NCBI GenBank assembly: GCA_016186695.1 | Contig: JACPLC010000001.1 | Span: 32,284-96,283, forward strand | Reading direction: 5' to 3' | Length of the DNA: 64,000 bases | Source of the DNA: Candidatus Kaiserbacteria bacterium | GTDB taxonomy: Bacteria; Patescibacteriota; Minisyncoccia; Phycocordibacterales; UBA2100 | Shown here: positions 1 through 64,000 of the stretch, piece after piece | How the letters are laid out: the number at the start of each line of letters is the position of its first letter | Position numbering within the stretch: the first letter of the stretch is position 1 | Notes under the pieces: model-generated | The model's input: the letters and a program-made list of their open reading frames with translations, nothing else | The model's database searches: none | Told to the model about the DNA's origin: nothing | Made by a program: the position numbers and the translations under genes

Positions 1-909
1 GGATCGCTCACCATCGGTTGCGGTATTGTCGGAAGCGGCGCAATGGCATGCCCCCGCGCGCTTGTCGCATCGCACACGTACGCAGCAAACGGTACCTATG
101 CCGCCAAACTGCGGAATACTCTGATGGCCTGCGCACCAATTGATTGCAATGTCGTCGGCTCGGTGACGATTTACGTTGGAGGTTCCACCGCCGATCCTTC
201 GAGCGATCCACGATGCCGTGCGTGGTACGACGGATGCAACGACTGCTCGCGCGAATATCCCGGCGGCCCTGCCGCATGTACGCTGCGCGCATGTATCTGG
301 CAGGCTCCCGCCTACTGCAAGGCATACTTCGACTCCACCGCAAACAAGCCGCCCGTTATCTCTTCTTTCTCGGGGCCGACCACGTTGAATGTCAATCTGG
401 CAGGCACGTGGACGATCCAAGCGAGCGATCCGGAAAATGGTCCCTTAAATTATCGCGTGAGTTGGGGAGATGAATATCTCCTTGCTCCTATGATGAGTTC
501 CGCCGCAGAGGCGTTCGTGCAGACGACAACGTTCACGCATGCGTACAGCTCTGCGGGAACATACACCGTGACGATCATTGTTCGTGACTCCGCGGGGCAG
601 GAAGCGCGAACCTCGACCACGGTGCGCATCGATGGCACGCCGCAGTATTGCACAATGGAGTACGCACCCGTGTGCGGACAGCCTCCCGAACCCGCGTGCC
701 GATACACACCGCCCTACTGCATGCTCCCGACACCCGCGCCCCAAACGTACGGCAACCGCTGCCTGATGAATCAAGCGGGCGCAACGTTCCTCTACGAAGG
801 ACAGTGCCAGAGCGGCTACGCGTGCACGGCTGATGCGATGCAATGCCCCAATGGCACATGGGTCGGCCGCACGGGCCCCAACTGCCAATTCGTTTGCCCC
901 GGATACTAG
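1..909 (+). CDS. Secreted Cys-rich protein with a PKD/Ig-like beta domain (5' partial; the frame is open to the window edge, first ATG at 43)
   Basis: ORF 43..909 is open upstream to position 1. It contains the PKD-like motif VSWGDEY...GTYTVTIIVRDSAGQ, many Cys, and matches no cytoplasmic-enzyme family. Confidence 0.55.
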   Translation, partial: GSLTIGCGIVGSGAMACPRALVASHTYAANGTYAAKLRNTLMACAPIDCNVVGSVTIYVGGSTADPSSDPRCRAWYDGCNDCSREYPGGPAACTLRACIWQAPAYCKAYFDSTANKPPVISSFSGPTTLNVNLAGTWTIQASDPENGPLNYRVSWGDEYLLAPMMSSAAEAFVQTTTFTHAYSSAGTYTVTIIVRDSAGQEARTSTTVRIDGTPQYCTMEYAPVCGQPPEPACRYTPPYCMLPTPAPQTYGNRCLMNQAGATFLYEGQCQSGYACTADAMQCPNGTWVGRTGPNCQFVCPGY

Positions 910-944
910 ATTTGAACCCGAAACCGCAGCATCTTTTGCAATAT

Positions 945-991
945 TTCAAACATCCCGATACTTAAGTTTTTTCTTAAGTATCGGGATGTTT
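945..991. terminator. Perfect 18-19 bp inverted repeat (aaacatcccgatacttaag / cttaagtatcgggatgttt) with a U-rich loop, between convergent genes
   Basis: Read directly from the sequence. The hairpin lies between the stop of the + gene at 909 and the stop of the - gene at 1012. Confidence 0.6.
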
Positions 992-1011
992 GTGGCTTGG
1001 TTTGGGAACCC

Positions 1012-1431
1012 TTACGTGAGCGCCGTACGGATCTTCTCAAGTGTCTCTTCTGCCTCGCCATTTTCGTATGAGCGCTGTGGCATGAGCTTCAGGCCGTCGC
1101 CTTTGAAGCGCGGAATGATGTGCACGTGCGGATGAGGCACGAGCTGTCCGGCGTGTTCGCGGTTGTTCATCGCGATGTTGACGCCGTCGGCCTTCATTCC
1201 TTTTTCGATTGCGATCGCGAGCTTCCTCACGACCTCGGATACTGCCATCCAATCTTCCGGCGTGATGTCGAAAATATTATTTGAATGATTTTTTGGCGCG
1301 ACAAGCGTGTGTCCCGCATTCACCGGGCGGATGTCGAGGAACGCAAGCGTCTTCTCGTCCTCGTAGACTTTGTACGAAGGTATCTCTCCGCGGATGATCT
1401 TACAGAAAATGCAATCCGGCATATGCATCAA
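1012..1431 (-). CDS. HIT-family (histidine triad) nucleotide hydrolase
   Basis: HxHxHxx motif HPHVHIIPR, 139 aa, with HINT-like residues throughout. Confidence 0.85.
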   Translation of the reverse strand: MMHMPDCIFCKIIRGEIPSYKVYEDEKTLAFLDIRPVNAGHTLVAPKNHSNNIFDITPEDWMAVSEVVRKLAIAIEKGMKADGVNIAMNNREHAGQLVPHPHVHIIPRFKGDGLKLMPQRSYENGEAEETLEKIRTALT

Positions 1432-1436
1432 CTATA

Positions 1437-2252
1437 TCACTCCGCTTTTTCAGCCGCGAAATCAAAGAATCGCTTCATCATCGTGGCGATAGCGTCGTCT
1501 TCAATAATGACGGCAATGGGATTCTCGCGGGCGAATGAAGCGATATTGACCTTGTTGTCGTAAATACTGATATCGCCCTCAAAATTGTACTGCGGTGGAA
1601 GAAATTTCGTCGTACGGATATATTTCGCATCATCATCTTTACTTCGTTTGCCACCCCCTGTCTCTGGTACAAGGTTGGTGCAACGAATACCGTAGCGCGT
1701 ACGCTTTTTTAGAAAATACTCAGTCCATGATTCACCCATATTTTTATAAACCGCATCCATTCCGGTGATACCGCGCAACAATTTCTCCTTGTTGCTCTCG
1801 AGCACATCCTCATATGCCTGTTTTACTCCTTCCTCTCCCTCAAAAAACTGCACTTTCGGCAATACGTTGCCTTTCGAGCGTAACAATTTGATCTGTGGAA
1901 TTATGTCAAGGAGCTGCGTTTTCGTCTCCTCGAGAGATTCTCGCCGCCGCTCTATGTACGCGGGCAAAAGCTCGACAGCAATTGCCTGATAACGCACTGC
2001 GCCCTCTTTCTTTACTTTCGAAACCAAACCCATTGTCTCGAGCTCTTTTAGAATATCGTACGTCGTCGTGCGATTGAGCTTCGAAATCTTAGCGATTACT
2101 GAAACTAACATCGGCGCCCCACCTTCGAGTAAGACGCTTAAGACATCAAGTGCCTTCGTATTTAAGCCGATGTTCTCCAGAGCTTTCTTCAAGGGCAGCA
2201 TGATGTTGTGGAAATACACCGACACTTTATGTCCAAAAGTATTGACTGTCAA
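1437..2252 (-). CDS. TrmB-family transcriptional regulator (N-terminal wHTH plus TrmB C-terminal domain)
   Basis: The N-terminal segment LDVLSVLLEGGAPMLVSVIAKISKLNRTTTYDILKELETMGLV is a typical TrmB wHTH. The size of 271 aa fits the family. Confidence 0.65.
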   Translation of the reverse strand: MTVNTFGHKVSVYFHNIMLPLKKALENIGLNTKALDVLSVLLEGGAPMLVSVIAKISKLNRTTTYDILKELETMGLVSKVKKEGAVRYQAIAVELLPAYIERRRESLEETKTQLLDIIPQIKLLRSKGNVLPKVQFFEGEEGVKQAYEDVLESNKEKLLRGITGMDAVYKNMGESWTEYFLKKRTRYGIRCTNLVPETGGGKRSKDDDAKYIRTTKFLPPQYNFEGDISIYDNKVNIASFARENPIAVIIEDDAIATMMKRFFDFAAEKAE

Positions 2253-2259
2253 GTAAAAT

Positions 2260-2709
2260 ATGGGATTATTGCGCCGGTTGATATCGACAATCTGTAGTGC
2301 ATGCCGGAAGGAGGATGCAATGAGAATATCTCGTGAGGAGGCACTGCAGAAGCTTATGCGTGCGCACGGAGCAGAAAGAGCGGATGTCTTTCTTCAGTTT
2401 GTTCAGGAAGTTGAAGACGATGAACTCCTCCTTGAGTTGGTCCAAGTCGTTCCGTGGGACGCAAGGGCAGCGCTTAACCTTACGTATTTTGTTACGCGCG
2501 CCGTGGCAGAGATGACGGGAGACTTGGCGTCTCTTAGGAGTGGTCCCGAGGCCACACTTTGGCAAAGGCCACATTGGGTGCAGTTGGTCGACAAGTCTGG
2601 TCAACCGCTCGCGAGAATCAGGGAGGTATTTCCTAGAGATTTATTCCGAAATGCTCTCATCGCAATCGCGCTGTTGACCAAGTATGAGTATTCGGCGATG
2701 GAGAAGTAG
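2260..2709 (+). CDS. Hypothetical protein
   Basis: ORF of 149 aa with no recognisable motif. It lies between the regulator and recJ. Confidence 0.35.
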   Translation: MGLLRRLISTICSACRKEDAMRISREEALQKLMRAHGAERADVFLQFVQEVEDDELLLELVQVVPWDARAALNLTYFVTRAVAEMTGDLASLRSGPEATLWQRPHWVQLVDKSGQPLARIREVFPRDLFRNALIAIALLTKYEYSAMEK

Positions 2710-3008
2710 GAATTCCTCACCCGGAACTCGTAGTGAAGGAGCCGAAAAATGAAATGGGTGCTCATCTACGCTCTGGCGACCTACCCCTGGTATGATCCGC
2801 GGGCTATCGCGACGCACTCCGTGGATTTTGCCGACGAAGAGCTGTGCAGGCAGGCGAAGACAGTGATGCTCCAGCCGGCAGATCCGAAAAGCTTTCGCCG
2901 CCCGTTTGCACTTGTGCTTTGGGCTGAATGCTTTCGGAAAGGCTGGTAGTTACCCGCGCGGATCGGTGTGATCCGCGCGGGCAAATTTTAACTGGTACAA
3001 TTCTTGGC

Positions 3009-4676
3009 ATGGTTGTTTCGGACCTAGTGAGAGAACTGTTGCAGAAAAGAGGGATTACTGAAACGGAAGCAGTCGAGAAATTTCTTGCGCCGGACTATGA
3101 ACGGGATACGCACGACCCTTTTTTGCTCAAGGGGATGGAGAAGGCCACTCAGCGATTGCTTAGTGCTATCGAGCAGGGTGAGCGGATAGCCGTATATGCG
3201 GATTTTGATTGCGATGGGATTCCCGGCGCGGCGCTCCTTTCGGATTTTTTCAAAAAGATCGGATACGAAAATTTCGAGGTGTATATTCCGCACCGCGACA
3301 GAGAAGGGTACGGGTTTCATACTGAAGCGATCGAACAGCTTTCGGCAGACAAAGTTTCGCTCATCATTACCGTCGATGTAGGGACCAATGCACTCGAAGC
3401 TGTTTCATTCGCAAAAGCAAAAGGCATCGCTGTTATCGTTACCGACCACCACGAGGTCACAGGAGCATTACCGGAATGTGTCGCCGTTCTCAATCCAAAA
3501 TTGGGCGAATATCCATTCCGCGATCTCTGCGGCGCAGCAGTTGCGTGGAAGCTTGTGCAGGCGCTTCTTATCGAAGGGAAGAAACAAAAACTTGACGCGT
3601 TTGCCCGCATACCGGATGGCTGGGAAAAGTGGCTCTTGGACCTTGTGGCAATTGCGACAGTTGCTGATCTTGTTCCTCTTGTCGGCGAGAATCGTGTGCT
3701 CGCTCACTTTGGTCTCAAGGTTCTTCGTCAGTCAAAGCGTACCGGCGTCACGGCGCTCTGCAACGCACTTCGTCTGCGAAAGAGCGAAATTACCGAAGAG
3801 ACGATCGCGTTTTCATTCGCGCCGCGCATCAATGCCGCTTCGCGCATGGACGAGCCGGAGTTTGCCTTCAGGCTTCTTGTCACGACCGATCAGAATGAAG
3901 CGGAGCGGATCGCAGCGCACCTCGAGGAGCTGAACGCAAGGCGAAAAACTGCTGTCGCGGTAGTAGTGAAGGCGGCAAAGCGCACGGCGCGGACCCGTTT
4001 CCGCTCGGATGAGCGCATCATTGTTATCGGTTCTCCCGATTGGAAGCCCGCGCTCCTCGGCCTTGCCGCCAATTCCATCATGGAGGAGCGCGGAGGCGTG
4101 GTGTGTTTGTGGGGCCGCGACGCAAACGGCCGCATCAAAGGCTCGTGCCGCTCCGACGGCTCGATATCGGTCGTTGATTTATTTGCAGCTTCGCGGGATG
4201 CATTCGTCGAGTTTGGCGGCCACCGTGCTTCCGGCGGCTTTACGGTTTCACACGAGCGCATACACACACTGCACGAATCGCTCGTCTCCGCGAGCGCGAA
4301 CATTCCTGCCGTTGCCTCGGATACCGATGAGAGTGTTCACGATGCACTCATCACGCTCCCCGAAGTAACGGAGAGACTTCTTGAAGAAGTTTCGAAGCTC
4401 GCACCTTTCGGCATCGGCAATCCAAAACCACGTTTTCTCGTCTCCTCCATCACCGTTTCCTCGGTGCGCATATTCGGGCGCGACCGGAATCATGTCGAAG
4501 TCATCGTTTCATGCGAGCGGACAGGGATCTCGGCGCGCGCGTTCGATTTTTTCAATTCACCCGAAGGATTTATGCACACGCCATCTATCGGAGGCTCGGT
4601 GCGGCTCCTCGCGACGGTGGAGCGGGACACGTTTCGCGGGGGCTTGGCTCTGCGACTTGTGGATGTGCTAGCATGA
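3009..4676 (+). CDS. recJ: Single-stranded-DNA-specific exonuclease RecJ (DHH/DHHA1); an alternative upstream start is at 2928
   Basis: DHH motifs DFDCDGIPGAALL and VTDHHEV, plus a C-terminal OB-like region. The ATG at 3009 gives an N-terminus typical for RecJ. Confidence 0.85.
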   Translation: MVVSDLVRELLQKRGITETEAVEKFLAPDYERDTHDPFLLKGMEKATQRLLSAIEQGERIAVYADFDCDGIPGAALLSDFFKKIGYENFEVYIPHRDREGYGFHTEAIEQLSADKVSLIITVDVGTNALEAVSFAKAKGIAVIVTDHHEVTGALPECVAVLNPKLGEYPFRDLCGAAVAWKLVQALLIEGKKQKLDAFARIPDGWEKWLLDLVAIATVADLVPLVGENRVLAHFGLKVLRQSKRTGVTALCNALRLRKSEITEETIAFSFAPRINAASRMDEPEFAFRLLVTTDQNEAERIAAHLEELNARRKTAVAVVVKAAKRTARTRFRSDERIIVIGSPDWKPALLGLAANSIMEERGGVVCLWGRDANGRIKGSCRSDGSISVVDLFAASRDAFVEFGGHRASGGFTVSHERIHTLHESLVSASANIPAVASDTDESVHDALITLPEVTERLLEEVSKLAPFGIGNPKPRFLVSSITVSSVRIFGRDRNHVEVIVSCERTGISARAFDFFNSPEGFMHTPSIGGSVRLLATVERDTFRGGLALRLVDVLA

Positions 4677-5308
4677 ATAGTATGGACAAGTTCTCGGCAA
4701 CGGCGAGCATTCGCGCAGGATGGTCTACCTTCAAGCGGCGCCCATGGTTTTTAGTTGGAATGACTGCGCTCATGCTCGTGCTCACGTGGGTAATCGGTGC
4801 CATAAGCGGGGTGTTTGGAGAAAAAGAAGCACCGGGACTTCTCGGCACTCTCCTCAATCTCGGCCTCTCGACACTCCTTTCTATGGGATTTACCGCTCTC
4901 GTGATTCGTGCGCACGACACGATCGAAAGTGCCGAAGTGGGCGACCTGTGGCATCCCAAACCCTTCTGGAAATTTCTCGCAGCGGAGTTTCTGGTCGGGG
5001 TTATTGTTTTTATCGGTCTCATTCTTCTCATCGTGCCGGGTGTTATAGCGATTTTGATGCTCCTCTTCTCCGTCTATATCGTTATCGACAGGGAACTCGG
5101 CCCGATCGAAGCGATGAAGGAAAGCATGCGGATAACGCGTGGCTCCCGCTCCGAGCTCCTGCTCCTTGTGCTGATGTGCATCGTACTCAACATTCTCGGG
5201 ATGGCTGCACTCATCGTCGGGCTTTTCATTTCAATCCCGATTACCGCGCTTGCCGTTGTGCATGCGTACCGCACACTTGAAAGAAAGGCTGAAGCGACGA
5301 GCGCGTGA
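4673..5308 (+). CDS. Polytopic membrane protein (DUF975-like); its ATGA start overlaps the recJ stop
   Basis: The 211-aa product runs from ATG 4673 and has 4-5 hydrophobic helices. Its frame matches the listed ORF 4511..5308. Confidence 0.55.
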   Translation: MNSMDKFSATASIRAGWSTFKRRPWFLVGMTALMLVLTWVIGAISGVFGEKEAPGLLGTLLNLGLSTLLSMGFTALVIRAHDTIESAEVGDLWHPKPFWKFLAAEFLVGVIVFIGLILLIVPGVIAILMLLFSVYIVIDRELGPIEAMKESMRITRGSRSELLLLVLMCIVLNILGMAALIVGLFISIPITALAVVHAYRTLERKAEATSA

Positions 5309-5715
5309 TGGGAAACGTCATCATCTATACGGACGGTGGAGCGCGGAATAATCCCGGCCCTGCCGGTGTGGGGATCGTGATTATTGATGGCTCGAAAAAA
5401 ATCGCTGAACTCAAAAAGTACATCGGCGAGCGGACGAACAACTGGGCCGAGTATGAGGCGGTGATTCTCGCGCTCACCGAGGCAAAAAAGCGCGGGCTCG
5501 CAAAGCGTGAGATAGAAGTGCGCATGGATAGCGAACTCATCCAACGCCAGCTCACCGACGAGTACAGGATCCAAGAGGAAACACTCTGGCCGCAGTATAT
5601 GAAGGTGCACAATCTTCTCGTTGCCCATTTTCCGAACATCCGATTCGTCCACGTGCCGCGCGAGGAGAACAAAGAGGCAGACTGGCTTGTAAACGAGGCG
5701 ATCGACGGGGCATAA
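5305..5715 (+). CDS. rnhA: Ribonuclease HI
   Basis: IYTDGGARNNPGPAGVG ... NNWAEYEA ... motifs are present across 136 aa. Confidence 0.85.
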   Translation: MMGNVIIYTDGGARNNPGPAGVGIVIIDGSKKIAELKKYIGERTNNWAEYEAVILALTEAKKRGLAKREIEVRMDSELIQRQLTDEYRIQEETLWPQYMKVHNLLVAHFPNIRFVHVPREENKEADWLVNEAIDGA

Positions 5716-5724
5716 TAGAGGTGT

Positions 5725-6039
5725 ATGGTGCGGGAGCAGATCAAAGGGACACTTGCCGGGTTTATCGACTTCATCCGTGATCGCGGAGTTGCGGGTTTTG
5801 CGATCGGCTTCATCTTGGGCGGCGCCGCACAGAAGCTCGTGCAGGCGCTGATGGACGATATCATGAATCCATTGATCGGATTTTTTTTCAACACTGAAAA
5901 TCTAACGCAATATACGGTTGGCGCTTTTAAAATTGGCGACTTTATCTCAGCACTCATTAATTTTTTTATTCTCGCCCTTGTTGTGTACGTTGCATTTAAG
6001 CTTCTCCAGTTGGAGAAGCTCGATAGGCCGAAAGTGTAA
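5725..6039 (+). CDS. mscL: Large-conductance mechanosensitive channel MscL
   Basis: N-terminal segment FIDFIRDRGVAGFAIGFILGGAAQKLVQALMDDIMNPLIG, 104 aa. Confidence 0.85.
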   Translation: MVREQIKGTLAGFIDFIRDRGVAGFAIGFILGGAAQKLVQALMDDIMNPLIGFFFNTENLTQYTVGAFKIGDFISALINFFILALVVYVAFKLLQLEKLDRPKV

Positions 6040-7511
6040 TGGGCGGGCGCTTAGTCTGGGCGATCGTTGCAGGTTTTCTCGCAGGAGTGTACTTGCGCTC
6101 GATTGCCCCGCTCGGGCTCTCCTTCGTTTTGTTTCTCTCGCTTAGCGCTGTTGCGACACTCCTACTCTCCGTTGTTACGCGCAAGAGTGCGCAGGGAGTG
6201 ATGTTCGTCGCGGTTCTTCTCGCGTGCGGGGCGGGGATTCTCCGCATGGACGCAGCAATTCTCATTCCCGATCTCGCACTCGTTGAAAAGGTTGGAGAAG
6301 AATTAACCCTTGAAGGTTTTATATTCAATGAGCCGGATGTACGGGAGGCGAGCGTGCGTCTCGCTATTAAGCTGGAAAGTGGCACGGGAATACTCGTGAT
6401 CGCTCCTGCTCACGCGGATATTTCCTACGGAGATCGCATTCGCGCCACAGGGACGTTGCAGTTTCCTTCAAGCTTTGAAACCGGTGTCGGCCGTGAGTTC
6501 AATTATCCCGCATACCTTGCAAAAGACGGGATCGGCTACGAACTCGCATTCGTGCGAGAGGTTGAGGTCGTTGGACAAGGCTCAACCAATCCTCTCAAGG
6601 CGTTTGCGATTAGGACGAAACATCTATTCCTTGAGGGTCTCGGGCGCGTGCTTCCCGAGCCGCACGCAGGCCTCGCGGGCGGTATCACCGTGGGCGACAA
6701 GCGTGGCTTGGGAGTGGAGCTTTCAGATGTCTTTCGCACGGTCGGGCTCGTCCACATCGTCGTCCTCTCCGGATACAACATCATGATTGTGATGGAAGGA
6801 CTCTCGCATGTCTTGGGATGGTTCCATGCCTCACGATACATTCGGCTCGGCACTACGGTATTTGTTGCGATTTTCTTTGCGCTCATGACGGGGCTCGCCG
6901 CGGCGTCGGTACGCGCCGCGGCGATGGCAGTGATCGCTGTTGTCGGCCGCGTGAGCGGCCGAATGTATCTCGCTTCGCGGGCGCTCGCGATAGTTGCAGC
7001 GGGGATGGTGCTTTGGAATCCATACATTCTTGCATTTGACCCCGGATTTCAGCTTAGCGTTCTCGCGACCGCTGGTCTCATTGCCTTCACACCGATAGTT
7101 ATCACGAAATTGCGATTCGTGCCGACGAAACTTGGTTTGCGGGAGATCGCCGCGACGACCATTGGCACGCAGTTCGCCGTCTTGCCGTTTCTCCTCTACC
7201 AGAGCGGGCAGCTTCCACTTTTCAGTCTTCCCGCCAACCTTCTTGCACTTATCGCGGTGCCCTTTGCAATGCTCTTTTCCGCGATTGCGTCGCTTGCCGG
7301 ACTTGCACTAGGACCTTTCGCCGTCGTCATTGCATTTCCGGCCTATGCGCTCCTCGGCTATATCGTCGAAGTCGGCAATCTCCTTGCCTCACTTCCGTAC
7401 GCCTCGGTTGCTCTCCCCGCATTTAGCGCAGGGTGGCTCGCGATCATATATGCAGGGATGCTACTATTAGTCTTGTATGAGCGATCCGGAAAAACTCGGG
7501 AATCCGTATAA
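6039..7511 (+). CDS. comEC: ComEC/Rec2 DNA-uptake channel (DUF4131 plus competence domain) that lacks the C-terminal metallo-beta-lactamase domain
   Basis: Polytopic membrane protein with the conserved competence-domain motif GLAGGITVGDKRGL...VGLVHIVVLSGYNIM. It ends without an MBL domain. Confidence 0.8.
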   Translation: MGGRLVWAIVAGFLAGVYLRSIAPLGLSFVLFLSLSAVATLLLSVVTRKSAQGVMFVAVLLACGAGILRMDAAILIPDLALVEKVGEELTLEGFIFNEPDVREASVRLAIKLESGTGILVIAPAHADISYGDRIRATGTLQFPSSFETGVGREFNYPAYLAKDGIGYELAFVREVEVVGQGSTNPLKAFAIRTKHLFLEGLGRVLPEPHAGLAGGITVGDKRGLGVELSDVFRTVGLVHIVVLSGYNIMIVMEGLSHVLGWFHASRYIRLGTTVFVAIFFALMTGLAAASVRAAAMAVIAVVGRVSGRMYLASRALAIVAAGMVLWNPYILAFDPGFQLSVLATAGLIAFTPIVITKLRFVPTKLGLREIAATTIGTQFAVLPFLLYQSGQLPLFSLPANLLALIAVPFAMLFSAIASLAGLALGPFAVVIAFPAYALLGYIVEVGNLLASLPYASVALPAFSAGWLAIIYAGMLLLVLYERSGKTRESV

Positions 7512-7713
7512 AAAGTTGAAAGACATAGAAGCAGAACGCCGAGCGCGGATAGAAAAGAGCGGATTAAAAATTGTTGGGGGAAGTGACGTTGAAGAGAAAG
7601 ACGGAGCATCGCTACAAGCAAACGAAAAACCAGCGAGCTTCAAATATCCTGACGAGTTACTCAAGAAACCCTTCAACCCAAAGGAGCCTGGAATATTGGA
7701 CGAGGGCGAGTAA
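7477..7713 (+). CDS. Small charged hypothetical protein that overlaps the comEC 3' end
   Basis: ORF only. It is K/E-rich and has no motif. Confidence 0.25.
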   Translation: MSDPEKLGNPYKKLKDIEAERRARIEKSGLKIVGGSDVEEKDGASLQANEKPASFKYPDELLKKPFNPKEPGILDEGE

Positions 7714-7737
7714 ACCCTTCGCAGTCTCAAAAAAAGA

Positions 7738-7767
7738 GCCGCCGTTGCTGGCGGCTCATGCGTCCGA
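7738..7767 (-). terminator. Rho-independent terminator (gagccgcc-gttgct-ggcggctc, A-run on the + strand and U-run on the - strand) downstream of the CBS gene
   Basis: GC-rich hairpin followed by a U-run on the minus strand. It sits 20 nt past the stop of the - strand gene that ends at 7788. Confidence 0.5.
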
Positions 7768-7787
7768 TTTGTCTTCTTGTCGACGAG

Positions 7788-8096
7788 TCAGTGCCACCAG
7801 TCCTCGGACCTGTTGGGATCGTCGCGATCATCGGCATGCGAATTTGGTTTCGGCCCGCTGAAGTCCTCCGTCACATAGTCGTGAGTCGGCAACGTGTCCC
7901 TCACTTTTTCCTCTTCTTGAGCGGCGAGCAGTTCGCCGATGGAGAGCACGGCAACCAGCTCGCCCTTATGCACGACGGGGATCGAGGCTAGACCCTCGTT
8001 CCTCATCGTTTCCAGTACGTCACTGACGCGTCGGTCGGGATGGCAAATGGTCGGTGGCCTTTTCGCTCGTTTTGCGATTAGCTCACTGATTTTCAT
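7788..8096 (-). CDS. CBS-domain protein
   Basis: The CBS-pair-like sequence VSDVLETMRNEGLASIPVVHKGELVAVLSIGELL is present. Confidence 0.65.
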   Translation of the reverse strand: MKISELIAKRAKRPPTICHPDRRVSDVLETMRNEGLASIPVVHKGELVAVLSIGELLAAQEEEKVRDTLPTHDYVTEDFSGPKPNSHADDRDDPNRSEDWWH

Positions 8097-8380
8097 GATG
8101 CTGCCTCCACGTGGTTGTTTTGTTCCACCCCGTCTCCCTCTTTCGGGAAAACGAACTCGCAGACGTAAGGTTCGTTCACCTCGGCGCGCGCTTTCTGCAG
8201 GTGCGGGGCGAACTCGGCCTCGAGGCCAATCTTTCGTGCGAGCTTGCCCAGCAGGTCGAGTGCACTGTGAGCGTCCTCTTTGGTGATGTACGAGTCCTCG
8301 AAATCGATGCTTTGCGCAGCGACCACCTGTTCGGCTGCGTTTTTCATTATTCCGAGTAGTTTCTGAAGAACATTTCTCAT
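8093..8380 (-). CDS. Hypothetical protein (stop/start overlap with the CBS gene)
   Basis: ORF of 95 aa with a 4-nt overlap that suggests an operon. Confidence 0.4.
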   Translation of the reverse strand: MRNVLQKLLGIMKNAAEQVVAAQSIDFEDSYITKEDAHSALDLLGKLARKIGLEAEFAPHLQKARAEVNEPYVCEFVFPKEGDGVEQNNHVEAAS

Positions 8381-8464
8381 GTCATACCTCCAAATGGTTT
8401 TGTCCGCGGAGTCGGCGGACTTTCACATGAGTTTAGGAACACTAGCCTGTCGGCGTCGAGGTGG

Positions 8465-9091
8465 TCAAGCGCTTGCCTCGTTGAAGCGTTTTTCGAGCAC
8501 GCCCCAGTTTAGGTTCTTGAAGAAGGCGTCGAGGTATTTGCCTTTGCCTGCCGCGCCGTAGTCGAGAAGGAAGGCGTGTTCCCACACGTCGAGCGCGAGG
8601 ATGATGGGAAGTGTCACAAAGTGACCTTGATGCTGCTCGCCGGTAAATCCGGTGAGAAATTGCCCGCCCGAACGACCGGAGTCGTCCGGTCGGGCGGGCT
8701 TGCCTTCCGGATCCCAGTAGAGCATTGCCCAGCCGGGGCCGCGCATGTTGCCGATCGCACGCATCATTTCGGTGAGCCACTCCGGTTTGTGATACTCATT
8801 TACGATCGCGTCATAAAATGGTCCGCTTGTGGTGAGCGCAGTCGAACCACCCTCGAACTGCGGGAAGTAGTGCTCATGCAAACGCATGCCGCCGAATTCG
8901 AATGAGCGACGGCGGATTAACTCCGACAGCGCATGTGCGTGCTTCTCCGAATCCTTTGCGTATTCAGGCAAAAGCGCGGAAATCGCATTGAAATTTTTCA
9001 CGTAGCCTTCATAGAGGCCGATGTGCTGTTTCACCGATTCTTCTGAAATTCCATCGAGCTTCGGGAGATTGAATTTTTTCGCTTCGTACAT
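8465..9091 (-). CDS. sodA: Fe/Mn superoxide dismutase
   Basis: The full Fe/Mn-SOD fold signature DVWEHAF is present, along with the metal-ligand His pairs. The product is 208 aa. Confidence 0.9.
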   Translation of the reverse strand: MYEAKKFNLPKLDGISEESVKQHIGLYEGYVKNFNAISALLPEYAKDSEKHAHALSELIRRRSFEFGGMRLHEHYFPQFEGGSTALTTSGPFYDAIVNEYHKPEWLTEMMRAIGNMRGPGWAMLYWDPEGKPARPDDSGRSGGQFLTGFTGEQHQGHFVTLPIILALDVWEHAFLLDYGAAGKGKYLDAFFKNLNWGVLEKRFNEASA

Positions 9092-9135
9092 ATGTGCCAG
9101 TATATCACTCGCATTCGTGAAGGTAGAATGACACG

Positions 9136-9990
9136 ATGCGACGGAGTGTTTTGGTAACCGGAATAGTCATAGTGATTCTTGCGGTTGCCGCCGCGCTTAT
9201 CTGGTGGGCAGTTTTTGAGGAAGATAGAGGTGGCATTCTTACGGTCTCATTTCTCGACGTTGGGCAGGGTGATGCGATTTTTATCGATGCGCCCTCGGGC
9301 CGGCAGGTACTTATTGATGGTGGTCCCGATAGAAGTGTCTTGCGCGAGCTGGGGAAACTAATGCCGTGGTACGACCGCTCGATCGACGTCGTCATCGCGA
9401 CACATCCGGATGCCGATCATATAAGCGGGCTCGTTGATGTGCTTCAGCGCTACCGCGTGCAGTACATTTTCCATCCTGGCGTCGAGAAAAGTACCGGCCC
9501 CGCCGAATCTATGCTCGTTTCTGTTGCAAAGGAAGGGGCGAACGAGGTATACGCGCGGCGCGGGCAGATAATTGAACTTGGCGATGGCGCGTACATTGAA
9601 ATTTTATTTCCGGACAGAGATGTATCAGATGTCGAGACGAATACTGCTTCAATCATTGCGCATGTCGTGTATGGAGCAACGTCGTTCATACTTACGGGTG
9701 ACGCGCCGCAGTCGATCGAGAAGTATCTCGTCCAGCTCGATGGGAGTGAGCTTCATTCGAATATCCTCAAAGCAGGCCATCATGGGTCAAAGACATCGTC
9801 ATCAGAACTTTTCGTCGGCTTCGTGAACCCCGAATACGCGGTATTCTCGCACGGTTGTGACAACTCCTACGGCCATCCGCACAAAGAAGTCGTCGATCTT
9901 TTTGCCCGCTTCGAAATCCCGACACTCGACACGTGCACCGAAGGCACAGTCACCTTCGTGTCGGATGGACAAAAAGTTATGCAGCAGTAA
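9136..9990 (+). CDS. Membrane-anchored metallo-beta-lactamase-fold protein, ComEC C-terminal-domain-like (a stand-alone ComEC nuclease domain)
   Basis: N-terminal TM helix, then LDVGQGDAIFIDAPSGRQVLIDGG and HPDADHISG MBL motifs, which are typical of the ComEC Lactamase_B domain. Confidence 0.75.
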   Translation: MRRSVLVTGIVIVILAVAAALIWWAVFEEDRGGILTVSFLDVGQGDAIFIDAPSGRQVLIDGGPDRSVLRELGKLMPWYDRSIDVVIATHPDADHISGLVDVLQRYRVQYIFHPGVEKSTGPAESMLVSVAKEGANEVYARRGQIIELGDGAYIEILFPDRDVSDVETNTASIIAHVVYGATSFILTGDAPQSIEKYLVQLDGSELHSNILKAGHHGSKTSSSELFVGFVNPEYAVFSHGCDNSYGHPHKEVVDLFARFEIPTLDTCTEGTVTFVSDGQKVMQQ

Positions 9991-10265
9991 GGTGGACGCG
10001 GAAACCCGACGGAGGTCGCCATGAAGAGCAAGCTCACCGTTTTTCTTGAAGAATTTGGCCATGCAGCGGCGTATGGTCTTGTGAACCTTGGCTCGCTTCG
10101 CGAGAGAAAGTCTACTCCCGGATACCACTCAGCTGGAGCCGAGCAAGGGGTTGCACGGCTCTTTCGGGATCGAGAACGTCACATCGATTCCAGCAGCCCT
10201 AGGAGTCAAATGGACTTATCGTTGCCAGACGACGATCGCTTTGCCTGGGGTTGACCCAAGCGGCG

Positions 10266-10302
10266 ATCGAAAACGAAAAGGCCGCCCCGATTGGCGGCCT
10301 TT
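10266..10302 (-). terminator. Hairpin aaggccgcc-ccgatt-ggcggcctt followed by a U-run on the minus strand, after the small secreted-protein gene
   Basis: Read from the sequence. It sits 20 nt downstream of the stop of the minus-strand gene at 10321. Confidence 0.45.
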
Positions 10303-10320
10303 ACACATCGCACCTCGAGC

Positions 10321-10623
10321 TCACTTCTCTCGAGGTGGTGTCAGGGCTTCGAAGCTCGCGGAAAGGAAATCCTGGACTCCTTTCGCGATCATGCAATCTT
10401 TTTCGTCGGAAGTTCTTCCACAAGTCTTTCGCATATCCTCGTTTCTGATCACGAGATCGTGGAGGATTCGCTTGCATGTATCGGATCTCTCCTCCACGCA
10501 TCCCCGAAGCAATTTCGATGCGTTGACTATGTATTTGCCGTCAAAGAACGGCGTAAGCTCTTGGGCGCTCGCACGGCTGCATAGTGCCACCGCAATCCCT
10601 AACAGTACTGCTGTTCTGCGCAT
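10321..10623 (-). CDS. Small secreted Cys-containing protein (signal peptide)
   Basis: N-terminal MRRTAVLLGIAVALCSRASAQ signal. The product is 100 aa with 5 Cys. Confidence 0.45.
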   Translation of the reverse strand: MRRTAVLLGIAVALCSRASAQELTPFFDGKYIVNASKLLRGCVEERSDTCKRILHDLVIRNEDMRKTCGRTSDEKDCMIAKGVQDFLSASFEALTPPREK

Positions 10624-10692
10624 TTTGCGCTCTCCCCTATACAGATGGACCAGAATTCCACCCAGATTATAAGCACACTCCGATAACGAACG

Positions 10693-10935
10693 CTATATGA
10701 GTCCAGCGGCTTTCAAAGTCTGAAAGGCACCGCGCTTTTTCATCGTCTTCAGGCCTTTGGCCGAGACGGTGATGGTGATTTTTTTGCCGAGCTCGGGAAT
10801 AAAGAGGGTTTTCTTCTGGAGATTCACTTGCCGGCGCCGCGCTCCTGTGGGGTTGAATTTTGTCGCACGTGTGCGATTAGAATAGCCACCTCCTACACGA
10901 GATCTTTTACCTGTTATTACACATGTTCTCGCCAT
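10693..10935 (-). CDS. rpmB: 50S ribosomal protein L28
   Basis: Starts MARTCVITGKRSRVGGGYSNRTRATKFNP, which is the L28 family N-terminus. Confidence 0.9.
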   Translation of the reverse strand: MARTCVITGKRSRVGGGYSNRTRATKFNPTGARRRQVNLQKKTLFIPELGKKITITVSAKGLKTMKKRGAFQTLKAAGLI

Positions 10936-10957
10936 ACTTTTTTATTGGTCCGTTATG

Positions 10958-10992
10958 CCTGCCCCGTTAGAAGCGCGAGCTTTCTAATGGGG
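10958..10992. repeat. Copy A of a conserved imperfect-hairpin repeat (ctgccccgttagaagcg...ctttctaatgggg)
   Basis: The same motif recurs at 17523-17560 and 30989-31022, and the stem carries compensatory changes. Confidence 0.6.
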
Positions 10993-11036
10993 ACGCATTC
11001 TCGTGCCATAATGAGCGTGCACTGTAGCACGCGCAA

Positions 11037-11429
11037 TTGCAAAGTGCAAAATCCAAAATGCAAAATGACAAAGAAAAATTTAAAAAGGAATTTATCGGTC
11101 GACTTATATCGCTGACCGTTCGGGTACTACGGTTTGCCACGAAACTACGTACTGATAAAAACCTGTGGTCCGTCGCAGACCAGCTTATCCGATGTACAGG
11201 TTCTATTGGCGCGAACGTGGTGGAGGCGAAAGGGTCAGGCAGTACGAAGGATTACACGAGATTCTTTGAGATAGCACTCAAATCAGCTAATGAAACAAAG
11301 TATTGGCTGGTCGTTGTACGTGAATACTCTGCGGAGCTTCGAGCTGAGGCGAATTCCATTCTGGACGAGGTTGATCAAGTTGCGAAGATAATTGGTTCCA
11401 GCGTTCTCACGCTGAAGGGAAAAAGGTGA
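11037..11429 (+). CDS. Four-helix-bundle protein (TIGR02436, the family of the 23S rRNA intervening-sequence protein)
   Basis: Contains the hallmark sequence LRFATKLRTDKNLWSVADQLIRCTGSIGANVVEAKGSGSTKDYTRFFEIALKSANETKYWL. Confidence 0.75.
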   Translation: MQSAKSKMQNDKEKFKKEFIGRLISLTVRVLRFATKLRTDKNLWSVADQLIRCTGSIGANVVEAKGSGSTKDYTRFFEIALKSANETKYWLVVVREYSAELRAEANSILDEVDQVAKIIGSSVLTLKGKR

Positions 11430-11490
11430 TCTTTTTGTTTTTACATTACATTTTGGCTTTTGGTCTTTACATTTTGGTATAATTCTCCTT

Positions 11491-12114
11491 ATGCAACTCA
11501 TTGATGCCGTTTTCGTCATCGCGATAATTATTTTTTCTGCCGTGATTCACGAGGTGATGCACGGTGTTGCGGCAGATCGTCTTGGCGACCCGACGGCGCG
11601 TCTGCAGGGCCGTCTCACGCTGAATCCCATTCCGCACCTCGATCCGTTCGGAAGCATCTTGCTTCCGATTATCCTCGCACTCACCAACTCGCCGATATTT
11701 TTCGGCTGGGCAAAACCCGTGCCCTACAATCCCTACAATCTCCGCCCCGGCAGATTTTCGGAAGCGATAGTCGCGGGCGCGGGCCCCGCGGCAAATCTTG
11801 CGATCGCGATTCTCGGCGGCATCGTCATCCGCTCGGGAGCCGTAAGCGGATTGGAGCCAGTACTCTTTCTCATCGTTGTTATCAACGTGATGCTCTTCCT
11901 CTTCAACCTTATTCCGATCCCTCCGCTCGACGGCTCGAAGGTTCTTGAAGGACTTTTGCCCCGAGCCTTGTCGAGGGGCTACTCGGAGTGGAGAACGCGC
12001 ATGGAGTACAACCCTTTCCTCGGCATGGGTATCGTCATACTCATTATCATTTTTCTCGGCGGAGCATTCAGCACCTTTGTCTACTCATTCGCGCACGCGA
12101 TCGCGGGGATGTAG
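11491..12114 (+). CDS. Site-2 protease / peptidase M50-family membrane metalloprotease
   Basis: HExxH motif HEVMHGV lies in the first TM helix. The product is polytopic, with a downstream LDGSKVL-like motif. Confidence 0.7.
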   Translation: MQLIDAVFVIAIIIFSAVIHEVMHGVAADRLGDPTARLQGRLTLNPIPHLDPFGSILLPIILALTNSPIFFGWAKPVPYNPYNLRPGRFSEAIVAGAGPAANLAIAILGGIVIRSGAVSGLEPVLFLIVVINVMLFLFNLIPIPPLDGSKVLEGLLPRALSRGYSEWRTRMEYNPFLGMGIVILIIIFLGGAFSTFVYSFAHAIAGM

Positions 12115-12168
12115 CGACTAGTACACACCGAGAAACAAAGTGTCTGCCGAAAATGGTAGGCTGAATGT

Positions 12169-13224
12169 ATGAAAAGGAGGCGACGCAAACCGGAATTTTT
12201 TCCGTTGTCGCGCCCGCGGAATCTCGCTCTCGCCGTCTCGATTCTCATTATTGGAGGGTTGGCGGTTGCTGGTGTGGCAGAGACATCGCGAGTGGGTCAG
12301 TACTCCGCCGCATCTGCGAAGTCGGGTACGTGCGAGCCACGATACAAACAATGCACGCAGGATCCGTACAAGGATCCCTACACGTGCGAGCTCGAGTTCC
12401 AACGATGCGTTCTGGAAGAGAAAAAGTGTTCCCAAAAGATAAATCTTGGGAAGGACAACTACCGATGCAACGACAACGCAGATTGCCAGATTCACTGCAC
12501 CGAGTCGTGGAAGAGCAACAACAAGTCCGGAACGCTTACCTGCTGCAAGGGAGACGCCAAGCACGTGAACAAGTGCAGAGACGAGGTAGACGGAAAGTGC
12601 ATTACCGGTCCGGGCAAGGGAACGCCAAAACAACCGAAGCCACCGGAGGGTCAGCAGAAAGGACAAGGCGAAGGAAAGGGCGGAATGCCCGAACTCCCAA
12701 AGCCGCCGCAGAAGCAGCCAAAGCCTGAGTCTCCATCGCAAGGGCAGCAAAACTGTCAACAAAATCCTTCAAGCCCCGAATGCAAGCAAGCACAGCAGCC
12801 GTTCTATTGTTCTATACCGGGCGCGTCGTACGTTTCTTCCAACTGTTCGGCGGGCGCAGAGACCGTCCAGCGGACGGCAGACGGCGATAAGGTCGAAGAT
12901 GAGCTTGCCAATTTCGCAAAAGCACCCGAAGACCAGACGCTCGTTACCACCGAACCTTCGCTGAGACCCTCGTCTCCTTCGCCACTGCCGATCGATTCAC
13001 GCTTGGAGGGTGAGGAGCGGCGTTTGCAAACAGCGCAGCCTCCTGAATCAGAAGCAGCGCCACCGCCGGCGGGCACGTACGTGCCTCAGGAGTTCAGTGG
13101 TTTTAACGCACCGTCTCCTGCAGCTGTGTCCGATGTGCCGCAGGCGGAGAAAGCAGTTGCATGGTGGAGTCTTGAGGGTCTCAAAAATGGTCTCCGCAGG
13201 TTACTTGATTTCTTGCCGGGGTAG
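12169..13224 (+). CDS. Membrane-anchored secreted Cys-rich / Pro-Gln-Lys low-complexity protein
   Basis: N-terminal TM helix, a Cys-rich 120-aa module, then PKPP/QQ low-complexity sequence. Confidence 0.5.
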   Translation: MKRRRRKPEFFPLSRPRNLALAVSILIIGGLAVAGVAETSRVGQYSAASAKSGTCEPRYKQCTQDPYKDPYTCELEFQRCVLEEKKCSQKINLGKDNYRCNDNADCQIHCTESWKSNNKSGTLTCCKGDAKHVNKCRDEVDGKCITGPGKGTPKQPKPPEGQQKGQGEGKGGMPELPKPPQKQPKPESPSQGQQNCQQNPSSPECKQAQQPFYCSIPGASYVSSNCSAGAETVQRTADGDKVEDELANFAKAPEDQTLVTTEPSLRPSSPSPLPIDSRLEGEERRLQTAQPPESEAAPPPAGTYVPQEFSGFNAPSPAAVSDVPQAEKAVAWWSLEGLKNGLRRLLDFLPG

Positions 13225-13239
13225 AATTTTCATGTCGGA

Positions 13240-13336
13240 ACGTTGCGTCAACTATGTATATATAGTACATTTCCCCTGCGCGCACAGCGCGCATTTGTTT
13301 ACCAGTGACTAGTTACTAGTTGCTAGTAGCTAAACT
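13240..13336 (+). promoter_or_regulatory. rpsL leader with sigma70-like TTGCGT...TATATA, a perfect palindrome gcgcgcacagcgcgc, and ACTAGT/GCTAGTAGC repeats
   Basis: Read from the sequence immediately upstream of the rpsL ATG at 13337. Confidence 0.35.
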
Positions 13337-13753
13337 ATGGCAACGATAAATCAGCTCGTGAAGAAAGGGCGCTCGAAGAAGACGTGGCGCACGAAGACCA
13401 TCGCACTTTCGCGCGGTTTCAACACGCTCAAGAACCGCCCGACGCATTTCTACTCACCGTTCAAGCGGGGAGTGTGCACGCGCGTCACGACGAAAACTCC
13501 TCGCAAGCCCAACTCTGCCATTCGAAAGATCGCGCGCGTGCGTCTTTCCAACGGCATGGAGATCACCGCCTACATTCCGGGTGAGGGTCACAATCTGCAG
13601 GAACACTCACTCGTATTGGTGCGCGGCGGTCGTGTGAAAGACATCGGCCTTCGCTACACCATCGTACGCGGCAAGCTTGATACGACGGGAATCGAAAAGC
13701 GCCGCCGTGGCCGCTCGCTCTATGGCGCAAAGCGTCCAAAGGGTGAAAAGTAA
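13337..13753 (+). CDS. rpsL: 30S ribosomal protein S12
   Basis: [12 protein letters not shown]...PKKPNSAxRK family sequence, 138 aa. Confidence 0.95.
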
Positions 13754-13795
13754 TTCCACTACTGACTACTTTCTACTAACTACTTACTACTCACT

Positions 13796-14257
13796 ATGCG
13801 CCGTCCTATCAAACGTAAGCATCTTCCGCAGCCGGACGAAGTCTACGGCTCCGTGAAAGTTTCGAAACTCATCAACTACGTGATGGAGCGCGGCAAAAAA
13901 GATACGGCGCGAAAGATCGTCTACAAGGTTATGGACGAATTGAAAAAGGAGGGGGACCCTGTCGCTATCCTCGAAGATGCGCTCGAAAAGGCTTCACCCA
14001 CTGTCGAAGTGCGCTCGCGCCGCGTCGGCGGCGCCAACTATCAGGTGCCGCGCGAGGTAAATCCAAACAGGAAGCTCGCGCTCGGATTACGATGGATCGT
14101 GGAAGCTGCCGAAGGCACGAAAGGAAAGCCGATGGCAGAGAGTCTTTTGAATGAGATAAAAGCTGCACACAAAGGCGAAGGTGTAGCTGTCACCAAGAAA
14201 GAAACGACTCATCGAATGGCGGAAGCCAACAAAGCGTTTGCACATTTTGCTTGGTAA
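13796..14257 (+). CDS. rpsG: 30S ribosomal protein S7
   Basis: S7 family sequence, 153 aa, in the conserved position after rpsL. Confidence 0.95.
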   Translation: MRRPIKRKHLPQPDEVYGSVKVSKLINYVMERGKKDTARKIVYKVMDELKKEGDPVAILEDALEKASPTVEVRSRRVGGANYQVPREVNPNRKLALGLRWIVEAAEGTKGKPMAESLLNEIKAAHKGEGVAVTKKETTHRMAEANKAFAHFAW

Positions 14258-14354
14258 TTCGCGAAGCGAATTACCTTGAGCACCGTCGAAGGATATATCT
14301 CGCGCGAGTGTGTATAAGCACGCGCGAGCGCTTCCCGTGCTTTACAATAGATGA

Positions 14355-14897
14355 GTGAAGCGGTACGTAATAGAAGAGTCGCCGTTCTCGTACTTTTTTA
14401 CTGCTGATACACGGAGTTCGTGGCTCTGGCTCGCTGCGCGTCTTTACTTGGGGTGGCAGTGGCTTGAAGCCGGATGGGGGAAATTCAACAACCCGAAATG
14501 GATTGGCGACGAGGCCGGCGCAGGTATGCTCGGATTCGTCGAGCGCGCGCTCACGAAAACCGAGGGCGCGCATCCCGACGTGCAGTGGTGGTACGCATGG
14601 TTTCTTCAACATCTCGTTCAGCCCTATCCGGAGGTCTGGGCATACATGATTACCTTCGGAGAAATACTGGTCGGCATCGCGCTCATCGCGGGATTCCTCG
14701 TCGGTATTGCGGCGTTTTTCGGTGTTTTTATGAATCTCAACTTCATGCTGGCCGGCACGGTGAGCGTCAACCCCATCATGGCCGTGCTTGCGATAGGCAT
14801 AATTCTCGCGTGGCGTGTCGCCGGCTACATCGGTCTCGACCGCTATGTGCTTCCGCTCCTCCACCGCTACTTCCGCCCGACGATGCGGGCAGGATAA
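14355..14897 (+). CDS. DoxX-like membrane protein, inserted between rpsG and fusA (GTG start as listed)
   Basis: 4-TM protein with DoxX-like LYLGWQWLEAGWGK and FGEILVGIALIAGF segments. Confidence 0.55.
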   Translation: MKRYVIEESPFSYFFTADTRSSWLWLAARLYLGWQWLEAGWGKFNNPKWIGDEAGAGMLGFVERALTKTEGAHPDVQWWYAWFLQHLVQPYPEVWAYMITFGEILVGIALIAGFLVGIAAFFGVFMNLNFMLAGTVSVNPIMAVLAIGIILAWRVAGYIGLDRYVLPLLHRYFRPTMRAG

Positions 14898-14995
14898 CAT
14901 TTCGAGCAACCTTTCGTTTACCGTGAGTGTCGTCGAAAGGCGCATTTCGCCCAGCAATAATTAATGAAGGCAAAATAATCCACCCCCTGCCGTAT

Positions 14996-15397
14996 TTAGG
15001 TTCGGTAAGGGTGGTTTGTCAGTACACGCTCGTGATCACGATAAGCGAGGCGGTGAGCGGTCGTGCGGCACACAGCTTCCTTATCAAGGGGGGCGGGAAC
15101 GCGACGGCTTTGCCTTTGCCCAACCCTCATCTTTTCCGTGTACTTTTGGTGGAATTTGAGAGTCCACCTTAAAAGCAACGCGGACATGAGAGTCGACCAG
15201 AAAATGCCATACAACGTAATGTAGAGGAATAGCTGACTCAGCTGGGACCCGTCGCCATAAACGACGAGTTGGATGGCCCGCGCCCAGAGACCGATCGCAA
15301 GCAAAACAAGCAACAAGAGAGGCCTGTTCGCCACAAGACATCGCAGGTAGATCATGGTGTTCTCCCACACTGTGCGACTGACGCGAATAATACGCAT
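14996..15397 (-). CDS. Hypothetical small membrane protein
   Basis: ORF with two hydrophobic helices. The coding call is weak. Confidence 0.25.
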   Translation of the reverse strand: MRIIRVSRTVWENTMIYLRCLVANRPLLLLVLLAIGLWARAIQLVVYGDGSQLSQLFLYITLYGIFWSTLMSALLLRWTLKFHQKYTEKMRVGQRQSRRVPAPLDKEAVCRTTAHRLAYRDHERVLTNHPYRT

Positions 15398-15481
15398 GTT
15401 GCATTTCTCTGCAAATAGTTGCTTTTTTCTCGTTTTCCGCTACATTATTGAGGCGCCCATTGCGGCGTTTTTGTTTAAAAC

Positions 15482-17516
15482 ATGGCACGAGATTACCCAC
15501 TAGAGAAAGTAAGGAACTTCGGCATTATCGCGCACATCGATGCGGGCAAAACGACCACGTCGGAGCGCATCCTTTTTTATACGGGAATGTCCCACAAAAT
15601 CGGCGAGGTGCACGAGGGCGACACGGTGACCGACTGGATGGAGCAGGAGCGCGAGCGCGGCATCACGATTACCGCCGCGGCCATCACGTGTTTCTGGAAC
15701 CCGACGTATATGGGTACTGACACCTCGTACAAACACCGCTTCAATATTATTGATACTCCCGGCCACATCGACTTCACGAGTGAGGTAAAACGCTCGATGC
15801 GCGTCTTGGATGGCGCAGTCGTGGTCTTCGACGGCGTTGCGGGCGTCGAGCCGCAGTCTGAAACCAACTGGCGCTACGCGGAAGAAGCGAATGTGCCGCG
15901 CATCTGCTATATCAACAAGCTCGATCGCACCGGCGCATCATTTGAAAAATCATTCGCGAGTATTTTGGAGCGACTTTCGACGAAGGCCGTGCGGTTGCAA
16001 ATTCCCGTCGGCGCCGAAGGAGATTTTTCCGGTGTCGTTGATCTTCTCTCGATGAAGGCATACAAATTTGAGGGTGAGATGGGCAAAGAGGTGATTGCCT
16101 ACGATGTTCCGGAGAATATCAAAGCCGAGGCCGCAAAGTATCGTGCCGAGCTTGTCGAGCGCATTGTCGAAAACGACGATGCAGTGATGAATGACTTTTT
16201 GGAAGGTAAGGAAATTCCTCTCGAGACGCTGAAGAAAACGCTTCGTAAGGGAGTGATCGAGAATAAAATTTTCCCTGTGCTTACGGGGCGCAGAAGAAAC
16301 ACGCCCCGCATCCGATGAGGCCCCGTTCGCGGCACTTGTATTCAAGATCCAGACCGACCCGTTCGTCGGCCAGTTGTCCTTCTTTCGCGTATATTCCGGT
16401 TCGTTCACAGCCGGTGACACCGTCTACAATTCTGCGAATAATAAAAAGGAACGTGTCGGCCGCATCGTGCGATTGCAGGCGGACAAGCGCGAAGACGTGA
16501 AGACGGTCTATGCAGGAGAGATAGCCGCAGCTGTCGGCATGAAAGAAGTAAAGATCGGCCACACGCTCTGCGACGTCGCACATCCAATCGCGCTTGAGAG
16601 CATCGTCTTTCCGGAGCCGGTCGTTTCGATGCGCATCGAACCAAACACAAAAGCCGATCAGGAGAAAATGGGCATGGCACTCTCCAAACTTTCCGACGAG
16701 GATCCGACATTCCGCATCAAGTCGGATCCGGAGACGGGTGAGACGATCGTTTCCGGCATGGGCGAATTGCACCTCGAGATCATCGTCGATCGTATGAAGC
16801 GCGAGTTTGGTGTGCAGGCGACGACCGGCAAGCCCCAAGTCGCCTATCGCGAGACTATTCAAGGGTCGGCGGATGTGGAATACAAACACATCAAACAGAC
16901 GGGGGGCAGGGGTCAGTACGGCCATGTCAAGATCCGCATCAAGCCGCTTGAACCGGTGGATCCGGAAAAGAAAGTGAAAAACAACGTCGATCGCGAAGAT
17001 CACTTCGAGTTCATCAACAACATCAAAGGAGGCGCGATCCCTCAGGAGTACATTCAGCCGGTGAAGAAAGGACTCATCGAGGCGATGGAGCGCGGTATAC
17101 AGGCAGGATTCCCTGTCGTCGACATTTCTGTCGATCTCTACGACGGAAGCTACCACGACGTCGACTCGTCCGAGATCGCGTTCAAACTCGCAGCCATCAA
17201 CGCAATGCAAGAGGCGATGCAGAAAGCAAAGCCCGTGATCCTCGAACCTATTATGAAATTGGAAGTCGTCGTGCCGGAGAAATTCATGGGTGATGTGACG
17301 GGCATGATAAACAGCAAGCGAGGGAGCATAGAGGCGATGGGGGAACGCGGGCAGGCGCGCGTCGTTACCGCGAAAGTCCCGCTCTCTGAACTTTTCGGGT
17401 TCACCACACAGCTCCGCTCACTCACCGAAGGCCGTGGTGTGCCGAACGTCGAGTTCTCCCATTACGCTGTCGTACCTCGGAATGTTCAAGACGACATAAT
17501 TGCCTCCAGAAAGTAA
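15482..17516 (+). pseudogene. fusA: Elongation factor G, interrupted by a frameshift/deletion of about 118 nt at about 16288 that removes the G5 (SAK) box and the end of the G domain
   Basis: The N-terminal ORF ends ...[11 protein letters not shown] + RRRNTPRIR*. The +1 frame continues [27 protein letters not shown], which aligns to EF-G about 40 residues downstream of the break. The missing segment corresponds to SAFKNKGVQ...DVP. Confidence 0.8.
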
Positions 17517-17522
17517 GCAACG

Positions 17523-17560
17523 CCTGCCCCGTTGGAAGCGCGAAGCGCTTTCCTGCGGGG
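17523..17560. repeat. Copy B of the hairpin repeat, immediately 3' of fusA
   Basis: ctgccccgttggaagcgcgaagcgctttcctgcgggg, compared with copies A and C. Confidence 0.6.
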
Positions 17561-17600
17561 TCATTGTCACGAGAAAGTAATCAAAGGTTATACTAAGGAC

Positions 17601-18347
17601 ATGAGCGAATCGGACGGTGAAGGGCCCAAAGGTCCCGACAGGAAAAACATTCGCTCGATAGTGGATAAAATCCAGCGCAAAAAGGATGATAAGAAAAGAA
17701 CCGACGATTTAGAGTGGCGCGTGTACAACAGAGATACAGTGGATTATCAAAAGTTTAAGGATCCCGAGCGAATTCGCCGTAAACAACTTGACGCAAAAGC
17801 AAGTACTATGCTCGATACGTTGCGAGCAGACCCTGCAGGTTCAATCGAAAGTGCTATCGTTGCATTGAGTGATCTGCAAACGCAGAAAGTTCCACCGAAC
17901 TACGATACTCTCGTTGAAAGTTTGACGCATGAACAGTGTGTTCGAGAACCCGACAAGGCGCGCGCGATTTTGGACGGATATTTTAAGAGTCTTGATGAAC
18001 TTGCTGCTCGAATAACGGATGAAAAAAGTGCCGAAGATGATATCACGGACCGTTTTTCTCCGAAGGGTCTGACACCGGATGAATGGGCGCGCCGGGCAGC
18101 GAGTTTGCTGGACGAGGAAAAGGCAAGAAAGTCGCGAGATGAACTTGGATTTTCTCACCCGTCGGAGCGGACGAGCTTCGAGAAGCAACTAGAGAGCCAG
18201 ATGCAATACGCTCGTCTCGACAAGACGGAGAGTGTTGTTGGTCGCGTCCGGTCCTATAGCCTCAATGAGTGGGGCCCGCATGCGTCGTACCTTCTCGCAG
18301 TGATACTCGAATACAGGAAAAGACGAGGTCTGACAGTAGAAAAGTAA
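17601..18347 (+). CDS. Highly charged hypothetical protein (start taken at ATG 17601)
   Basis: 249 aa, D/E/K/R-rich, no TM and no motif. A terminator-like hairpin follows at about 18455-18490. Confidence 0.45.
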   Translation: MSESDGEGPKGPDRKNIRSIVDKIQRKKDDKKRTDDLEWRVYNRDTVDYQKFKDPERIRRKQLDAKASTMLDTLRADPAGSIESAIVALSDLQTQKVPPNYDTLVESLTHEQCVREPDKARAILDGYFKSLDELAARITDEKSAEDDITDRFSPKGLTPDEWARRAASLLDEEKARKSRDELGFSHPSERTSFEKQLESQMQYARLDKTESVVGRVRSYSLNEWGPHASYLLAVILEYRKRRGLTVEK

Positions 18348-18502
18348 TTCCGCGTATCCCCAAAAGGCGGAAAATGCCTATAGACAAACGGGAAAAATGT
18401 GCCACGATTGAGACATTATCGGAGGCCAACCGTCGATAAGACTTCTTTGGGCCCAGCACTCTCTCTGGTCATCCCTGAAGGGGGCTTTTTTAATTTAAAA
18501 AT

Positions 18503-21500
18503 ATGAAAAATAACACGTTCTTCCTGAAGAAGATTGAGATCATCGCCGTCACTGTCGCATTTATTGTCACGGTTTCTCCCTCATCCGCGTCTGCCGACAC
18601 GATAGCCGAACTGCAGGCGCAGATACAGGCACTCCTTGCGCAGGTCGTGGCACTGCAGGCGCAGCTCGGTACACAGACGACATCTAACTCCGGAACCAAC
18701 TCCTCCATCGCCGCTCCGTCAGCGGCGTGTATCGTCCTCACGAACAATTTGTATGTCGACATCGATGATTCGGAATCTGATGGCGAAGTAAGCCAGCTCC
18801 AGACGTTTCTTGCGCAGGATTTCTCTGTCTATCCGGAAGCCCGTGTCACCGGCTACTTTGGTCCGGCGACCGAGCGGGCGGTAAAACGGTGGCAAACAGG
18901 GAACGGCGTCGTGTCGAGAGGCACGCCCGACACCACAGGCTACGGCGCTGTGGGACCCAAGACGCGCGCCGCCCTCGCGCGCGGCTGCGGTGTGGCAATA
19001 CGGTCGCAGATTATTCCGGAGAGCAATGTAAAACCTGTCGTGATTCCCGAGACGGTAGTTTTTGTACCTCCACAACCGTCGACGGCGCCGAATCTTTCGG
19101 TCTCGAGTGTATATGCCGGCACAGTAAATGTGAATTACGCGAACCTCCCCGTGAATTCCCAGCTAGTGTTTGTGAACGCAACAACGAACGAACGCTTTGG
19201 TCCGCAAAGCACGATGGTAAGCGGAGGCGGCAGCGGCTCTGTCTCGATAAGCGAACATCCCGACATGGCGCAGACGCTCTACTTCCTCCGCGCGCAGAAC
19301 TATTCAACCGGCGCAGTCATTGCAGAAAGTTCCGCATTTTTGCTCGGAAGCAAGCAGACGGGCGTCGTGGCATGTTCGCTCACTGCCGACAAAGCGTCAT
19401 ACAAATTCGGAGAGACGATTACATTCTCGTGGAAGAGCCAAAACGCAACGCGGGCTGAATGGATAGACGATACCGACAAAGACAACATCCCGCTGCCGAT
19501 AGGCATACCTGGATTGAGTGGCTCGACAATTGTCTCTGCAAATGTGCTCGGTAATCCCTACCTCGTGCTCCGCGTCTACGGCCCAAGCGGTACCGCGACC
19601 TGCACAAAATCCGTCCCGGTGAACGAGAACGCTTCGCAGATCCCGCTGACTCGAAAATTTTCCGCTTCACCTGTGTCTGGCTCTGCACCGCTCGCCGTGA
19701 CATTCAGCATCCAAAATGCGGAAGGTAGCTTCGTCGATTTTGGTGACGGTTCGGCACCAATGTTGTGCACCGACAAAGGCGGCGATTCGTGTTCATCAAC
19801 GGGGGTTCCACACACATATACTTCATCTGGAACGCGCACCGCCCAGTTGAAGCAGTCAGCATATCGATGCTACGACACGCTGGAGCTACGGGGTTGCCGC
19901 TACGAGTACGACCCAGCAGGTGCCACCATTGGTACTGCGACAATTATAGTTAGTGGTCAGAGCACAAACACAATCACAGTTACTGCGCCCAACGGCGGCG
20001 AGCAGTGGGAGATCGGAACTCTCAACACCGTGACGTGGACGCCGTACCAGTACAATCCGGACGTCAATCCGTCGAAAGATGTAACAGCCTACCTTGAAAG
20101 AAAATGTGTAACTAGCGATACAGATATTCAATGCGAAAAAGATGGTTACAAGACTCTCGGTAGAGTGGAAGAATCCGGCAAAGCATCAATACATTGGACC
20201 ACGGGCCAATTGACCGCAGCCACGCAAAGCAACTTATATGCCGCGCCGGGGAGTGACTATTATATTCGCGTCGTGAATAATGTAACCGGCTCTTGGGATA
20301 GAAGCGATGCGCCGTTCACGCTTCTTCCGAGACCGATAACGCTGCTAGTAAACGGCTCTGATAAATATGTTGCGATTAACGATGTCGCCCAACCCATCAC
20401 CATCTCATGGACGACAAGTTACAATCTATACAACTGCCAGCTGACTGGTATCAACGAAGTCAGCTTTTCCACGATCCAGCCGAGTACCGGATCTGTCACG
20501 GGACACATTACGTATCAGAACGTATCGGGGGGAATTTCCTACGGTGTCGTATTGCAGTGTGTCAGGAACGTAAACGGCGTACCGACGCAGGTCAGCGCGA
20601 ATGCTCCGTTCTACGTGAATTACATTCCTTCGCCCGCATCACTTCAGATCACGAGCCCCAACGGCGGCGAACAACAGAATCCTCAAAATTCACTGAACAC
20701 TACATTCAAGCACAGCGGAATAAAATCGTATTCCATCGCGCTCTATAGAAATGACCAATGGTATGCATGGATCGCGAAGGATCAACCCATAATGGATTCT
20801 TACGATATACTCGCGTTTTTTACTCCAGCCGATCTATTCGCGGGTCTCGGTACTGGCGACAACGCCGGCGCCATCTTTAAGATCTACATCACCGGACAAA
20901 AATCCGATGGCACGGGCTACGTAGACGACAAGTCGGACGCACCGTTCAGCTTTGTCAGTCCTGTTCCTACGGGTTCGTATCTCGCGTACATGAACGGCTA
21001 TCTCAAAGCCACGTCCGAAAACATTACCAAAGCTGACGCGCTCGCGAACTGTAAGCTGAACGCTGCGAACAATCCCGGGTGGCTTCACCACTGCAGATGG
21101 AACAACGAAATTATCTATTCAGATACGCAGGTCACTCTTCAGTATCCGAACGGCGGTCAGTCTTTTATTGCGGGCTCAGGTAATAGTGTAACCGTAACGT
21201 GGAACGCAATCGGCGTCCCGGGAGGAAGTACCATCTGTACACTGTTCATGCCTGAAGGGTGGGACGGAGGTGGGTTTGCGTTTCCTGGAAGCAGTTCATG
21301 CTCGAACGCAACGAGCGGAGCGGGAGCGCATACGGGAACACTTATACGAAACAGCGGCTACGACTTGGCGCCTGGCACGTATCGCGCTGTCGTGAGGATA
21401 ATCGGTCCCTCAGATGGCGGGAAAGACGGTCAGATTCTCGCGAAAGATGAGAGTGATTCGACGTTTACTCTCACCGGTTCCAGTGCAAGCGCCTCCGTAA

Positions 21501-21580
21501 ACAGCAGCAACCTCGCCAACGTGCTCACGGCGATGGAATCAATCTTGCGGTCGATTATCAGTAAATTAAGCTCGCCATGA
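18503..21580 (+). CDS. Giant secreted cell-envelope protein with signal peptide, coiled coil, peptidoglycan-binding domain (PG_binding_1-like) and multiple Ig/PKD-like beta domains
   Basis: N-terminal hydrophobic signal, heptad IAELQAQIQALLAQVVALQAQLG, the PGBD-like LQTFLAQDFSVYPEARVTGYFGPATERAVKRWQTGNGV, then about 800 aa of beta-rich sequence. Confidence 0.8.
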   Translation: MKNNTFFLKKIEIIAVTVAFIVTVSPSSASADTIAELQAQIQALLAQVVALQAQLGTQTTSNSGTNSSIAAPSAACIVLTNNLYVDIDDSESDGEVSQLQTFLAQDFSVYPEARVTGYFGPATERAVKRWQTGNGVVSRGTPDTTGYGAVGPKTRAALARGCGVAIRSQIIPESNVKPVVIPETVVFVPPQPSTAPNLSVSSVYAGTVNVNYANLPVNSQLVFVNATTNERFGPQSTMVSGGGSGSVSISEHPDMAQTLYFLRAQNYSTGAVIAESSAFLLGSKQTGVVACSLTADKASYKFGETITFSWKSQNATRAEWIDDTDKDNIPLPIGIPGLSGSTIVSANVLGNPYLVLRVYGPSGTATCTKSVPVNENASQIPLTRKFSASPVSGSAPLAVTFSIQNAEGSFVDFGDGSAPMLCTDKGGDSCSSTGVPHTYTSSGTRTAQLKQSAYRCYDTLELRGCRYEYDPAGATIGTATIIVSGQSTNTITVTAPNGGEQWEIGTLNTVTWTPYQYNPDVNPSKDVTAYLERKCVTSDTDIQCEKDGYKTLGRVEESGKASIHWTTGQLTAATQSNLYAAPGSDYYIRVVNNVTGSWDRSDAPFTLLPRPITLLVNGSDKYVAINDVAQPITISWTTSYNLYNCQLTGINEVSFSTIQPSTGSVTGHITYQNVSGGISYGVVLQCVRNVNGVPTQVSANAPFYVNYIPSPASLQITSPNGGEQQNPQNSLNTTFKHSGIKSYSIALYRNDQWYAWIAKDQPIMDSYDILAFFTPADLFAGLGTGDNAGAIFKIYITGQKSDGTGYVDDKSDAPFSFVSPVPTGSYLAYMNGYLKATSENITKADALANCKLNAANNPGWLHHCRWNNEIIYSDTQVTLQYPNGGQSFIAGSGNSVTVTWNAIGVPGGSTICTLFMPEGWDGGGFAFPGSSSCSNATSGAGAHTGTLIRNSGYDLAPGTYRAVVRIIGPSDGGKDGQILAKDESDSTFTLTGSSASASVNSSNLANVLTAMESILRSIISKLSSP

Positions 21581-21752
21581 GTTTCACTCACGACGAGTAC
21601 GTGCTCGCGATTCTCGGGCTAAGCATGAGTTTCAGCGCAGCACAGTACTTGGAAGCAATACTCGGCCTTGAGGCCGAGTTTGCTTTTGAGGATGCTTTTC
21701 CACACGCGACGCCTCTTCAGGGGCGTCCGTGTGACATCATAAGAAGACGACT

Positions 21753-24700
21753 ATGCTGAAAAAAGTTTTCTATGGAAGCTTCGGGGCGTTCGCGCTCGTG
21801 CCGCTCTTTGCATTTGCGCAGACGTCGCTCGATCTACAGGCCGAAATTCAGGCGCTCCTCCAGCAGGTGCAATTACTCCAAGGAGAACTGCAGAATGCAG
21901 TTACCCCGACTCAAGCGCCGGCTCCGGCTTCGACAGGCTCACCGCAGGCCGCGCCAACTCCCATGTCTTCCGCTTCCGCAGGATGCGTAGTGATTTCTCG
22001 GACGCTCTCTCTCGGCGCGCAGGGAAAGGACGTGACCGCGCTCCAGAAGTACCTTGCGAGCGATCCATCTATATATCCGGAAAGAAGTGTTACGGGCTAT
22101 TTCGGCGCGCTCACGGAGCGTGCGGTGAAGCGCTTCCAGGTGCAGTACAGCATTGTCTCTTCCGGCTCGCCGCAGACGAGCGGCTATGGTGCCGTCGGGC
22201 CGCGCACCCGCGCGCTTATCATGGAGAAAAGCTGCGGCGGGATACCGGAGCTTGAGAGCGGCGGCACGGTGCCGCGATGCGCCATCAATGCGAGCCGGAA
22301 GACAATTCTCGCGGGTGAGCCGGTCACTGTCTCGTGGAACAGCACGAACGCCTCCTCCGCAGTCGACAACACTTCGGCGCAGCGCGTCGAGCTGAAAGGC
22401 TCTACCGTGTTCTATCCCAAAGTCGATTCCACGTTTACCTACTCCTTCTTCGGCTACACGGTAAGTCTGCCCGCAGTGTGCAGTGTGCGCGTTACCGTCG
22501 CCACTTCCGAAAGCTCACCCGCTCCAAATCCACCACCGACACCAGGTTCATCGGTATCAAGCGGCGACAATTTTACCGCGACACCCTCCTCCGGAGCGGC
22601 GCCGCTCTACGTGCAATTTATTTTCAAACCGAAGGCCGGCGTGGCCTGCACTTCCCGCCAGCTTTCTATCGAGTATGGTGACGGCGAAAGCGTCATGCTC
22701 GAGCCGACACTTTGCGCAACAGCCGGCATGCGCTCCGTCTACCACCTCTACAAAAAGACGGGCGCCTTTACTGCACGCGTCTACGACAACGGCTCCTGCG
22801 TCGGGAACACACGCTGTGCTACGAGTGCGGAAGTTGCGAAGACACTCATTGCTGTTTCCGGACTCTCGGCCTGCACCTCGGGAGATGTCACCATTCCGCA
22901 TGGCGCCTCGAGAGACTTTTACAGTGCCCCCTCAGCGCTCATCGATGAGACGTGCGCGTCGCGCCGGCTCTCGCGACTTTGTCTGGACGGCGTGCTTTCC
23001 GGAGATGCGAGCTACTCGTATGCAACGTGCGCCGCGGCGGGAACGTTATCGTGCACGCTCGACGGTGTGACGGTCGCAAACGGAGGCGCGCGCACCTTTT
23101 ACTCACAAAGCTCGGTTACTTCGGGGACCTGTGCGGCTGTTTCGCAAAGCCGCGTTTGCACGAGCGGCACACTCTCCGGAAGCGCCACGTACAGCAAAGC
23201 GAACTGCACGATTGCCGCGCCCGTCTGCACGCTCGACAAGATCGAGCTTTCCAACGGTTCTTCAACCACCTTTTACTTTGCGCAATATGTCCCGACCGGC
23301 GAGCTGTGTTCTTCATACGCGCAAACGCGCAGCTGCACAAGCGGCGTCTTGAGCGGATCGTCTGCGTATCAATACTCGACATGCGCACCTGTATCGGCTG
23401 GCTACTGCGCGCTCGACAACACATCGCTCGCAAACGGTTTCGGCACGACCTTCTACAAGTACCGGACGGCGCCCGCAGGAGAGCTGTGCGATTCGCACAA
23501 GATCACGCGTACCTGCACGAACGGCACGCTCTCCGGTGACAGCGCGTACCTCTACGCTTCGTGTGCGAACCAGACGACCTGCACGCTCGACGGGCTCACG
23601 CTCGGGCACAGTAGTTCAAGCGTTTTCTACAAAGAGCGCACTGTCCCCTTCGGTTCGACCTGTACGTCCGCCTCGCTCTCGCGCACGTGCACGAACGGCA
23701 AGCTTTCGGGCGACGATGCATACCAATACGGGAGCTGCAGCGTGAGCGCACCTGTCGCATCGCTGCGGAAGAATCTTGCGAATGCGTTTCTCGCCTCTGC
23801 CCAAACGGCCTCCGAAATTCAGGCGCGGATACAAGCGCTTCTCAAGGAACTCGCCACCCTGCAAGCCCAACTCCTATCGACTCCGGCTTCAGACGCAGGC
23901 TCGACCCAGCAATCTATAGGCCCGACGTTTCGCATAGGGGCCGCGTGTCCGGTAATTTCCCGCGATCTGCGCCTTGGCATGCGGGGCGAGGACGTCGTGG
24001 CGCTCCAGAGATTTCTTATCGCACAAGGGCTCCTCAGCGCGGAGAATGCGACCGGCTACTATGGCGCTCTCACGCTGCGAGCGGTACAGGCACTGCAATC
24101 GGGACTCGGGGTCGTTTCTTCGGGTTCCGACACTTCGACAGGCTGGGGAGTTTTGGGACCAAAGACGCGCGCGGCGCTCACGCGCGGCTGCGCACTCATG
24201 AAAACACAATTTAATACTTCTCCAACGCCGGCCGCTACGCCACCGCAAGCTACTCCGTTACCAGTAACCTCATCGACGGTCCAGAAAAGTGCTTCCCCCG
24301 CGCCGCCGCCTCCACCGCCGAGCGTCGTATCTCCGAGCGTGGCAGAAACTTCTGCGGTCACGAGCACGACCGCTCCCGCGCCCTCGATAACTCTCTCGTC
24401 TCCGAGCGCGGGAACCGCATTCGTCATCGGCGATGCGATCCCTGTCTCATGGAAAATAGTCGGCATTCCGAGTGGCGCTGCCCTCTATCTCCAGCTCATC
24501 AACAGCTCGAACGGAAACATCGTGCGGTCGCAAAAGGCCGGCGGCAGTTCCGCTTCTTTCAGCACGAGCGGTGCCTGCAATGGAAATTTCTCCGATGCGC
24601 CCGACGCCGACTGCGCCGGATTGCGCAGCATGGTTGCAAAGAACCTTATCTTTCACTTTATACAGGCGGTCATCTACACCCCCGCGAATGGATGTCTTGG

Positions 24701-25109
24701 TGTCTGCGCGCCGGGCACACCCTCCGCAACCACACTCCTCACCGTAAAAAGCGAGGTGTTCACGCTGAAGGCGGCGACATTTGCCGCCTCACCGACTTCG
24801 GGCTCCGCGGATCTTGAGGTCACCTTTAGCGGCAACGTTCCCGCCGGCTATTCCGGCGGCGCGGAAATAGACTTTGGGGACGCTAGCGACAATGGGTCGG
24901 TGTGTAAACCCGGCTTTGCATGCACGTATCAGGTTAAACATACGTATACTTCTTCCGGCACCTACAGTGCGAAACTGAAGGGGGTGGGCGAGGCGGGCTT
25001 CTCGGAGCTTGGCGAGCAGAAGATAACGGTCGCAAGCCCGTCTTCCGCCAGTCCATGTGTTCCGGGAAGAGACAACGCTGCAGGAGGGCAGGTCGGGTCT
25101 TCGTGCTAA
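21753..25109 (+). CDS. Giant secreted cell-envelope protein paralogous to 18503..21580. It has two coiled-coil plus PG-binding modules, 6-8 tandem Cys repeats of about 57 aa, a Pro-rich linker and PKD-like C-terminal domains.
   Basis: Same N-terminal architecture (LDLQAEIQALLQQVQLLQGELQ plus LQKYLASDPSIYPERSVTGYFGALTERAVKRFQ). A second PGBD is at residues about 720-800. The repeats are C-LDG-x-ANG-x-TFY...SR-CTxGxLSG..Y.Y..C. Confidence 0.8.
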   Translation: MLKKVFYGSFGAFALVPLFAFAQTSLDLQAEIQALLQQVQLLQGELQNAVTPTQAPAPASTGSPQAAPTPMSSASAGCVVISRTLSLGAQGKDVTALQKYLASDPSIYPERSVTGYFGALTERAVKRFQVQYSIVSSGSPQTSGYGAVGPRTRALIMEKSCGGIPELESGGTVPRCAINASRKTILAGEPVTVSWNSTNASSAVDNTSAQRVELKGSTVFYPKVDSTFTYSFFGYTVSLPAVCSVRVTVATSESSPAPNPPPTPGSSVSSGDNFTATPSSGAAPLYVQFIFKPKAGVACTSRQLSIEYGDGESVMLEPTLCATAGMRSVYHLYKKTGAFTARVYDNGSCVGNTRCATSAEVAKTLIAVSGLSACTSGDVTIPHGASRDFYSAPSALIDETCASRRLSRLCLDGVLSGDASYSYATCAAAGTLSCTLDGVTVANGGARTFYSQSSVTSGTCAAVSQSRVCTSGTLSGSATYSKANCTIAAPVCTLDKIELSNGSSTTFYFAQYVPTGELCSSYAQTRSCTSGVLSGSSAYQYSTCAPVSAGYCALDNTSLANGFGTTFYKYRTAPAGELCDSHKITRTCTNGTLSGDSAYLYASCANQTTCTLDGLTLGHSSSSVFYKERTVPFGSTCTSASLSRTCTNGKLSGDDAYQYGSCSVSAPVASLRKNLANAFLASAQTASEIQARIQALLKELATLQAQLLSTPASDAGSTQQSIGPTFRIGAACPVISRDLRLGMRGEDVVALQRFLIAQGLLSAENATGYYGALTLRAVQALQSGLGVVSSGSDTSTGWGVLGPKTRAALTRGCALMKTQFNTSPTPAATPPQATPLPVTSSTVQKSASPAPPPPPPSVVSPSVAETSAVTSTTAPAPSITLSSPSAGTAFVIGDAIPVSWKIVGIPSGAALYLQLINSSNGNIVRSQKAGGSSASFSTSGACNGNFSDAPDADCAGLRSMVAKNLIFHFIQAVIYTPANGCLGVCAPGTPSATTLLTVKSEVFTLKAATFAASPTSGSADLEVTFSGNVPAGYSGGAEIDFGDASDNGSVCKPGFACTYQVKHTYTSSGTYSAKLKGVGEAGFSELGEQKITVASPSSASPCVPGRDNAAGGQVGSSC
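22850..23770 (+). repeat. Tandem coding repeats of about 171-177 nt, each beginning TGCACGCTCGAC, that encode the Cys-repeat module
   Basis: The period is visible at both the DNA and protein level. The copies have diverged. Confidence 0.6.
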
Positions 25110-25119
25110 GGCGGAAGAC

Positions 25120-25149
25120 TTGACGGATTACGGCCATTTTTGCTAGTAT
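25120..25149 (+). promoter_or_regulatory. Candidate sigma70-like promoter TTGACG-18 nt-TAGTAT upstream of tuf
   Basis: Hexamers read directly from the sequence, about 95 nt upstream of the tuf ATG. Confidence 0.35.
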
Positions 25150-25242
25150 GCGCGGACGCTAGAGAGGCGGTATTTTTTTGTCCATATGGGCAGCCTCACA
25201 TCTTTGCGTTGGCATTAAAAATTAGTAGTCATTAATGATTGT

Positions 25243-26442
<1,200 letters not shown>

Positions 26443-26471
26443 CCGCAAACAAAAGCGTTTGCAAAGAGAAC

Positions 26472-26497
26472 GCCGACCCGTCGGGTCGGCGTTTTCG
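26472..26497 (+). terminator. Rho-independent terminator gccgacccg-tcgggtcggc plus a U-run after tuf
   Basis: Perfect 9-bp GC stem followed by GTTTTCG. Confidence 0.7.
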
Positions 26498-26520
26498 CGT
26501 CGCGTCTTGTCGGTGTCACC

Positions 26521-26817
26521 TCAGCTCCGCGCAGACCTTGGGGGTTCTGTCGCAGCAAAGTGCGCCAGCCAGCCGACGAATAGAAACACAATGGCGACGG
26601 TGATGTACAGCGGTGTTCCGTCGACCGTGGGCGGATGCCGGAAGCATGCGATCAGTAGCAGGATCAGGATGCCCCAGGTGACAGGTGTCAGTGTGAGGAG
26701 CGTCTTCTGTTTATGGCCGAGAATTCGGTCCGTCCACGCCATGTAGGTGTAATACGGAAGGCCGAAGATGGACTTCAACAGGTAGATCAGCAAATTCCTG
26801 AACATGGGCATCTCCAT
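26521..26817 (-). CDS. Small two-TM membrane protein (the long ORF 26521..27384 is trimmed to MEMPMF...)
   Basis: The C-terminal 98 aa are hydrophobic and plausible. The upstream part is S-rich antisense-looking sequence that overlaps the + TPR gene. Confidence 0.35.
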   Translation of the reverse strand: MEMPMFRNLLIYLLKSIFGLPYYTYMAWTDRILGHKQKTLLTLTPVTWGILILLLIACFRHPPTVDGTPLYITVAIVFLFVGWLAHFAATEPPRSARS

Positions 26818-26968
26818 CTGCCCCGAGAGACCTAAGAGAGCAGGGGCTTTGAGCAATGTAACAGAATCCCAGCGCGCTGTCGTTTCGAATAACGATAACC
26901 AAAATCGTCGCTGCGCCCTTCGTAGCCTGTAAGGCGAAGTAGGGCTTAACGTCTCAATAGCATAGGGA

Positions 26969-27005
26969 AACCAGCAGAAAACCCCGGCTCGATGCGCCGG
27001 GGTTT
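26969..27005 (+). terminator. Hairpin aaaaccccggc-tcgatgc-gccggggtttt plus a U-run, immediately upstream of the low-GC TPR gene
   Basis: Read from the sequence. No + strand CDS lies upstream of it. Confidence 0.5.
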
Positions 27006-27046
27006 TCTTTTTGCTAAGAAAACTGAAAGGAGTACTATTCGGCCAC

Positions 27047-28654
27047 ATGCTTGATTCTGCATCATCTACGCAAAATTTCGCATTCCCACCTGAGCTTTGG
27101 GCATCATGGCCTGCGTGGGGGAGCGTTGCTCTGGTACTGACATGTTTAATCTTTTTTATTATTTTCCGCAGACCGATAAGTGCCGTAATAAATAGATCCG
27201 TAAAAACTAAGGTAGGACGGGACGGTATCGAAGTAGATAGTCCAGTGACTAATGAGCCGACGAAAGAGGAAGATAAAGAAGCACAAGTTCCAGAAAAAAC
27301 ATCTGAAGAAGAAAAGAAAGGGGAAATTCCCGAGGCAGCTGATGTACCAAAAACTTTAGACGATTGGCGCACCGAGATGCTCATTGCTTATATTGAGAAA
27401 GACAAGCCACGATTAGAAAAAGCGTATAAGAAGATTCTTGAATTAAATTCTGACTCTGGCTCAAAAAAAGAAGACGACATCACATATCTCAAATATTCTC
27501 ATGCATTGGGAAATACAGACGCTATAACTCAATTGAAGCAAAAGTTAGAAAATACAGATATCGCTTATGAAGTTAATGTTGCGCTAGGATTTTGTTTTTT
27601 CGTCTCGGACGATTTCGACCGCGCAAATGAGTATTATTCGAAAGCTGTGGAGCTTGCTAGGGATGAGGACGAGAAGTCCGGTTCAACGACTAATCTATCT
27701 TCATCTTTGTACGCTAATGGAGAAAAGAAGAAAGCGGTCGAGGTTTTAATTGAAGGACTTTTCTCGATTAAAGATGACAGGCCTAAAGTGAAGCTTTACG
27801 TGGAATTGGCCGAGTTGTATGAAAAACAAAAGGATTTTGAGCAGCGGGCATTTGTTTTAGATAAGGCGTTGGAACTTCAGCCAAACGATCCCGATTTATT
27901 GTTTAAAGCGGCATATGCGTATTCTCAAGGTGATTATGATGAGATGTCGCTTTTGCACTACCGGAATGCAAGCAAAATTGATCCAGAAAATGCTTCCGTC
28001 CGCAACAACCTTGGAGTGCAATACGAAAAACTCGGAATGCCAATCAAATCGACTTTGAATTATAAAGAAGCAGAATTGCTCGGCGAAAATCTGGCAAGCG
28101 CCAATCTCGCCTACCGGCTTATGGATGCTGGATTTACTACTGAAGCAGAAGAGAAGTTGAATGTCGCAAAAAACAAGGAAGAAGTACACCCCAATGTAGG
28201 TGCGGCAATCTCAGCTCTCTCAAAGAAAAAAGACCATGAGGACGACCTCGAAAAGCAACGAACAGAGAAAGCCCTCTTGTTACGAAAGTTTATCCTCGGG
28301 TTCGCCGGTTCGAAGTTTACAAAGGGGACAAATTTATCGGGTGTTTCCGGCATTTGGAAATCGAGAAACGGAATGGAGTTTCAATTTGTAGTGGAGAATA
28401 ATAAAATTTTTGCTTTCTGGAAGGAAAAAATCATAACCTATGACTCAGAATATAAATTAGAAGGACCAATATTCAATAATAGTTCGGACGTGACTATTTT
28501 TGAGAAAGAGTATAATACCGCCAAGAGTTCCTATGAGTTTGCAGAAAAAGGTACGGGTGCCCTTTTTTGCTCTGAAGACGGATTGGAAATTCGCTTACTG
28601 CGAAAAGATAAGCCTTTATACAACAGAAAAATATACATTCTGAAGAGGATCTAA
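27047..28654 (+). CDS. N-terminally membrane-anchored TPR-repeat protein encoded in a low-GC island
   Basis: TM helix WPAWGSVALVLTCLIFFIIF followed by multiple TPR-like repeats. An AAAGGAG ribosome-binding site sits 14 nt upstream of ATG 27047. Local GC is about 40-43% against about 58% in the flanks. Confidence 0.7.
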   Translation: MLDSASSTQNFAFPPELWASWPAWGSVALVLTCLIFFIIFRRPISAVINRSVKTKVGRDGIEVDSPVTNEPTKEEDKEAQVPEKTSEEEKKGEIPEAADVPKTLDDWRTEMLIAYIEKDKPRLEKAYKKILELNSDSGSKKEDDITYLKYSHALGNTDAITQLKQKLENTDIAYEVNVALGFCFFVSDDFDRANEYYSKAVELARDEDEKSGSTTNLSSSLYANGEKKKAVEVLIEGLFSIKDDRPKVKLYVELAELYEKQKDFEQRAFVLDKALELQPNDPDLLFKAAYAYSQGDYDEMSLLHYRNASKIDPENASVRNNLGVQYEKLGMPIKSTLNYKEAELLGENLASANLAYRLMDAGFTTEAEEKLNVAKNKEEVHPNVGAAISALSKKKDHEDDLEKQRTEKALLLRKFILGFAGSKFTKGTNLSGVSGIWKSRNGMEFQFVVENNKIFAFWKEKIITYDSEYKLEGPIFNNSSDVTIFEKEYNTAKSSYEFAEKGTGALFCSEDGLEIRLLRKDKPLYNRKIYILKRI

Positions 28655-28694
28655 AGCTTGTGCAAATCGTGAAAGAGGTCAGAACTTCTCTGCT

Positions 28695-28815
28695 CGGGGA
28701 ATTCGGCGCATTTATATTTTGCTTCTGACTATATGCTTATTCGCGCGAATTAGAATATAAGGAAGCGATAAGAATTTGCTCGGGCCTGCCTGCCGGCAGG
28801 CGGGGAATTCGGCGG
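28695..28815 (+). repeat. Direct repeats cggggaattcggcg (28695-28708 and 28801-28815) flanking a 92-nt AT-rich segment with the palindrome gcctgccggcaggc
   Basis: Further copies of GGGGAATTCGGC lie at 29242-29254 and 29906-29916, all in the same orientation. Confidence 0.5.
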
Positions 28816-28844
28816 GACGTATGTTTCAGTGGTAGAGTCTAGCG

Positions 28845-29189
28845 ATGACTACTATTTCTTGGGAAGATTTTGAGAAGGTGAATATTCGCGTAGGGAAAAT
28901 AATTGAGGTTTCTGATTTTCCCGAGGCGCGTAAGCCTGCGTATAAACTGAAAATCGACTTTGGTTCAGAGATTGGAACCAAACAATCCAGCGTGCAAGCT
29001 GTCGGCGCGCATACGAAAGAAGAATTGTTGAACTCTCTCGTTTGCTGCGTCGTTAATTTCCCGTCAAAGAACATTGGCCCTTTTACATCCGAAGTACTCA
29101 CGCTTGGATTCAAGAACAACGTCGGAGAAGGCTGGGTCCTTATCGAACCAAAAGCAGATTCCGTCGATCTCGGCAGCAAACTCGCCTAG
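28845..29189 (+). CDS. tRNA-binding-domain protein (CsaA / Trbp111 / EMAP-II-like)
   Basis: EDFEKVNIRVGKIIEVSDFPEARKPAYKLKIDFG is the tRNA-binding OB-fold signature. Confidence 0.75.
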   Translation: MTTISWEDFEKVNIRVGKIIEVSDFPEARKPAYKLKIDFGSEIGTKQSSVQAVGAHTKEELLNSLVCCVVNFPSKNIGPFTSEVLTLGFKNNVGEGWVLIEPKADSVDLGSKLA

Positions 29190-29227
29190 AGATATTCTCA
29201 TATTCTTAAGAATATGAGAATATTCTG
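29189..29227. terminator. Near-perfect 38-nt AT-rich palindrome (agatattctcatattcttaagaatatgagaatattct) between convergent genes, acting as a bidirectional terminator or operator
   Basis: Read directly from the sequence. Confidence 0.5.
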
Positions 29228-29275
29228 ATCAATTTTTGCTTGGGGAATTCGGCCCGATGTAAAGCGCCCCGGCCG

Positions 29276-29845
29276 TTATGGTGGTCGGGGCGTAGTTGTT
29301 GTGCTCTCGCGATTCCTGTGATTGTAAGCGAAGACCGCGCTCAAGACGGTGACGGGCACAAGGTGTGCCAACCACGTTGCTATGAACGCCCTCGCATGGA
29401 TCAACGGCCAGGTGTTTTGCCATCCGCCACATTTCAGGAAGATGAGCGAAAGGATGAATCCGCCGAGACATGCGGCGATCCGCGTCTGCATAGGCAGATG
29501 GTGGTGCGGCGGCAGGAATCCTTGGGCTATTGCGACCGCAACTGCGGATGCAATAACGTTGAGGTCATCGGCTGAATAGTACACGGTCGCCGTCATCAGG
29601 ATGCCCTGGTAGAAGATGGTCTCGCCGAGGACGAAGAGGGTGAGTTTCCACGCCCGCCCCATCTGACCGTCTTCGGAAACCGTGAGCGACCGTTCGTACA
29701 TGACAGCGGCCGGGTTACTGCCCCCATGCGCGAATGCGATACCCGCCATCGCGATACCGCCCATGAGGGCGACCGCGGTGAGCTCCAGCCAATCGTCCAG
29801 ACTTGTCGGCTCATGCCTGAGCCATTCCATGATTGTTTCGATCAT
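29276..29845 (-). CDS. Polytopic membrane protein, possibly CPBP (CAAX-protease-like) family
   Basis: 5-6 TM helices, with ETIFYQG and FAYNHRN that weakly resemble CPBP motifs 1 and 3. Confidence 0.45.
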   Translation of the reverse strand: MIETIMEWLRHEPTSLDDWLELTAVALMGGIAMAGIAFAHGGSNPAAVMYERSLTVSEDGQMGRAWKLTLFVLGETIFYQGILMTATVYYSADDLNVIASAVAVAIAQGFLPPHHHLPMQTRIAACLGGFILSLIFLKCGGWQNTWPLIHARAFIATWLAHLVPVTVLSAVFAYNHRNRESTTTTPRPP

Positions 29846-30307
29846 GTTCCACTCCCTGTTTCAATGAACCCACTGCATTATATTCCGTTGGTAAGACTTT
29901 TTGTTCGGGGAATTCCCTCCTTCGTCCGTCACACGCATTGCGTGTGTTGGACTTCGGACGGGCAGGCGGCGGAAAATTTGAAAATGAGAAGGCCGCGCGC
30001 TGTTTCTACAGCGCCTCAATAGAGCCAAAATCTGGCGGCTTGCCAAAGCCGTGGGGAGGAGTACCGTTTAAACATGGTTACCCATCTAAAAATCGATGCA
30101 CTTATCAGTCTTACTATCATTTTTCTCTCTCTGTTTGCGTTTGCGTCGATGGCGGATGCAAGGACAGTGCCGAGTTTCAAGTCCATGGTGGAGCGGTCCA
30201 GCATGTCTGATTTATATCAGGCGCCTGCCGACCCGTCTTCGTCCAGAACCTGCAGGTAATAATCACCTGTTACAATTGGTAATTATTAATATCCAGTTGT
30301 GAGCCTT

Positions 30308-30430
30308 ATGGACGAAGAGTTTTGCGATTGCGGTCCGCACAGTACGTGCAAGCCCGGTGACGAAACCTGCGATGGCTGTGGAAAGAAGTGCCGCCCGAAT
30401 GCCTCAAAAATAGAGGAGGGAGAGGAATAG
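30308..30430 (+). CDS. 40-aa Cys-rich peptide (6 Cys: CxCx5Cx6CxxCx3C) followed by an acidic tail, immediately upstream of rpsJ
   Basis: The ORF is not in the 60-aa-or-longer track. Translation: MDEEFCDCGPHSTCKPGDETCDGCGKKCRPNASKIEEGEE. A GGAGGGAG motif follows its stop and serves as the rpsJ ribosome-binding site. Confidence 0.35.
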   Translation: MDEEFCDCGPHSTCKPGDETCDGCGKKCRPNASKIEEGEE

Positions 30431-30476
30431 GGAATGTTGCGTTCTACCCATAGATAGGGCATACTCTGCGGGTTCT

Positions 30477-30983
30477 ATGACAGCGGAAGGGAAAGTAAAA
30501 CCTGCCCGTACCGAAACGGTACGTTCGGGCGGGAAGGTGCAGAAGCCCCGCGCCTCCGCCAAAGGCGGATCCGCCTCGGGCGGAAAAAAGGCGGCAACAC
30601 CTGCCGCACCTTCCGTTGCACCAACTCGTGCACCCGCCAGAGGCCGGTCCTCCTCCGGAGGAAAAAAGGCTGAAACCGCACATCGCCTGCGCATCAAAGT
30701 GCGCGCCTACGAGCACGGTGTTTTGGACAATTCGGTGAAGCAGATCATCGACACCGCTGCCCGCTACAATGCGCACATCATCGGCCCCGTTCCACTCCCT
30801 ATCGATATCAAGAAGTACACGGTGAACCGCGCGGCTTTCATCGACAAAGACTCGCGTGAGCAGTTCGAGATGCGCATTCACAAACGCATGATAGATATTT
30901 TGAATCCTGCGCCGAAAGTAATCGAAGCACTCACCAACATCGATTTGCCTTCCGGTGTCTCCATCGACGTGAAGATGATGTGA
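30477..30983 (+). CDS. rpsJ: 30S ribosomal protein S10 with an N-terminal Lys/Ala/Gly-rich extension of about 65 aa
   Basis: The C-terminal 100 aa (RLRIKVRAYEH...GPVPLP...HKRMIDI) are canonical S10. The N-terminus reads KVKPARTETVRSGGKVQKPRASAKGGSASGGKKAATPAAPS... Confidence 0.85.
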   Translation: MTAEGKVKPARTETVRSGGKVQKPRASAKGGSASGGKKAATPAAPSVAPTRAPARGRSSSGGKKAETAHRLRIKVRAYEHGVLDNSVKQIIDTAARYNAHIIGPVPLPIDIKKYTVNRAAFIDKDSREQFEMRIHKRMIDILNPAPKVIEALTNIDLPSGVSIDVKMM

Positions 30984-30988
30984 GATGT

Positions 30989-31022
30989 CTGCCCCGTTGG
31001 AAGCGAAGCTTTCCAACTGGGG
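30989..31022. repeat. Copy C of the hairpin repeat, 5 nt after the rpsJ stop
   Basis: ctgccccgttggaagcgaagctttccaactgggg. Confidence 0.6.
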
Positions 31023-31044
31023 TAAAAAAATGTAAAGGTTTTCC

Positions 31045-31080
31045 ACACGAGAGCCTGCCCCGAAGGGGCAGGCTCTCGTG
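31045..31080. repeat. Perfect 16-bp hairpin cacgagagcctgcccc-gaa-ggggcaggctctcgtg
   Basis: Read from the sequence. It lies directly upstream of ATG 31090. Confidence 0.5.
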
Positions 31081-31089
31081 TCATATATA

Positions 31090-32538
31090 ATGAGTTCGAT
31101 GCTACGCTCTACTGGCTTATGGGTATCCACGTTAGCGATTGCCGCTTTTCTGCTCGGCTTTTCGCTCGCGCATGCTGCGAGTACCATATGGAGCACTACG
31201 TTCACGGGCGGCTGTTGGAGTTGCCAGCAGGATGTGCCGACCGGTGTCTGGGGTTCGGCCATTAACGGTCAGGTACAGGTAGAGTATCTTGCAGAAATTG
31301 AACGTCTTACTGCAGACGGCAGCCCGACAGGTATTCTCATTCTTCCGGGAGATTCTATTCCCGTCGGGACAAAAATGAAACTGAAGTTTGTTCCGCACCA
31401 CTACACCCATATCTCATGGTTTGCGACCGGCTCCGCCTGGGATTCTCCGTATGGTTGTTGGAAGGAAGAAGGGTTTAGGCTGGGAGGAAACAGTGCTTAC
31501 GGTGAGTCCGGTGTGTGCACCGGAGAGCTAATTACGGTTTCGATAAGTGTTGACCAATCGTTTCTGTATGGCAGTTTGGTTTTTGCAGTAGTTGTTGATC
31601 CCCCGAGTAAATCTGTACAGGGATACCAATCGCATCTCTCGTGTCAGAGTGCAGGCGGAGGCGATCTGAATTGCACGGCGACGAATCCCGGAGAAGTCGA
31701 GCCGCAGTTTGTTTTCTCGCAGACGCCATGGAGTGGATACGAATCCGGTGCGCCGGGAGGAGGTCAGAGTGTCGGGGGATTCGTACCTGAACGAACCATT
31801 CCATACCCTATAACAATCACCGACGTTGCTCCTTCGGCCACTCCGGATCCCGAATGTACGGGTGATTGTGTTCCGGGGTCTCCCTCGAAGCCGACTGTGT
31901 CTCCTGTAGTTGTTTCCGGTTCAGCGCAATGTACTGTCGGTATTGGCTACTCAATTTCAATCACAGCCTCCGACCCCGACGGTGACGACATCAAGTACGG
32001 AGTGGACTGGGACGCAAATGGCACGGTGGACCAGTTTGCCCCTGCGACGGGCTACGTCCCCTCAGGCACAAGCCAGACAGTCTCACGCACATACGCCACA
32101 GAGGGCTCGAAGACCGTGAAGGTGATGGCAATAGATGACAACGGTCTCACCTCAAGCTGGACCACTCTCACCTTCTCCTGCACTGACGAAGGAAGCGAAG
32201 CACAAGGAGCAGGCGAGAACCTCGGAGACGACGAGGATACAGGAGGTGGAGGAGACAGTGGAGCCACCCCCAACCTCACGATCCGTGCTATTCCTTCACT
32301 CGTCAGATCCGGTGAGACCACCAAGCTCCACTGGAGTGCCTCCAACGTCACTGCCTGCACCGTCACCGGCGAGAACGGCGACAGCTTCGAAGGCACTATA
32401 TCCGACGAACCAACAGGGAACGAAACCTCTCCCATCACCGCCCAAACCACCTACACCCTCTCCTGCGAGGACGACGATGGCAACACCCTCACGCAATCCA
32501 CAACCGTGAACATCCTTCCTGTGTGGAGTGAGTTTTAA
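31090..32538 (+). CDS. Secreted protein with signal peptide and PKD/Ig-like domain (the listed GTG at 31078 is replaced by ATG 31090)
   Basis: Signal MSSMLRSTGLWVSTLAIAAFLLGFSLAHA. The PKD-like sequence ITASDPDGDDIKYGVDWDANGTVDQ...TVKVMAIDDNGLTSS is present. Confidence 0.65.
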   Translation: MSSMLRSTGLWVSTLAIAAFLLGFSLAHAASTIWSTTFTGGCWSCQQDVPTGVWGSAINGQVQVEYLAEIERLTADGSPTGILILPGDSIPVGTKMKLKFVPHHYTHISWFATGSAWDSPYGCWKEEGFRLGGNSAYGESGVCTGELITVSISVDQSFLYGSLVFAVVVDPPSKSVQGYQSHLSCQSAGGGDLNCTATNPGEVEPQFVFSQTPWSGYESGAPGGGQSVGGFVPERTIPYPITITDVAPSATPDPECTGDCVPGSPSKPTVSPVVVSGSAQCTVGIGYSISITASDPDGDDIKYGVDWDANGTVDQFAPATGYVPSGTSQTVSRTYATEGSKTVKVMAIDDNGLTSSWTTLTFSCTDEGSEAQGAGENLGDDEDTGGGGDSGATPNLTIRAIPSLVRSGETTKLHWSASNVTACTVTGENGDSFEGTISDEPTGNETSPITAQTTYTLSCEDDDGNTLTQSTTVNILPVWSEF

Positions 32539-32557
32539 GGTGTATTATTCAAGTCAC

Positions 32558-34045
32558 ATGTCAAGATACATGCTCTTTGCGAAACGATCACTGATTCTTT
32601 TAGGAGCGATGGGCGTCGCGGTGTTTCTCATGCTCGCTTCGTTCGCGTATGCGCAAAGCCCCACTTCTGGTGATTCGATCGAGAATTTTCCTGGTCCGTC
32701 GAGTGTTGCAGCGCCCACAGGCACCGTAAACTGCTTCGACTACTACCGGTTTGGTTCCGTGCAGGCCAACATCGCCGCGCAAACCTCGTCGGCTGTTTCC
32801 GGCACCCCCATTACCTTTACCGGCACGCTCGAAAATCAAAACTCGTATCCCATCATCGACGGCGCGCTCTATGTCAAAGTGTTCCGCCTGCGCGACAACC
32901 CGCGCGAGAAAAACGTGAACGGTCCCTTTGTCGTCGATCAGTTCTTCGTGCGCGACGGTATCAATCTTCCTGCGGGCGGACGCATGCCCCTCATCTTTAC
33001 CTGGGACATACCGAGCTACACCCCGAGCGGCCGCTATGAAGTCGCCACCTTCTTCACGACTTCGAAGAAGTACAACCTTCTCGGCCTCTCGTTCACTGAC
33101 GACGTAGTAGGAAACCGCGCCGGATTCAGCGTTGTCGGTGAGATACGCGACATCGTTGCGTTCGACAAAGACAAGGTTTCGGTAGCAGGCGGCACGTATC
33201 GTTTCGCGGCGTTTCCTCCGCGTGTCAGCACAACAGCCCCGGTGCCCATTGAGGCAGTCGTCATGAATGAAACTGATACCGATGCGCACGTCTCAATCCG
33301 CTGGCAGGCATATGCGTGGGATCAGGGCCGCTTTGAAAACCTTGTCGCGCAGGATACGCAGTCGGTGATCGTGCCAAAAAACGGCACTGCGCGCGCATCG
33401 TATACGGTGACGGATGCGCGCTACCCCGTCTACCTCGTCGTGGGCACGCTCTCATGGCAGAACACGCAATCTGTTATCAATGTCCGTTTTGTGCGAGAGG
33501 GAATAGACCGCACACGCATCAACTTTCCCGGTATCACTGCTTTCCCGCTCGTTGCAGGGGAGGCCACGACCCTCTTCTCGTGTTTGCACAACAGCGGCGA
33601 GAGCGCGGTCGTAAAAAACGGCAGGCTTGAGCTCAAGCTCTCGGGCGGGTGGGGAAGGACGATACACGAGTATGTCTACGAAGGAGACGTGACGGGCGCC
33701 ATGATGGGAGTAGCCGACGTGTTCACGCCAAAGACCGGCTACAACGCTCTCACTCTCGACGCGATGCTCTACCAAGACGGTGTTCTCGTTGACGAGGCGC
33801 ATCTCACCTACGACTGCGCAGCCATCGATCCATCGTCCTGTCTTCCCGACAGCGAAACAAGAGGTGCGTTTACCCTGTTCTCATTCGCCGGTGACTCATC
33901 GCTCCCCGCAATTATCGGGTCGGCGCTCGTCATCCTTCTCCTTGCGCTCCTTGCCGCGGCACTTCTGCGACGTCTCGGGAAGAACAGGGACATACCGCCC
34001 CCACCCCCACCCCCACCTCCACCTCCGGCATTTCCGACCCAGTGA
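32558..34045 (+). CDS. Cell-surface protein with N-terminal signal, C-terminal TM anchor and poly-proline tail
   Basis: Signal MSRYMLFAKRSLILLGAMGVAVFLMLASFAYA. C-terminal IIGSALVILLLALLAAALL RRLGKNRDIPPPPPPPPPPPAFPTQ. Confidence 0.65.
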   Translation: MSRYMLFAKRSLILLGAMGVAVFLMLASFAYAQSPTSGDSIENFPGPSSVAAPTGTVNCFDYYRFGSVQANIAAQTSSAVSGTPITFTGTLENQNSYPIIDGALYVKVFRLRDNPREKNVNGPFVVDQFFVRDGINLPAGGRMPLIFTWDIPSYTPSGRYEVATFFTTSKKYNLLGLSFTDDVVGNRAGFSVVGEIRDIVAFDKDKVSVAGGTYRFAAFPPRVSTTAPVPIEAVVMNETDTDAHVSIRWQAYAWDQGRFENLVAQDTQSVIVPKNGTARASYTVTDARYPVYLVVGTLSWQNTQSVINVRFVREGIDRTRINFPGITAFPLVAGEATTLFSCLHNSGESAVVKNGRLELKLSGGWGRTIHEYVYEGDVTGAMMGVADVFTPKTGYNALTLDAMLYQDGVLVDEAHLTYDCAAIDPSSCLPDSETRGAFTLFSFAGDSSLPAIIGSALVILLLALLAAALLRRLGKNRDIPPPPPPPPPPPAFPTQ

Positions 34046-34122
34046 TCCTAAAGAGCTAAAGAGCGCGTTGTCAACACGTCGGGAACTTCCCGCGCGGGTT
34101 GAAGATTTTGCGCAGTATACTA

Positions 34123-34590
34123 ATGCATATGTATACGAAGGCCACGCGAAGAGGTGCGGCGTTCCTCGTTGCCCTCATACTTCTCATGGGATTTGTGACG
34201 CTTGCGTTCGCGCAGGATAGCACTGATCTGCAGGCAACGATCCGTGCAGCAATTCTTTCTGATCCGCGTTCATCCGGTATGACCGAAGAAGAGATCGACG
34301 CGATGGTGGCAGCACTTGCCTCGGAAGCAGAAATGCAGGGCGTTACCTCCCAAGATATCATGTGGCGGCCGCAGGATCCGGCTTCTTTCGACGAGGTCGG
34401 AAGTGGCTCGGGTGAAACGTGCGGGTACTCCGCATTCCTCTGTGCTCTGAACGATGCATTTGGCTTCAGCGGCTCCCCACTCATCATCCCGCTCTTGCTC
34501 GGGGTTTGCTCCGCACTTCTTCTTTTTGTTCTCGGTTCCATTCTCCTGCACACGCACGGTCACCACCCCGTACGCGGCTCGCTCTCGTAG
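34123..34590 (+). CDS. Small secreted/membrane protein (signal plus C-terminal TM helix)
   Basis: The listed start was TTG. The ATG at 34123 gives MHMYTKATRRGAAFLVALILLMGFVTLAFA. A C-terminal hydrophobic helix and an HTHGHH sequence follow. Confidence 0.45.
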   Translation: MHMYTKATRRGAAFLVALILLMGFVTLAFAQDSTDLQATIRAAILSDPRSSGMTEEEIDAMVAALASEAEMQGVTSQDIMWRPQDPASFDEVGSGSGETCGYSAFLCALNDAFGFSGSPLIIPLLLGVCSALLLFVLGSILLHTHGHHPVRGSLS

Positions 34591-34729
34591 CTCCGGCTTT
34601 GCATAGCGGCGGATGCCGTGTATACTCTTCGCACCTCTGTAAAGAGGTCCCATGTCCCCCAGAATAATGATGTGGCGGGGACCACTGGCAAGGCTTGAAA
34701 GGCCGCGCTAGTGCGCGGTTTTCAGTTAT

Positions 34730-35344
34730 ATGGCAAACAAATTTATACTCGGTACCAAGGGTCGCATGACCCAGATTTTTGATGATTCCGGCCGCGTGAC
34801 ACCGGGGACCATCGTGGCCGCCGGTCCGCTTGCGGTGACGCAGGTAAAAAGCGTTGAAAAAGACGGCTATGCGGCAGTACAGGTCGGCTTTGGCAGCAGG
34901 AAGGAAAAAAATCTGAGCGCGGCAGTGAAAGGTCACTTGAAAGGTCTCGGTATGTTCCGCTACCTGCGTGAATTCGCGCCCGATGCAGCACTTGAGCGCG
35001 GTGCGTCGATCGATGTTTCCGTGTTTGCTCCCGGCGACGTTGTTGCAGTCTCTGCGATCTCGAAAGGCAAAGGGTTCCAAGGCGTCGTTAAGCGTCATGG
35101 CTTCCACGGAGGTCCGCGTTCTCACGGGCAGAAGAACAAAGAGCGTGCGCCGGGTTCTATCGGCGGTGGCGGTCGTGCGGGAGCGCGCGTCGTGAAGGGT
35201 ATGCGCATGGGTGGTCGTATGGGCGGCGTGCGCGTGACGGTCAAAAATCTACGCATTCTGCAAGTCGATACTGCATCGAATACGCTTGTCATTTCCGGCG
35301 CTATTCCCGGTGCGCCCGGCACGCTTGTCGAGATAGAAGGATAG
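34730..35344 (+). CDS. rplC: 50S ribosomal protein L3
   Basis: L3 family sequence, 204 aa. Confidence 0.95.
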   Translation: MANKFILGTKGRMTQIFDDSGRVTPGTIVAAGPLAVTQVKSVEKDGYAAVQVGFGSRKEKNLSAAVKGHLKGLGMFRYLREFAPDAALERGASIDVSVFAPGDVVAVSAISKGKGFQGVVKRHGFHGGPRSHGQKNKERAPGSIGGGGRAGARVVKGMRMGGRMGGVRVTVKNLRILQVDTASNTLVISGAIPGAPGTLVEIEG

Positions 35345-35352
35345 ATATACGT

Positions 35353-36015
35353 ATGGAAGCAACAATTTACAACAAAGAAGGAAAGAAGAGTGGCTCTGTG
35401 AATTTGCCGGAGAACGTTTTTGGGGTCGCATGGAATGACGCTCTCATGCATCAAGTCGTGACTTCGATGCAGGGCAACGCTCGGCCTCGTGTTGCACACA
35501 CGAAGGGTCGTGGCGACGTGCGAGGCGGCGGCAGAAAACCGTGGCGACAGAAAGGTACGGGACGTGCGCGGCACGGTTCGATCCGCTCTCCGATCTGGCG
35601 AGGTGGCGGAGTGACGCATGGCCCGCGAAGTGAAAAGAACTATTCCCGGACGATCCCGAGGGGGATGCGCTCAAAAGCGCTCTTTATGGCACTCTCCCGA
35701 AAGCTGAAAGACAACGAGGTGATTTTTATTGATTCGTTCGGTATGAAGGAGCCAAAGACAGCGCTTGCGAAAAAGACCCTCGCAGCGCTCTCAAAAGCTG
35801 GTTTCGAGCGGATGGTAGGCAAGAGGAAAAATGCGGCCCTCGTTGCACTTTCGAGTATCTCGGAGGGGGTGGTGAAAAGTTTCCGGAATATCGGGAGTGT
35901 CTCATGTATGCCGGTTTCAGACCTCAATCCCGTTGCCGTTCTCTCAAATTCCTACCTCGTCATCGAAAATCCGGAAGCGGCACTTCCGATTTTGAGCGCG
36001 CGTGGCAAAAAATAA
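35353..36015 (+). CDS. rplD: 50S ribosomal protein L4
   Basis: L4 family sequence. Confidence 0.95.
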   Translation: MEATIYNKEGKKSGSVNLPENVFGVAWNDALMHQVVTSMQGNARPRVAHTKGRGDVRGGGRKPWRQKGTGRARHGSIRSPIWRGGGVTHGPRSEKNYSRTIPRGMRSKALFMALSRKLKDNEVIFIDSFGMKEPKTALAKKTLAALSKAGFERMVGKRKNAALVALSSISEGVVKSFRNIGSVSCMPVSDLNPVAVLSNSYLVIENPEAALPILSARGKK

Positions 36016-36017
36016 GT

Positions 36018-36422
36018 ATGGCACTATTCCAACGAAAGAAAAAAGAACCCGCCGACACTGCTCCGTCGGAGAGCAAAAAGATGGAGAAAAAGGCAGAGAA
36101 ACCTGCTATCGCAGTCTCTTCGCGGGAAATCTCCGGCACGGGAGGTATGTCTGACATTCTAAAGAATCCGCGGATTACCGAAAAGGCGACAGCGCACGGT
36201 GAGCTCGGCGTCTACACCTTTGACGTTGCTGAGGTTGCGACAAAGCGCTCTGTAGCCGGCGCGATCGCCGCCCTCTACAAAGTAACGCCGAGAAAAGTCC
36301 GCATCGTGACGGTTCCTTCAAAGATGAAGCGCTCAGTGCGCACCGGAGCTCGGGGTGTTTCCCGGGGTGGCAAGAAGGCGTATGTATACCTTAAAAAGGG
36401 TGACACTATAACCATTTCTTAG
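36018..36422 (+). CDS. rplW: 50S ribosomal protein L23 with an N-terminal K/E-rich extension
   Basis: The ATG at 36018 is in frame with ORF 35904..36422. The C-terminal 95 aa are canonical L23. Confidence 0.9.
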   Translation: MALFQRKKKEPADTAPSESKKMEKKAEKPAIAVSSREISGTGGMSDILKNPRITEKATAHGELGVYTFDVAEVATKRSVAGAIAALYKVTPRKVRIVTVPSKMKRSVRTGARGVSRGGKKAYVYLKKGDTITIS

Positions 36423-36447
36423 TTCGACAAGCTCACTACAAGTACTT

Positions 36448-37290
36448 ATGAAGACATACAAACCCGTAACAAAAAGCTCTCGTGGGAAGACAACCATCGA
36501 GTATCGCAAATTCTTGAGCGGACATAAGCCGCTGAAGGCGCTCACAAAGGGAAAACGCCACTCAGGCGGACGGAACAGCTTTGGGCGCATCACGATGCGA
36601 CACAAAGGTGGTGGGCATAAGAAGACGTATCGCCTTGTTGATTTTACCTACGATAAAAAGAACATCCCTGCAAAGATCGCAAGCATTGAGTACGATCCTT
36701 TCAGGAGTGCCTTCATCGGTCTTGCGAGCTACGCCGATGGCGAGAAGCGCTACGTTGTGGTACCGCGCACGTGTGCGGTCGGCGACACGTTCATTGTGTC
36801 TGAAAATGCCCCTGCAACGACGGGGAATCGTTTGCCGCTCGCAAACATTCCCGTCGGCACGTTCGTCTACAACATCGAATTAAAGCCGGGTGCGGGCGCC
36901 CGCCTCGCGCGTGCCGCGGGCAACTACTGTGAAATTGTTGCGCAGGACGCGGGCTACACCCACATCAAGCTCCCTTCGACGGAGGTGCGACGCGTACTTA
37001 GTACTTCGTGGGCGTCTGTGGGGGAAGCTTCGAATGAGGAACATCGGCTTGTAAATATCGGAAAGGCGGGGAGAAGTCGCTGGATGGGCGTGAGACCCAC
37101 GGTGCGCGGCAGCGCGATGAATCCGGTTGATCACCCGCACGGCGGCGGTGAAGGCCGCGCGGGCCGGGGCAGTCGCAGGCAGCGGACACTCTGGGGCAGG
37201 CCTGCAGGGAAAGGACAGAAAACGCGCCGGCCGAAAAAGTACTCCAATGTTTTTATCGTTTCGCGCAGAAAGGTTGGAAAACGCGCGTAA
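36448..37290 (+). CDS. rplB: 50S ribosomal protein L2
   Basis: L2 family sequence, 280 aa. Confidence 0.95.
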   Translation: MKTYKPVTKSSRGKTTIEYRKFLSGHKPLKALTKGKRHSGGRNSFGRITMRHKGGGHKKTYRLVDFTYDKKNIPAKIASIEYDPFRSAFIGLASYADGEKRYVVVPRTCAVGDTFIVSENAPATTGNRLPLANIPVGTFVYNIELKPGAGARLARAAGNYCEIVAQDAGYTHIKLPSTEVRRVLSTSWASVGEASNEEHRLVNIGKAGRSRWMGVRPTVRGSAMNPVDHPHGGGEGRAGRGSRRQRTLWGRPAGKGQKTRRPKKYSNVFIVSRRKVGKRA

Positions 37291-37313
37291 TTTCTGTATA
37301 GTTGCTCACTTGT

Positions 37314-37670
37314 ATGTCCCGATCACTCAAAAAAGGCCCGTATGTCGACGAAAAGCTGATGAAAAAAATCAGCGCCCGAAAGCCTGCACAAGGCTCTATA
37401 AAGACGTGGGCACGTGCATCGCAGATCCCGCCGGAGTTCGTCGGCTACACATTTGCCGTACATACGGGAAAGAGCTTCGAGGAAGTCTTCGTGACCGAAG
37501 ATATGGTGGGGCATCGCCTCGGCGAATTTGCACCGACAACAAAGTTCATCAAGCACGGCGGTCGTATGCAGAAGGAAGCAGAAATGGCCGCAAAGGCTGC
37601 TGAAATCACAGCGGCGCAGGCCGCTAAGGCAACTACCGAGGCGGCAAAAGCTCCCGCAGCCCCCAAATAG
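37314..37670 (+). CDS. rpsS: 30S ribosomal protein S19 with a C-terminal Ala/Lys-rich tail (the listed TTG at 37302 is replaced by ATG 37314)
   Basis: [18 protein letters not shown] is the S19 N-terminus. The tail reads [30 protein letters not shown]. Confidence 0.9.
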
Positions 37671-37671
37671 T

Positions 37672-37825
37672 CTATGCCCGGTAGTGAAATGTGCCTTAGG
37701 CTTACACAAATTATGAAAACAAATAACGAATACATACAAAGTGCAATGAGTGGGAATCGGTCGCTCACGCCGCGGCAGCACGGCATGCCGGCTGCCGCAA
37801 AGGCACATTCTACTAACCGGGTATG
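37672..37825 (+). mobile_element. MITE-like or structured inverted-repeat insertion of about 150 nt between rpsS and rplV. Its terminal arms are tatgcccggtagt... / ...actaaccgggtatg, and the right arm ends at the rplV ATG.
   Basis: A long stem of about 22 bp (atgcccggtagtgaaatgtgcc / ggcacattctactaaccgggtat) encloses about 105 nt. A second copy with the same termini lies at 43384-43526. Confidence 0.55.
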
Positions 37826-38218
37826 AAAGCGCTCCTGAAAAATTATCACCAATCGCCGCGCAAAGTGCGGCTCGTCGCCGATTTGATACGTGGCAAGTCG
37901 ATCGCGGATGCGCGAGCGGCGCTCCTCTATCTTCCCAAAAAATCTTCTCCTGTGCTTGGCAAACTTCTCGATTCGGCTGTCGCAAATGCGCGCAGCCGCG
38001 GAGCCACGGCCGAAAATCTTTTCGTAAAAACGATAACGGTCGACAAAGGTGCGGTGCTGCGCCGCTATCGCCCGTTCGCTCGCGGGAGAGCAGGCAGCGT
38101 CCGAAAGACAATGAGCATTATTCGGCTTGAACTGGGGACCGCGTCTCCTCCGAATGCAGCTTCGGCGGGCAAAGCCGGCAAAAAGAAATCTTCCTCGAAG
38201 CTAAACGCTAAACGCTAA
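37823..38218 (+). CDS. rplV: 50S ribosomal protein L22 with a K/A/S-rich C-terminal tail
   Basis: L22 family sequence. Confidence 0.9.
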   Translation: MKALLKNYHQSPRKVRLVADLIRGKSIADARAALLYLPKKSSPVLGKLLDSAVANARSRGATAENLFVKTITVDKGAVLRRYRPFARGRAGSVRKTMSIIRLELGTASPPNAASAGKAGKKKSSSKLNAKR

Positions 38219-38229
38219 ACGCTATTTCT

Positions 38230-38931
38230 ATGACTCACGTTGTCCATCCATACGCACATCGTCTCGGCGTCATCCGCGACTGGAAAAGCCGCTGGTTTGC
38301 AAAAACTCCTAAAGAGTTCCGCGTGAATGTGATGGTTGACGCTGCGATACGACGTTTCCTCCGGAAGCGCCTGCGCGGGCACTACATCACCTCGGTGGAG
38401 ATCGAGCGGAGCGAAAAGCACATCCGATGTTTAATCAAGACCTCGCGCCCCGGTCTTGTCATCGGCCGCGGCGGAGAAGGCTCGACGAAACTCACGAAGG
38501 AGATCGAGGAGATCGTCCGCAAGGTGCCGAACGCACCGAAACTCTCGGTGCGTCTCGATATCGAAGAGGTACGCTCTCCCGAGAGTCAGGCGCCTGTCGT
38601 TGCCTACATGGTTGCCGAGGGTCTCGAAAAGCGACAGACGTTCCGCCGCGTACTCAAGCAGACCGTCGAGAAAGTGATGGCCAATCGTGATGTACAGGGT
38701 GTGCGTATTGCAATTGCCGGCCGCTTGGGCGGAGCGGAGATGTCACGCTCAGAGGAGATAAAGAGAGGCCGCGTGCCGCTTCAGACAATTCGTGCCGATA
38801 TCGATTTCGCCCGCGAGATGGCGTATCTGCCCTACGGCGTCATTGGCATCAAAGTCTGGATCTATCGCGGAGAAATATTTGCGGACGAGAAAAAGTCCGC
38901 CCAAGGCGGATCGGCCTCGGGCCGAAAATAA
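38230..38931 (+). CDS. rpsC: 30S ribosomal protein S3
   Basis: S3 KH plus C-terminal domain sequence, 233 aa. Confidence 0.95.
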   Translation: MTHVVHPYAHRLGVIRDWKSRWFAKTPKEFRVNVMVDAAIRRFLRKRLRGHYITSVEIERSEKHIRCLIKTSRPGLVIGRGGEGSTKLTKEIEEIVRKVPNAPKLSVRLDIEEVRSPESQAPVVAYMVAEGLEKRQTFRRVLKQTVEKVMANRDVQGVRIAIAGRLGGAEMSRSEEIKRGRVPLQTIRADIDFAREMAYLPYGVIGIKVWIYRGEIFADEKKSAQGGSASGRK

Positions 38932-38934
38932 TCT

Positions 38935-39357
38935 ATGCTTGCACCCAAAAAAGCGAAATTCAGAAAATGGCAGACAGGCCGCCGCCATGAGCGCAGGCAG
39001 CATGCGCCTGAAACCCGTGGCATCACGGTTGCCTTCGGGGCGTTCGGGCTTCGCGCGATAACACCCGCGCGTCTTACCTCCAATCAGATAGAATCGGCAC
39101 GTCGTGTTTTGGTGCGCGCAGGCGGAAAGACTGCAAAAGTGTGGGTCCGCGTATTTCCCGACAGGCCGTTCACCCAAAAAGCAGCCGAAGTCGGCATGGG
39201 GAGCGGGAAGGGCGACGTCGCAGGCTACGTTGTCGAAGTGCGCCCGGGGAGGGTGATCTTTGAGATCGACGGAGCGCCTGCCGATATGGCGCGCGAAGCG
39301 CTGCGTAAAGCCGGCACGAAACTTCCCTTAAAAGCACGCGTCGTTGCGCGACAGTAA
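38935..39357 (+). CDS. rplP: 50S ribosomal protein L16
   Basis: L16 family sequence. Confidence 0.95.
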   Translation: MLAPKKAKFRKWQTGRRHERRQHAPETRGITVAFGAFGLRAITPARLTSNQIESARRVLVRAGGKTAKVWVRVFPDRPFTQKAAEVGMGSGKGDVAGYVVEVRPGRVIFEIDGAPADMAREALRKAGTKLPLKARVVARQ

Positions 39358-39367
39358 GCAAATCGCT

Positions 39368-39565
39368 ATGAAAAAGGTTGAGTACACATCTTGGAGTGCG
39401 GAAGATCTGAATAAGGAGATCGCGGAGAAACGCGAGGCCTTGAGGAATTTCCGCTTCGGCGGAGCAGGAAGCCGCACGCGCAACGTTCGTGAAGGCCGCA
39501 ACCTCCGCAAAGAGATCGCGCGGATTCTCACCGAACTTCGCAGCCGCGAGACGTCACGGCAATAA
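39368..39565 (+). CDS. rpmC: 50S ribosomal protein L29
   Basis: The ATG at 39368 is in frame with ORF 39344..39565. The sequence is L29-like. Confidence 0.85.
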   Translation: MKKVEYTSWSAEDLNKEIAEKREALRNFRFGGAGSRTRNVREGRNLRKEIARILTELRSRETSRQ

Positions 39566-39571
39566 CAGCAT

Positions 39572-39832
39572 ATGGAAACCACTCAAAAACAAGGCAAGAT
39601 TCTTTCGGGAATCGTCGTGAAGGCGGCGATGAAAGACACGGTGACCGTACTTGTGGAGCGCTACGTGATGCATCCGAAATACAAAAAGTACCTGCGGAGA
39701 GGGAAGAAGTATCTCGTGCACGATCCGGGGAATAGCGCGAAGGTTGGTGACAAAGTCACGATCCACGAAGCTCGTCCGATCTCCAAGCGGAAGCACTTCG
39801 TCATTGTCTCGAGGCCGGACGATCGAAGCTAG
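39572..39832 (+). CDS. rpsQ: 30S ribosomal protein S17
   Basis: S17 family sequence. Confidence 0.9.
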   Translation: METTQKQGKILSGIVVKAAMKDTVTVLVERYVMHPKYKKYLRRGKKYLVHDPGNSAKVGDKVTIHEARPISKRKHFVIVSRPDDRS

Positions 39833-39841
39833 AAACTATAT

Positions 39842-40222
39842 ATGTTGCAAGATCGCTCACTCGTTAAGATTGCTGATAACTCCGGCGGCATCGTCGGCAG
39901 GATCTTCAAGGTCCTCGGCGGCTCGCGAAAGCGCGCCGCGGAGATCGGCGACGAGGTTGTCATCTCGATACAGACCGCCCAGCCGCGAAAGCTCGTCAAG
40001 AAAAAAGAGGTGCACCGGGCTGTTATCGTGCGTCAGACAAAACCGTACCGGCGTTCCGACGGCTCCTACGTGCGCTTCGACGAGAACGCCGTTGTCCTGA
40101 TCGCGGGAACCGGAAAGGAACCGAAGGAGCCGAAGGCGAATCGCGTCTTCGGGCCCATTCCGCGCGAGCTCGCCCTGCGCGGCTATCAGAAAATCGCATC
40201 GCTTGCGCCTGAAGTCGTATAA
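39842..40222 (+). CDS. rplN: 50S ribosomal protein L14
   Basis: L14 family sequence. Confidence 0.95.
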   Translation: MLQDRSLVKIADNSGGIVGRIFKVLGGSRKRAAEIGDEVVISIQTAQPRKLVKKKEVHRAVIVRQTKPYRRSDGSYVRFDENAVVLIAGTGKEPKEPKANRVFGPIPRELALRGYQKIASLAPEVV

Positions 40223-40228
40223 ATCTGT

Positions 40229-40540
40229 ATGAAATTACGTAAAGGAGATAAAGTGATAGTAATTGCAGGCAAGGAACGCGGGAAAACCTCGACGATCGTT
40301 CGCGTGTTGCCGCAGGAGAATCTCGTAATCCTCGACGGGCTCAATCTTTCGAAGCGTCACCGGCGCCCTTCAGCACAAAATCGCAAGGGTCAGATCATCG
40401 AACGCGCGATGCCGATGCACGTATCGAACGTCATGATCGTCGACCCAAGGTCCGGGAAGCCCACGCGTGTGAAATTCAGTCGCGACAAAGAAGGCACTCG
40501 TATTCGCATCGCAGTCAAAAGCGGGCAGGAGATCAAATAA
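40229..40540 (+). CDS. rplX: 50S ribosomal protein L24
   Basis: L24 KOW sequence. Confidence 0.9.
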   Translation: MKLRKGDKVIVIAGKERGKTSTIVRVLPQENLVILDGLNLSKRHRRPSAQNRKGQIIERAMPMHVSNVMIVDPRSGKPTRVKFSRDKEGTRIRIAVKSGQEIK

Positions 40541-40543
40541 TCT

Positions 40544-41080
40544 ATGAACGCAACCTCACACAAAACGATGTTCGACGTGATGAAGGGCGATTTTGGCTAC
40601 ACCTCGCCCATGCAAACGCCGCGTGTGGTAAAAATCATAGTTTCAAGCGGTGTTGGCAAAGCCAACAAGGATAAAAAGCGCATGGATCTCATCGTGGATC
40701 GCCTTGCACGCATCACGGGCCAAGCGCCCGCACCTCGTGGCGCCAAAAAGGCGATCGCGAACTTCAAATCACGCAAGGGTGACATCGTCGGCTATCAGGT
40801 GACTTTGCGTGGCGCACGTGCCGCGGCTTTCTTAGAGAAACTCATTCATATTGTCTTTCCGCGCACCAAGGACTTCCGCGGCCTGAAATCTTCCTCGATC
40901 GATGAAATGGGGAATATCACCATTGGTATCAAGGAGCACACGGTATTTCCGGAAACAGCGGATGAGGACTCGAAGGACATATTCGGCCTCGCCGTAACGA
41001 TCGCCACGACTGCCAAAGACAAGAAAGAAGCCGAAAGCTTTCTCCGCCACCTCGGTCTCCCGTTACGCGAAGCAAAATAA
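40544..41080 (+). CDS. rplE: 50S ribosomal protein L5
   Basis: L5 family sequence. Confidence 0.95.
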   Translation: MNATSHKTMFDVMKGDFGYTSPMQTPRVVKIIVSSGVGKANKDKKRMDLIVDRLARITGQAPAPRGAKKAIANFKSRKGDIVGYQVTLRGARAAAFLEKLIHIVFPRTKDFRGLKSSSIDEMGNITIGIKEHTVFPETADEDSKDIFGLAVTIATTAKDKKEAESFLRHLGLPLREAK

Positions 41081-41261
41081 GTTTGACTTCTAACCGTATC
41101 TCGCGTATATTTTGCAGGCCTCGCAGGGGGCTTTGTTTTTAAATGATCCTGAGCGTAGTCGAAGGATATCGTAAGAACAAGGTCACGCAGGAAGCTTCCG
41201 TAACGTAGTCCGTAAGGACACGTGCAGGAGCTTCAAGCTTCTCCTTTCGCGGCGCACATTC

Positions 41262-41447
41262 ATGGCAAAAAAGTCACTTATCGTTAAGGCAAACCGAAAG
41301 CCGAAGTTCTCTTCGCGCACGGTGCGGCGCTGCTTCAAATGCGGCCGGCCGCGCGGTTTTATGCGCGATTTCAATCTCTGCCGTATCTGCTTCCGCGAGG
41401 AAGCTTTGGAAGGAAATATTCCAGGAATAAAAAAGAGCTCATGGTAA
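41262..41447 (+). CDS. rpsN: 30S ribosomal protein S14 type Z (zinc-binding, 61 aa)
   Basis: C-x2-C ... C-x2-C arrangement [20 protein letters not shown]. Confidence 0.9.
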
Positions 41448-41833
41448 ACGATCCCGTCGCAGATCTGGTTGTTCGACTCAAGAACGCCGCAGCGATCGGC
41501 AAGCCGTCTGTTTCGGTACCCTTTTCTAATTTCAAACTTGCGATCGCAGAGACGCTAAAAAACGCGGGCTACGTGAAAACGGTGGAGAAGAAAGGAAAAA
41601 AGGTAAAGAAGGTGCTCGACATCACGCTCACCTACAATGAGGGCAAACCGGCGATTTCTGGCGTGAAGCGCATCTCCAAGCCGGGGAGGCGGGTATACCG
41701 CGGCGCGCGCGAGCTCTTCGCGATCCGCTATGGTCACGGCGCTCTCATCCTCTCGACACCAAAAGGGGTGCTGACGAATGCAGATGCGCGTAAGCAAAAG
41801 GTCGGAGGAGAGGCGCTTTTTGAGGTTTGGTAG
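41441..41833 (+). CDS. rpsH: 30S ribosomal protein S8
   Basis: The ATG at 41441 overlaps the rpsN stop. The sequence is S8 family. Confidence 0.9.
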
Positions 41834-41860
41834 TTCGACTACGCTCACTATAAATAATGT

Positions 41861-42406
41861 ATGTCGCGCATAGGAAAAAAGCCAATTCAGATCCCCTCGG
41901 GCACCGATGTGTCGGTTGGCTCTGGCGAGGTGATCGTAAAAGGGAAAGGCGGCACACTAAAGCGCACGGTTCATCCGGCGGTTGCGATATCGATTGCAAA
42001 CGGAGAGGTGACTGTTGCACCCGCATCCGAAAGTCGTCTTGCGCGCGCACTCTGGGGCACGTATGCAGCGCATGTGCGCAACATGATCGCGGGCGTGAAT
42101 ACTCCGTTTACGAAAAAGCTCATTGTGGAGGGTATCGGCTATCGTGCGGAAGTTGCAGGTAAAGCACTGAAGCTTTCGGTCGGTTTCTCCCACCCCGTGC
42201 TTGTTCCTGTGCCCGAAGGCGTAACCGTTTCGATCGACAAAGGAACTATCGCGATCGTAGGCGCGGATAAAGAGAAGGTTGGTCAGTTTGCCGCCGCAGT
42301 GCGCGCGAAACGCGTACCCGAGCCGTACAAGGGCAAGGGCATTCGCTACGAGGACGAAGTGGTGCGTCGCAAGCAGGGCAAGAAGGCAGCTGTCGCAGCG
42401 GCATAA
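41861..42406 (+). CDS. rplF: 50S ribosomal protein L6
   Basis: L6 family sequence. Confidence 0.95.
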   Translation: MSRIGKKPIQIPSGTDVSVGSGEVIVKGKGGTLKRTVHPAVAISIANGEVTVAPASESRLARALWGTYAAHVRNMIAGVNTPFTKKLIVEGIGYRAEVAGKALKLSVGFSHPVLVPVPEGVTVSIDKGTIAIVGADKEKVGQFAAAVRAKRVPEPYKGKGIRYEDEVVRRKQGKKAAVAAA

Positions 42407-42424
42407 CATTTTTCATTTGAGCAT

Positions 42425-42772
42425 ATGACACTTGCAATAAAACAACAGAAACGACAGAGGCGGCACCGGCGAGTGCGTGCAAAAGTTTTTGGCAACGCGA
42501 AGCGGCCGCGTCTTTCGATTTACAAATCGAACACCGCGCTCCTTGTGCAGATAATTGATGATTCAAAAGGAGCGACCCTAGCGTCAGTTTCCTCGGCGAA
42601 GGAATTGGGAAAGACGCCGCTTGAGCGTGCGGAAGCCGCTGCATCTACACTCGCGAAGCGTGCTAAAGAAAAGGGCATCCGCGCCGTCGTCTTCGACCGA
42701 GGTGGATTCCAGTATGTAGGGTCGATAAGGGCGTTTGCCGATGCGGCGCGTGCAGCCGGATTGGACTTCTAA
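42425..42772 (+). CDS. rplR: 50S ribosomal protein L18
   Basis: L18 family sequence. Confidence 0.9.
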   Translation: MTLAIKQQKRQRRHRRVRAKVFGNAKRPRLSIYKSNTALLVQIIDDSKGATLASVSSAKELGKTPLERAEAAASTLAKRAKEKGIRAVVFDRGGFQYVGSIRAFADAARAAGLDF

Positions 42773-43381
42773 ATGTATATGACAACTGAACACAACATCG
42801 AGGAAGTCGAGGTAACATCGGTCCCTGCGGAAGTATCTGCCGCACCGGAAGAAAAGGCTATACCGGAGGAGCGGCCGGAGCGAAGACAATTCACCCGCGG
42901 ACGCAGGAGAGGTCCCCGCGGGGAGCGCGGCCGTGGGCGCGACGACCGCCGGAGCGAATTTGCACAGAAGTTGATAGGCATCCGGCGTGTTGCGCGTGTC
43001 ATGGCGGGCGGACGTCGCTTTAATTTTTCTGCCGCGCTCGTCTTGGGAGACAAAAAGGGGCGCGTCGGTGTCGGCGTCGGCAAGGCAGCGGATACTGCAC
43101 TTGCGATAGAGAAAGCGACTCGCGCGGCGAAAAGATCCATGATCACGCTGGATCTCAAGGAGGGGAGGAGCATCCCGCACAACGTCGAAGCGAAGTACTG
43201 CGCGTCGCGTGTCGAGATCCGTCCCTCGCCGGGACGCGGTCTCGTCGCGGGCTCATCCGTGCGCACTGTCTTGGAGCTCGGCGGTGTGTCGGATGTTACG
43301 GCGAAGATCCTCTCGCGAAGCCATAACCCAATCAACAACGCGCGCGCGGCTATCGAGGCGCTGCGAAAAATTTCGAAATAA
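42773..43381 (+). CDS. rpsE: 30S ribosomal protein S5 with an N-terminal acidic/basic extension
   Basis: S5 dsRBD plus C-terminal domain sequence. Confidence 0.9.
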   Translation: MYMTTEHNIEEVEVTSVPAEVSAAPEEKAIPEERPERRQFTRGRRRGPRGERGRGRDDRRSEFAQKLIGIRRVARVMAGGRRFNFSAALVLGDKKGRVGVGVGKAADTALAIEKATRAAKRSMITLDLKEGRSIPHNVEAKYCASRVEIRPSPGRGLVAGSSVRTVLELGGVSDVTAKILSRSHNPINNARAAIEALRKISK

Positions 43382-43383
43382 AA

Positions 43384-43526
43384 CTATGCCCGGTAGTACA
43401 ATTTCGAATCGCCTTGGTATGAATAATCACCAGACTATGACAAGACAAACCACGTCATCGGTATTACTAAGCGTGCGCAGTTGGAGCCGCGGCAGTAATT
43501 ATTCGAAATTGTACTAACCGGGTATG
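43384..43526 (+). mobile_element. Second copy of the MITE-like or structured IR element, between rpsE and rplO. It has the same termini as the first copy, the right arm ends at the rplO ATG, and no L30 gene is present here.
   Basis: Arms tatgcccggtagtacaatttcgaat / attcgaaattgtactaaccgggtatg. The inner stem differs from copy 1 but is still complementary. Confidence 0.55.
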
Positions 43527-43991
43527 CAACTCAACCAATTACATCGTCCCAAAAATCTGAAGCGCGGAAAACAGCGTGTGGGAAGGGGTCAATCCAGCGG
43601 CCGCGGCAAACAATCGGGTCGTGGCGGCAAGGGCCAGACCGCGCGCGCCGGTGCGAAGATCCGCCCCGAGTGGCGCGACATCATCAAGAGACTTCCGAAG
43701 CGGCGCGGTTTTGGCAAAAACCGCGGGCGTACTGTCGTAGGGACTCGCCCCGACGCACTTGCGCTCTCCGTAGGACGTCTTGAGAAACTCTTTGAATCAG
43801 GGGCGACTGTTTCTTCGGCTACGCTCTCGGAGCGTGGCGTCGGGGGGAGGAAATTTCGGTCGGTTAAGATTGTCGGCCCCTCAAATTCGCTCGGGGCAAG
43901 CGGTTTTACGAAGAAATTGACTATCAAGGGAATCGCGGTTTCTACGTCGGCCCGCGCGGCTATCGAAAAAGCCGGTGGTAGTATCATGTAA
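43524..43991 (+). CDS. rplO: 50S ribosomal protein L15
   Basis: L15 family sequence. Confidence 0.9.
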   Translation: MQLNQLHRPKNLKRGKQRVGRGQSSGRGKQSGRGGKGQTARAGAKIRPEWRDIIKRLPKRRGFGKNRGRTVVGTRPDALALSVGRLEKLFESGATVSSATLSERGVGGRKFRSVKIVGPSNSLGASGFTKKLTIKGIAVSTSARAAIEKAGGSIM

Positions 43992-43993
43992 CT

Positions 43994-45268
43994 ATGTGGG
44001 ACGCATTTGTTCGCAAGGTAAGGCTCATCATCGAAGACGAAACGCTACGCAATCGCGTCCTCTTCGTTCTCGGTGCGCTTATCGTCTTCCGCGTTCTTGC
44101 AGCTATTCCGATTCCCGGCATTGACGCTGCTGCTCTCGCAAACTATCTCGGAAACAACCAGTTCCTTGGTCTTCTCAACATTTTTTCGGGCGGCGGCTTC
44201 TCGACACTTTCTATCATGATGATCGGGGTTTCCCCGTACATCACAGCCGCGATAGTGATGCAACTTTCGACGGTTCTTTCGCCGCGCCTCAAAGCGCTCT
44301 ATCAGGAGGAAGGCGACGCGGGCCGTCAGCGCTTCATGCAATATTCGCGCTACCTCACGGTGCCGCTCTCGTTCATTCAGGCGTTCGGCTTTCTCATTCT
44401 GTTGCAGCAGAACAGCATCGTACCGGCGCTCGACGCTTTGCACCTACTTGCCAACGTCTGCGTTATCGCGGGAGGAGCGATACTCCTGATGTGGATCGGC
44501 GAACTTATCACGGAGTATGGGGTAGGAAACGGGGTTTCTCTCATAATCTTTGCTGGTATCGTCGCGGGGATTCCCTCTGCGCTCTCGCAATTCGCGTTTA
44601 CCTTCGATGTTGCGCAAGTGCCCGCGTATGTCGGATTTGCCGTCGCCGCAGCCGTTATTACGGCCGGCGTTGTCTTCATTACGGAAGCAGAGCGCCCGAT
44701 ACCAGTCACCTATGCACGCCGCGTGCGCGGCATGAAAGTGTTGGGAGGGATCTCCACGTACCTGCCGCTGCGCGTAAATCAGGCGGGCGTGATGCCGATC
44801 ATCTTTGCGCTCTCAATCCTTCTCTTTCCGCAGATGATCGCCTCCTTCCTTGCCCAAAGCTCCATTCCGTTCATTGCCTCACTTGCCGCCTCTGTCGCTT
44901 CGGGACTTGCAAATAACTGGTTGTACGGTGCGCTCTACTTTTTGCTCGTCGTCGTGTTTACCTACTTCTATACGGCGATCACCTTCGAGCCGCATCAGGT
45001 TGCAAAGAACCTACAGAAAAACGGCGCCTTTATCCCCGGTGTTCGTCCGGGCGGGACGACCGCCGACTACCTCGGCACGATAATCACGCGCGTCACGTTG
45101 GTCGGTGCACTCTTTTTGGGCTTTCTTGCGGTCTTGCCCATTATCCTTCAGGGTATTACCGGCATTACCGCTCTCACGATAGGCGGCACGGCACTCCTCA
45201 TTGTCGTATCAGTTGTTCTCGATGTCGTAAAAAAGATTGACGCCCAGACGTCTATACGGGAATATTAG
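43994..45268 (+). CDS. secY: Preprotein translocase SecY
   Basis: 10-TM SecY with conserved plug and hinge motifs, 424 aa. Confidence 0.95.
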   Translation: MWDAFVRKVRLIIEDETLRNRVLFVLGALIVFRVLAAIPIPGIDAAALANYLGNNQFLGLLNIFSGGGFSTLSIMMIGVSPYITAAIVMQLSTVLSPRLKALYQEEGDAGRQRFMQYSRYLTVPLSFIQAFGFLILLQQNSIVPALDALHLLANVCVIAGGAILLMWIGELITEYGVGNGVSLIIFAGIVAGIPSALSQFAFTFDVAQVPAYVGFAVAAAVITAGVVFITEAERPIPVTYARRVRGMKVLGGISTYLPLRVNQAGVMPIIFALSILLFPQMIASFLAQSSIPFIASLAASVASGLANNWLYGALYFLLVVVFTYFYTAITFEPHQVAKNLQKNGAFIPGVRPGGTTADYLGTIITRVTLVGALFLGFLAVLPIILQGITGITALTIGGTALLIVVSVVLDVVKKIDAQTSIREY

Positions 45269-45270
45269 AC

Positions 45271-45858
45271 ATGAGCACAAAGCAGGTCGTCGTGATCGCC
45301 GGTCCTTCAGGGAGCGGCGAAAGTACGGTTACCCAGCGTATCGTCGATCGATATCCGAAGCGCGTGAAGCGACTTGTCACGGCAACGACGCGTCCGCCGC
45401 GAGCCGGAGAAAGAAACGGCACCGACTACTATTTTTTCTCGAAGGAGGAATTCGCAAAGCAAGAGGGAAATGGTCGGATTCTCGAATCGACATACATCAA
45501 GAATCGTGATACCTACTACGGCACGTATGCGCCTGATCTGGAGAAAAAGATTGCCTCAGGAAACATCGTTATCGTAAATCCTGACCTGGTTGGCGCACGC
45601 TACTACAAAGACCACTACGGCGCAGTAACGATTTTCATCGTGCCCGAAAATGTCGACGCGCTCGAGCGAAGGATTCGGGAGCGCTCGCCTGATCTGAGCG
45701 AAAAGGAGATCGCGTACCGCAAAGAGAATGCGGTGCGTGAGATGCAAAAAGAGCAATCGTTTTACGATCATGTTGTCGTGAACGCCGACGGAAAACTCGA
45801 CGCAGCGGTCGAACAGGTCGTGGCGATTCTCAAAAAAGAGGGCTATACTCTCGAGTAA
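45271..45858 (+). CDS. gmk: Guanylate kinase-like protein whose P-loop reads GPSGSGEST (Glu where the Walker-A Lys is expected)
   Basis: Contains the GMP-binding signature TTRPPRAGERNGTDYYFFSKEEF. Confidence 0.7.
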   Translation: MSTKQVVVIAGPSGSGESTVTQRIVDRYPKRVKRLVTATTRPPRAGERNGTDYYFFSKEEFAKQEGNGRILESTYIKNRDTYYGTYAPDLEKKIASGNIVIVNPDLVGARYYKDHYGAVTIFIVPENVDALERRIRERSPDLSEKEIAYRKENAVREMQKEQSFYDHVVVNADGKLDAAVEQVVAILKKEGYTLE

Positions 45859-45859
45859 T

Positions 45860-46453
45860 ATGGCTCCTGTTACGGTTGCGTTTTTTGGTATTTCCGGAAG
45901 TGGCAAGGGCACCCAGTGTGTGCTCCTCGAAGATTATCTCAAGGAGAAAGATCCTTCGCGCGGCGTCGTGCGCCCCGAGATGGGAGACCTTCTGCGCCGG
46001 TTCATGCAAAGCGGGACATCGCTAGGCAAGCACATCGCCGAGATCGTTAATTCCGGCGGTCTCGTTCCGTCGTTCATGCCTATTTACATGCTCACCGGCG
46101 TTTTGAATGAACAGTTTGATGGCTCGCAGCATTTGATCCTCGATGGAACGTGCAGACGACCCGATCAATCGCGCGCGGTCGACGACATGATGCGGCTTTG
46201 GAAACGCGAAAGCCTGCAGGCAGTCGTTCTCAAACTTTCGAAAGAAACGGCGAAGCAGCGTCTCGTCGCACGCGGAAGGGTTGACGATGCAACAGACGAA
46301 GCACTCGCGAGCCGCTTCGCGTGGTACGAAGAACATGTCGTCCCTTCAGTCGAGGAGCTTCGCAGTCTCGGATGGACGGTCCACGAAGTCGACGGCGAGT
46401 CAGATGTCGAAACGGTCCACAAAAGAATTCTCGCAACTCTCAAGCTTGCATGA
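45860..46453 (+). CDS. adk: Adenylate kinase-family nucleoside monophosphate kinase
   Basis: P-loop GISGSGKGTQ, in the position after secY, with an LVPD-like sequence. Confidence 0.6.
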   Translation: MAPVTVAFFGISGSGKGTQCVLLEDYLKEKDPSRGVVRPEMGDLLRRFMQSGTSLGKHIAEIVNSGGLVPSFMPIYMLTGVLNEQFDGSQHLILDGTCRRPDQSRAVDDMMRLWKRESLQAVVLKLSKETAKQRLVARGRVDDATDEALASRFAWYEEHVVPSVEELRSLGWTVHEVDGESDVETVHKRILATLKLA

Positions 46454-47220
46454 TTGCGAAGAAGGCCGAAGAAATTGAGATCCTGCGCGAGGGCGGCCGA
46501 CGCCTTGCACGGCACGTGCGGATTTTGAAAGACATAGTTGCGCCCGGCGTTTCGTCGGCTTTTCTTGAGACGAGGGCGCGAGAGATGGTGGCCAAAGACG
46601 GCGACGAAATGGCATTTTTTGGCTATAAGGGAAAGAAAGACAGAGAAGGATTCCCCTCGGGCCTTTGTGTTTCGGTGAATGACGTCATCGTGCACTCTCC
46701 CGCCGGCCAAAACGGAAAAGTCATTGAGGAGGGCGATGTCGTCTGCATCGATTTCGGCATCCGGCACCGCGGACTCTACACCGATCACGCGGTCACTGTT
46801 ATCACAGGAACAGCAAAAAGTCCTGACGACGAAAAACTTGTTCGCGGGACGCAGGAGGCGCTCGCCGCAGGTATTGCGCAGGCGCGTATCGGAAATACAA
46901 CGGGTGACATCGGCTGCGCAGTTGAGAAAATAGCCGAGAAATACAGCTTCGGATACCCTAAAAATCTCTCGGGTCATGGTGTCGGGAAACAAGTGCACGA
47001 AGAGCCGCATATCCCGAACTTCGGCAAACGTGGGGAGGGAGAAAAACTGGTGGAGGGGATGGTGATCGCGATAGAGCCGATGATGACTCTCGGTTCGGGT
47101 GAATTATACGTCGACAAAGACGGACATTCGTATCGCACGAAAGACGGTTCCCGCACCGCGCATTTCGAGCACACTGTTTTGATAACGAAAGACGGGCCAG
47201 AGATTTTGACGAAGGAATAG
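46450..47220 (+). CDS. map: Methionine aminopeptidase type I
   Basis: The ATG at 46450 overlaps the adk stop. A pita-bread fold with metal-ligand D/H/E residues is present. Confidence 0.9.
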   Translation: MIAKKAEEIEILREGGRRLARHVRILKDIVAPGVSSAFLETRAREMVAKDGDEMAFFGYKGKKDREGFPSGLCVSVNDVIVHSPAGQNGKVIEEGDVVCIDFGIRHRGLYTDHAVTVITGTAKSPDDEKLVRGTQEALAAGIAQARIGNTTGDIGCAVEKIAEKYSFGYPKNLSGHGVGKQVHEEPHIPNFGKRGEGEKLVEGMVIAIEPMMTLGSGELYVDKDGHSYRTKDGSRTAHFEHTVLITKDGPEILTKE

Positions 47221-47234
47221 GCTAGAATGCGTCC

Positions 47235-48518
47235 ATGACGGACGTACTTCTCATCGGTGGGGGCGGACGTGAGCATGCGCTTGCGTGGAAAATTGCTCAG
47301 TCGCCGCGTATTGGGAAGCTCTATATTGCGCCGGGGAACGGCGGCACACGATTGCTGGGCGAGAATATTGCCATTGGTGCGATGGAATTTGAGAAGCTTG
47401 CGCAGTTCGCAGAAGAAAAGAAGATTGATCTCACGATATGCAGTGTGGACGATCCCTTGGTAGGCGGCATCGTCGATTTTTTCCAGTCGCGCGGCTTGCG
47501 CATTTGGGGGCCGACGAAAGCCGCAGCGCAGATAGAAGGCTCGAAAGCATTCGCAAAACAACTCATGCGCGAGGCAGGCATTCCAACGGCCGACTTTGCG
47601 GTTTTTACGAATCACGACGATGCTCTCCACTATGTACACGATCACGGCGTTCCTATCGTTATCAAAGCAAGTGGGCTTGCGCTCGGAAAGGGTGTCGCGG
47701 TATGCCGCACCTTGAAAGAAGCCGAGGTAGCACTAAAAGAAATAATGTTAAAGGGAGTTTTTAAGGATTCAGGTACGGAAGTTGTCATCGAAGAATATCT
47801 GGACGGGCAGGAGATCTCGATTCACGCGCTCTCTGATGGCAAGACGCACAAGCTTTTTCCTGTCTCACAGGATCATAAGACGATAGGCGAGGGTGATACG
47901 GGCAAGAATACCGGCGGCATGGGCACCATCGCACCCGTGCCGTGGCTTGTGCCTGAAGTGCTCTCCGATATCGAAACGCGTGTGGTAAAGCCGGCGTTGG
48001 ACGCACTTGCTGCACGCGGCGCCACCTTTGCGGGAATTTTGTATCCGGGTATCAAGATGAGCTCTTCGGGAGCGAAAGTCTTGGAATTTAACGCCCGCTT
48101 CGGCGATCCAGAGTGCCAGGTGTATATGCGGCTTCTCAAAACCGATATCCTCGATGTATTTGAATCATGTGTGGACGGAACGCTCGTGTCCCAGCAGCTC
48201 GAATGGGATTCGGGCTTCGCCGCTAACATCGTCGTAGCCTCCGGCGGGTATCCAGATACATACAAGAAAGGTTTGCCGATCACCGGAATCGAAGAAGCGG
48301 AAAAGGTGGAAGGAGTCGTCGTCTTTCATGCCGGTACACAAATGATGGAGAACGTATCTCCATCATTGGTAACATCCGGCGGCCGTGTCCTCGGCGTCTC
48401 CGCTCTCGGCGCTATTCTCGAAGAAGCACTCACCCGCGCATACGAAGCGGTCGGCAGAATTCATTTTGAAGGAATGTACTTTCGCCGCGACATCGGCGCA
48501 AAAGCCCTACTACTCTGA
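47235..48518 (+). CDS. purD: Phosphoribosylamine--glycine ligase
   Basis: LLIGGGGREHALAWK N-terminus plus ATP-grasp, 427 aa. Confidence 0.9.
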   Translation: MTDVLLIGGGGREHALAWKIAQSPRIGKLYIAPGNGGTRLLGENIAIGAMEFEKLAQFAEEKKIDLTICSVDDPLVGGIVDFFQSRGLRIWGPTKAAAQIEGSKAFAKQLMREAGIPTADFAVFTNHDDALHYVHDHGVPIVIKASGLALGKGVAVCRTLKEAEVALKEIMLKGVFKDSGTEVVIEEYLDGQEISIHALSDGKTHKLFPVSQDHKTIGEGDTGKNTGGMGTIAPVPWLVPEVLSDIETRVVKPALDALAARGATFAGILYPGIKMSSSGAKVLEFNARFGDPECQVYMRLLKTDILDVFESCVDGTLVSQQLEWDSGFAANIVVASGGYPDTYKKGLPITGIEEAEKVEGVVVFHAGTQMMENVSPSLVTSGGRVLGVSALGAILEEALTRAYEAVGRIHFEGMYFRRDIGAKALLL

Positions 48519-49430
48519 TTCTTTTGGTTTCCTAATTATTACTGCGTAAGTTCCAGCATCCATTTCCTGCGGTCCATCAGTAAGCGGATCTTCGAAATGA
48601 ATTGGGTTCACGTGATAGTGTTGTCGAAGTCTTTGGACTAATTGCTGGTCAGTTATTAGTCCGCCATCCGACAAATCTATAAGAATTTCTATGCTGCCCC
48701 CTAATTTCTCGACCTCTTTTTTAACTTGCCTCAATGGGTATGCATCGGGCGTGTTGGCATTAAAAATAAATAGTTCACCGGTGATGGGTTTTATCAGTTT
48801 CACATATCCGTAAATTTCCCCTGCTCGATGTTCCTGAAAAATGCTTCCTTTCGGTTCTGAAAGTAGATTGATCATTTGAACAATGTCGAATGAATTTTTT
48901 GCGGCATCGTAAGGAAGGCCGTTGTAAAAATATGTTCTCTCCGGTTTTTCGCTGCGAACATTACGGCTAGTAATATACCAATCCAACTCAAGTAAAGGTC
49001 GTTCTTTTTTTACTTCTGTATCTTCGACGAAGCCGTAGGCCTTATCAACTACAAAAAAGGCACGATTTGCCTCTTGGGGATCCTCATTTTCCTTTTTTGG
49101 GTAATCAAACTGGCCCGCGCCAAGGCTTAAGAATATCTGTATATCTTTCTTTGTCTCGATGCGTCTGAGCAGTGTCTCGAAGTCTTCCTGCGCGAAAGGA
49201 AAGTCAAGATCAAGTAGCGATGTTTCATTATTAGAACCATAAATTGTATAGTGGGCGCGATAAAATCCATCTCTGGTTTTCTCAAGTTTTGTGATTGGGC
49301 CAGTGTTTCTGTAAACACCACAGTGAGTAAGTATGCGCTCCGCTTTATCGAACAGTTCCTTATCCTTTATCGGGTCGAGCGTCAGCGTATTTGCTACTGC
49401 CTTGGGTGCGTCGCCCGGCCCACTTTTCAT
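48510..49430 (-). CDS. Hypothetical protein in a low-GC segment (trimmed from the listed 48510..49760)
   Basis: The ATG at 49430 gives MKSGPGDAPK.... The first 110 codons of the longer ORF are R/L-rich antisense-like sequence that overlaps the + gene. GC is about 42%. Confidence 0.5.
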   Translation of the reverse strand: MKSGPGDAPKAVANTLTLDPIKDKELFDKAERILTHCGVYRNTGPITKLEKTRDGFYRAHYTIYGSNNETSLLDLDFPFAQEDFETLLRRIETKKDIQIFLSLGAGQFDYPKKENEDPQEANRAFFVVDKAYGFVEDTEVKKERPLLELDWYITSRNVRSEKPERTYFYNGLPYDAAKNSFDIVQMINLLSEPKGSIFQEHRAGEIYGYVKLIKPITGELFIFNANTPDAYPLRQVKKEVEKLGGSIEILIDLSDGGLITDQQLVQRLRQHYHVNPIHFEDPLTDGPQEMDAGTYAVIIRKPKESE

Positions 49431-49472
49431 ATTTGCGAGTATAACACCGCTACTGTCTGCTATACTTTTTGC

Positions 49473-52322
49473 ATGCCTCCGATGTCTATGGAGCAGAAAG
49501 TTCGCGCTCCGGCCGAATCGCTGCAAAAATTCAAGTCTCCCGAAGAGGAGCTCGCGTACTTGCGTGAGCGGGTGAAGGAAAAGGAACAGCAGCTTGAGGC
49601 TGCACCGAACCGCTTCGAGAGTGACCGCATCGCGAAGCGCGAGGTTGCGGAGTATGCACAGGTGCCGCAGGCAACCGTTCTTCACGAAGCGTATGTGATG
49701 CCAGAGCACGAAACAATCCGGCACAAGCTCCGTTTGGAGCCGGAAGTGCACGACGTGCAAATGGACGAACTTTTGAAGATCGTGCAGGAGCGCGGGATCA
49801 GGAACGCTCTCTCCGTGTGCGCAAAGCTAAAAAATCCCCACCTTGAAGACGATTTCCACCGCACGCTCGTTGCCTACATTGCCGAAGGTCTTCCGGATAT
49901 GGGCACGAAGCCTCCGGAAAAAATCCGCCGCGCACTCGACCTCGTGCTTTTCATGGTTGATCCACAGGCGCATGGCGAGCGCGAAAAACAGGACAGTAGC
50001 CAGCATCGTCTTGAACAAATCCTTTCGTCCTCCGAACAACTCTATGCAGGACTCGTTTCGCTCATCGCTCCTCACGAGGGTTTTTCGCTCGAGATAGCGG
50101 TGCCCGAAGGAACGGAAGCAGCAATTCTCTATCTCGCAGTCCCGCGCCAAAAGAAAGATCTTGCCGAGCGGCTCATCGCTTCTGTGTTCCCGAACGCCCG
50201 CATCAATGAGGAGCGCGGCGATTACAACATGTTCAACTACGAAGGCTACCACGCGGGAGCCTACGCAACGCTTGCCGACACGCCCGCGTATCCGCTGAAG
50301 ACGCCCGAGATGTTCGAGCACGATCCGATGAATGTGCTCCTTGCCGCATTTGCAAAGATAGCGAAGCACGGCGAGGGTGCGGCGCTCCAGATATTGGTCG
50401 GCAAAGAGGGTGAGCGGTACAACCTCCACTTCAAAAAGATGATCCGAAGGCTCGAGAAGGGAAAGGCGCTCCATCGCGCGCTCGGCGTGCCGGAAACCGC
50501 TATCGGCGAGATGCTCTACGATTTTTCACATATGGCGTTCAAGTCCAAAAAGCAGTTGGAAGACGAGCAGCAGCGGCAATACCGCCGCAATGCTGACAAG
50601 GTGGCGAGCGAGGAAATCGAGCGGAAGATAAAGAGCCGCATCGGCCCCACTATAATCCGCCTCGCTGCCTCCGCCCCCACAAGAGATCGCGCGAATGCCA
50701 TTTTGGAAAATCTCATCGCCCCCTTCAATCAGTATGATGATCCGAAGGGGAACCATCTCGTTTTCAAGAAGATATCGAACTGGCACCTGAACTCGTTCCT
50801 GCGCGATTTCACGTACCGGATCTTCGACCACTCGTATGCCATTCCGCTCTCGCTCGCGGAGATCACCTCGATATTCCACTTCACCGCAGAACGTGTGCAA
50901 ACCTCTCGCGAGCTGAAGAGAAGCTTCGCGAAGCAGGCGCCGGCGCCTGTTGAGATGCCGCCGAGTGGCATTGTGCTCGGGGTGAACCGCTACGGCGCGG
51001 AGGAGAGGCCGGTGCATTTTGGTATGAACGATCGTCTCCGCCATTGCTACGTCATCGGGCAAACAGGTACCGGAAAGACGGGGCTTTTGAAGAACATGAT
51101 CATTCAGGACATCAAAAACGGCGAGGGTGTCGCCTTTGTCGACCCGCACGGGAACGACATTGAAGATGTGCTGGCCGCTATCCCACCGGAGCGGATGAAG
51201 GATGTCATCTACTTCGATCCTGCATACACCGCGCGTCCGATGGGGCTCAATATGCTCGAGTATGACCGCGCGCGACCGGAGATGAAGACGTTCGTGGTCG
51301 ACGAAGTGTACGGGATCTTCCGCAAGCTCTATGCCGACGTGCCCGAAGCGTTTGGTCCGATGTTCGAGCAGTACTACCGCAATGCTGTGCAGCTTGTTGT
51401 CGAGGACCCCGACACCGGAAGTACGTTCGTAGAGATTCCGCGTGTGTTTGCTGATACCGCATTTCGCAATCTCAAGCTCGCGCACTGCAAGAACCCCATC
51501 ATCGTGCAATTTTGGAAAAAGATCGCCGAGCAGGCGCAGGGTGATCCATCGCTCGAGAACGTCGCGCCCTATATCACCTCGAAGTTCGACGTCTTTCTCA
51601 CGAACGACATCATGCGGCCGGTCGTTTCGCAGGAGAAATCGGCATTCGATTTCCGGAAGATCATGGATGAGAAGAAAATTTTTCTTGCCAACCTCTCAAA
51701 AGGGCGTTTGGGCGAGCGCAATACCTCTCTCCTCGGTCTTATCCTCGTCTCCAAATTTTTGCAGGCGGCCTTTTCCCGCGTGGACACCAAGGGCGATCTT
51801 CCGATTTTCTACCTCTATATCGATGAGTTCCAGAACTTTGCAACGCCCTCGATCGGCACGATCCTATCCGAGGCTCGTAAATACAAGCTTTCGCTCGTGA
51901 TAGCGCACCAATTCATCGCGCAGCTCGACGAAAAGATCCGCGACGCGGTCGTGGGGAACGTTGGCACGAAAGCGGCATTTCGGGTCGGCACGACGGACGC
52001 AGAGTTCTTGGAAAAACAGTTCCAGCCGATCTTCGGTCAGTCGGACCTTGAAAATCTCCCGAACCGACATGCTGTATTGGCGCTTCTCGTGAATGGTGTC
52101 CCTGCCCGCCCATTCTCGATCCAGACGGAGAACCTGCCGCCCTTTGACTACAGCAAAGTTCCTCCCATCAAAGAACTCTCCTACCAGACCTACGGACGTG
52201 ACAGGGAAGAGGTGGAAGAGGAGATGCGCAAAAAGTTTGAAGCAAGCTATGGTAGACCATCTGCTCCGGATCTTGGCGCAGCACTTGGAAATCTTCCCGA
52301 TCCCGCCTCTCTCTATCAATAG
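49473..52322 (+). CDS. Large P-loop ATPase of the TraD/VirD4/HerA (DUF87-like) superfamily with an uncharacterised N-terminal domain of about 480 aa
   Basis: Walker A VIGQTGTGKTG, Walker B YLYIDEFQNF, and the C-terminal SEARKYKLSLVIAHQFIAQL motif typical of coupling-protein/HerA ATPases. Start taken at ATG 49473. Confidence 0.7.
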   Translation: MPPMSMEQKVRAPAESLQKFKSPEEELAYLRERVKEKEQQLEAAPNRFESDRIAKREVAEYAQVPQATVLHEAYVMPEHETIRHKLRLEPEVHDVQMDELLKIVQERGIRNALSVCAKLKNPHLEDDFHRTLVAYIAEGLPDMGTKPPEKIRRALDLVLFMVDPQAHGEREKQDSSQHRLEQILSSSEQLYAGLVSLIAPHEGFSLEIAVPEGTEAAILYLAVPRQKKDLAERLIASVFPNARINEERGDYNMFNYEGYHAGAYATLADTPAYPLKTPEMFEHDPMNVLLAAFAKIAKHGEGAALQILVGKEGERYNLHFKKMIRRLEKGKALHRALGVPETAIGEMLYDFSHMAFKSKKQLEDEQQRQYRRNADKVASEEIERKIKSRIGPTIIRLAASAPTRDRANAILENLIAPFNQYDDPKGNHLVFKKISNWHLNSFLRDFTYRIFDHSYAIPLSLAEITSIFHFTAERVQTSRELKRSFAKQAPAPVEMPPSGIVLGVNRYGAEERPVHFGMNDRLRHCYVIGQTGTGKTGLLKNMIIQDIKNGEGVAFVDPHGNDIEDVLAAIPPERMKDVIYFDPAYTARPMGLNMLEYDRARPEMKTFVVDEVYGIFRKLYADVPEAFGPMFEQYYRNAVQLVVEDPDTGSTFVEIPRVFADTAFRNLKLAHCKNPIIVQFWKKIAEQAQGDPSLENVAPYITSKFDVFLTNDIMRPVVSQEKSAFDFRKIMDEKKIFLANLSKGRLGERNTSLLGLILVSKFLQAAFSRVDTKGDLPIFYLYIDEFQNFATPSIGTILSEARKYKLSLVIAHQFIAQLDEKIRDAVVGNVGTKAAFRVGTTDAEFLEKQFQPIFGQSDLENLPNRHAVLALLVNGVPARPFSIQTENLPPFDYSKVPPIKELSYQTYGRDREEVEEEMRKKFEASYGRPSAPDLGAALGNLPDPASLYQ

Positions 52323-52356
52323 TTTTTGAGAAAAAAACGTGCTAGTGTACTGAACA

Positions 52357-52962
52357 ATGAAGCATCCGAAAGAAGAAAGAACACTTGTACTCATCAAGCC
52401 CGATGCCATCCAGCGGGCGCTCATTGGCGAGATCGTTCGCCGGTATGAACGACTCGGTTTGAAACTAATCGGCCTCAAGATGGTTGTCCCGACCGCCGAA
52501 CACGTGGAAGGGCATTACACGCTCGATCCCAGCTGGCGGAAGGTAACGGGCGAGAAAACCATCGCGAGCTACCGTTCCCGCAATTTGCCGCCTCCTTCGG
52601 AAGACCCGCTCGAGATCACGGCAAAAATTCTCAAAAACCTCAAGAAATACCTTACCTCCGGCCCCATTATTTGCATGGTGTGGCAGGGCGCGCACGCAGT
52701 GGAACTGGTTCGCAAAATAACGGGTGGCACCGAACCGCGTACCTCTCCCGTCGGCACGATACGGGGGGATTTTGTTGTCGATTCATACGTAATGTCGGAT
52801 GCAGACGATCGCGCAGTGCGCAACCTCATCCATGCATCCGGCTCTATCTCCGAAGCCGAGATGGAAATTCCGCACTGGTTCGAAAAGAAGGAACTCATCG
52901 ACTACAAAGTGACACACGAAGATATTCTCTACGAAAAGGAACTTCGTGGCATACTTCCCTAA
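52357..52962 (+). CDS. ndk: Nucleoside diphosphate kinase (with an internal insertion)
   Basis: ERTLVLIKPDAIQRALIGEI and the NLIHASGS active-site region. Confidence 0.85.
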   Translation: MKHPKEERTLVLIKPDAIQRALIGEIVRRYERLGLKLIGLKMVVPTAEHVEGHYTLDPSWRKVTGEKTIASYRSRNLPPPSEDPLEITAKILKNLKKYLTSGPIICMVWQGAHAVELVRKITGGTEPRTSPVGTIRGDFVVDSYVMSDADDRAVRNLIHASGSISEAEMEIPHWFEKKELIDYKVTHEDILYEKELRGILP

Positions 52963-53290
52963 ATAAAGGAGGGCGCCTCGATCGGAAGCATTTCTCTCTC
53001 TAATAGCGAGTGGGCGTGAGCGTTTTTGGAGTCTTCGCGCAGGCCGACGGGCCGAGCGGGAGCAATTTTTCAGTAGAAAAATATGCGACTCCGAATCGCT
53101 CACGCCCACGAACGAACCCCTTCTTCACATTTGCTTCCGATTGGTAGTGGTATACACTTATTCTAGCGGCCGGTACTTTAAACCTGCTTGGTTCAAGTAA
53201 GGGATTCCGATATCGTTTCGGGCAATTGCGCTCGAAACTGGGGAAACCCACCTGGATTCAAACCCCAGGCTTGCCGTACCTGCCGCCCCG

Positions 53291-53320
53291 AAAAATCCGC
53301 CACAAGGCGGATTTTTGGGT
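53291..53320. terminator. Symmetric hairpin aaaaatccgcc-acaa-ggcggattttt (bidirectional terminator-like) at the end of a structured 370-nt intergenic region
   Basis: Read from the sequence. Confidence 0.5.
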
Positions 53321-53334
53321 TAAAATACTCATCC

Positions 53335-53718
53335 ATGCAAAGGACGTTGCTCTTTATGCAGTTCGCGGTGGTCGTTGCCCTTGCGACGCTGCATATTTTT
53401 GCACTCGAGAACGATTTGTACTGGAAGTTTCAGTGGTTCGATCTCATGACACATTTTCTTGGTGGCATGTGGGCAGCCCTTTTCTTCTATTGGATCGGTT
53501 TCAGCGTTGGTCGCGCATCTAACCTTCTTCTTGCGATCGGAGGGGCATTGTTGCTTGGCCTCATGTGGGAGTTCTTTGAACTTGCTGCTGGTATATCAAA
53601 CGCACCGAACTACGTTTCGGATACTCTCATTGATCTTTTGATGGACGTTGTGGGAGCAATGTTCGTAGCAATCGCGGTGAAATCCATACTTCTCGTGCGT
53701 CGCGAATACAATTCCTAA
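53335..53718 (+). CDS. VanZ-like small membrane protein
   Basis: 4 TM helices with D..H (FDLMTHF), E..E and D..D..G (DTLIDLLMDVVG) spacing similar to VanZ. Confidence 0.45.
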   Translation: MQRTLLFMQFAVVVALATLHIFALENDLYWKFQWFDLMTHFLGGMWAALFFYWIGFSVGRASNLLLAIGGALLLGLMWEFFELAAGISNAPNYVSDTLIDLLMDVVGAMFVAIAVKSILLVRREYNS

Positions 53719-53776
53719 AGAGATGTTATACCCCGTGAGATAGCACCGCTGTATCTCATGGGGTATACTTTTTCCA

Positions 53777-54463
53777 ATGTCGAGCAAACGTGTGATGCAT
53801 CCGAATCATGTGGCAGTGCCGCGAAATTTCTGCCGGCTTCCGGGAAGTTTCGGTGTCGTAAAAATATGTGTCTCGGGCGCGGCCGAGACCGGTTACTGCG
53901 GACTTGATGCCTTCGAGAAAGCCAAAGAGCTCGGTCGCGAAATCGCCAAACAGGGGTCGATCATCACGACCGGCGCAACAACCGGATTTCCCTTGTATTC
54001 TGCGATGGGCGCAAAAGACGAGTGCGGTTTCTCGATTGGTTTCTCGCCCGCGGCGACCGAACGGGAGCACGTGGAAGTTTACAAACTTCCTCTTGATTAC
54101 ATGGACGTTGTTGTCTACACAGGGTTTGGCTACGCAGGCCGTGACCTTCTTCTCGTGCGATCCTCCGATGCAGTTGTCATCGGTTGCGGGCGCATTGGCA
54201 CCCTAAATGAGTTTTCAGTCGCGTTTGAGGACCGCCGCCCGATAGGGATTCTCGAAGGCTCGTGGAAAACCGATGAGATCCTCCGTCAGATTATCGATGC
54301 GGCGCACCGGCCGAACAACAGTATCATTTATGATTCTGACCCGAAGGCGATGGTCGAGCGTCTCGTAGAGATGGTGATGAAGGATAAGGAGAAAACAAAT
54401 CTGGTTTTCAACAACCACGACCAATGGAGCGCGACGGGGAAAAACGCGGAGTATATACTATAG
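53777..54463 (+). CDS. TIGR00725 / LOG-SLOG Rossmann-fold family protein
   Basis: VVKICVSGAAETG ... GSIITTGATTG ... VVIGCGRIGTLNE motifs are present. Confidence 0.6.
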   Translation: MSSKRVMHPNHVAVPRNFCRLPGSFGVVKICVSGAAETGYCGLDAFEKAKELGREIAKQGSIITTGATTGFPLYSAMGAKDECGFSIGFSPAATEREHVEVYKLPLDYMDVVVYTGFGYAGRDLLLVRSSDAVVIGCGRIGTLNEFSVAFEDRRPIGILEGSWKTDEILRQIIDAAHRPNNSIIYDSDPKAMVERLVEMVMKDKEKTNLVFNNHDQWSATGKNAEYIL

Positions 54464-54470
54464 ATGCCAT

Positions 54471-54647
54471 ATGAAATCACCGACGATTGTCTATGCGATT
54501 GTCGGACTCTTTGTGGGAGGGTTTCTCAACTATATTTTGACCGGCGGCTCTACCCAAATGGGCGATCTCCTGACCGGCGCGATCTTCGGCCTTGCGATCG
54601 GACTTTTTCTCGGGATCGCAAAATACAATATCCTCGACAGGAAATAG
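54471..54647 (+). CDS. 58-aa two-TM membrane peptide (alternative frame to the listed 54464..54721)
   Basis: MKSPTIVYAIVGLFVGGFLNYILTGGSTQMGDLLTGAIFGLAIGLFLGIAKYNILDRK. The listed frame is Arg/Cys-rich and would overlap rplT. Confidence 0.4.
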   Translation: MKSPTIVYAIVGLFVGGFLNYILTGGSTQMGDLLTGAIFGLAIGLFLGIAKYNILDRK

Positions 54648-54655
54648 TCTGGGGG

Positions 54656-55000
54656 TTAGGCGAGATTCTTCACGATCCGCTCAAATGCGGCAGGATAATC
54701 TTTCGCAAGTGTTGCAAGTGACTTACGATCAAGCCCGATTTTATTTTTTTTGAGAGTGGCGATGAGTTTGGAATACGAAAGCCCAAGCGGCCGGACTGCA
54801 GCGTTGATGCGAAGCGTCCAAAGATTCCGGAATTCACGCTTCTTCGCTCTGCGATGCCTGAATGCGTAGGATCCGGCGTGAAAGATTGCCTCACGCGCAA
54901 CACGTTCTTTCTTCGAGCGGTCGAAGCGGTAGCCCTTCGTCTGCGCAAGAATATTCTTGCGTCGCTTGGTCTTCGTCACACCTCTTTTTACCCGTGCCAT
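54656..55000 (-). CDS. rplT: 50S ribosomal protein L20
   Basis: The MARVKRGVTKTKRRK N-terminus is canonical L20. Confidence 0.9.
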   Translation of the reverse strand: MARVKRGVTKTKRRKNILAQTKGYRFDRSKKERVAREAIFHAGSYAFRHRRAKKREFRNLWTLRINAAVRPLGLSYSKLIATLKKNKIGLDRKSLATLAKDYPAAFERIVKNLA

Positions 55001-55040
55001 AAAAATTAGAAGAAAGAAGACTTGAAGCAAGAAGTAAGAA

Positions 55041-55229
55041 CTAACGGGGAAGGAAACGGCTTCGGTCGAGGTTAGAGAATTGGCCGTTCAGCCTTTGGGA
55101 GCGGCGGCGGCGCTGGCGGCCGGTGCCGCTTTCTTTCGCGTTAAAGTGGTTGTGGCCTGGGACGCGTGCGACGATCTTGCCTTTGCGCGTCACCCGCAGG
55201 CGTTTCAAGAATGACTTGTTGGATTTCAT
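55041..55229 (-). CDS. rpmI: 50S ribosomal protein L35
   Basis: MKSNKSFLKRLRVTRKGKIVAR matches L35. The ORF is trimmed to the internal Met. Confidence 0.85.
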   Translation of the reverse strand: MKSNKSFLKRLRVTRKGKIVARVPGHNHFNAKESGTGRQRRRRSQRLNGQFSNLDRSRFLPR

Positions 55230-55289
55230 ACAAAAGCCGCTTTCTAGCGGCCGGACCATTATGCCTGAATCAGCTCCAGTTTGCAACCT

Positions 55290-55895
55290 TTACGCGCTTT
55301 CTGCTTCTGATGCCGGCACGGCTTTCGGGGCGGGTTTTGGTACGTTCTTTTTCGATGCATCTCTTTCGAGAACGACCGAAAGACCCTTCGGACTTTTCTG
55401 TATCTCTTCGGCGATCTTGTAGCTCTCGGGAATGATCGCGAGAAAGCGCTCAAGGCGCTCCTTGAGAAATTTGAATTCCATGTACTTGTAGCGTCCCCAA
55501 AGGAAAAGGTCTACCTTCACGCGGTGTCCCTCTTTCAGCCACGCGGCAGCTTTCGATGCCTTGATGTGCATGTCGCGCTCCGACGTGCCGATCTTTACCT
55601 GCGTTACCTTCGTCTCCGTCACGTGTGCCTTCGACTTCACCTCCTTTTCTTTTTTCTTGAGTTCGTACTTGAACTTGCCGTAGTCAGTGATCTTCGCGAC
55701 CGGTGGTACGGCATTCGGCGAGATCTCGATAAGATCGAGCCCCAGTTCGACTGCCTTTGCGATCGCGTCTCTGGTCTGCATGACACCGAGATTGCCTCCC
55801 TCGGGTCCGATGACACGCACTTCGCGCGCGCGAATGCCCTCGTTCATGCGGATGCGTTCTTTCTCCGCCTGCGATGTGTACTTCGTGAATCCCAT
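55290..55895 (-). CDS. infC: Translation initiation factor IF-3
   Basis: IRAREVRVIGPEG...EISPNAVPPVAKITDYGK plus the C-terminal domain. The true start may be non-ATG and internal. Confidence 0.85.
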   Translation of the reverse strand: MGFTKYTSQAEKERIRMNEGIRAREVRVIGPEGGNLGVMQTRDAIAKAVELGLDLIEISPNAVPPVAKITDYGKFKYELKKKEKEVKSKAHVTETKVTQVKIGTSERDMHIKASKAAAWLKEGHRVKVDLFLWGRYKYMEFKFLKERLERFLAIIPESYKIAEEIQKSPKGLSVVLERDASKKNVPKPAPKAVPASEAESA

Positions 55896-55942
55896 TTGGT
55901 GCGGGTACTATAGCACGGAGTGAAGAAATCTACAGGAGAACA

Positions 55943-57334
55943 TCACTCTGCCCATTCGTCGTATTCACCTTCAACGGGGACAGGTCTTCCGAATGGTCGC
56001 AGGTATGCGAGTACACGAAGAAGCGTGTCCTTCATGGTTGCGAGTGTTCGCTGGAGGGCAGAGAGTTGCTGCGGCTGATACTCGGCTTGGCCATAACGGA
56101 GGTCGCCTGAAACAAATGTTTGTTGCGAGGCTGGCGGCATGTATGGGCTGCCGCCTTGTACCTTTGTGCTCGCCGGATTGCTTTCGTCTTGAAGTGTCGC
56201 AATATCTTCCCCACTGATGGCGAGTTCGAATAAGAGGTCGCTTACGGTGCCCGATGGCGTGGAGGTTGGTTCTGCAATGAGTCCGATTTGGTCGATCGCC
56301 GAGAGTGCGCCCGTGGTCGTCGAGGCGCAGGTATTACTTGAAGCAGAGCAGCCCGCTGGACACTTTTGGTATACTTGATCAACACACGTGCTGCTGCGGT
56401 AATAGTAGGTGCTGTTCGAACAATAGAACTGCGGCGGACACGTGCCTGCCGCATAGGGTGTCGTGTTTTGCATGCCGAGCTGCGGTGGTTGCTGGAGCTG
56501 CGGCTGCTGACCTTGTGCAAGTGGTTGTTGGGCTCCTCTGTTTGCAATTGAAGAACACGGGACTTGCCCGCCACCCGGGAGCGGGCACATCTGTTCTTGT
56601 TGCGGACTCAGCATGTTGCGCACCTGCTGACCCAGGCCGAGCGGCGTTGCGGCGCCGCCCATGTCTTGGGGCGAAAAATTTGGGTCAAAACAATTTGTTA
56701 AAGGTACACTTCCACATGTTGACTTTCTGCGTGCACGGCTGTGCGAAAGGGGAACAAAGTGTACTTGGTCTCTGGACCTAAGATAGAAATCGATTCCAAA
56801 CTGGCAGCCGTTATTCCATAACCACGGGTAGTTATTACTGTTTACGTCAATCGCTATGCCGCGAGGGTGCTCGCATTGAGCTCCATGCGTACAAGCAATT
56901 CCACCGCCATTTAAATAACTTCTCGCATATTGATTTTGTTTTTGGGGAGTCCGATAACCTTCGTTGATACATAGTGATATTCCGTTTTGCTGCGCGAATC
57001 TCAGAAACTTCGCTGCACACGATGCAAACTCTGGGTTGAGTTCTCTGATAGTTGTGTCTGGTCCAGCACCTCCGTAGTCTCCGCCGTTGGGACAAAGAAT
57101 ACTTCTCAAGTACTGTTTCGCCTGGCCACTGTCCAGAACAGCTGTTTTAAAATCACTCGGGCATCCCTTTACTCCTGCCGGAGCACCCGCTGAAACCTCG
57201 GCCGATGTTGGCAGTCGAGGATTATCACATGGGAGGCCATCTGTATCCGCAATTGAGAAGTGTGCATAGGAAACAATAACTGCAAACAAAAACCCCGCTC
57301 CAGCGACCAGAACTCCACGGGATTTTGAATACAT
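55943..57334 (-). CDS. Secreted LAS/M15-family (VanY-like D,D-carboxypeptidase) metallopeptidase with a Gln/Pro-rich low-complexity C-terminal half
   Basis: Signal peptide, GYRTPQKQNQY (VanY SxxYRSxxxQ motif), HPRGIAIDV and a DQVHF His motif. Confidence 0.6.
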   Translation of the reverse strand: MYSKSRGVLVAGAGFLFAVIVSYAHFSIADTDGLPCDNPRLPTSAEVSAGAPAGVKGCPSDFKTAVLDSGQAKQYLRSILCPNGGDYGGAGPDTTIRELNPEFASCAAKFLRFAQQNGISLCINEGYRTPQKQNQYARSYLNGGGIACTHGAQCEHPRGIAIDVNSNNYPWLWNNGCQFGIDFYLRSRDQVHFVPLSHSRARRKSTCGSVPLTNCFDPNFSPQDMGGAATPLGLGQQVRNMLSPQQEQMCPLPGGGQVPCSSIANRGAQQPLAQGQQPQLQQPPQLGMQNTTPYAAGTCPPQFYCSNSTYYYRSSTCVDQVYQKCPAGCSASSNTCASTTTGALSAIDQIGLIAEPTSTPSGTVSDLLFELAISGEDIATLQDESNPASTKVQGGSPYMPPASQQTFVSGDLRYGQAEYQPQQLSALQRTLATMKDTLLRVLAYLRPFGRPVPVEGEYDEWAE

Positions 57335-57388
57335 AATGTCAAGTATACCGAAGAAAAGTCTATCGATTTTTTGACTTGTGGACGCGGT

Positions 57389-58213
57389 TTACGGAAGACT
57401 CTCGCAGACCTTTCCGTCGCCGTCAGCGTCGAGTTTGTGGATGTCGTTCCCGCTGCCACCGCACGATTCGAATGCTGTTTGTGCCTCTGCCTGTGTCGCG
57501 AAGTCGCCGCAATTGTACGCGTTTCTTGAGCATTCATATTGAGCGTTTGGAGTCGTGTTACTGAAAACTGACACCTGACCACTGACACCTGATTCAGTGC
57601 ACGCGTCATCGGCCCAGAGGCCACGTTTCTCGAGACGCGCCTTGTCTTCTGCCGTCTTGAAATCCGCCTGATATTTGTATGGGAGATTGTAGGTATATTC
57701 ATGCCCGTAACCTTCGACGATGAGATACTCTGCAACATTCATGCCACTTGAGAGGAAGGCGTAGGCGAGAAGTCTGCCGTACTTGTCCAATTCTCCTTGC
57801 GTTGGATCGGTTTCGAGCCGCACCGATGAGCTCGCCATAATTTGTTTCGCCTTCTTGGACGCTTCTTTCCCAAAGCACTGCACCGGCTTTCGCGGATCGA
57901 CGGTTTCCGGCGTATCGAGTCCGATGAGCCGTACGGTCACGTTTTTTCCATCTTTCAAAATAGCGAACGTGTCGCCGTCGATAACTTTTGCGACCGGATA
58001 CCACCGGTATTCCGAACTGTCCGTTGTGGATGTAGTAGTTGCTGTTTCGAGCAGGGGAGTCGGAGTTTCGCTGGCGCGCTCCGGCACATTAGACGTGGCT
58101 CCAAAGTAAAACCCGAGTGCAAATGCGACGATGAGTCCGGCGAGAATAAAAGCAGGTACTCTCATCCCGACATTGTAGCGAAAGAGCTTCGGCGGTACTA
58201 TGCCTGTACACAC
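57389..58213 (-). CDS. Secreted thermonuclease (SNase-like) with a C-terminal Excalibur Ca-binding domain
   Basis: N-terminal TM anchor, then SNase fold (VIDGDTF...RLIGLDTPE...LVEGYG), then the Excalibur sequence DADGDGKVCE. Confidence 0.8.
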   Translation of the reverse strand: MCTGIVPPKLFRYNVGMRVPAFILAGLIVAFALGFYFGATSNVPERASETPTPLLETATTTSTTDSSEYRWYPVAKVIDGDTFAILKDGKNVTVRLIGLDTPETVDPRKPVQCFGKEASKKAKQIMASSSVRLETDPTQGELDKYGRLLAYAFLSSGMNVAEYLIVEGYGHEYTYNLPYKYQADFKTAEDKARLEKRGLWADDACTESGVSGQVSVFSNTTPNAQYECSRNAYNCGDFATQAEAQTAFESCGGSGNDIHKLDADGDGKVCESLP

Positions 58214-58289
58214 GAAATGGCATGGGAACGAACCCTATAAAATATGATATTGATGGTATCTCGATGCGCGCTGAGCGTAGAATGCGTTT

Positions 58290-58775
58290 TTGCCTGTTGC
58301 GAGAGCAACAATGCCATTTCGTGTGACAGGTATGACGCGAATGGCAGAACTCGTTCGTCTTGAAACCGCGGATGAAGGGACTCTTCGCGATATCAATGCT
58401 CTGTTGAAAGAACTTTCACAGTCGCCCGAAAAGAGAGAATGTTCGCTTGAGTTGTTGCAGATGATTACGAAAAGCCCGGAATCAGAATTATGGACGGTGC
58501 AAGAGTCTGGCTCGATACTTGGCATGGCAACGCTCGTGGTCGTCATGAAGCCGGGAGGAATTACGGCACGCGTAGAAGATGTTGTCGTGCACGAGAACGT
58601 GCGGGGGAAAGGGTTTGGGCGGATGCTCATGGAAAAGGTAATCGAGCGAGCGCGCGCGCGAGGTGCCACGATGGCACAGCTCAACAGTCGTCCTTCTCGT
58701 GGAGCAGCCAATGCGCTCTACCAGAAACTCGGTTTCAAGAAACACGAAACGAATTCGTATTACCTGAACCTCTAA
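58290..58775 (+). CDS. GNAT-family N-acetyltransferase
   Basis: Acetyl-CoA-binding motif VRGKGFGRMLME. Confidence 0.75.
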   Translation: MPVARATMPFRVTGMTRMAELVRLETADEGTLRDINALLKELSQSPEKRECSLELLQMITKSPESELWTVQESGSILGMATLVVVMKPGGITARVEDVVVHENVRGKGFGRMLMEKVIERARARGATMAQLNSRPSRGAANALYQKLGFKKHETNSYYLNL

Positions 58776-58839
58776 AAAGCGGGGCGCGCCGGAGAACAAC
58801 TCTCCGCCGCGCCCTCGAATGTCGCAGTCTTTGTTGGCC

Positions 58840-59169
58840 TCAGTTGGCTGGAGCACTAATTGTGTCGAGCCCCTTGAGTCTTTCGACCGCGTTTGCGAGT
58901 CGGTTATCGGCCTCGTAGTGACTCTTCGGAAATCGATCGCGTGCATCGCGTAATTCTCGTGTTACCGCTTGCGTCTCACCGGGGAATATCCCGCCGGTGG
59001 TGATATTAACGGTCTCTACAAGCCGGCAAAGAGCACAGAAATCGGATGGGGTCTCCATTTTGAAATAGGGATTAGCTTGTCCGAAAAGACGCGCCACAGC
59101 TAACATTTTCATGGAATTGCTCCCTAGCTTTGTGCGGCAGCAGTACACCACGTACTGCGCTTTAACCAC
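58840..59169 (-). CDS. Hypothetical protein
   Basis: ORF only. Confidence 0.3.
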   Translation of the reverse strand: MVKAQYVVYCCRTKLGSNSMKMLAVARLFGQANPYFKMETPSDFCALCRLVETVNITTGGIFPGETQAVTRELRDARDRFPKSHYEADNRLANAVERLKGLDTISAPAN

Positions 59170-59237
59170 TATCTATTGTCTCAAACAGAGAGTCAACGCG
59201 TGACCGCGAGATTCTTATCGCGTACGATGAGTATTTC

Positions 59238-60668
59238 ATGCGATACGTTTCGACCCGGGGAAAGGTAGAGCCGTTCGACTTCGCTCACGACAAGCCGAAG
59301 GGGTTTTCGGAGATTTTGCTTGAAGGGCTTGCGGCCGATGGGGGTTTGTACGTACCGGAAGCATACCCGCAGGTTTATGCAGATGAACTTACCGCGATGC
59401 GCAGGATGACATATCCGGAGCTTGCGTTCGCGATACTCTCGAAATATGCGGACGATATTCTGGCAGACGATTTGCGAAGCATCGTGAACGAGACGTATAC
59501 GAAAGAAAACTTTGGAAGTGAAGAGGTTGCTCCGATAAAAAAGCTTGAAGAGAATTTTTATCTCCTTGATCTTTGCCAAGGTTCCACGCTCGCGTTCAAA
59601 GATATGGCGCTGCAATTTCTCGGACGCTTGTTCGAGTATGCGCTTGAGAAAAAAAAAGAAACGCTGAATATCCTCGGCGCAACATCAGGTGACACAGGCT
59701 CTTCGGCTGAATATGCGATGAGCGGGAGACGCGGCATGAATGTTTTCATGCTTTCACCGCTCGGGCGTACGAGCGAGTTCCAGCGCAGGCAGATGTATAC
59801 ACTGCAGGACAAAAATATTTTCAACGTCGCCATCCGCGGCACGTTCGACGATTGTCAGGACATAGTGAAGCAGATAAACGGGGACGCGGAATTCAAAAAG
59901 AAATATCACCTCGGCGCGGTGAATTCGATCAATTGGGCGCGGATCGCCGGGCAAGTCGTCTACTATTTCTGGGGGTACTTTAAAGCCACGAAGACGAACA
60001 GCGAGTCAGTTTCGTTCTCTGTGCCGACGGGAAACTTCGGCAACATCCTCGCAGGGTATGTCGCAAAACGCATGGGATTGCCGATTAAACATCTGATTCT
60101 TGCGACCAATGAAAACAACGTGCTCGAAGAGTTTTTCAAAACTGGTTTGTATCGCCCAAGAATCGGGAAGGAAGTGCATGCAACCTCGAGTCCTTCGATG
60201 GACATTTCCAAGGCTTCGAATTTCGAGCGGTATGTGTTCGATTTCGTCGGTTGTGACGCGAAGCGCATTTCGGAGCTTTGGGGGAATTTGAACAAAAAGG
60301 GCTCATTTGAGATTTCCAATAGTGAACGCACACATATCAGTGAAGATGGATTTATCGCCGGTTCAAGCACGCATGCGAATCGGCTTGCGACAATTCGTTC
60401 TATCTTAGAGAAGTACAATGTTCTTATTGATCCGCACACGGCCGACGGTGTAAAAGTAGGACTCGAACACCGCGAAAGAGAAGTTCCTCTTGTGTGTCTC
60501 GAAACTGCGCAGCCTGTGAAATTTGCCGCAACCATCCGCGAGGCCACAGGCCAAGAGACAACGGTGCCCACGCGCTTTGAGAAGTTTCGTGATTTGCCGG
60601 AACGATTTACCGCTCTTGATCCAAATACCAATGAAATCAAGGCCTTTATTGCCTCGGCGCTTCATTGA
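59238..60668 (+). CDS. thrC: Threonine synthase (long eukaryote/archaeal-like form)
   Basis: MRYVSTRG N-terminus, PLP-Lys sequence FKDMALQ, 476 aa. Confidence 0.9.
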   Translation: MRYVSTRGKVEPFDFAHDKPKGFSEILLEGLAADGGLYVPEAYPQVYADELTAMRRMTYPELAFAILSKYADDILADDLRSIVNETYTKENFGSEEVAPIKKLEENFYLLDLCQGSTLAFKDMALQFLGRLFEYALEKKKETLNILGATSGDTGSSAEYAMSGRRGMNVFMLSPLGRTSEFQRRQMYTLQDKNIFNVAIRGTFDDCQDIVKQINGDAEFKKKYHLGAVNSINWARIAGQVVYYFWGYFKATKTNSESVSFSVPTGNFGNILAGYVAKRMGLPIKHLILATNENNVLEEFFKTGLYRPRIGKEVHATSSPSMDISKASNFERYVFDFVGCDAKRISELWGNLNKKGSFEISNSERTHISEDGFIAGSSTHANRLATIRSILEKYNVLIDPHTADGVKVGLEHREREVPLVCLETAQPVKFAATIREATGQETTVPTRFEKFRDLPERFTALDPNTNEIKAFIASALH

Positions 60669-60713
60669 CCCCTCCACATATTTGTGGCCTAGACAGGTGC
60701 TCGACCTTGCTCT

Positions 60714-61409
60714 TTGTATAATCAAACTATGAATAAAGCGGTTGTCATCGCGGCTCTTCTTGTAGTGCTTGGGGGCGGCTATGCGCTTTATAAAGGATTA
60801 ACGCGACTGCCGGCTGTTTCGAATATCCTGCCCGGGGTCCAAGTCGCGACTGCGACGGAGCGTGAGGATACGGATACGTTCACCGTTGATGCAAAGTATC
60901 CACAGTTCGGGATCGCTTCGATCGACGCGGATATTAAAGCAACTGTTGAAGGTGCGGTAACAGAATTCAAAAATGACACGGCCGCAGGTCCGCCTCCTCC
61001 TGATTCGGCAGTCACGCAGTATGAGTTTCAAAGCATGTTTGATTTAGCATACGTCGGCGCGGATGTGGTAAGTGCTAAGCTCGTCGTCTCGACGTACATG
61101 GGAGGAGCACATTCCAACGCAGCCATCTATGGACTGAATTACAATCGGGAAACGGGGAATAGACTTACGCTCGACGACGCGCTTTCGATGGTCGGTCTCT
61201 CACTCGAGGAAGTCGCAGAGAGAGCGAAGACAGAGCTTAATGCCAAACTCGGTACCGACATTATTTCCCCAGAAGGCGCAGACCCGACACCGGAGAATTA
61301 CAGCACATTCATTGTGAGTCCAGACCAGGTAACCTTTATCTTTCAGGTATATCAAATTGCGCCATACGCTGCCGGTCCGCAGGAAGTTTCGTTTGCACGA
61401 GTTGAGTAA
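60714..61409 (+). CDS. Membrane-anchored DUF3298/DUF4163 (RsiV/PdaC-like) domain protein
   Basis: N-terminal TM helix. Family-typical YMGGAHSNAAIYGLNYNRETGNRLTLDD sequence. Confidence 0.55.
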   Translation: MYNQTMNKAVVIAALLVVLGGGYALYKGLTRLPAVSNILPGVQVATATEREDTDTFTVDAKYPQFGIASIDADIKATVEGAVTEFKNDTAAGPPPPDSAVTQYEFQSMFDLAYVGADVVSAKLVVSTYMGGAHSNAAIYGLNYNRETGNRLTLDDALSMVGLSLEEVAERAKTELNAKLGTDIISPEGADPTPENYSTFIVSPDQVTFIFQVYQIAPYAAGPQEVSFARVE

Positions 61410-61730
61410 AAAAAGTTCACCTTTTCTTCATGTGAAATGGGTAGTGTCAGAACATATGAGACACAAGCTTCACATTCGTGCATTTTTCAGAAAAGATTCA
61501 GAGCATAGGCAGGCAAAAGTCTACGATCCTCCAGTGGAACCTGATCGCGTGTTGGATACCGAGCACAATGAGATTGTGCCGCCCGAGGGGCTCTCGAGAA
61601 AGCCACTAAAGAAAAGGTTGTTTCGAGCGATGATCAAGGGTTGGAAGTCCTTCACCCCGTATTCGTGACACCTCGGTTGTTTAGGTGAGATGCGGGAAGA
61701 AGGTTAGAACCTATGAATAAAGAAATGAGT

Positions 61731-61766
61731 GGGCGCGACCGAAGCCGCGCCCAAATTTGTTTTGTT
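61731..61766 (+). terminator. Hairpin gggcgcg-accgaagcc-gcgccc followed by TTTGTTTTGTT
   Basis: Read from the sequence. It sits next to the cfa stop. Confidence 0.45.
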
Positions 61767-62884
61767 CAAAGCGGCAATCTAACCGCTTTGTATGTTGATC
61801 GAAGATCCGAAGGTGAAAAGACGATCTGTCCGACCGTCATTCGCTTCGAGCGGAAACCACCCGCACACGCGTTGAAGAGGTACTCGTACTTGCGGTACTC
61901 CTCCAGCCCGTACTTGGCGATGATAGCTGCACGATTTTTGCGCAGATTTTCATACCAAGCCATGAGCGTCTTGTCGTAGTCCTCGCCGAAGTACTCCTCG
62001 TCGAGAATATAGAGTACACCCTCGGCGTCTCGACGCAGGCGCCCCAACTCGACGAACATACCGCCAGACCAAATGTACTTGTCGGTCCACGGATCTCGCG
62101 TCGCTCTTCTAGTGAGGTCGACGATGCCTTGCAGGACAAACAGTCCGTCTGGAGGAAGCACGTCTCGCACTTTTTCAAGGTACTCACGGTAGTGTCTCCG
62201 TCCGACGTGCTCGATCATGCCTATCGAAATGACCCGGTCGAACTTCTCATCGAGGTCGTGGTAGTCCTGGCGGCGGAATTCAACAGGCAAATAACCATAG
62301 GTCTTACGGGCATGAGCTAGTTGCTCCTCTGCAACGTTGATTCCGACCCCTCTCACTCCGAAGTTCTCTGCCGCGTAAGCCAAGGTGCCGCCCCATCCGC
62401 ACCCAATGTCGAGAAGGCGTTGTCCCTGTTGCAGTTGTGCCTTGCGACACACGAGGTGCATTTTCTGCACTTCTGCATCGTCCACGGTCGACACTCCGTC
62501 CCATCGCAGACACGTGTAGTTGTTGTGTTTGCCAAGGAACGTGAAGAAGAAGTTGCGGTCGAGGTCGTAGTGCGATTCAGCGCCACGACGAGAGTAGATC
62601 TTGCTCCGCAAGCCCATGAGTGCCTCACGAAGCTTGATACGCCACACTCCTGCACGCGGCATCAGATCTGTGAGGCCTGAGCCGAGGAATTTGCAAAAGA
62701 ACATGTCGAGTCGTTCGCAGCCCCACCATCTCTCGACGTAGGATTCCCCAAGTCCGATGGAGCCCTTCAGCATAAAGCGAAGATAGAATCGCTCGTCGTG
62801 AATTTGCGGATCCCATGGATTGGGACCATTGCACTCGATTCCAGCCCCCCGAAGGAAATGCTGGACGACGTGCTTTGCCATCAT
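61766..62884 (-). CDS. cfa: Cyclopropane-fatty-acyl-phospholipid synthase-family SAM-dependent methyltransferase
   Basis: SAM motif LDIGCGWGG and Cfa-family flanking sequence, 372 aa. Confidence 0.85.
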   Translation of the reverse strand: MMAKHVVQHFLRGAGIECNGPNPWDPQIHDERFYLRFMLKGSIGLGESYVERWWGCERLDMFFCKFLGSGLTDLMPRAGVWRIKLREALMGLRSKIYSRRGAESHYDLDRNFFFTFLGKHNNYTCLRWDGVSTVDDAEVQKMHLVCRKAQLQQGQRLLDIGCGWGGTLAYAAENFGVRGVGINVAEEQLAHARKTYGYLPVEFRRQDYHDLDEKFDRVISIGMIEHVGRRHYREYLEKVRDVLPPDGLFVLQGIVDLTRRATRDPWTDKYIWSGGMFVELGRLRRDAEGVLYILDEEYFGEDYDKTLMAWYENLRKNRAAIIAKYGLEEYRKYEYLFNACAGGFRSKRMTVGQIVFSPSDLRSTYKAVRLPL

Positions 62885-63003
62885 GGCAACCTCCTGGGTT
62901 GAAGCCGGATACTATTGTCCGAACAGAGCATATCACGCTACACAAAAAACAATCCAATCTCCAGCTCTTTCAAAAGTTCTGTACCGTTCTATGTCGGTAC
63001 CTG

Positions 63004-63243
63004 CTAGAGAAGATGTTTGCGAGCGAACGCAAAACCGGAGCCTTGTTTTAAGTATTTTTCGAACTTGAGAGCCAGTTGTTTAGTCGGAAAGGCACAAAAC
63101 CATTTCAGTACGTAGGGACGTTTCGAATTAGAATATTTTGCTTTGCCACTGTTATGCTCAGCAACACGTTGTTTGACGTTCTCGGTTGAGCCAACGTAAA
63201 GGCTCTCGTCCTTCCTACTTTGTAAGATGTAAACGAAGTACAT
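63004..63243 (-). CDS. GIY-YIG nuclease-superfamily small protein (UPF0213/YhbQ-like)
   Basis: MYFVYILQSRKDESLYVGSTENVKQRVAEHN is the GIY-YIG signature. Confidence 0.75.
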   Translation of the reverse strand: MYFVYILQSRKDESLYVGSTENVKQRVAEHNSGKAKYSNSKRPYVLKWFCAFPTKQLALKFEKYLKQGSGFAFARKHLL

Positions 63244-63407
63244 TCGTGAATTATAGCTCTGCTTCGCATAAAGCTTCGCAGAACAGGTCCTACTTCGCTC
63301 CTGACGGAGCTACGAAGGACACTGCTTCGTTGCAAACAAAAATAGCTACCCTATGTCGAGCAGCTATTGTTGTGCCAGTGCTTGCACTGCGAAGCCTTGG
63401 CGAAGCA

Positions 63408-63765
63408 GTGGAGGTGGGGGGAATTGAACCCCCGTCCAGAGAAAAACAGTATGTATGCTTCTACGATGCGTAGATCATCTTGAGGTTTAAATAGCGCGCG
63501 TAAAAGATGAACCAAATCGCGCGATATCGAGTCCTTGTCTTAGATATCGTTTGGACATTCGACATCAGTGCTTGAGAGAAGTGACGCCCGACGGATTCTA
63601 CTCAAGCGTCGAATCCGTGGACGGCCTGTCGAGGCTGTTTTAAGCGTACGCAGGCGCAAATGCTACTTTGTTCGCATTTGAATTTGTGCAGCGAGTTTGG
63701 AAAGCGTGCTGCAGCTTTGCATGCACACACATATGTCGATTTCCCTGTCGAAGCCAGTCACCCCC
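63408..63765 (-). ncRNA. ssrA: tmRNA (ssrA), about 358 nt, with a G3:U70 acceptor stem, T-arm GGGGG-UUCAAUU-CCCCC and tag reading frame GCG-AAC-AAA-GUA-GCA-UUU-GCG-CCU-GCG-UAC-GCU-UAA (ANKVAFAPAYA). The CCA end is not encoded.
   Basis: The reverse complement of 63741-63765 gives GGGGGUGACUGGCUUCGACAGGG, the tmRNA 5' consensus. The 3' end GGACGGGGGUUCAAUUCCCCCCACCUCCA is the tRNA-Ala-like end. smpB lies immediately upstream on the same strand. Confidence 0.85.
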
Positions 63766-63807
63766 GAAAAGCGCACTTCACTTCGCTTTTCACGAACGGC
63801 TGACCTC

Positions 63808-64000
63808 TCAATATTTCTTTTTCAACGTGCGTTCGATCCGGCGTTTCTCCTCGCGGGCCCGTATCGTATGACGTTTGTCTTCTTTTTTCTTTCCGCGGGC
63901 TATCGCGATCGCAAGCTTCAGTAGTCGCCCGCGATTGTACACCGAAATTGGCACGATTGTCAAGCCTTTTTCTCTCTCCGCAGAGGCGATACGGGCAATT
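63808..64000 (-). CDS. smpB: SsrA-binding protein SmpB (only the C-terminal 63 aa fall inside the window)
   Basis: Minus-strand translation ...GLTIVPISVYNRGRLLKLAIAIARGKKKEDKRHTIRAREEKRRIERTLKKKY* matches the SmpB C-terminus. Confidence 0.8.
   Translation of the reverse strand, partial: IARIASAEREKGLTIVPISVYNRGRLLKLAIAIARGKKKEDKRHTIRAREEKRRIERTLKKKY

Follow-up and report, generated by a model that had tools for sequence, protein, structure and literature searches.

MITE copies on start codons of a Candidatus Kaiserbacteria ribosomal-protein operon, with a stop-free frame that may serve as a translational relay

Background

[quoted passage not shown] A sequence-only reading of this DNA had offered two answers, a MITE-like mobile element targeting (T)ATG or a selected regulatory RNA of the ribosomal-protein genes. 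The first of these is upheld here and the second is not, and a stop-free frame that this reading had not seen is described. Hereafter, the window is the whole stretch of 64,000 nt that was analysed, and E1 and E2 are its two elements (Table 1).

Results

Both elements lie where they had been placed, and sequence and Pfam matches confirm that their final ATG is the rplV or rplO start. The window holds exactly two occurrences each of ATGCCCGGTAGT (37674 and 43386) and ACTAACCGGGTATG (37812 and 43513, versus 0.13 matches by chance), the two copies having identical termini with TATG on either side of each, and a covariance model run over the window matched only E1 and E2. E1 and E2 fold into long terminal stems (-66.8 kcal/mol, z -6.84, and -52.8 kcal/mol, z -5.77, respectively) that 0 of 200 shuffles equalled in either case. 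The inner stems are unlike between E1 and E2, yet complementary inside each copy, and GCCGCGGCAG is common to both, again as first described. As for the G-U pair and bulge read at the stem base, the extra T of the right arm does bulge, whereas the G-U pair belongs to the flanking TATG repeat and not to the element.

Table 1. Coordinates of E1, E2 and the adjoining genes in the window
Feature	Coordinates	Strand	Evidence
rpsS (S19), upstream of E1	37302..37670; stop TAG 37668-37670	+	Pfam PF00203, E 3e-31; sequence
E1 left TATG direct repeat; ATG 37674-37676	37673..37676	+	empty sites L003/L004 = TAA TC TATG AAA GCC
E1, 145-nt MITE copy, E1 lineage, inner stem GAAATGTGCC	37677..37821	+	cmsearch 111.5 bits; alignment A2; fold z -6.84
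E1 terminal stem, left arm: invariant CCCGGTAGT and lineage-specific inner stem	37677..37698	+	
E1 terminal stem, right arm: inner stem and invariant TACTAACCGGG, extra bulging T	37800..37821	+	
E1 internal ATG, conserved, context TTATGAAAAC; element position 36; in candidate relay ORF frame	37713..37715	+	
E1 internal hairpin CGCGGCAGC...GCTGCCGC; structure conserved, covariation across lineage	37771..37798	+	
E1 candidate relay ORF, 50 codons from duplicated ATG	37674..37826; TGA 37824-37826 overlaps rplV ATG (ATGA)	+	ORF list
E1 right TATG direct repeat; ATG 37823-37825 = rplV start	37822..37825	+	
rplV (L22), downstream of E1	37823..38218	+	Pfam PF00237; 100% identical to a Kaiserbacteria L22
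rpsE (S5), upstream of E2	42773..43381; stop TAA 43379-43381	+	Pfam PF00333/PF03719
E2 left TATG direct repeat	43385..43388	+	L003 empty site = TAG TATG CAG CTC AAC C
E2, 134-nt MITE copy, E2 lineage, inner stem ACAATTTCGAAT	43389..43522	+	cmsearch 72.7 bits; fold z -5.77
E2 candidate relay ORF, 43 codons from duplicated ATG	43386..43517; TAA 43515-43517 in right terminal repeat, 6 nt before rplO ATG	+	
E2 right TATG direct repeat; ATG 43524-43526 = rplO start	43523..43526	+	
rplO (L15), downstream of E2	43524..43991	+	Pfam PF00828

The closest relatives (L003/L004, with L22 92% identical, and L005, with L22 85% identical) have tight rpsS-rplV and rpsE-rplO junctions, AAATAATCTATGAAAGCC and AAATAGTATGCAGCTCAACC, that equal the window sequence minus the element and one TATG. 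E1 and E2 are insertions into gene starts of the S10/spc operon. Each entered a TATG at a gene start and duplicated it, so that TATG...TATG brackets the element and the right ATG still serves as the rplV or rplO start codon; the left ATG of E1 keeps its native spot, 3 nt after the rpsS stop. E2 had been thought to stand in place of the L30 gene (rpmD), which is a coincidence, since in the insert-free relatives rpsE directly adjoins rplO and L30 is likewise missing.

A scan for CCCGGTAGT-N100-130-TACTAACCGGG with unconstrained flanks found 44 loci in 28 species-representative CPR MAGs (at most 5 per genome) and, in metagenomes, at least 120 contigs, while the covariance model added 8 further, more diverged copies. 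The pattern matches listed from CPR genomes and metagenomes gave at least 133 distinct copies, which bear terminal inverted repeats as well as direct repeats of 4-5 nt. Among these, 89 of 133 have perfect 4-nt repeats, 88 of the 89 fitting YNNR, with sequences that vary (TATG, CAAG, CAAA, CATA, TGTA, TGAA, CACG and others), and 14 have 5-nt TATGA repeats. Such dispersed copies with target-site duplications are what the sequence-only reading had said would favour a plain MITE. The family unit is 126-147 nt long and occurs singly, and its terminal stem comprises 20 pairs with compensatory changes at 10. We conclude that these copies form a family of non-autonomous DNA transposons (MITEs) that occurs widely in Candidatus Kaiserbacteria and in CPR bacteria related to it, E1 and E2 each coming from a different sub-lineage. 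The anatomy of the family suggests mobilisation in trans by a putative transposase; no transposase or autonomous element with matching ends was found in the 1.2 Mb examined or in viral contigs.

Among the matches listed, E1-lineage copies always lie on a start codon and in sense orientation (51/51; 20/20 in discovery and 31/31 in replication), whereas a model of TATG-specific insertion confined to non-coding DNA predicts a start-codon share of about 16%. These copies are kin by descent, and p-values therefore overstate their independence. The downstream genes, which include secA, secY, infB, rpoD and mreB, are real, since Pfam matches (SecA, SecY, IF-2, RpoD, MreB, MreC, RelA/SpoT, SHMT, S8) begin at residues 1-18 of the downstream ORFs. 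B-lineage copies were found at neutral intergenic sites and E1-lineage copies never (again among the matches listed), for which tolerance alone does not account. The strict orientation could be explained because an inverted element, which reads ATG CCC GGT TAG, would stop translation at once.

Within the E1 lineage, an ATG-initiated stop-free frame, starting from the duplicated ATG or from an internal TATGAAAAC, runs through the element in 50 of 51 copies and stops next to the host ATG, either 6 nt before it or overlapping it, apart from two copies ending 12 nt before and one (L055) 62 nt past. Where the left ATG abuts the element, this frame is open throughout in 30 of 34 copies, of which 24 stop at the TAA of the right repeat, 4 at an overlapping TGA, 1 at 12 nt before the host ATG and 1 (L055) as above. 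These 34 copies hold 8 stops in the relay frame versus 57 and 115 in the other two, and their centre is stop-free in 30 versus 26% of shuffles; the antisense frame 0 was open in 0 of 20 discovery copies. From the internal ATG, the ORF ends beside the host ATG in 42 of 43 copies, including all 14 with a TATGA junction. The corresponding frame was open in 40 of 43 copies, versus 2 and 24 in the control frames and 0.275 in shuffles; the 24 copies open in the +2 control frame count against a relay. Outside the E1 lineage the pattern is weaker, since, of the ATG-abutting copies, 8 of 19 from other lineages are open through, as are 2 of 5 from the E2 lineage, and these copies persist nonetheless.

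Discussion

We consider it likely that these MITE copies, placed on start codons, are tolerated before essential genes because they work as a translational relay, and the frame probably lets ribosomes pass through to these genes. Judging from reading frames and folds, the relay would proceed by termination-reinitiation, as proposed for mycobacterial MIRUs. Ribosomes would initiate either at the left, duplicated ATG, where the native upstream context of the gene is preserved (in this operon, 3-4 nt past the stop codon of rpsS or rpsE), or at the conserved internal ATG. They would then translate a spacer ORF of 31-50 codons whose peptide is of no consequence, thereby melting the stem that holds the host ATG, terminate at the right-repeat TAA or at the TGA overlapping the ATG, and re-initiate on the host gene. 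A review, also quoted for the relay precedent, cites an unchanged coupling efficiency for spacings from -4 to +25 nt.

It is unlikely, in our view, that the elements are simply tolerated, with the genes initiating on their own at the right ATG when the weak A-U/G-U stem base opens transiently or the stem is melted by upstream translation, and with the open frame a relic of the master copy. This would fit the host ATG, about 39% unpaired in predicted ensembles (the internal ATG, at 0.44 versus 0.39, is predicted to be no better accessible), the B-type copies tolerated at tight junctions in both orientations and the copies of other lineages that persist on start codons despite early stops. Moreover, frame 0 is still open in 8 of the 14 TATGA-junction copies that do not use it (Fisher p = 0.058 versus abutting copies), and part of the open frame is therefore inherited. 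However, a mere relic does not sit well with frames that end at most 14 nt from, or overlapping, the host ATG in 50 of 51 E1-lineage copies, although lengths range from 141 to 147 and the centres are highly diverged, nor with the uniform sense orientation. In addition, all four abutting copies of 142/145 nt have an A after the ATG, creating the needed TGA, and the internal-ATG frame is intact in all 3 copies whose left-ATG frame meets an early stop.

An RNA-level device, in which the hairpin itself is the functional unit, appears improbable. RNase III could cleave within the stem, so that the remaining mRNA would be leaderless or nearly so and begin at the host AUG; the Correia elements of Neisseria are known to form co-transcribed MITE hairpins that RNase III processes in this way. 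Otherwise, terminating or initiating ribosomes could shunt or hop across the stem base from one (U)AUG(A) repeat to its identical partner, in the manner of T4 gene 60 or of caulimovirus shunting. The very stable stems, the same take-off and landing sequences around the hairpin in every copy and the TGA of the upstream gene, which in the 14 TATGA-junction copies falls precisely on the stem base, would suit these versions, but neither explains the frame-specific avoidance of stops or the conserved internal ATG. The antisense strand folds as stably as the sense strand, and a hairpin-only mechanism therefore does not predict sense orientation in every copy.

With respect to insertion, we give very little credence to an IS200/IS605-type PATE or single-strand transposon 3′ of a fixed tetranucleotide, of which the right TATG would be a part. 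The strict orientation of the E1 lineage and the hairpins in the element are in line with it, as are, among the matches listed, 7 copies that combine a left CATG with a right TATG, an arrangement never seen reversed, and 1 that has CTTG and TATG in these places. Against it, 42 copies with perfect 4-nt repeats show 18 non-TATG sequences that match left to right copy by copy, a pattern that requires a true duplication. In the 5-nt TATGA repeats the duplicated stretch includes the base that follows the ATG, and both ends of the element are genuine terminal inverted repeats, not distinct subterminal hairpins.

To read the spacer ORFs as small-protein genes in their own right (43-50 aa, MPGSEMCLRL...CRKGTFY) is barely credible: most copies are stop-free with conserved N- and C-termini, but these termini are translated inverted repeats, the C-terminus shifts from ...CRKGTFY (143/146-nt copies) to ...AKAHSTNRV (142/145-nt copies), the centres lack amino-acid conservation (synonymous fraction 0.27-0.32, close to the 0.16-0.28 of control frames), no Pfam match was obtained, and the exact peptides, never called as proteins, do not occur among the 15 billion proteins of the collection searched. 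The relay peptide is not conserved. Equally hard to credit is a conserved S10/spc leader (autoregulatory site, RNase III site, attenuator or L30-gene replacement), for although the elements lie inside the operon with start codons within the stem, the closest relatives lack them at the same junctions, the same element precedes many unrelated genes (secA, rpoD and mreB included), folds are as stable in antisense, L30 is missing with and without the insert, and, as the sequence-only reading had suspected, no Rfam family matched at the gathering threshold or at E <= 1.

Comparison with known systems

Correia/NEMIS elements of Neisseria and ERIC/IRU of enterobacteria are hairpin-forming bacterial MITEs and resemble the present family in size (100-160 bp), terminal inverted repeats, target-site duplications, many dispersed copies, co-transcription with neighbours and long RNA stem-loops. 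Correia elements duplicate TA, lie at variable distances from genes and act through promoters, IHF sites and RNase III cleavage; we know of no strict start-codon placement or relay ORF among them. The Rickettsia RPE, palindromic and translated in frame, and the byp elements of Magnusiomyces mitochondria, hopped between matching take-off and landing codons, are likewise palindromic and mobile, and persist in compact genomes because translation copes with them. Whereas RPE and byp are located within coding sequences, the present elements are found precisely at the coding 5′ edge, and their predicted mechanism is termination-reinitiation instead of in-frame translation or hopping.

General MITE features are reviewed in PMC3184786, as is Neisseria REP2, a repeat that also abuts gene starts and supplies translation-initiation sequences downstream; REP2, however, has no terminal inverted repeats and fuses its own start site to the gene, whereas in the present family duplication preserves the host ATG, and the element ORF is a separate mini-cistron. 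Mycobacterial MIRUs (Supply et al. 1997), as outlined in passages of PMC3184786 and PMC12548453, are short mobile repeats in polycistronic operons, with a small ORF in host-gene orientation read as minimising the effect on host expression. According to these passages, they differ in being 40-100 bp long, found in Actinobacteria, often in tandem arrays (VNTRs) and coupled at -4 nt, while the present family consists of single units of 126-147 nt with a 20-bp terminal stem, mostly stops at the right-repeat TAA 6 nt before the ATG (24/34) and only sometimes overlaps as ATGA. The likeness of features extends in the same passages to tetranucleotide direct repeats, filled versus empty sites between relatives, the start-codon position and the coupling of the ORF ends to the flanking genes.

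Two insertions in the ribosomal protein operon

Comparison with relatives establishes that both junctions of interest, rpsS-rplV (S19-L22, element E1) and rpsE-rplO (S5-L15, element E2), carry an insertion. Contigs coding the closest L22 relatives were retrieved for junction comparison, the L22 of the window being 100% identical to a Kaiserbacteria-annotated protein (CPR/Patescibacteria). In two of these relatives, L003 and L004 (L22 92% identical), the S19-L22 junction reads AAATAA-TC-TATG-AAAGCC, and the S5-L15 junction of L003 reads AAATAG-TATG-CAGCTCAACC; in a third, L005 (L22 85% identical), the junctions are as tight. The window reads AAATAG-TC-TATG-[CCCGG...CCGGG]-TATG-AAAGCG at E1 and AAATAA-AAC-TATG-[CCCGG...CCGGG]-TATG-CAACTCAACC at E2. 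Since removing the element and one TATG yields the junctions of the relatives, E1 and E2 are insertions, and the empty sites that the sequence-only reading had proposed to look for exist at both positions in L003/L004/L005, with the predicted pre-insertion sequence. The covariance model detected no element copy in these three loci. Note that E2 had been remarked to lie where rpmD would normally stand; the insert-free relatives lack L30 too, which makes the position of E2 unrelated to rpmD and rules out replacement of L30 by E2.

The initial description of the two elements proved accurate. Indeed, the 64 kb contain exactly two occurrences each of ATGCCCGGTAGT and ACTAACCGGGTATG, located as reported (0.13 chance matches are expected for the longer motif), a long terminal stem is predicted for both elements (fold z-score -6.84 for E1 and -5.77 for E2), and E1 and E2 share 63% overall identity, mostly at their termini. 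The covariance model found no third copy in the window. The element proper runs from CCCGGTAGT to ACTAACCGGG in both cases, and the 'G-U pair' placed at the stem base is not part of it but belongs to the duplicated TATG. Between the two interpretations then offered, a MITE-like mobile element or an RNA structure regulating ribosomal protein genes, the former is supported by the anatomy described below and the latter is unsupported: Rfam cmscan gave no match over E1/E2 at the gathering threshold (whole window) or at E <= 1 (37500-43700), and a known r-protein leader or Rfam family is rejected for want of a curated covariance-model match. An outward promoter/terminator scan of E1 and E2 returned nothing convincing, its sole match being weak (9/12) and lying across the left junction of E2.

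Other features of this stretch are worth recording. The rplE-rpsN gap contains a sigma-70-like TTGACT-17-TATATT, a GC hairpin and TGTTTTT followed by ~130 nt; this segment is near-invariant across three Kaiserbacteria (the window, L003 and L005), has a predicted consensus structure of 42 pairs (5 with compensatory changes) and no Rfam match even at E <= 1, and may be a conserved leader, or a small RNA, before rpsN-rpsH. The only Rfam hit in the window is a tmRNA gene. In addition, the rpsJ-rplC interval of these Kaiserbacteria holds large ORFs without Pfam match, which break the usual S10 operon order.

Coordinates of the elements, putative relay ORFs and other features in the window and in retrieved loci
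Feature	Locus	Positions	Size	Remarks
E1	window	37677-37821	145 nt	between S19 and L22 genes
E2	window	43389-43522	134 nt	between S5 and L15 genes
E1 putative relay ORF	window	37674-37826	50 codons	TGA overlaps rplV ATG
E2 putative relay ORF	window	43386-43517	43 codons	TAA 6 nt before rplO ATG
rplE-rpsN segment	window	41081-41261	181 nt	candidate leader or small RNA
rplE-rpsN segment	L003	4186-4401
rplE-rpsN segment	L005	13326-13498
tmRNA gene	window	63406-63765		- strand; RF00023, 130.9 bits
rpsJ-rplC ORF region	window	32528-34590	505 aa
rpsJ-rplC ORF region	L005	4854-6965
rpsJ-rplC ORF region	L008	3570-6957	487, 463, 163 aa
E2-lineage copy	L043	1171-1302		at rpsN-rpsH
Short diverged copy	L071	3138-3267		at gene start
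E1-lineage copy	L023	1823-1967		one of two, 200 nt apart
E1-lineage copy	L023	2167-2308		one of two, 200 nt apart
Contig start inside E1	L001	1-26		SRR12113431
Contig start inside E1	L002	1-26		SRR12113422

A dispersed family of miniature elements

One genome per prokaryotic species was scanned with the pattern CCCGGTAGT-N(100-130)-TACTAACCGGG, the flanks being deliberately left unspecified. Among the 47 matching loci, 44 lie in 28 CPR species MAGs (Kaiserbacteria, Parcubacteria, Paceibacteria, Wolfebacteria and unclassified Patescibacteria) with at most five copies per MAG, and the three others (two Rheinheimera, one Mucilaginibacter) were taken as chance matches because inner-stem complementarity and flanking repeats are missing. 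The same pattern matched at least 120 metagenomic contigs, mostly from groundwater, and no viral contig, while the covariance model added 8 more diverged copies in the retrieved loci. Deduplication left 133 distinct exact-pattern copies (genomes plus the metagenome matches listed) of 126-147 nt, which we grouped in lineages by their inner stem.

The outer 9-10 nt of the copies are invariant and the next ~12 nt are lineage-specific and complementary within each copy, so that the terminal inverted repeats combine the invariant ends with inner arms such as GAAATGTGCCTT/AAGGCACATTC, GTAATTTCGGCT/AGCCGAAATTC, ACAATTTCGAAT/ATTCGAAATTG and GAATGTTGGCGA/TCGCCAACATC, among others. Double-sided compensatory changes affect 10 of the 20 pairs of the terminal stem. 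The internal hairpin of the E1 lineage also covaries strongly (GCGGCAG/CTGCCGC, GCGCCAAG/CTTGGCGC, GCGCAAAG/CTTTGCGC, GCGACAGG/CCTGTCGC), and the consensus fold with this hairpin is 98.7% paired vs 33-42% with partners shifted. A strand-specific RNA structure, as suggested by the G-U pairs, was rejected: sense and antisense strands fold with equal stability (-53.8 vs -54.4 kcal/mol, 133 copies among the matches listed), and the G-U pairs result from the TATG duplication.

Perfect 4-nt direct repeats flank 89 of the 133 copies among the matches listed, with 19 different sequences (TATG 47, CAAG 11, CAAA 5, CATA 4, TGTA 4, TGAA 3, CACG 2, TACA 2, and eleven others once each), 88 of the 89 fitting YNNR. 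Another 14 copies have a 5-nt TATGA repeat, and in seven the left flank is CATG and the right one TATG, an arrangement never seen the other way round (same matches). The sole ORF of the copies is an unconserved spacer of 31-50 codons without Pfam match, and there is no transposase gene. No autonomous partner, whether as long-spaced end pairs or as a transposase beside solitary ends, was found in 1.2 Mb of retrieved loci, where solitary or long-spaced ends were only further diverged MITE copies (e.g., in L071); the viral contigs gave none either. Ends starting with CC and a 4-5-bp duplication may resemble general features of IS1380/IS701. Together, inverted repeats, variable target duplications, small size, dispersed copies and empty sites identify the E1/E2 family as a MITE, i.e., a non-autonomous DNA transposon (see PMC3184786 for the general definition of MITE features). 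At other loci, the copies closest to E1 share 85-88% identity with it and those closest to E2 70-75%, among the matches listed; the family is thus old and diversified, not the product of a recent burst.

Two other classes of element were weighed. IS200/IS605 PATEs have no target duplication, insert 3' of a fixed tetranucleotide and carry distinct subterminal hairpins; they are ruled out here by 4-mers that match left and right copy by copy, in 19 sequences among the matches listed, and by true terminal inverted repeats, the seven CATG-TATG copies being a residual oddity. Integron attC sites, which have R''/R' core sites (RYYYAAC ... GTTRRRY) in a cassette context with integrase, are ruled out by termini that are off this consensus on inspection, by dispersal at gene starts, by variable duplications and by the lack of arrays.

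Adjacent copy pairs occur only in L012 and L023 and are not head-to-tail arrays. The two E1-lineage copies of L023 have nearly identical flanks (AACCAGCAC(T)ATG ... TATGACAAAA), and in one of them the outer repeat, invariant elsewhere, carries compensatory changes (CCCAGCAGT/ACTGTCTGGG); the pair looks like a local duplication of a gene 5' end along with its element.

Placement of the elements on start codons

In the E1 lineage, the left flank is (T/C)ATG and the right flank TATG, save for a single copy among the matches listed, whose right flank is CATG. A long same-strand ORF starts at the ATG located at +1 from the right end in all 20 genome-set copies, and the same placement was found for 31/31 copies of the independent metagenome set, i.e., for 51/51 copies on a start codon in sense orientation, among the matches listed. 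Since Pfam matches begin within residues 1-18 in 18 of the 20 downstream ORFs scanned, this right ATG (the host ATG) is the true start. According to Pfam, the downstream genes code for SecA, SecY, IF-2, RpoD, MreB, MreC, RelA/SpoT, SHMT, ribosomal S8, HPPK and others, and many of them are essential. In the spc region, four junctions are occupied across genomes: rpsS-rplV and rpsE-rplO (window), rpsN-rpsH (L043) and rplO-secY (L040). Start codons are also the site of 7/7 exact-pattern copies (among the matches listed) and 3/5 model-found copies of the E2 lineage, and of 20/75 copies of the other lineages (among the matches listed). The main B lineage prefers CAAA, CACG and, after a G, CAAG, and its copies lie in either orientation with respect to the adjacent genes. 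No E1-lineage copy is off a start codon among the matches listed, whereas the B lineage tolerates ordinary intergenic sites.

The background of available sites was estimated in 385 kb of these genomes, which contain ~10,015 non-coding YNNR sites, 292 non-coding non-start TATG sites and 109 start-codon TATG sites; in the window, TATG is found at ~55% of ATG starts. A TATG-specific model with a 'non-coding' filter only would give ~16% sense start-codon placement vs the 51/51 observed among the matches listed. No extended target motif was found beyond YATG up- or downstream of E1-lineage sites, and the upstream sequences are A/T-rich and G-poor, with no Shine-Dalgarno signal. The start-codon restriction of the E1 lineage could be due to active targeting or to selection.

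Some copies show other local contexts. The B lineage (inner stem GTAATTTCGGCT, e.g., L041, L080, L099, L134 and L167) has its own preferred target, CAAG preceded by G and followed by C or G, with G at position -5 in 28/37 copies among the matches listed; in some cases it has inserted in the loop or stem of a local palindrome, as in L167 (CGGAG-CAAG-CTCCG). The E2-lineage copy of L043 lies where the S14 and S8 genes overlap, with CTTG and not ATG on its left; the S14 frame enters the element and stops at the left-repeat TAG, changing the S14 C-terminus. The diverged copy of L071 is flanked by ATGGA repeats.

An open frame across the element

The left ATG, a duplicate of the host ATG, keeps the native upstream context of the gene (in the window, 3 nt past the rpsS stop and 4 nt past the rpsE stop). 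Among the matches listed, its frame is open across the whole element in 30/34 abutting E1-lineage copies: 24 of them terminate at a TAA that the right terminal repeat supplies 6 nt ahead of the host ATG (TAC-TAA-CCG-GGT-ATG); in four, including E1, the stop is a TGA that overlaps this ATG (these four are 142 or 145 nt long, with A after the ATG); one stops 12 nt before it, and one (L055) 62 nt past it, inside the gene. This frame accumulates 8 stops vs 57 and 115 in the two others, and 30/34 copies have no stop in their variable centre vs 26% of shuffles (34 copies among the matches listed). The equivalent antisense frame is open in 0/20 genome-set copies, since the right repeat has an extra T and the antisense reading becomes ATG-CCC-GGT-TAG. 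A genuine small protein is ruled out, since the peptide is unconserved, has no Pfam match and was not found in the protein collection. With a synonymous fraction of 0.27-0.32 vs 0.16-0.28 in control frames, no amino-acid conservation and a C-terminus that varies with element length, the constraint is on the open frame and not on a protein.

Where the junction is TATGA (14 copies), the left ATG is of no use, since reading from it gives ATG-ACC-CGG-TAG, an immediate stop. The E1 lineage also has a conserved internal (C/T)TATGAAAAC at element position ~36. Of the 43 copies having it (among the matches listed), 42 carry an ORF from this ATG that finishes at the same TAA or at the overlapping TGA; they include 14/14 TATGA copies and the three copies with an early stop in the left-ATG frame. 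Over the stretch between the internal ATG and the right repeat, the ATG frame has no stop in 40/43 copies among the matches listed, vs 2/43 for the +1 frame, 24/43 for the +2 frame and 27.5% of mononucleotide shuffles. The claim that this ATG lies in an open loop was dropped, as predicted accessibility shows no contrast between the internal and the host ATG (0.44 vs 0.39). Overall, an ATG-initiated frame ends next to the host start in 50/51 E1-lineage copies among the matches listed, copies whose shared ancestry means that these statistics overstate independence. Frame 0 is open in 8/14 non-using vs 29/34 using copies among the matches listed (Fisher p = 0.058): part of the frame openness is inherited. 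In other lineages on start codons, the frame is open through in only 8/19 copies (among the matches listed) and early stops are frequent.

A putative translational relay

From the frame that ends beside the host ATG, we infer a translational relay by termination and re-initiation. The element would be co-transcribed with the operon, and ribosomes would enter the spacer ORF at the left ATG (by coupling or normal initiation) or at the internal ATG; while translating, they would unwind the stem that includes the host ATG, and termination 6 nt upstream of this ATG or overlapping it would lead to re-initiation on the host gene. A recent review indicates that coupling efficiency is unchanged for spacings of -4 to +25 nt.

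CPR/Patescibacteria have tiny gene-dense genomes, generally thought to be poor in mobile elements, and show weak Shine-Dalgarno usage. This MITE family has colonised start codons of their core genes (ribosomal proteins, secA, secY, infB, rpoD and mreB), where insertions should be lethal unless translation is preserved; the built-in relay ORF appears to solve this translation problem. The family would also supply dozens of natural 'experiments' on termination-reinitiation in such hosts. We also propose, tentatively and with considerable doubt, that the E1/E2 lineages are start-codon-homing elements, which would actively choose translation starts by a mechanism that no recognisable motif beyond YATG explains, and that they are equipped with a portable coupler (their own start, a stop-free spacer and a stop built into the element 6 nt away from the duplicated host ATG), which would make them neutral or eventually indispensable before essential genes. 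If true, start-codon homing and the portable coupler would form a general strategy of parasite persistence in ultra-streamlined CPR genomes; more exotically, ribosomes would hop or shunt from one (U)AUG(A) repeat to its identical partner on the far side of the hairpin.

Consequences for assembly and annotation

These elements break short-read assemblies. As an example, two Logan contigs, L001 and L002, independent assemblies of one organism, end inside E1 at the same base (shared start GCAAAGGCACATTC...). They can also seed chimeric contigs: L176 joins the left flank of the L140 copy (…attgcgCAAG) to the right flank of the L153 copy (TATGagcccaaaacg…), the outcome either of two copies recombining or of an assembly chimera formed at the repeat. 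Finally, gene callers misplace starts because of the elements; in L071, the downstream gene (281 aa) has its longest-ORF start at 3199, within the element, so such inserts can mislead start-codon annotation.

Comparison with known systems

Our literature search found no publication on MITEs in CPR bacteria. Correia and ERIC elements share the hairpin-type MITE structure, but target and termini differ here. Correia/NEMIS elements have a TA target duplication and characteristic 26-bp Neisseria terminal repeats, whereas the present family has 4-5-nt YNNR duplications, different termini and CPR hosts.

Relay-type coupling was proposed in 1997 for mycobacterial MIRUs (see also PMC3184786). The E1 lineage resembles MIRUs in its placement at starts or operon junctions (51/51) and in an internal ORF co-oriented with, and putatively coupled to, the flanking genes (50/51, both among the matches listed). 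MIRUs are 40-100-bp units in tandem VNTR arrays of mycobacteria, whereas our elements are 126-147 nt, single and found in CPR, a distinction drawn from descriptions of MIRUs. To our knowledge, the MIRU coupling proposal has hardly been studied since 1997, and a second, independent hairpin-type case in a distant phylum would mean a recurrent evolutionary solution. By analogy, the elements would work like MIRUs without being members of the MIRU family, and the E1/E2 family appears to use a MIRU-type strategy with a different, hairpin-MITE body.
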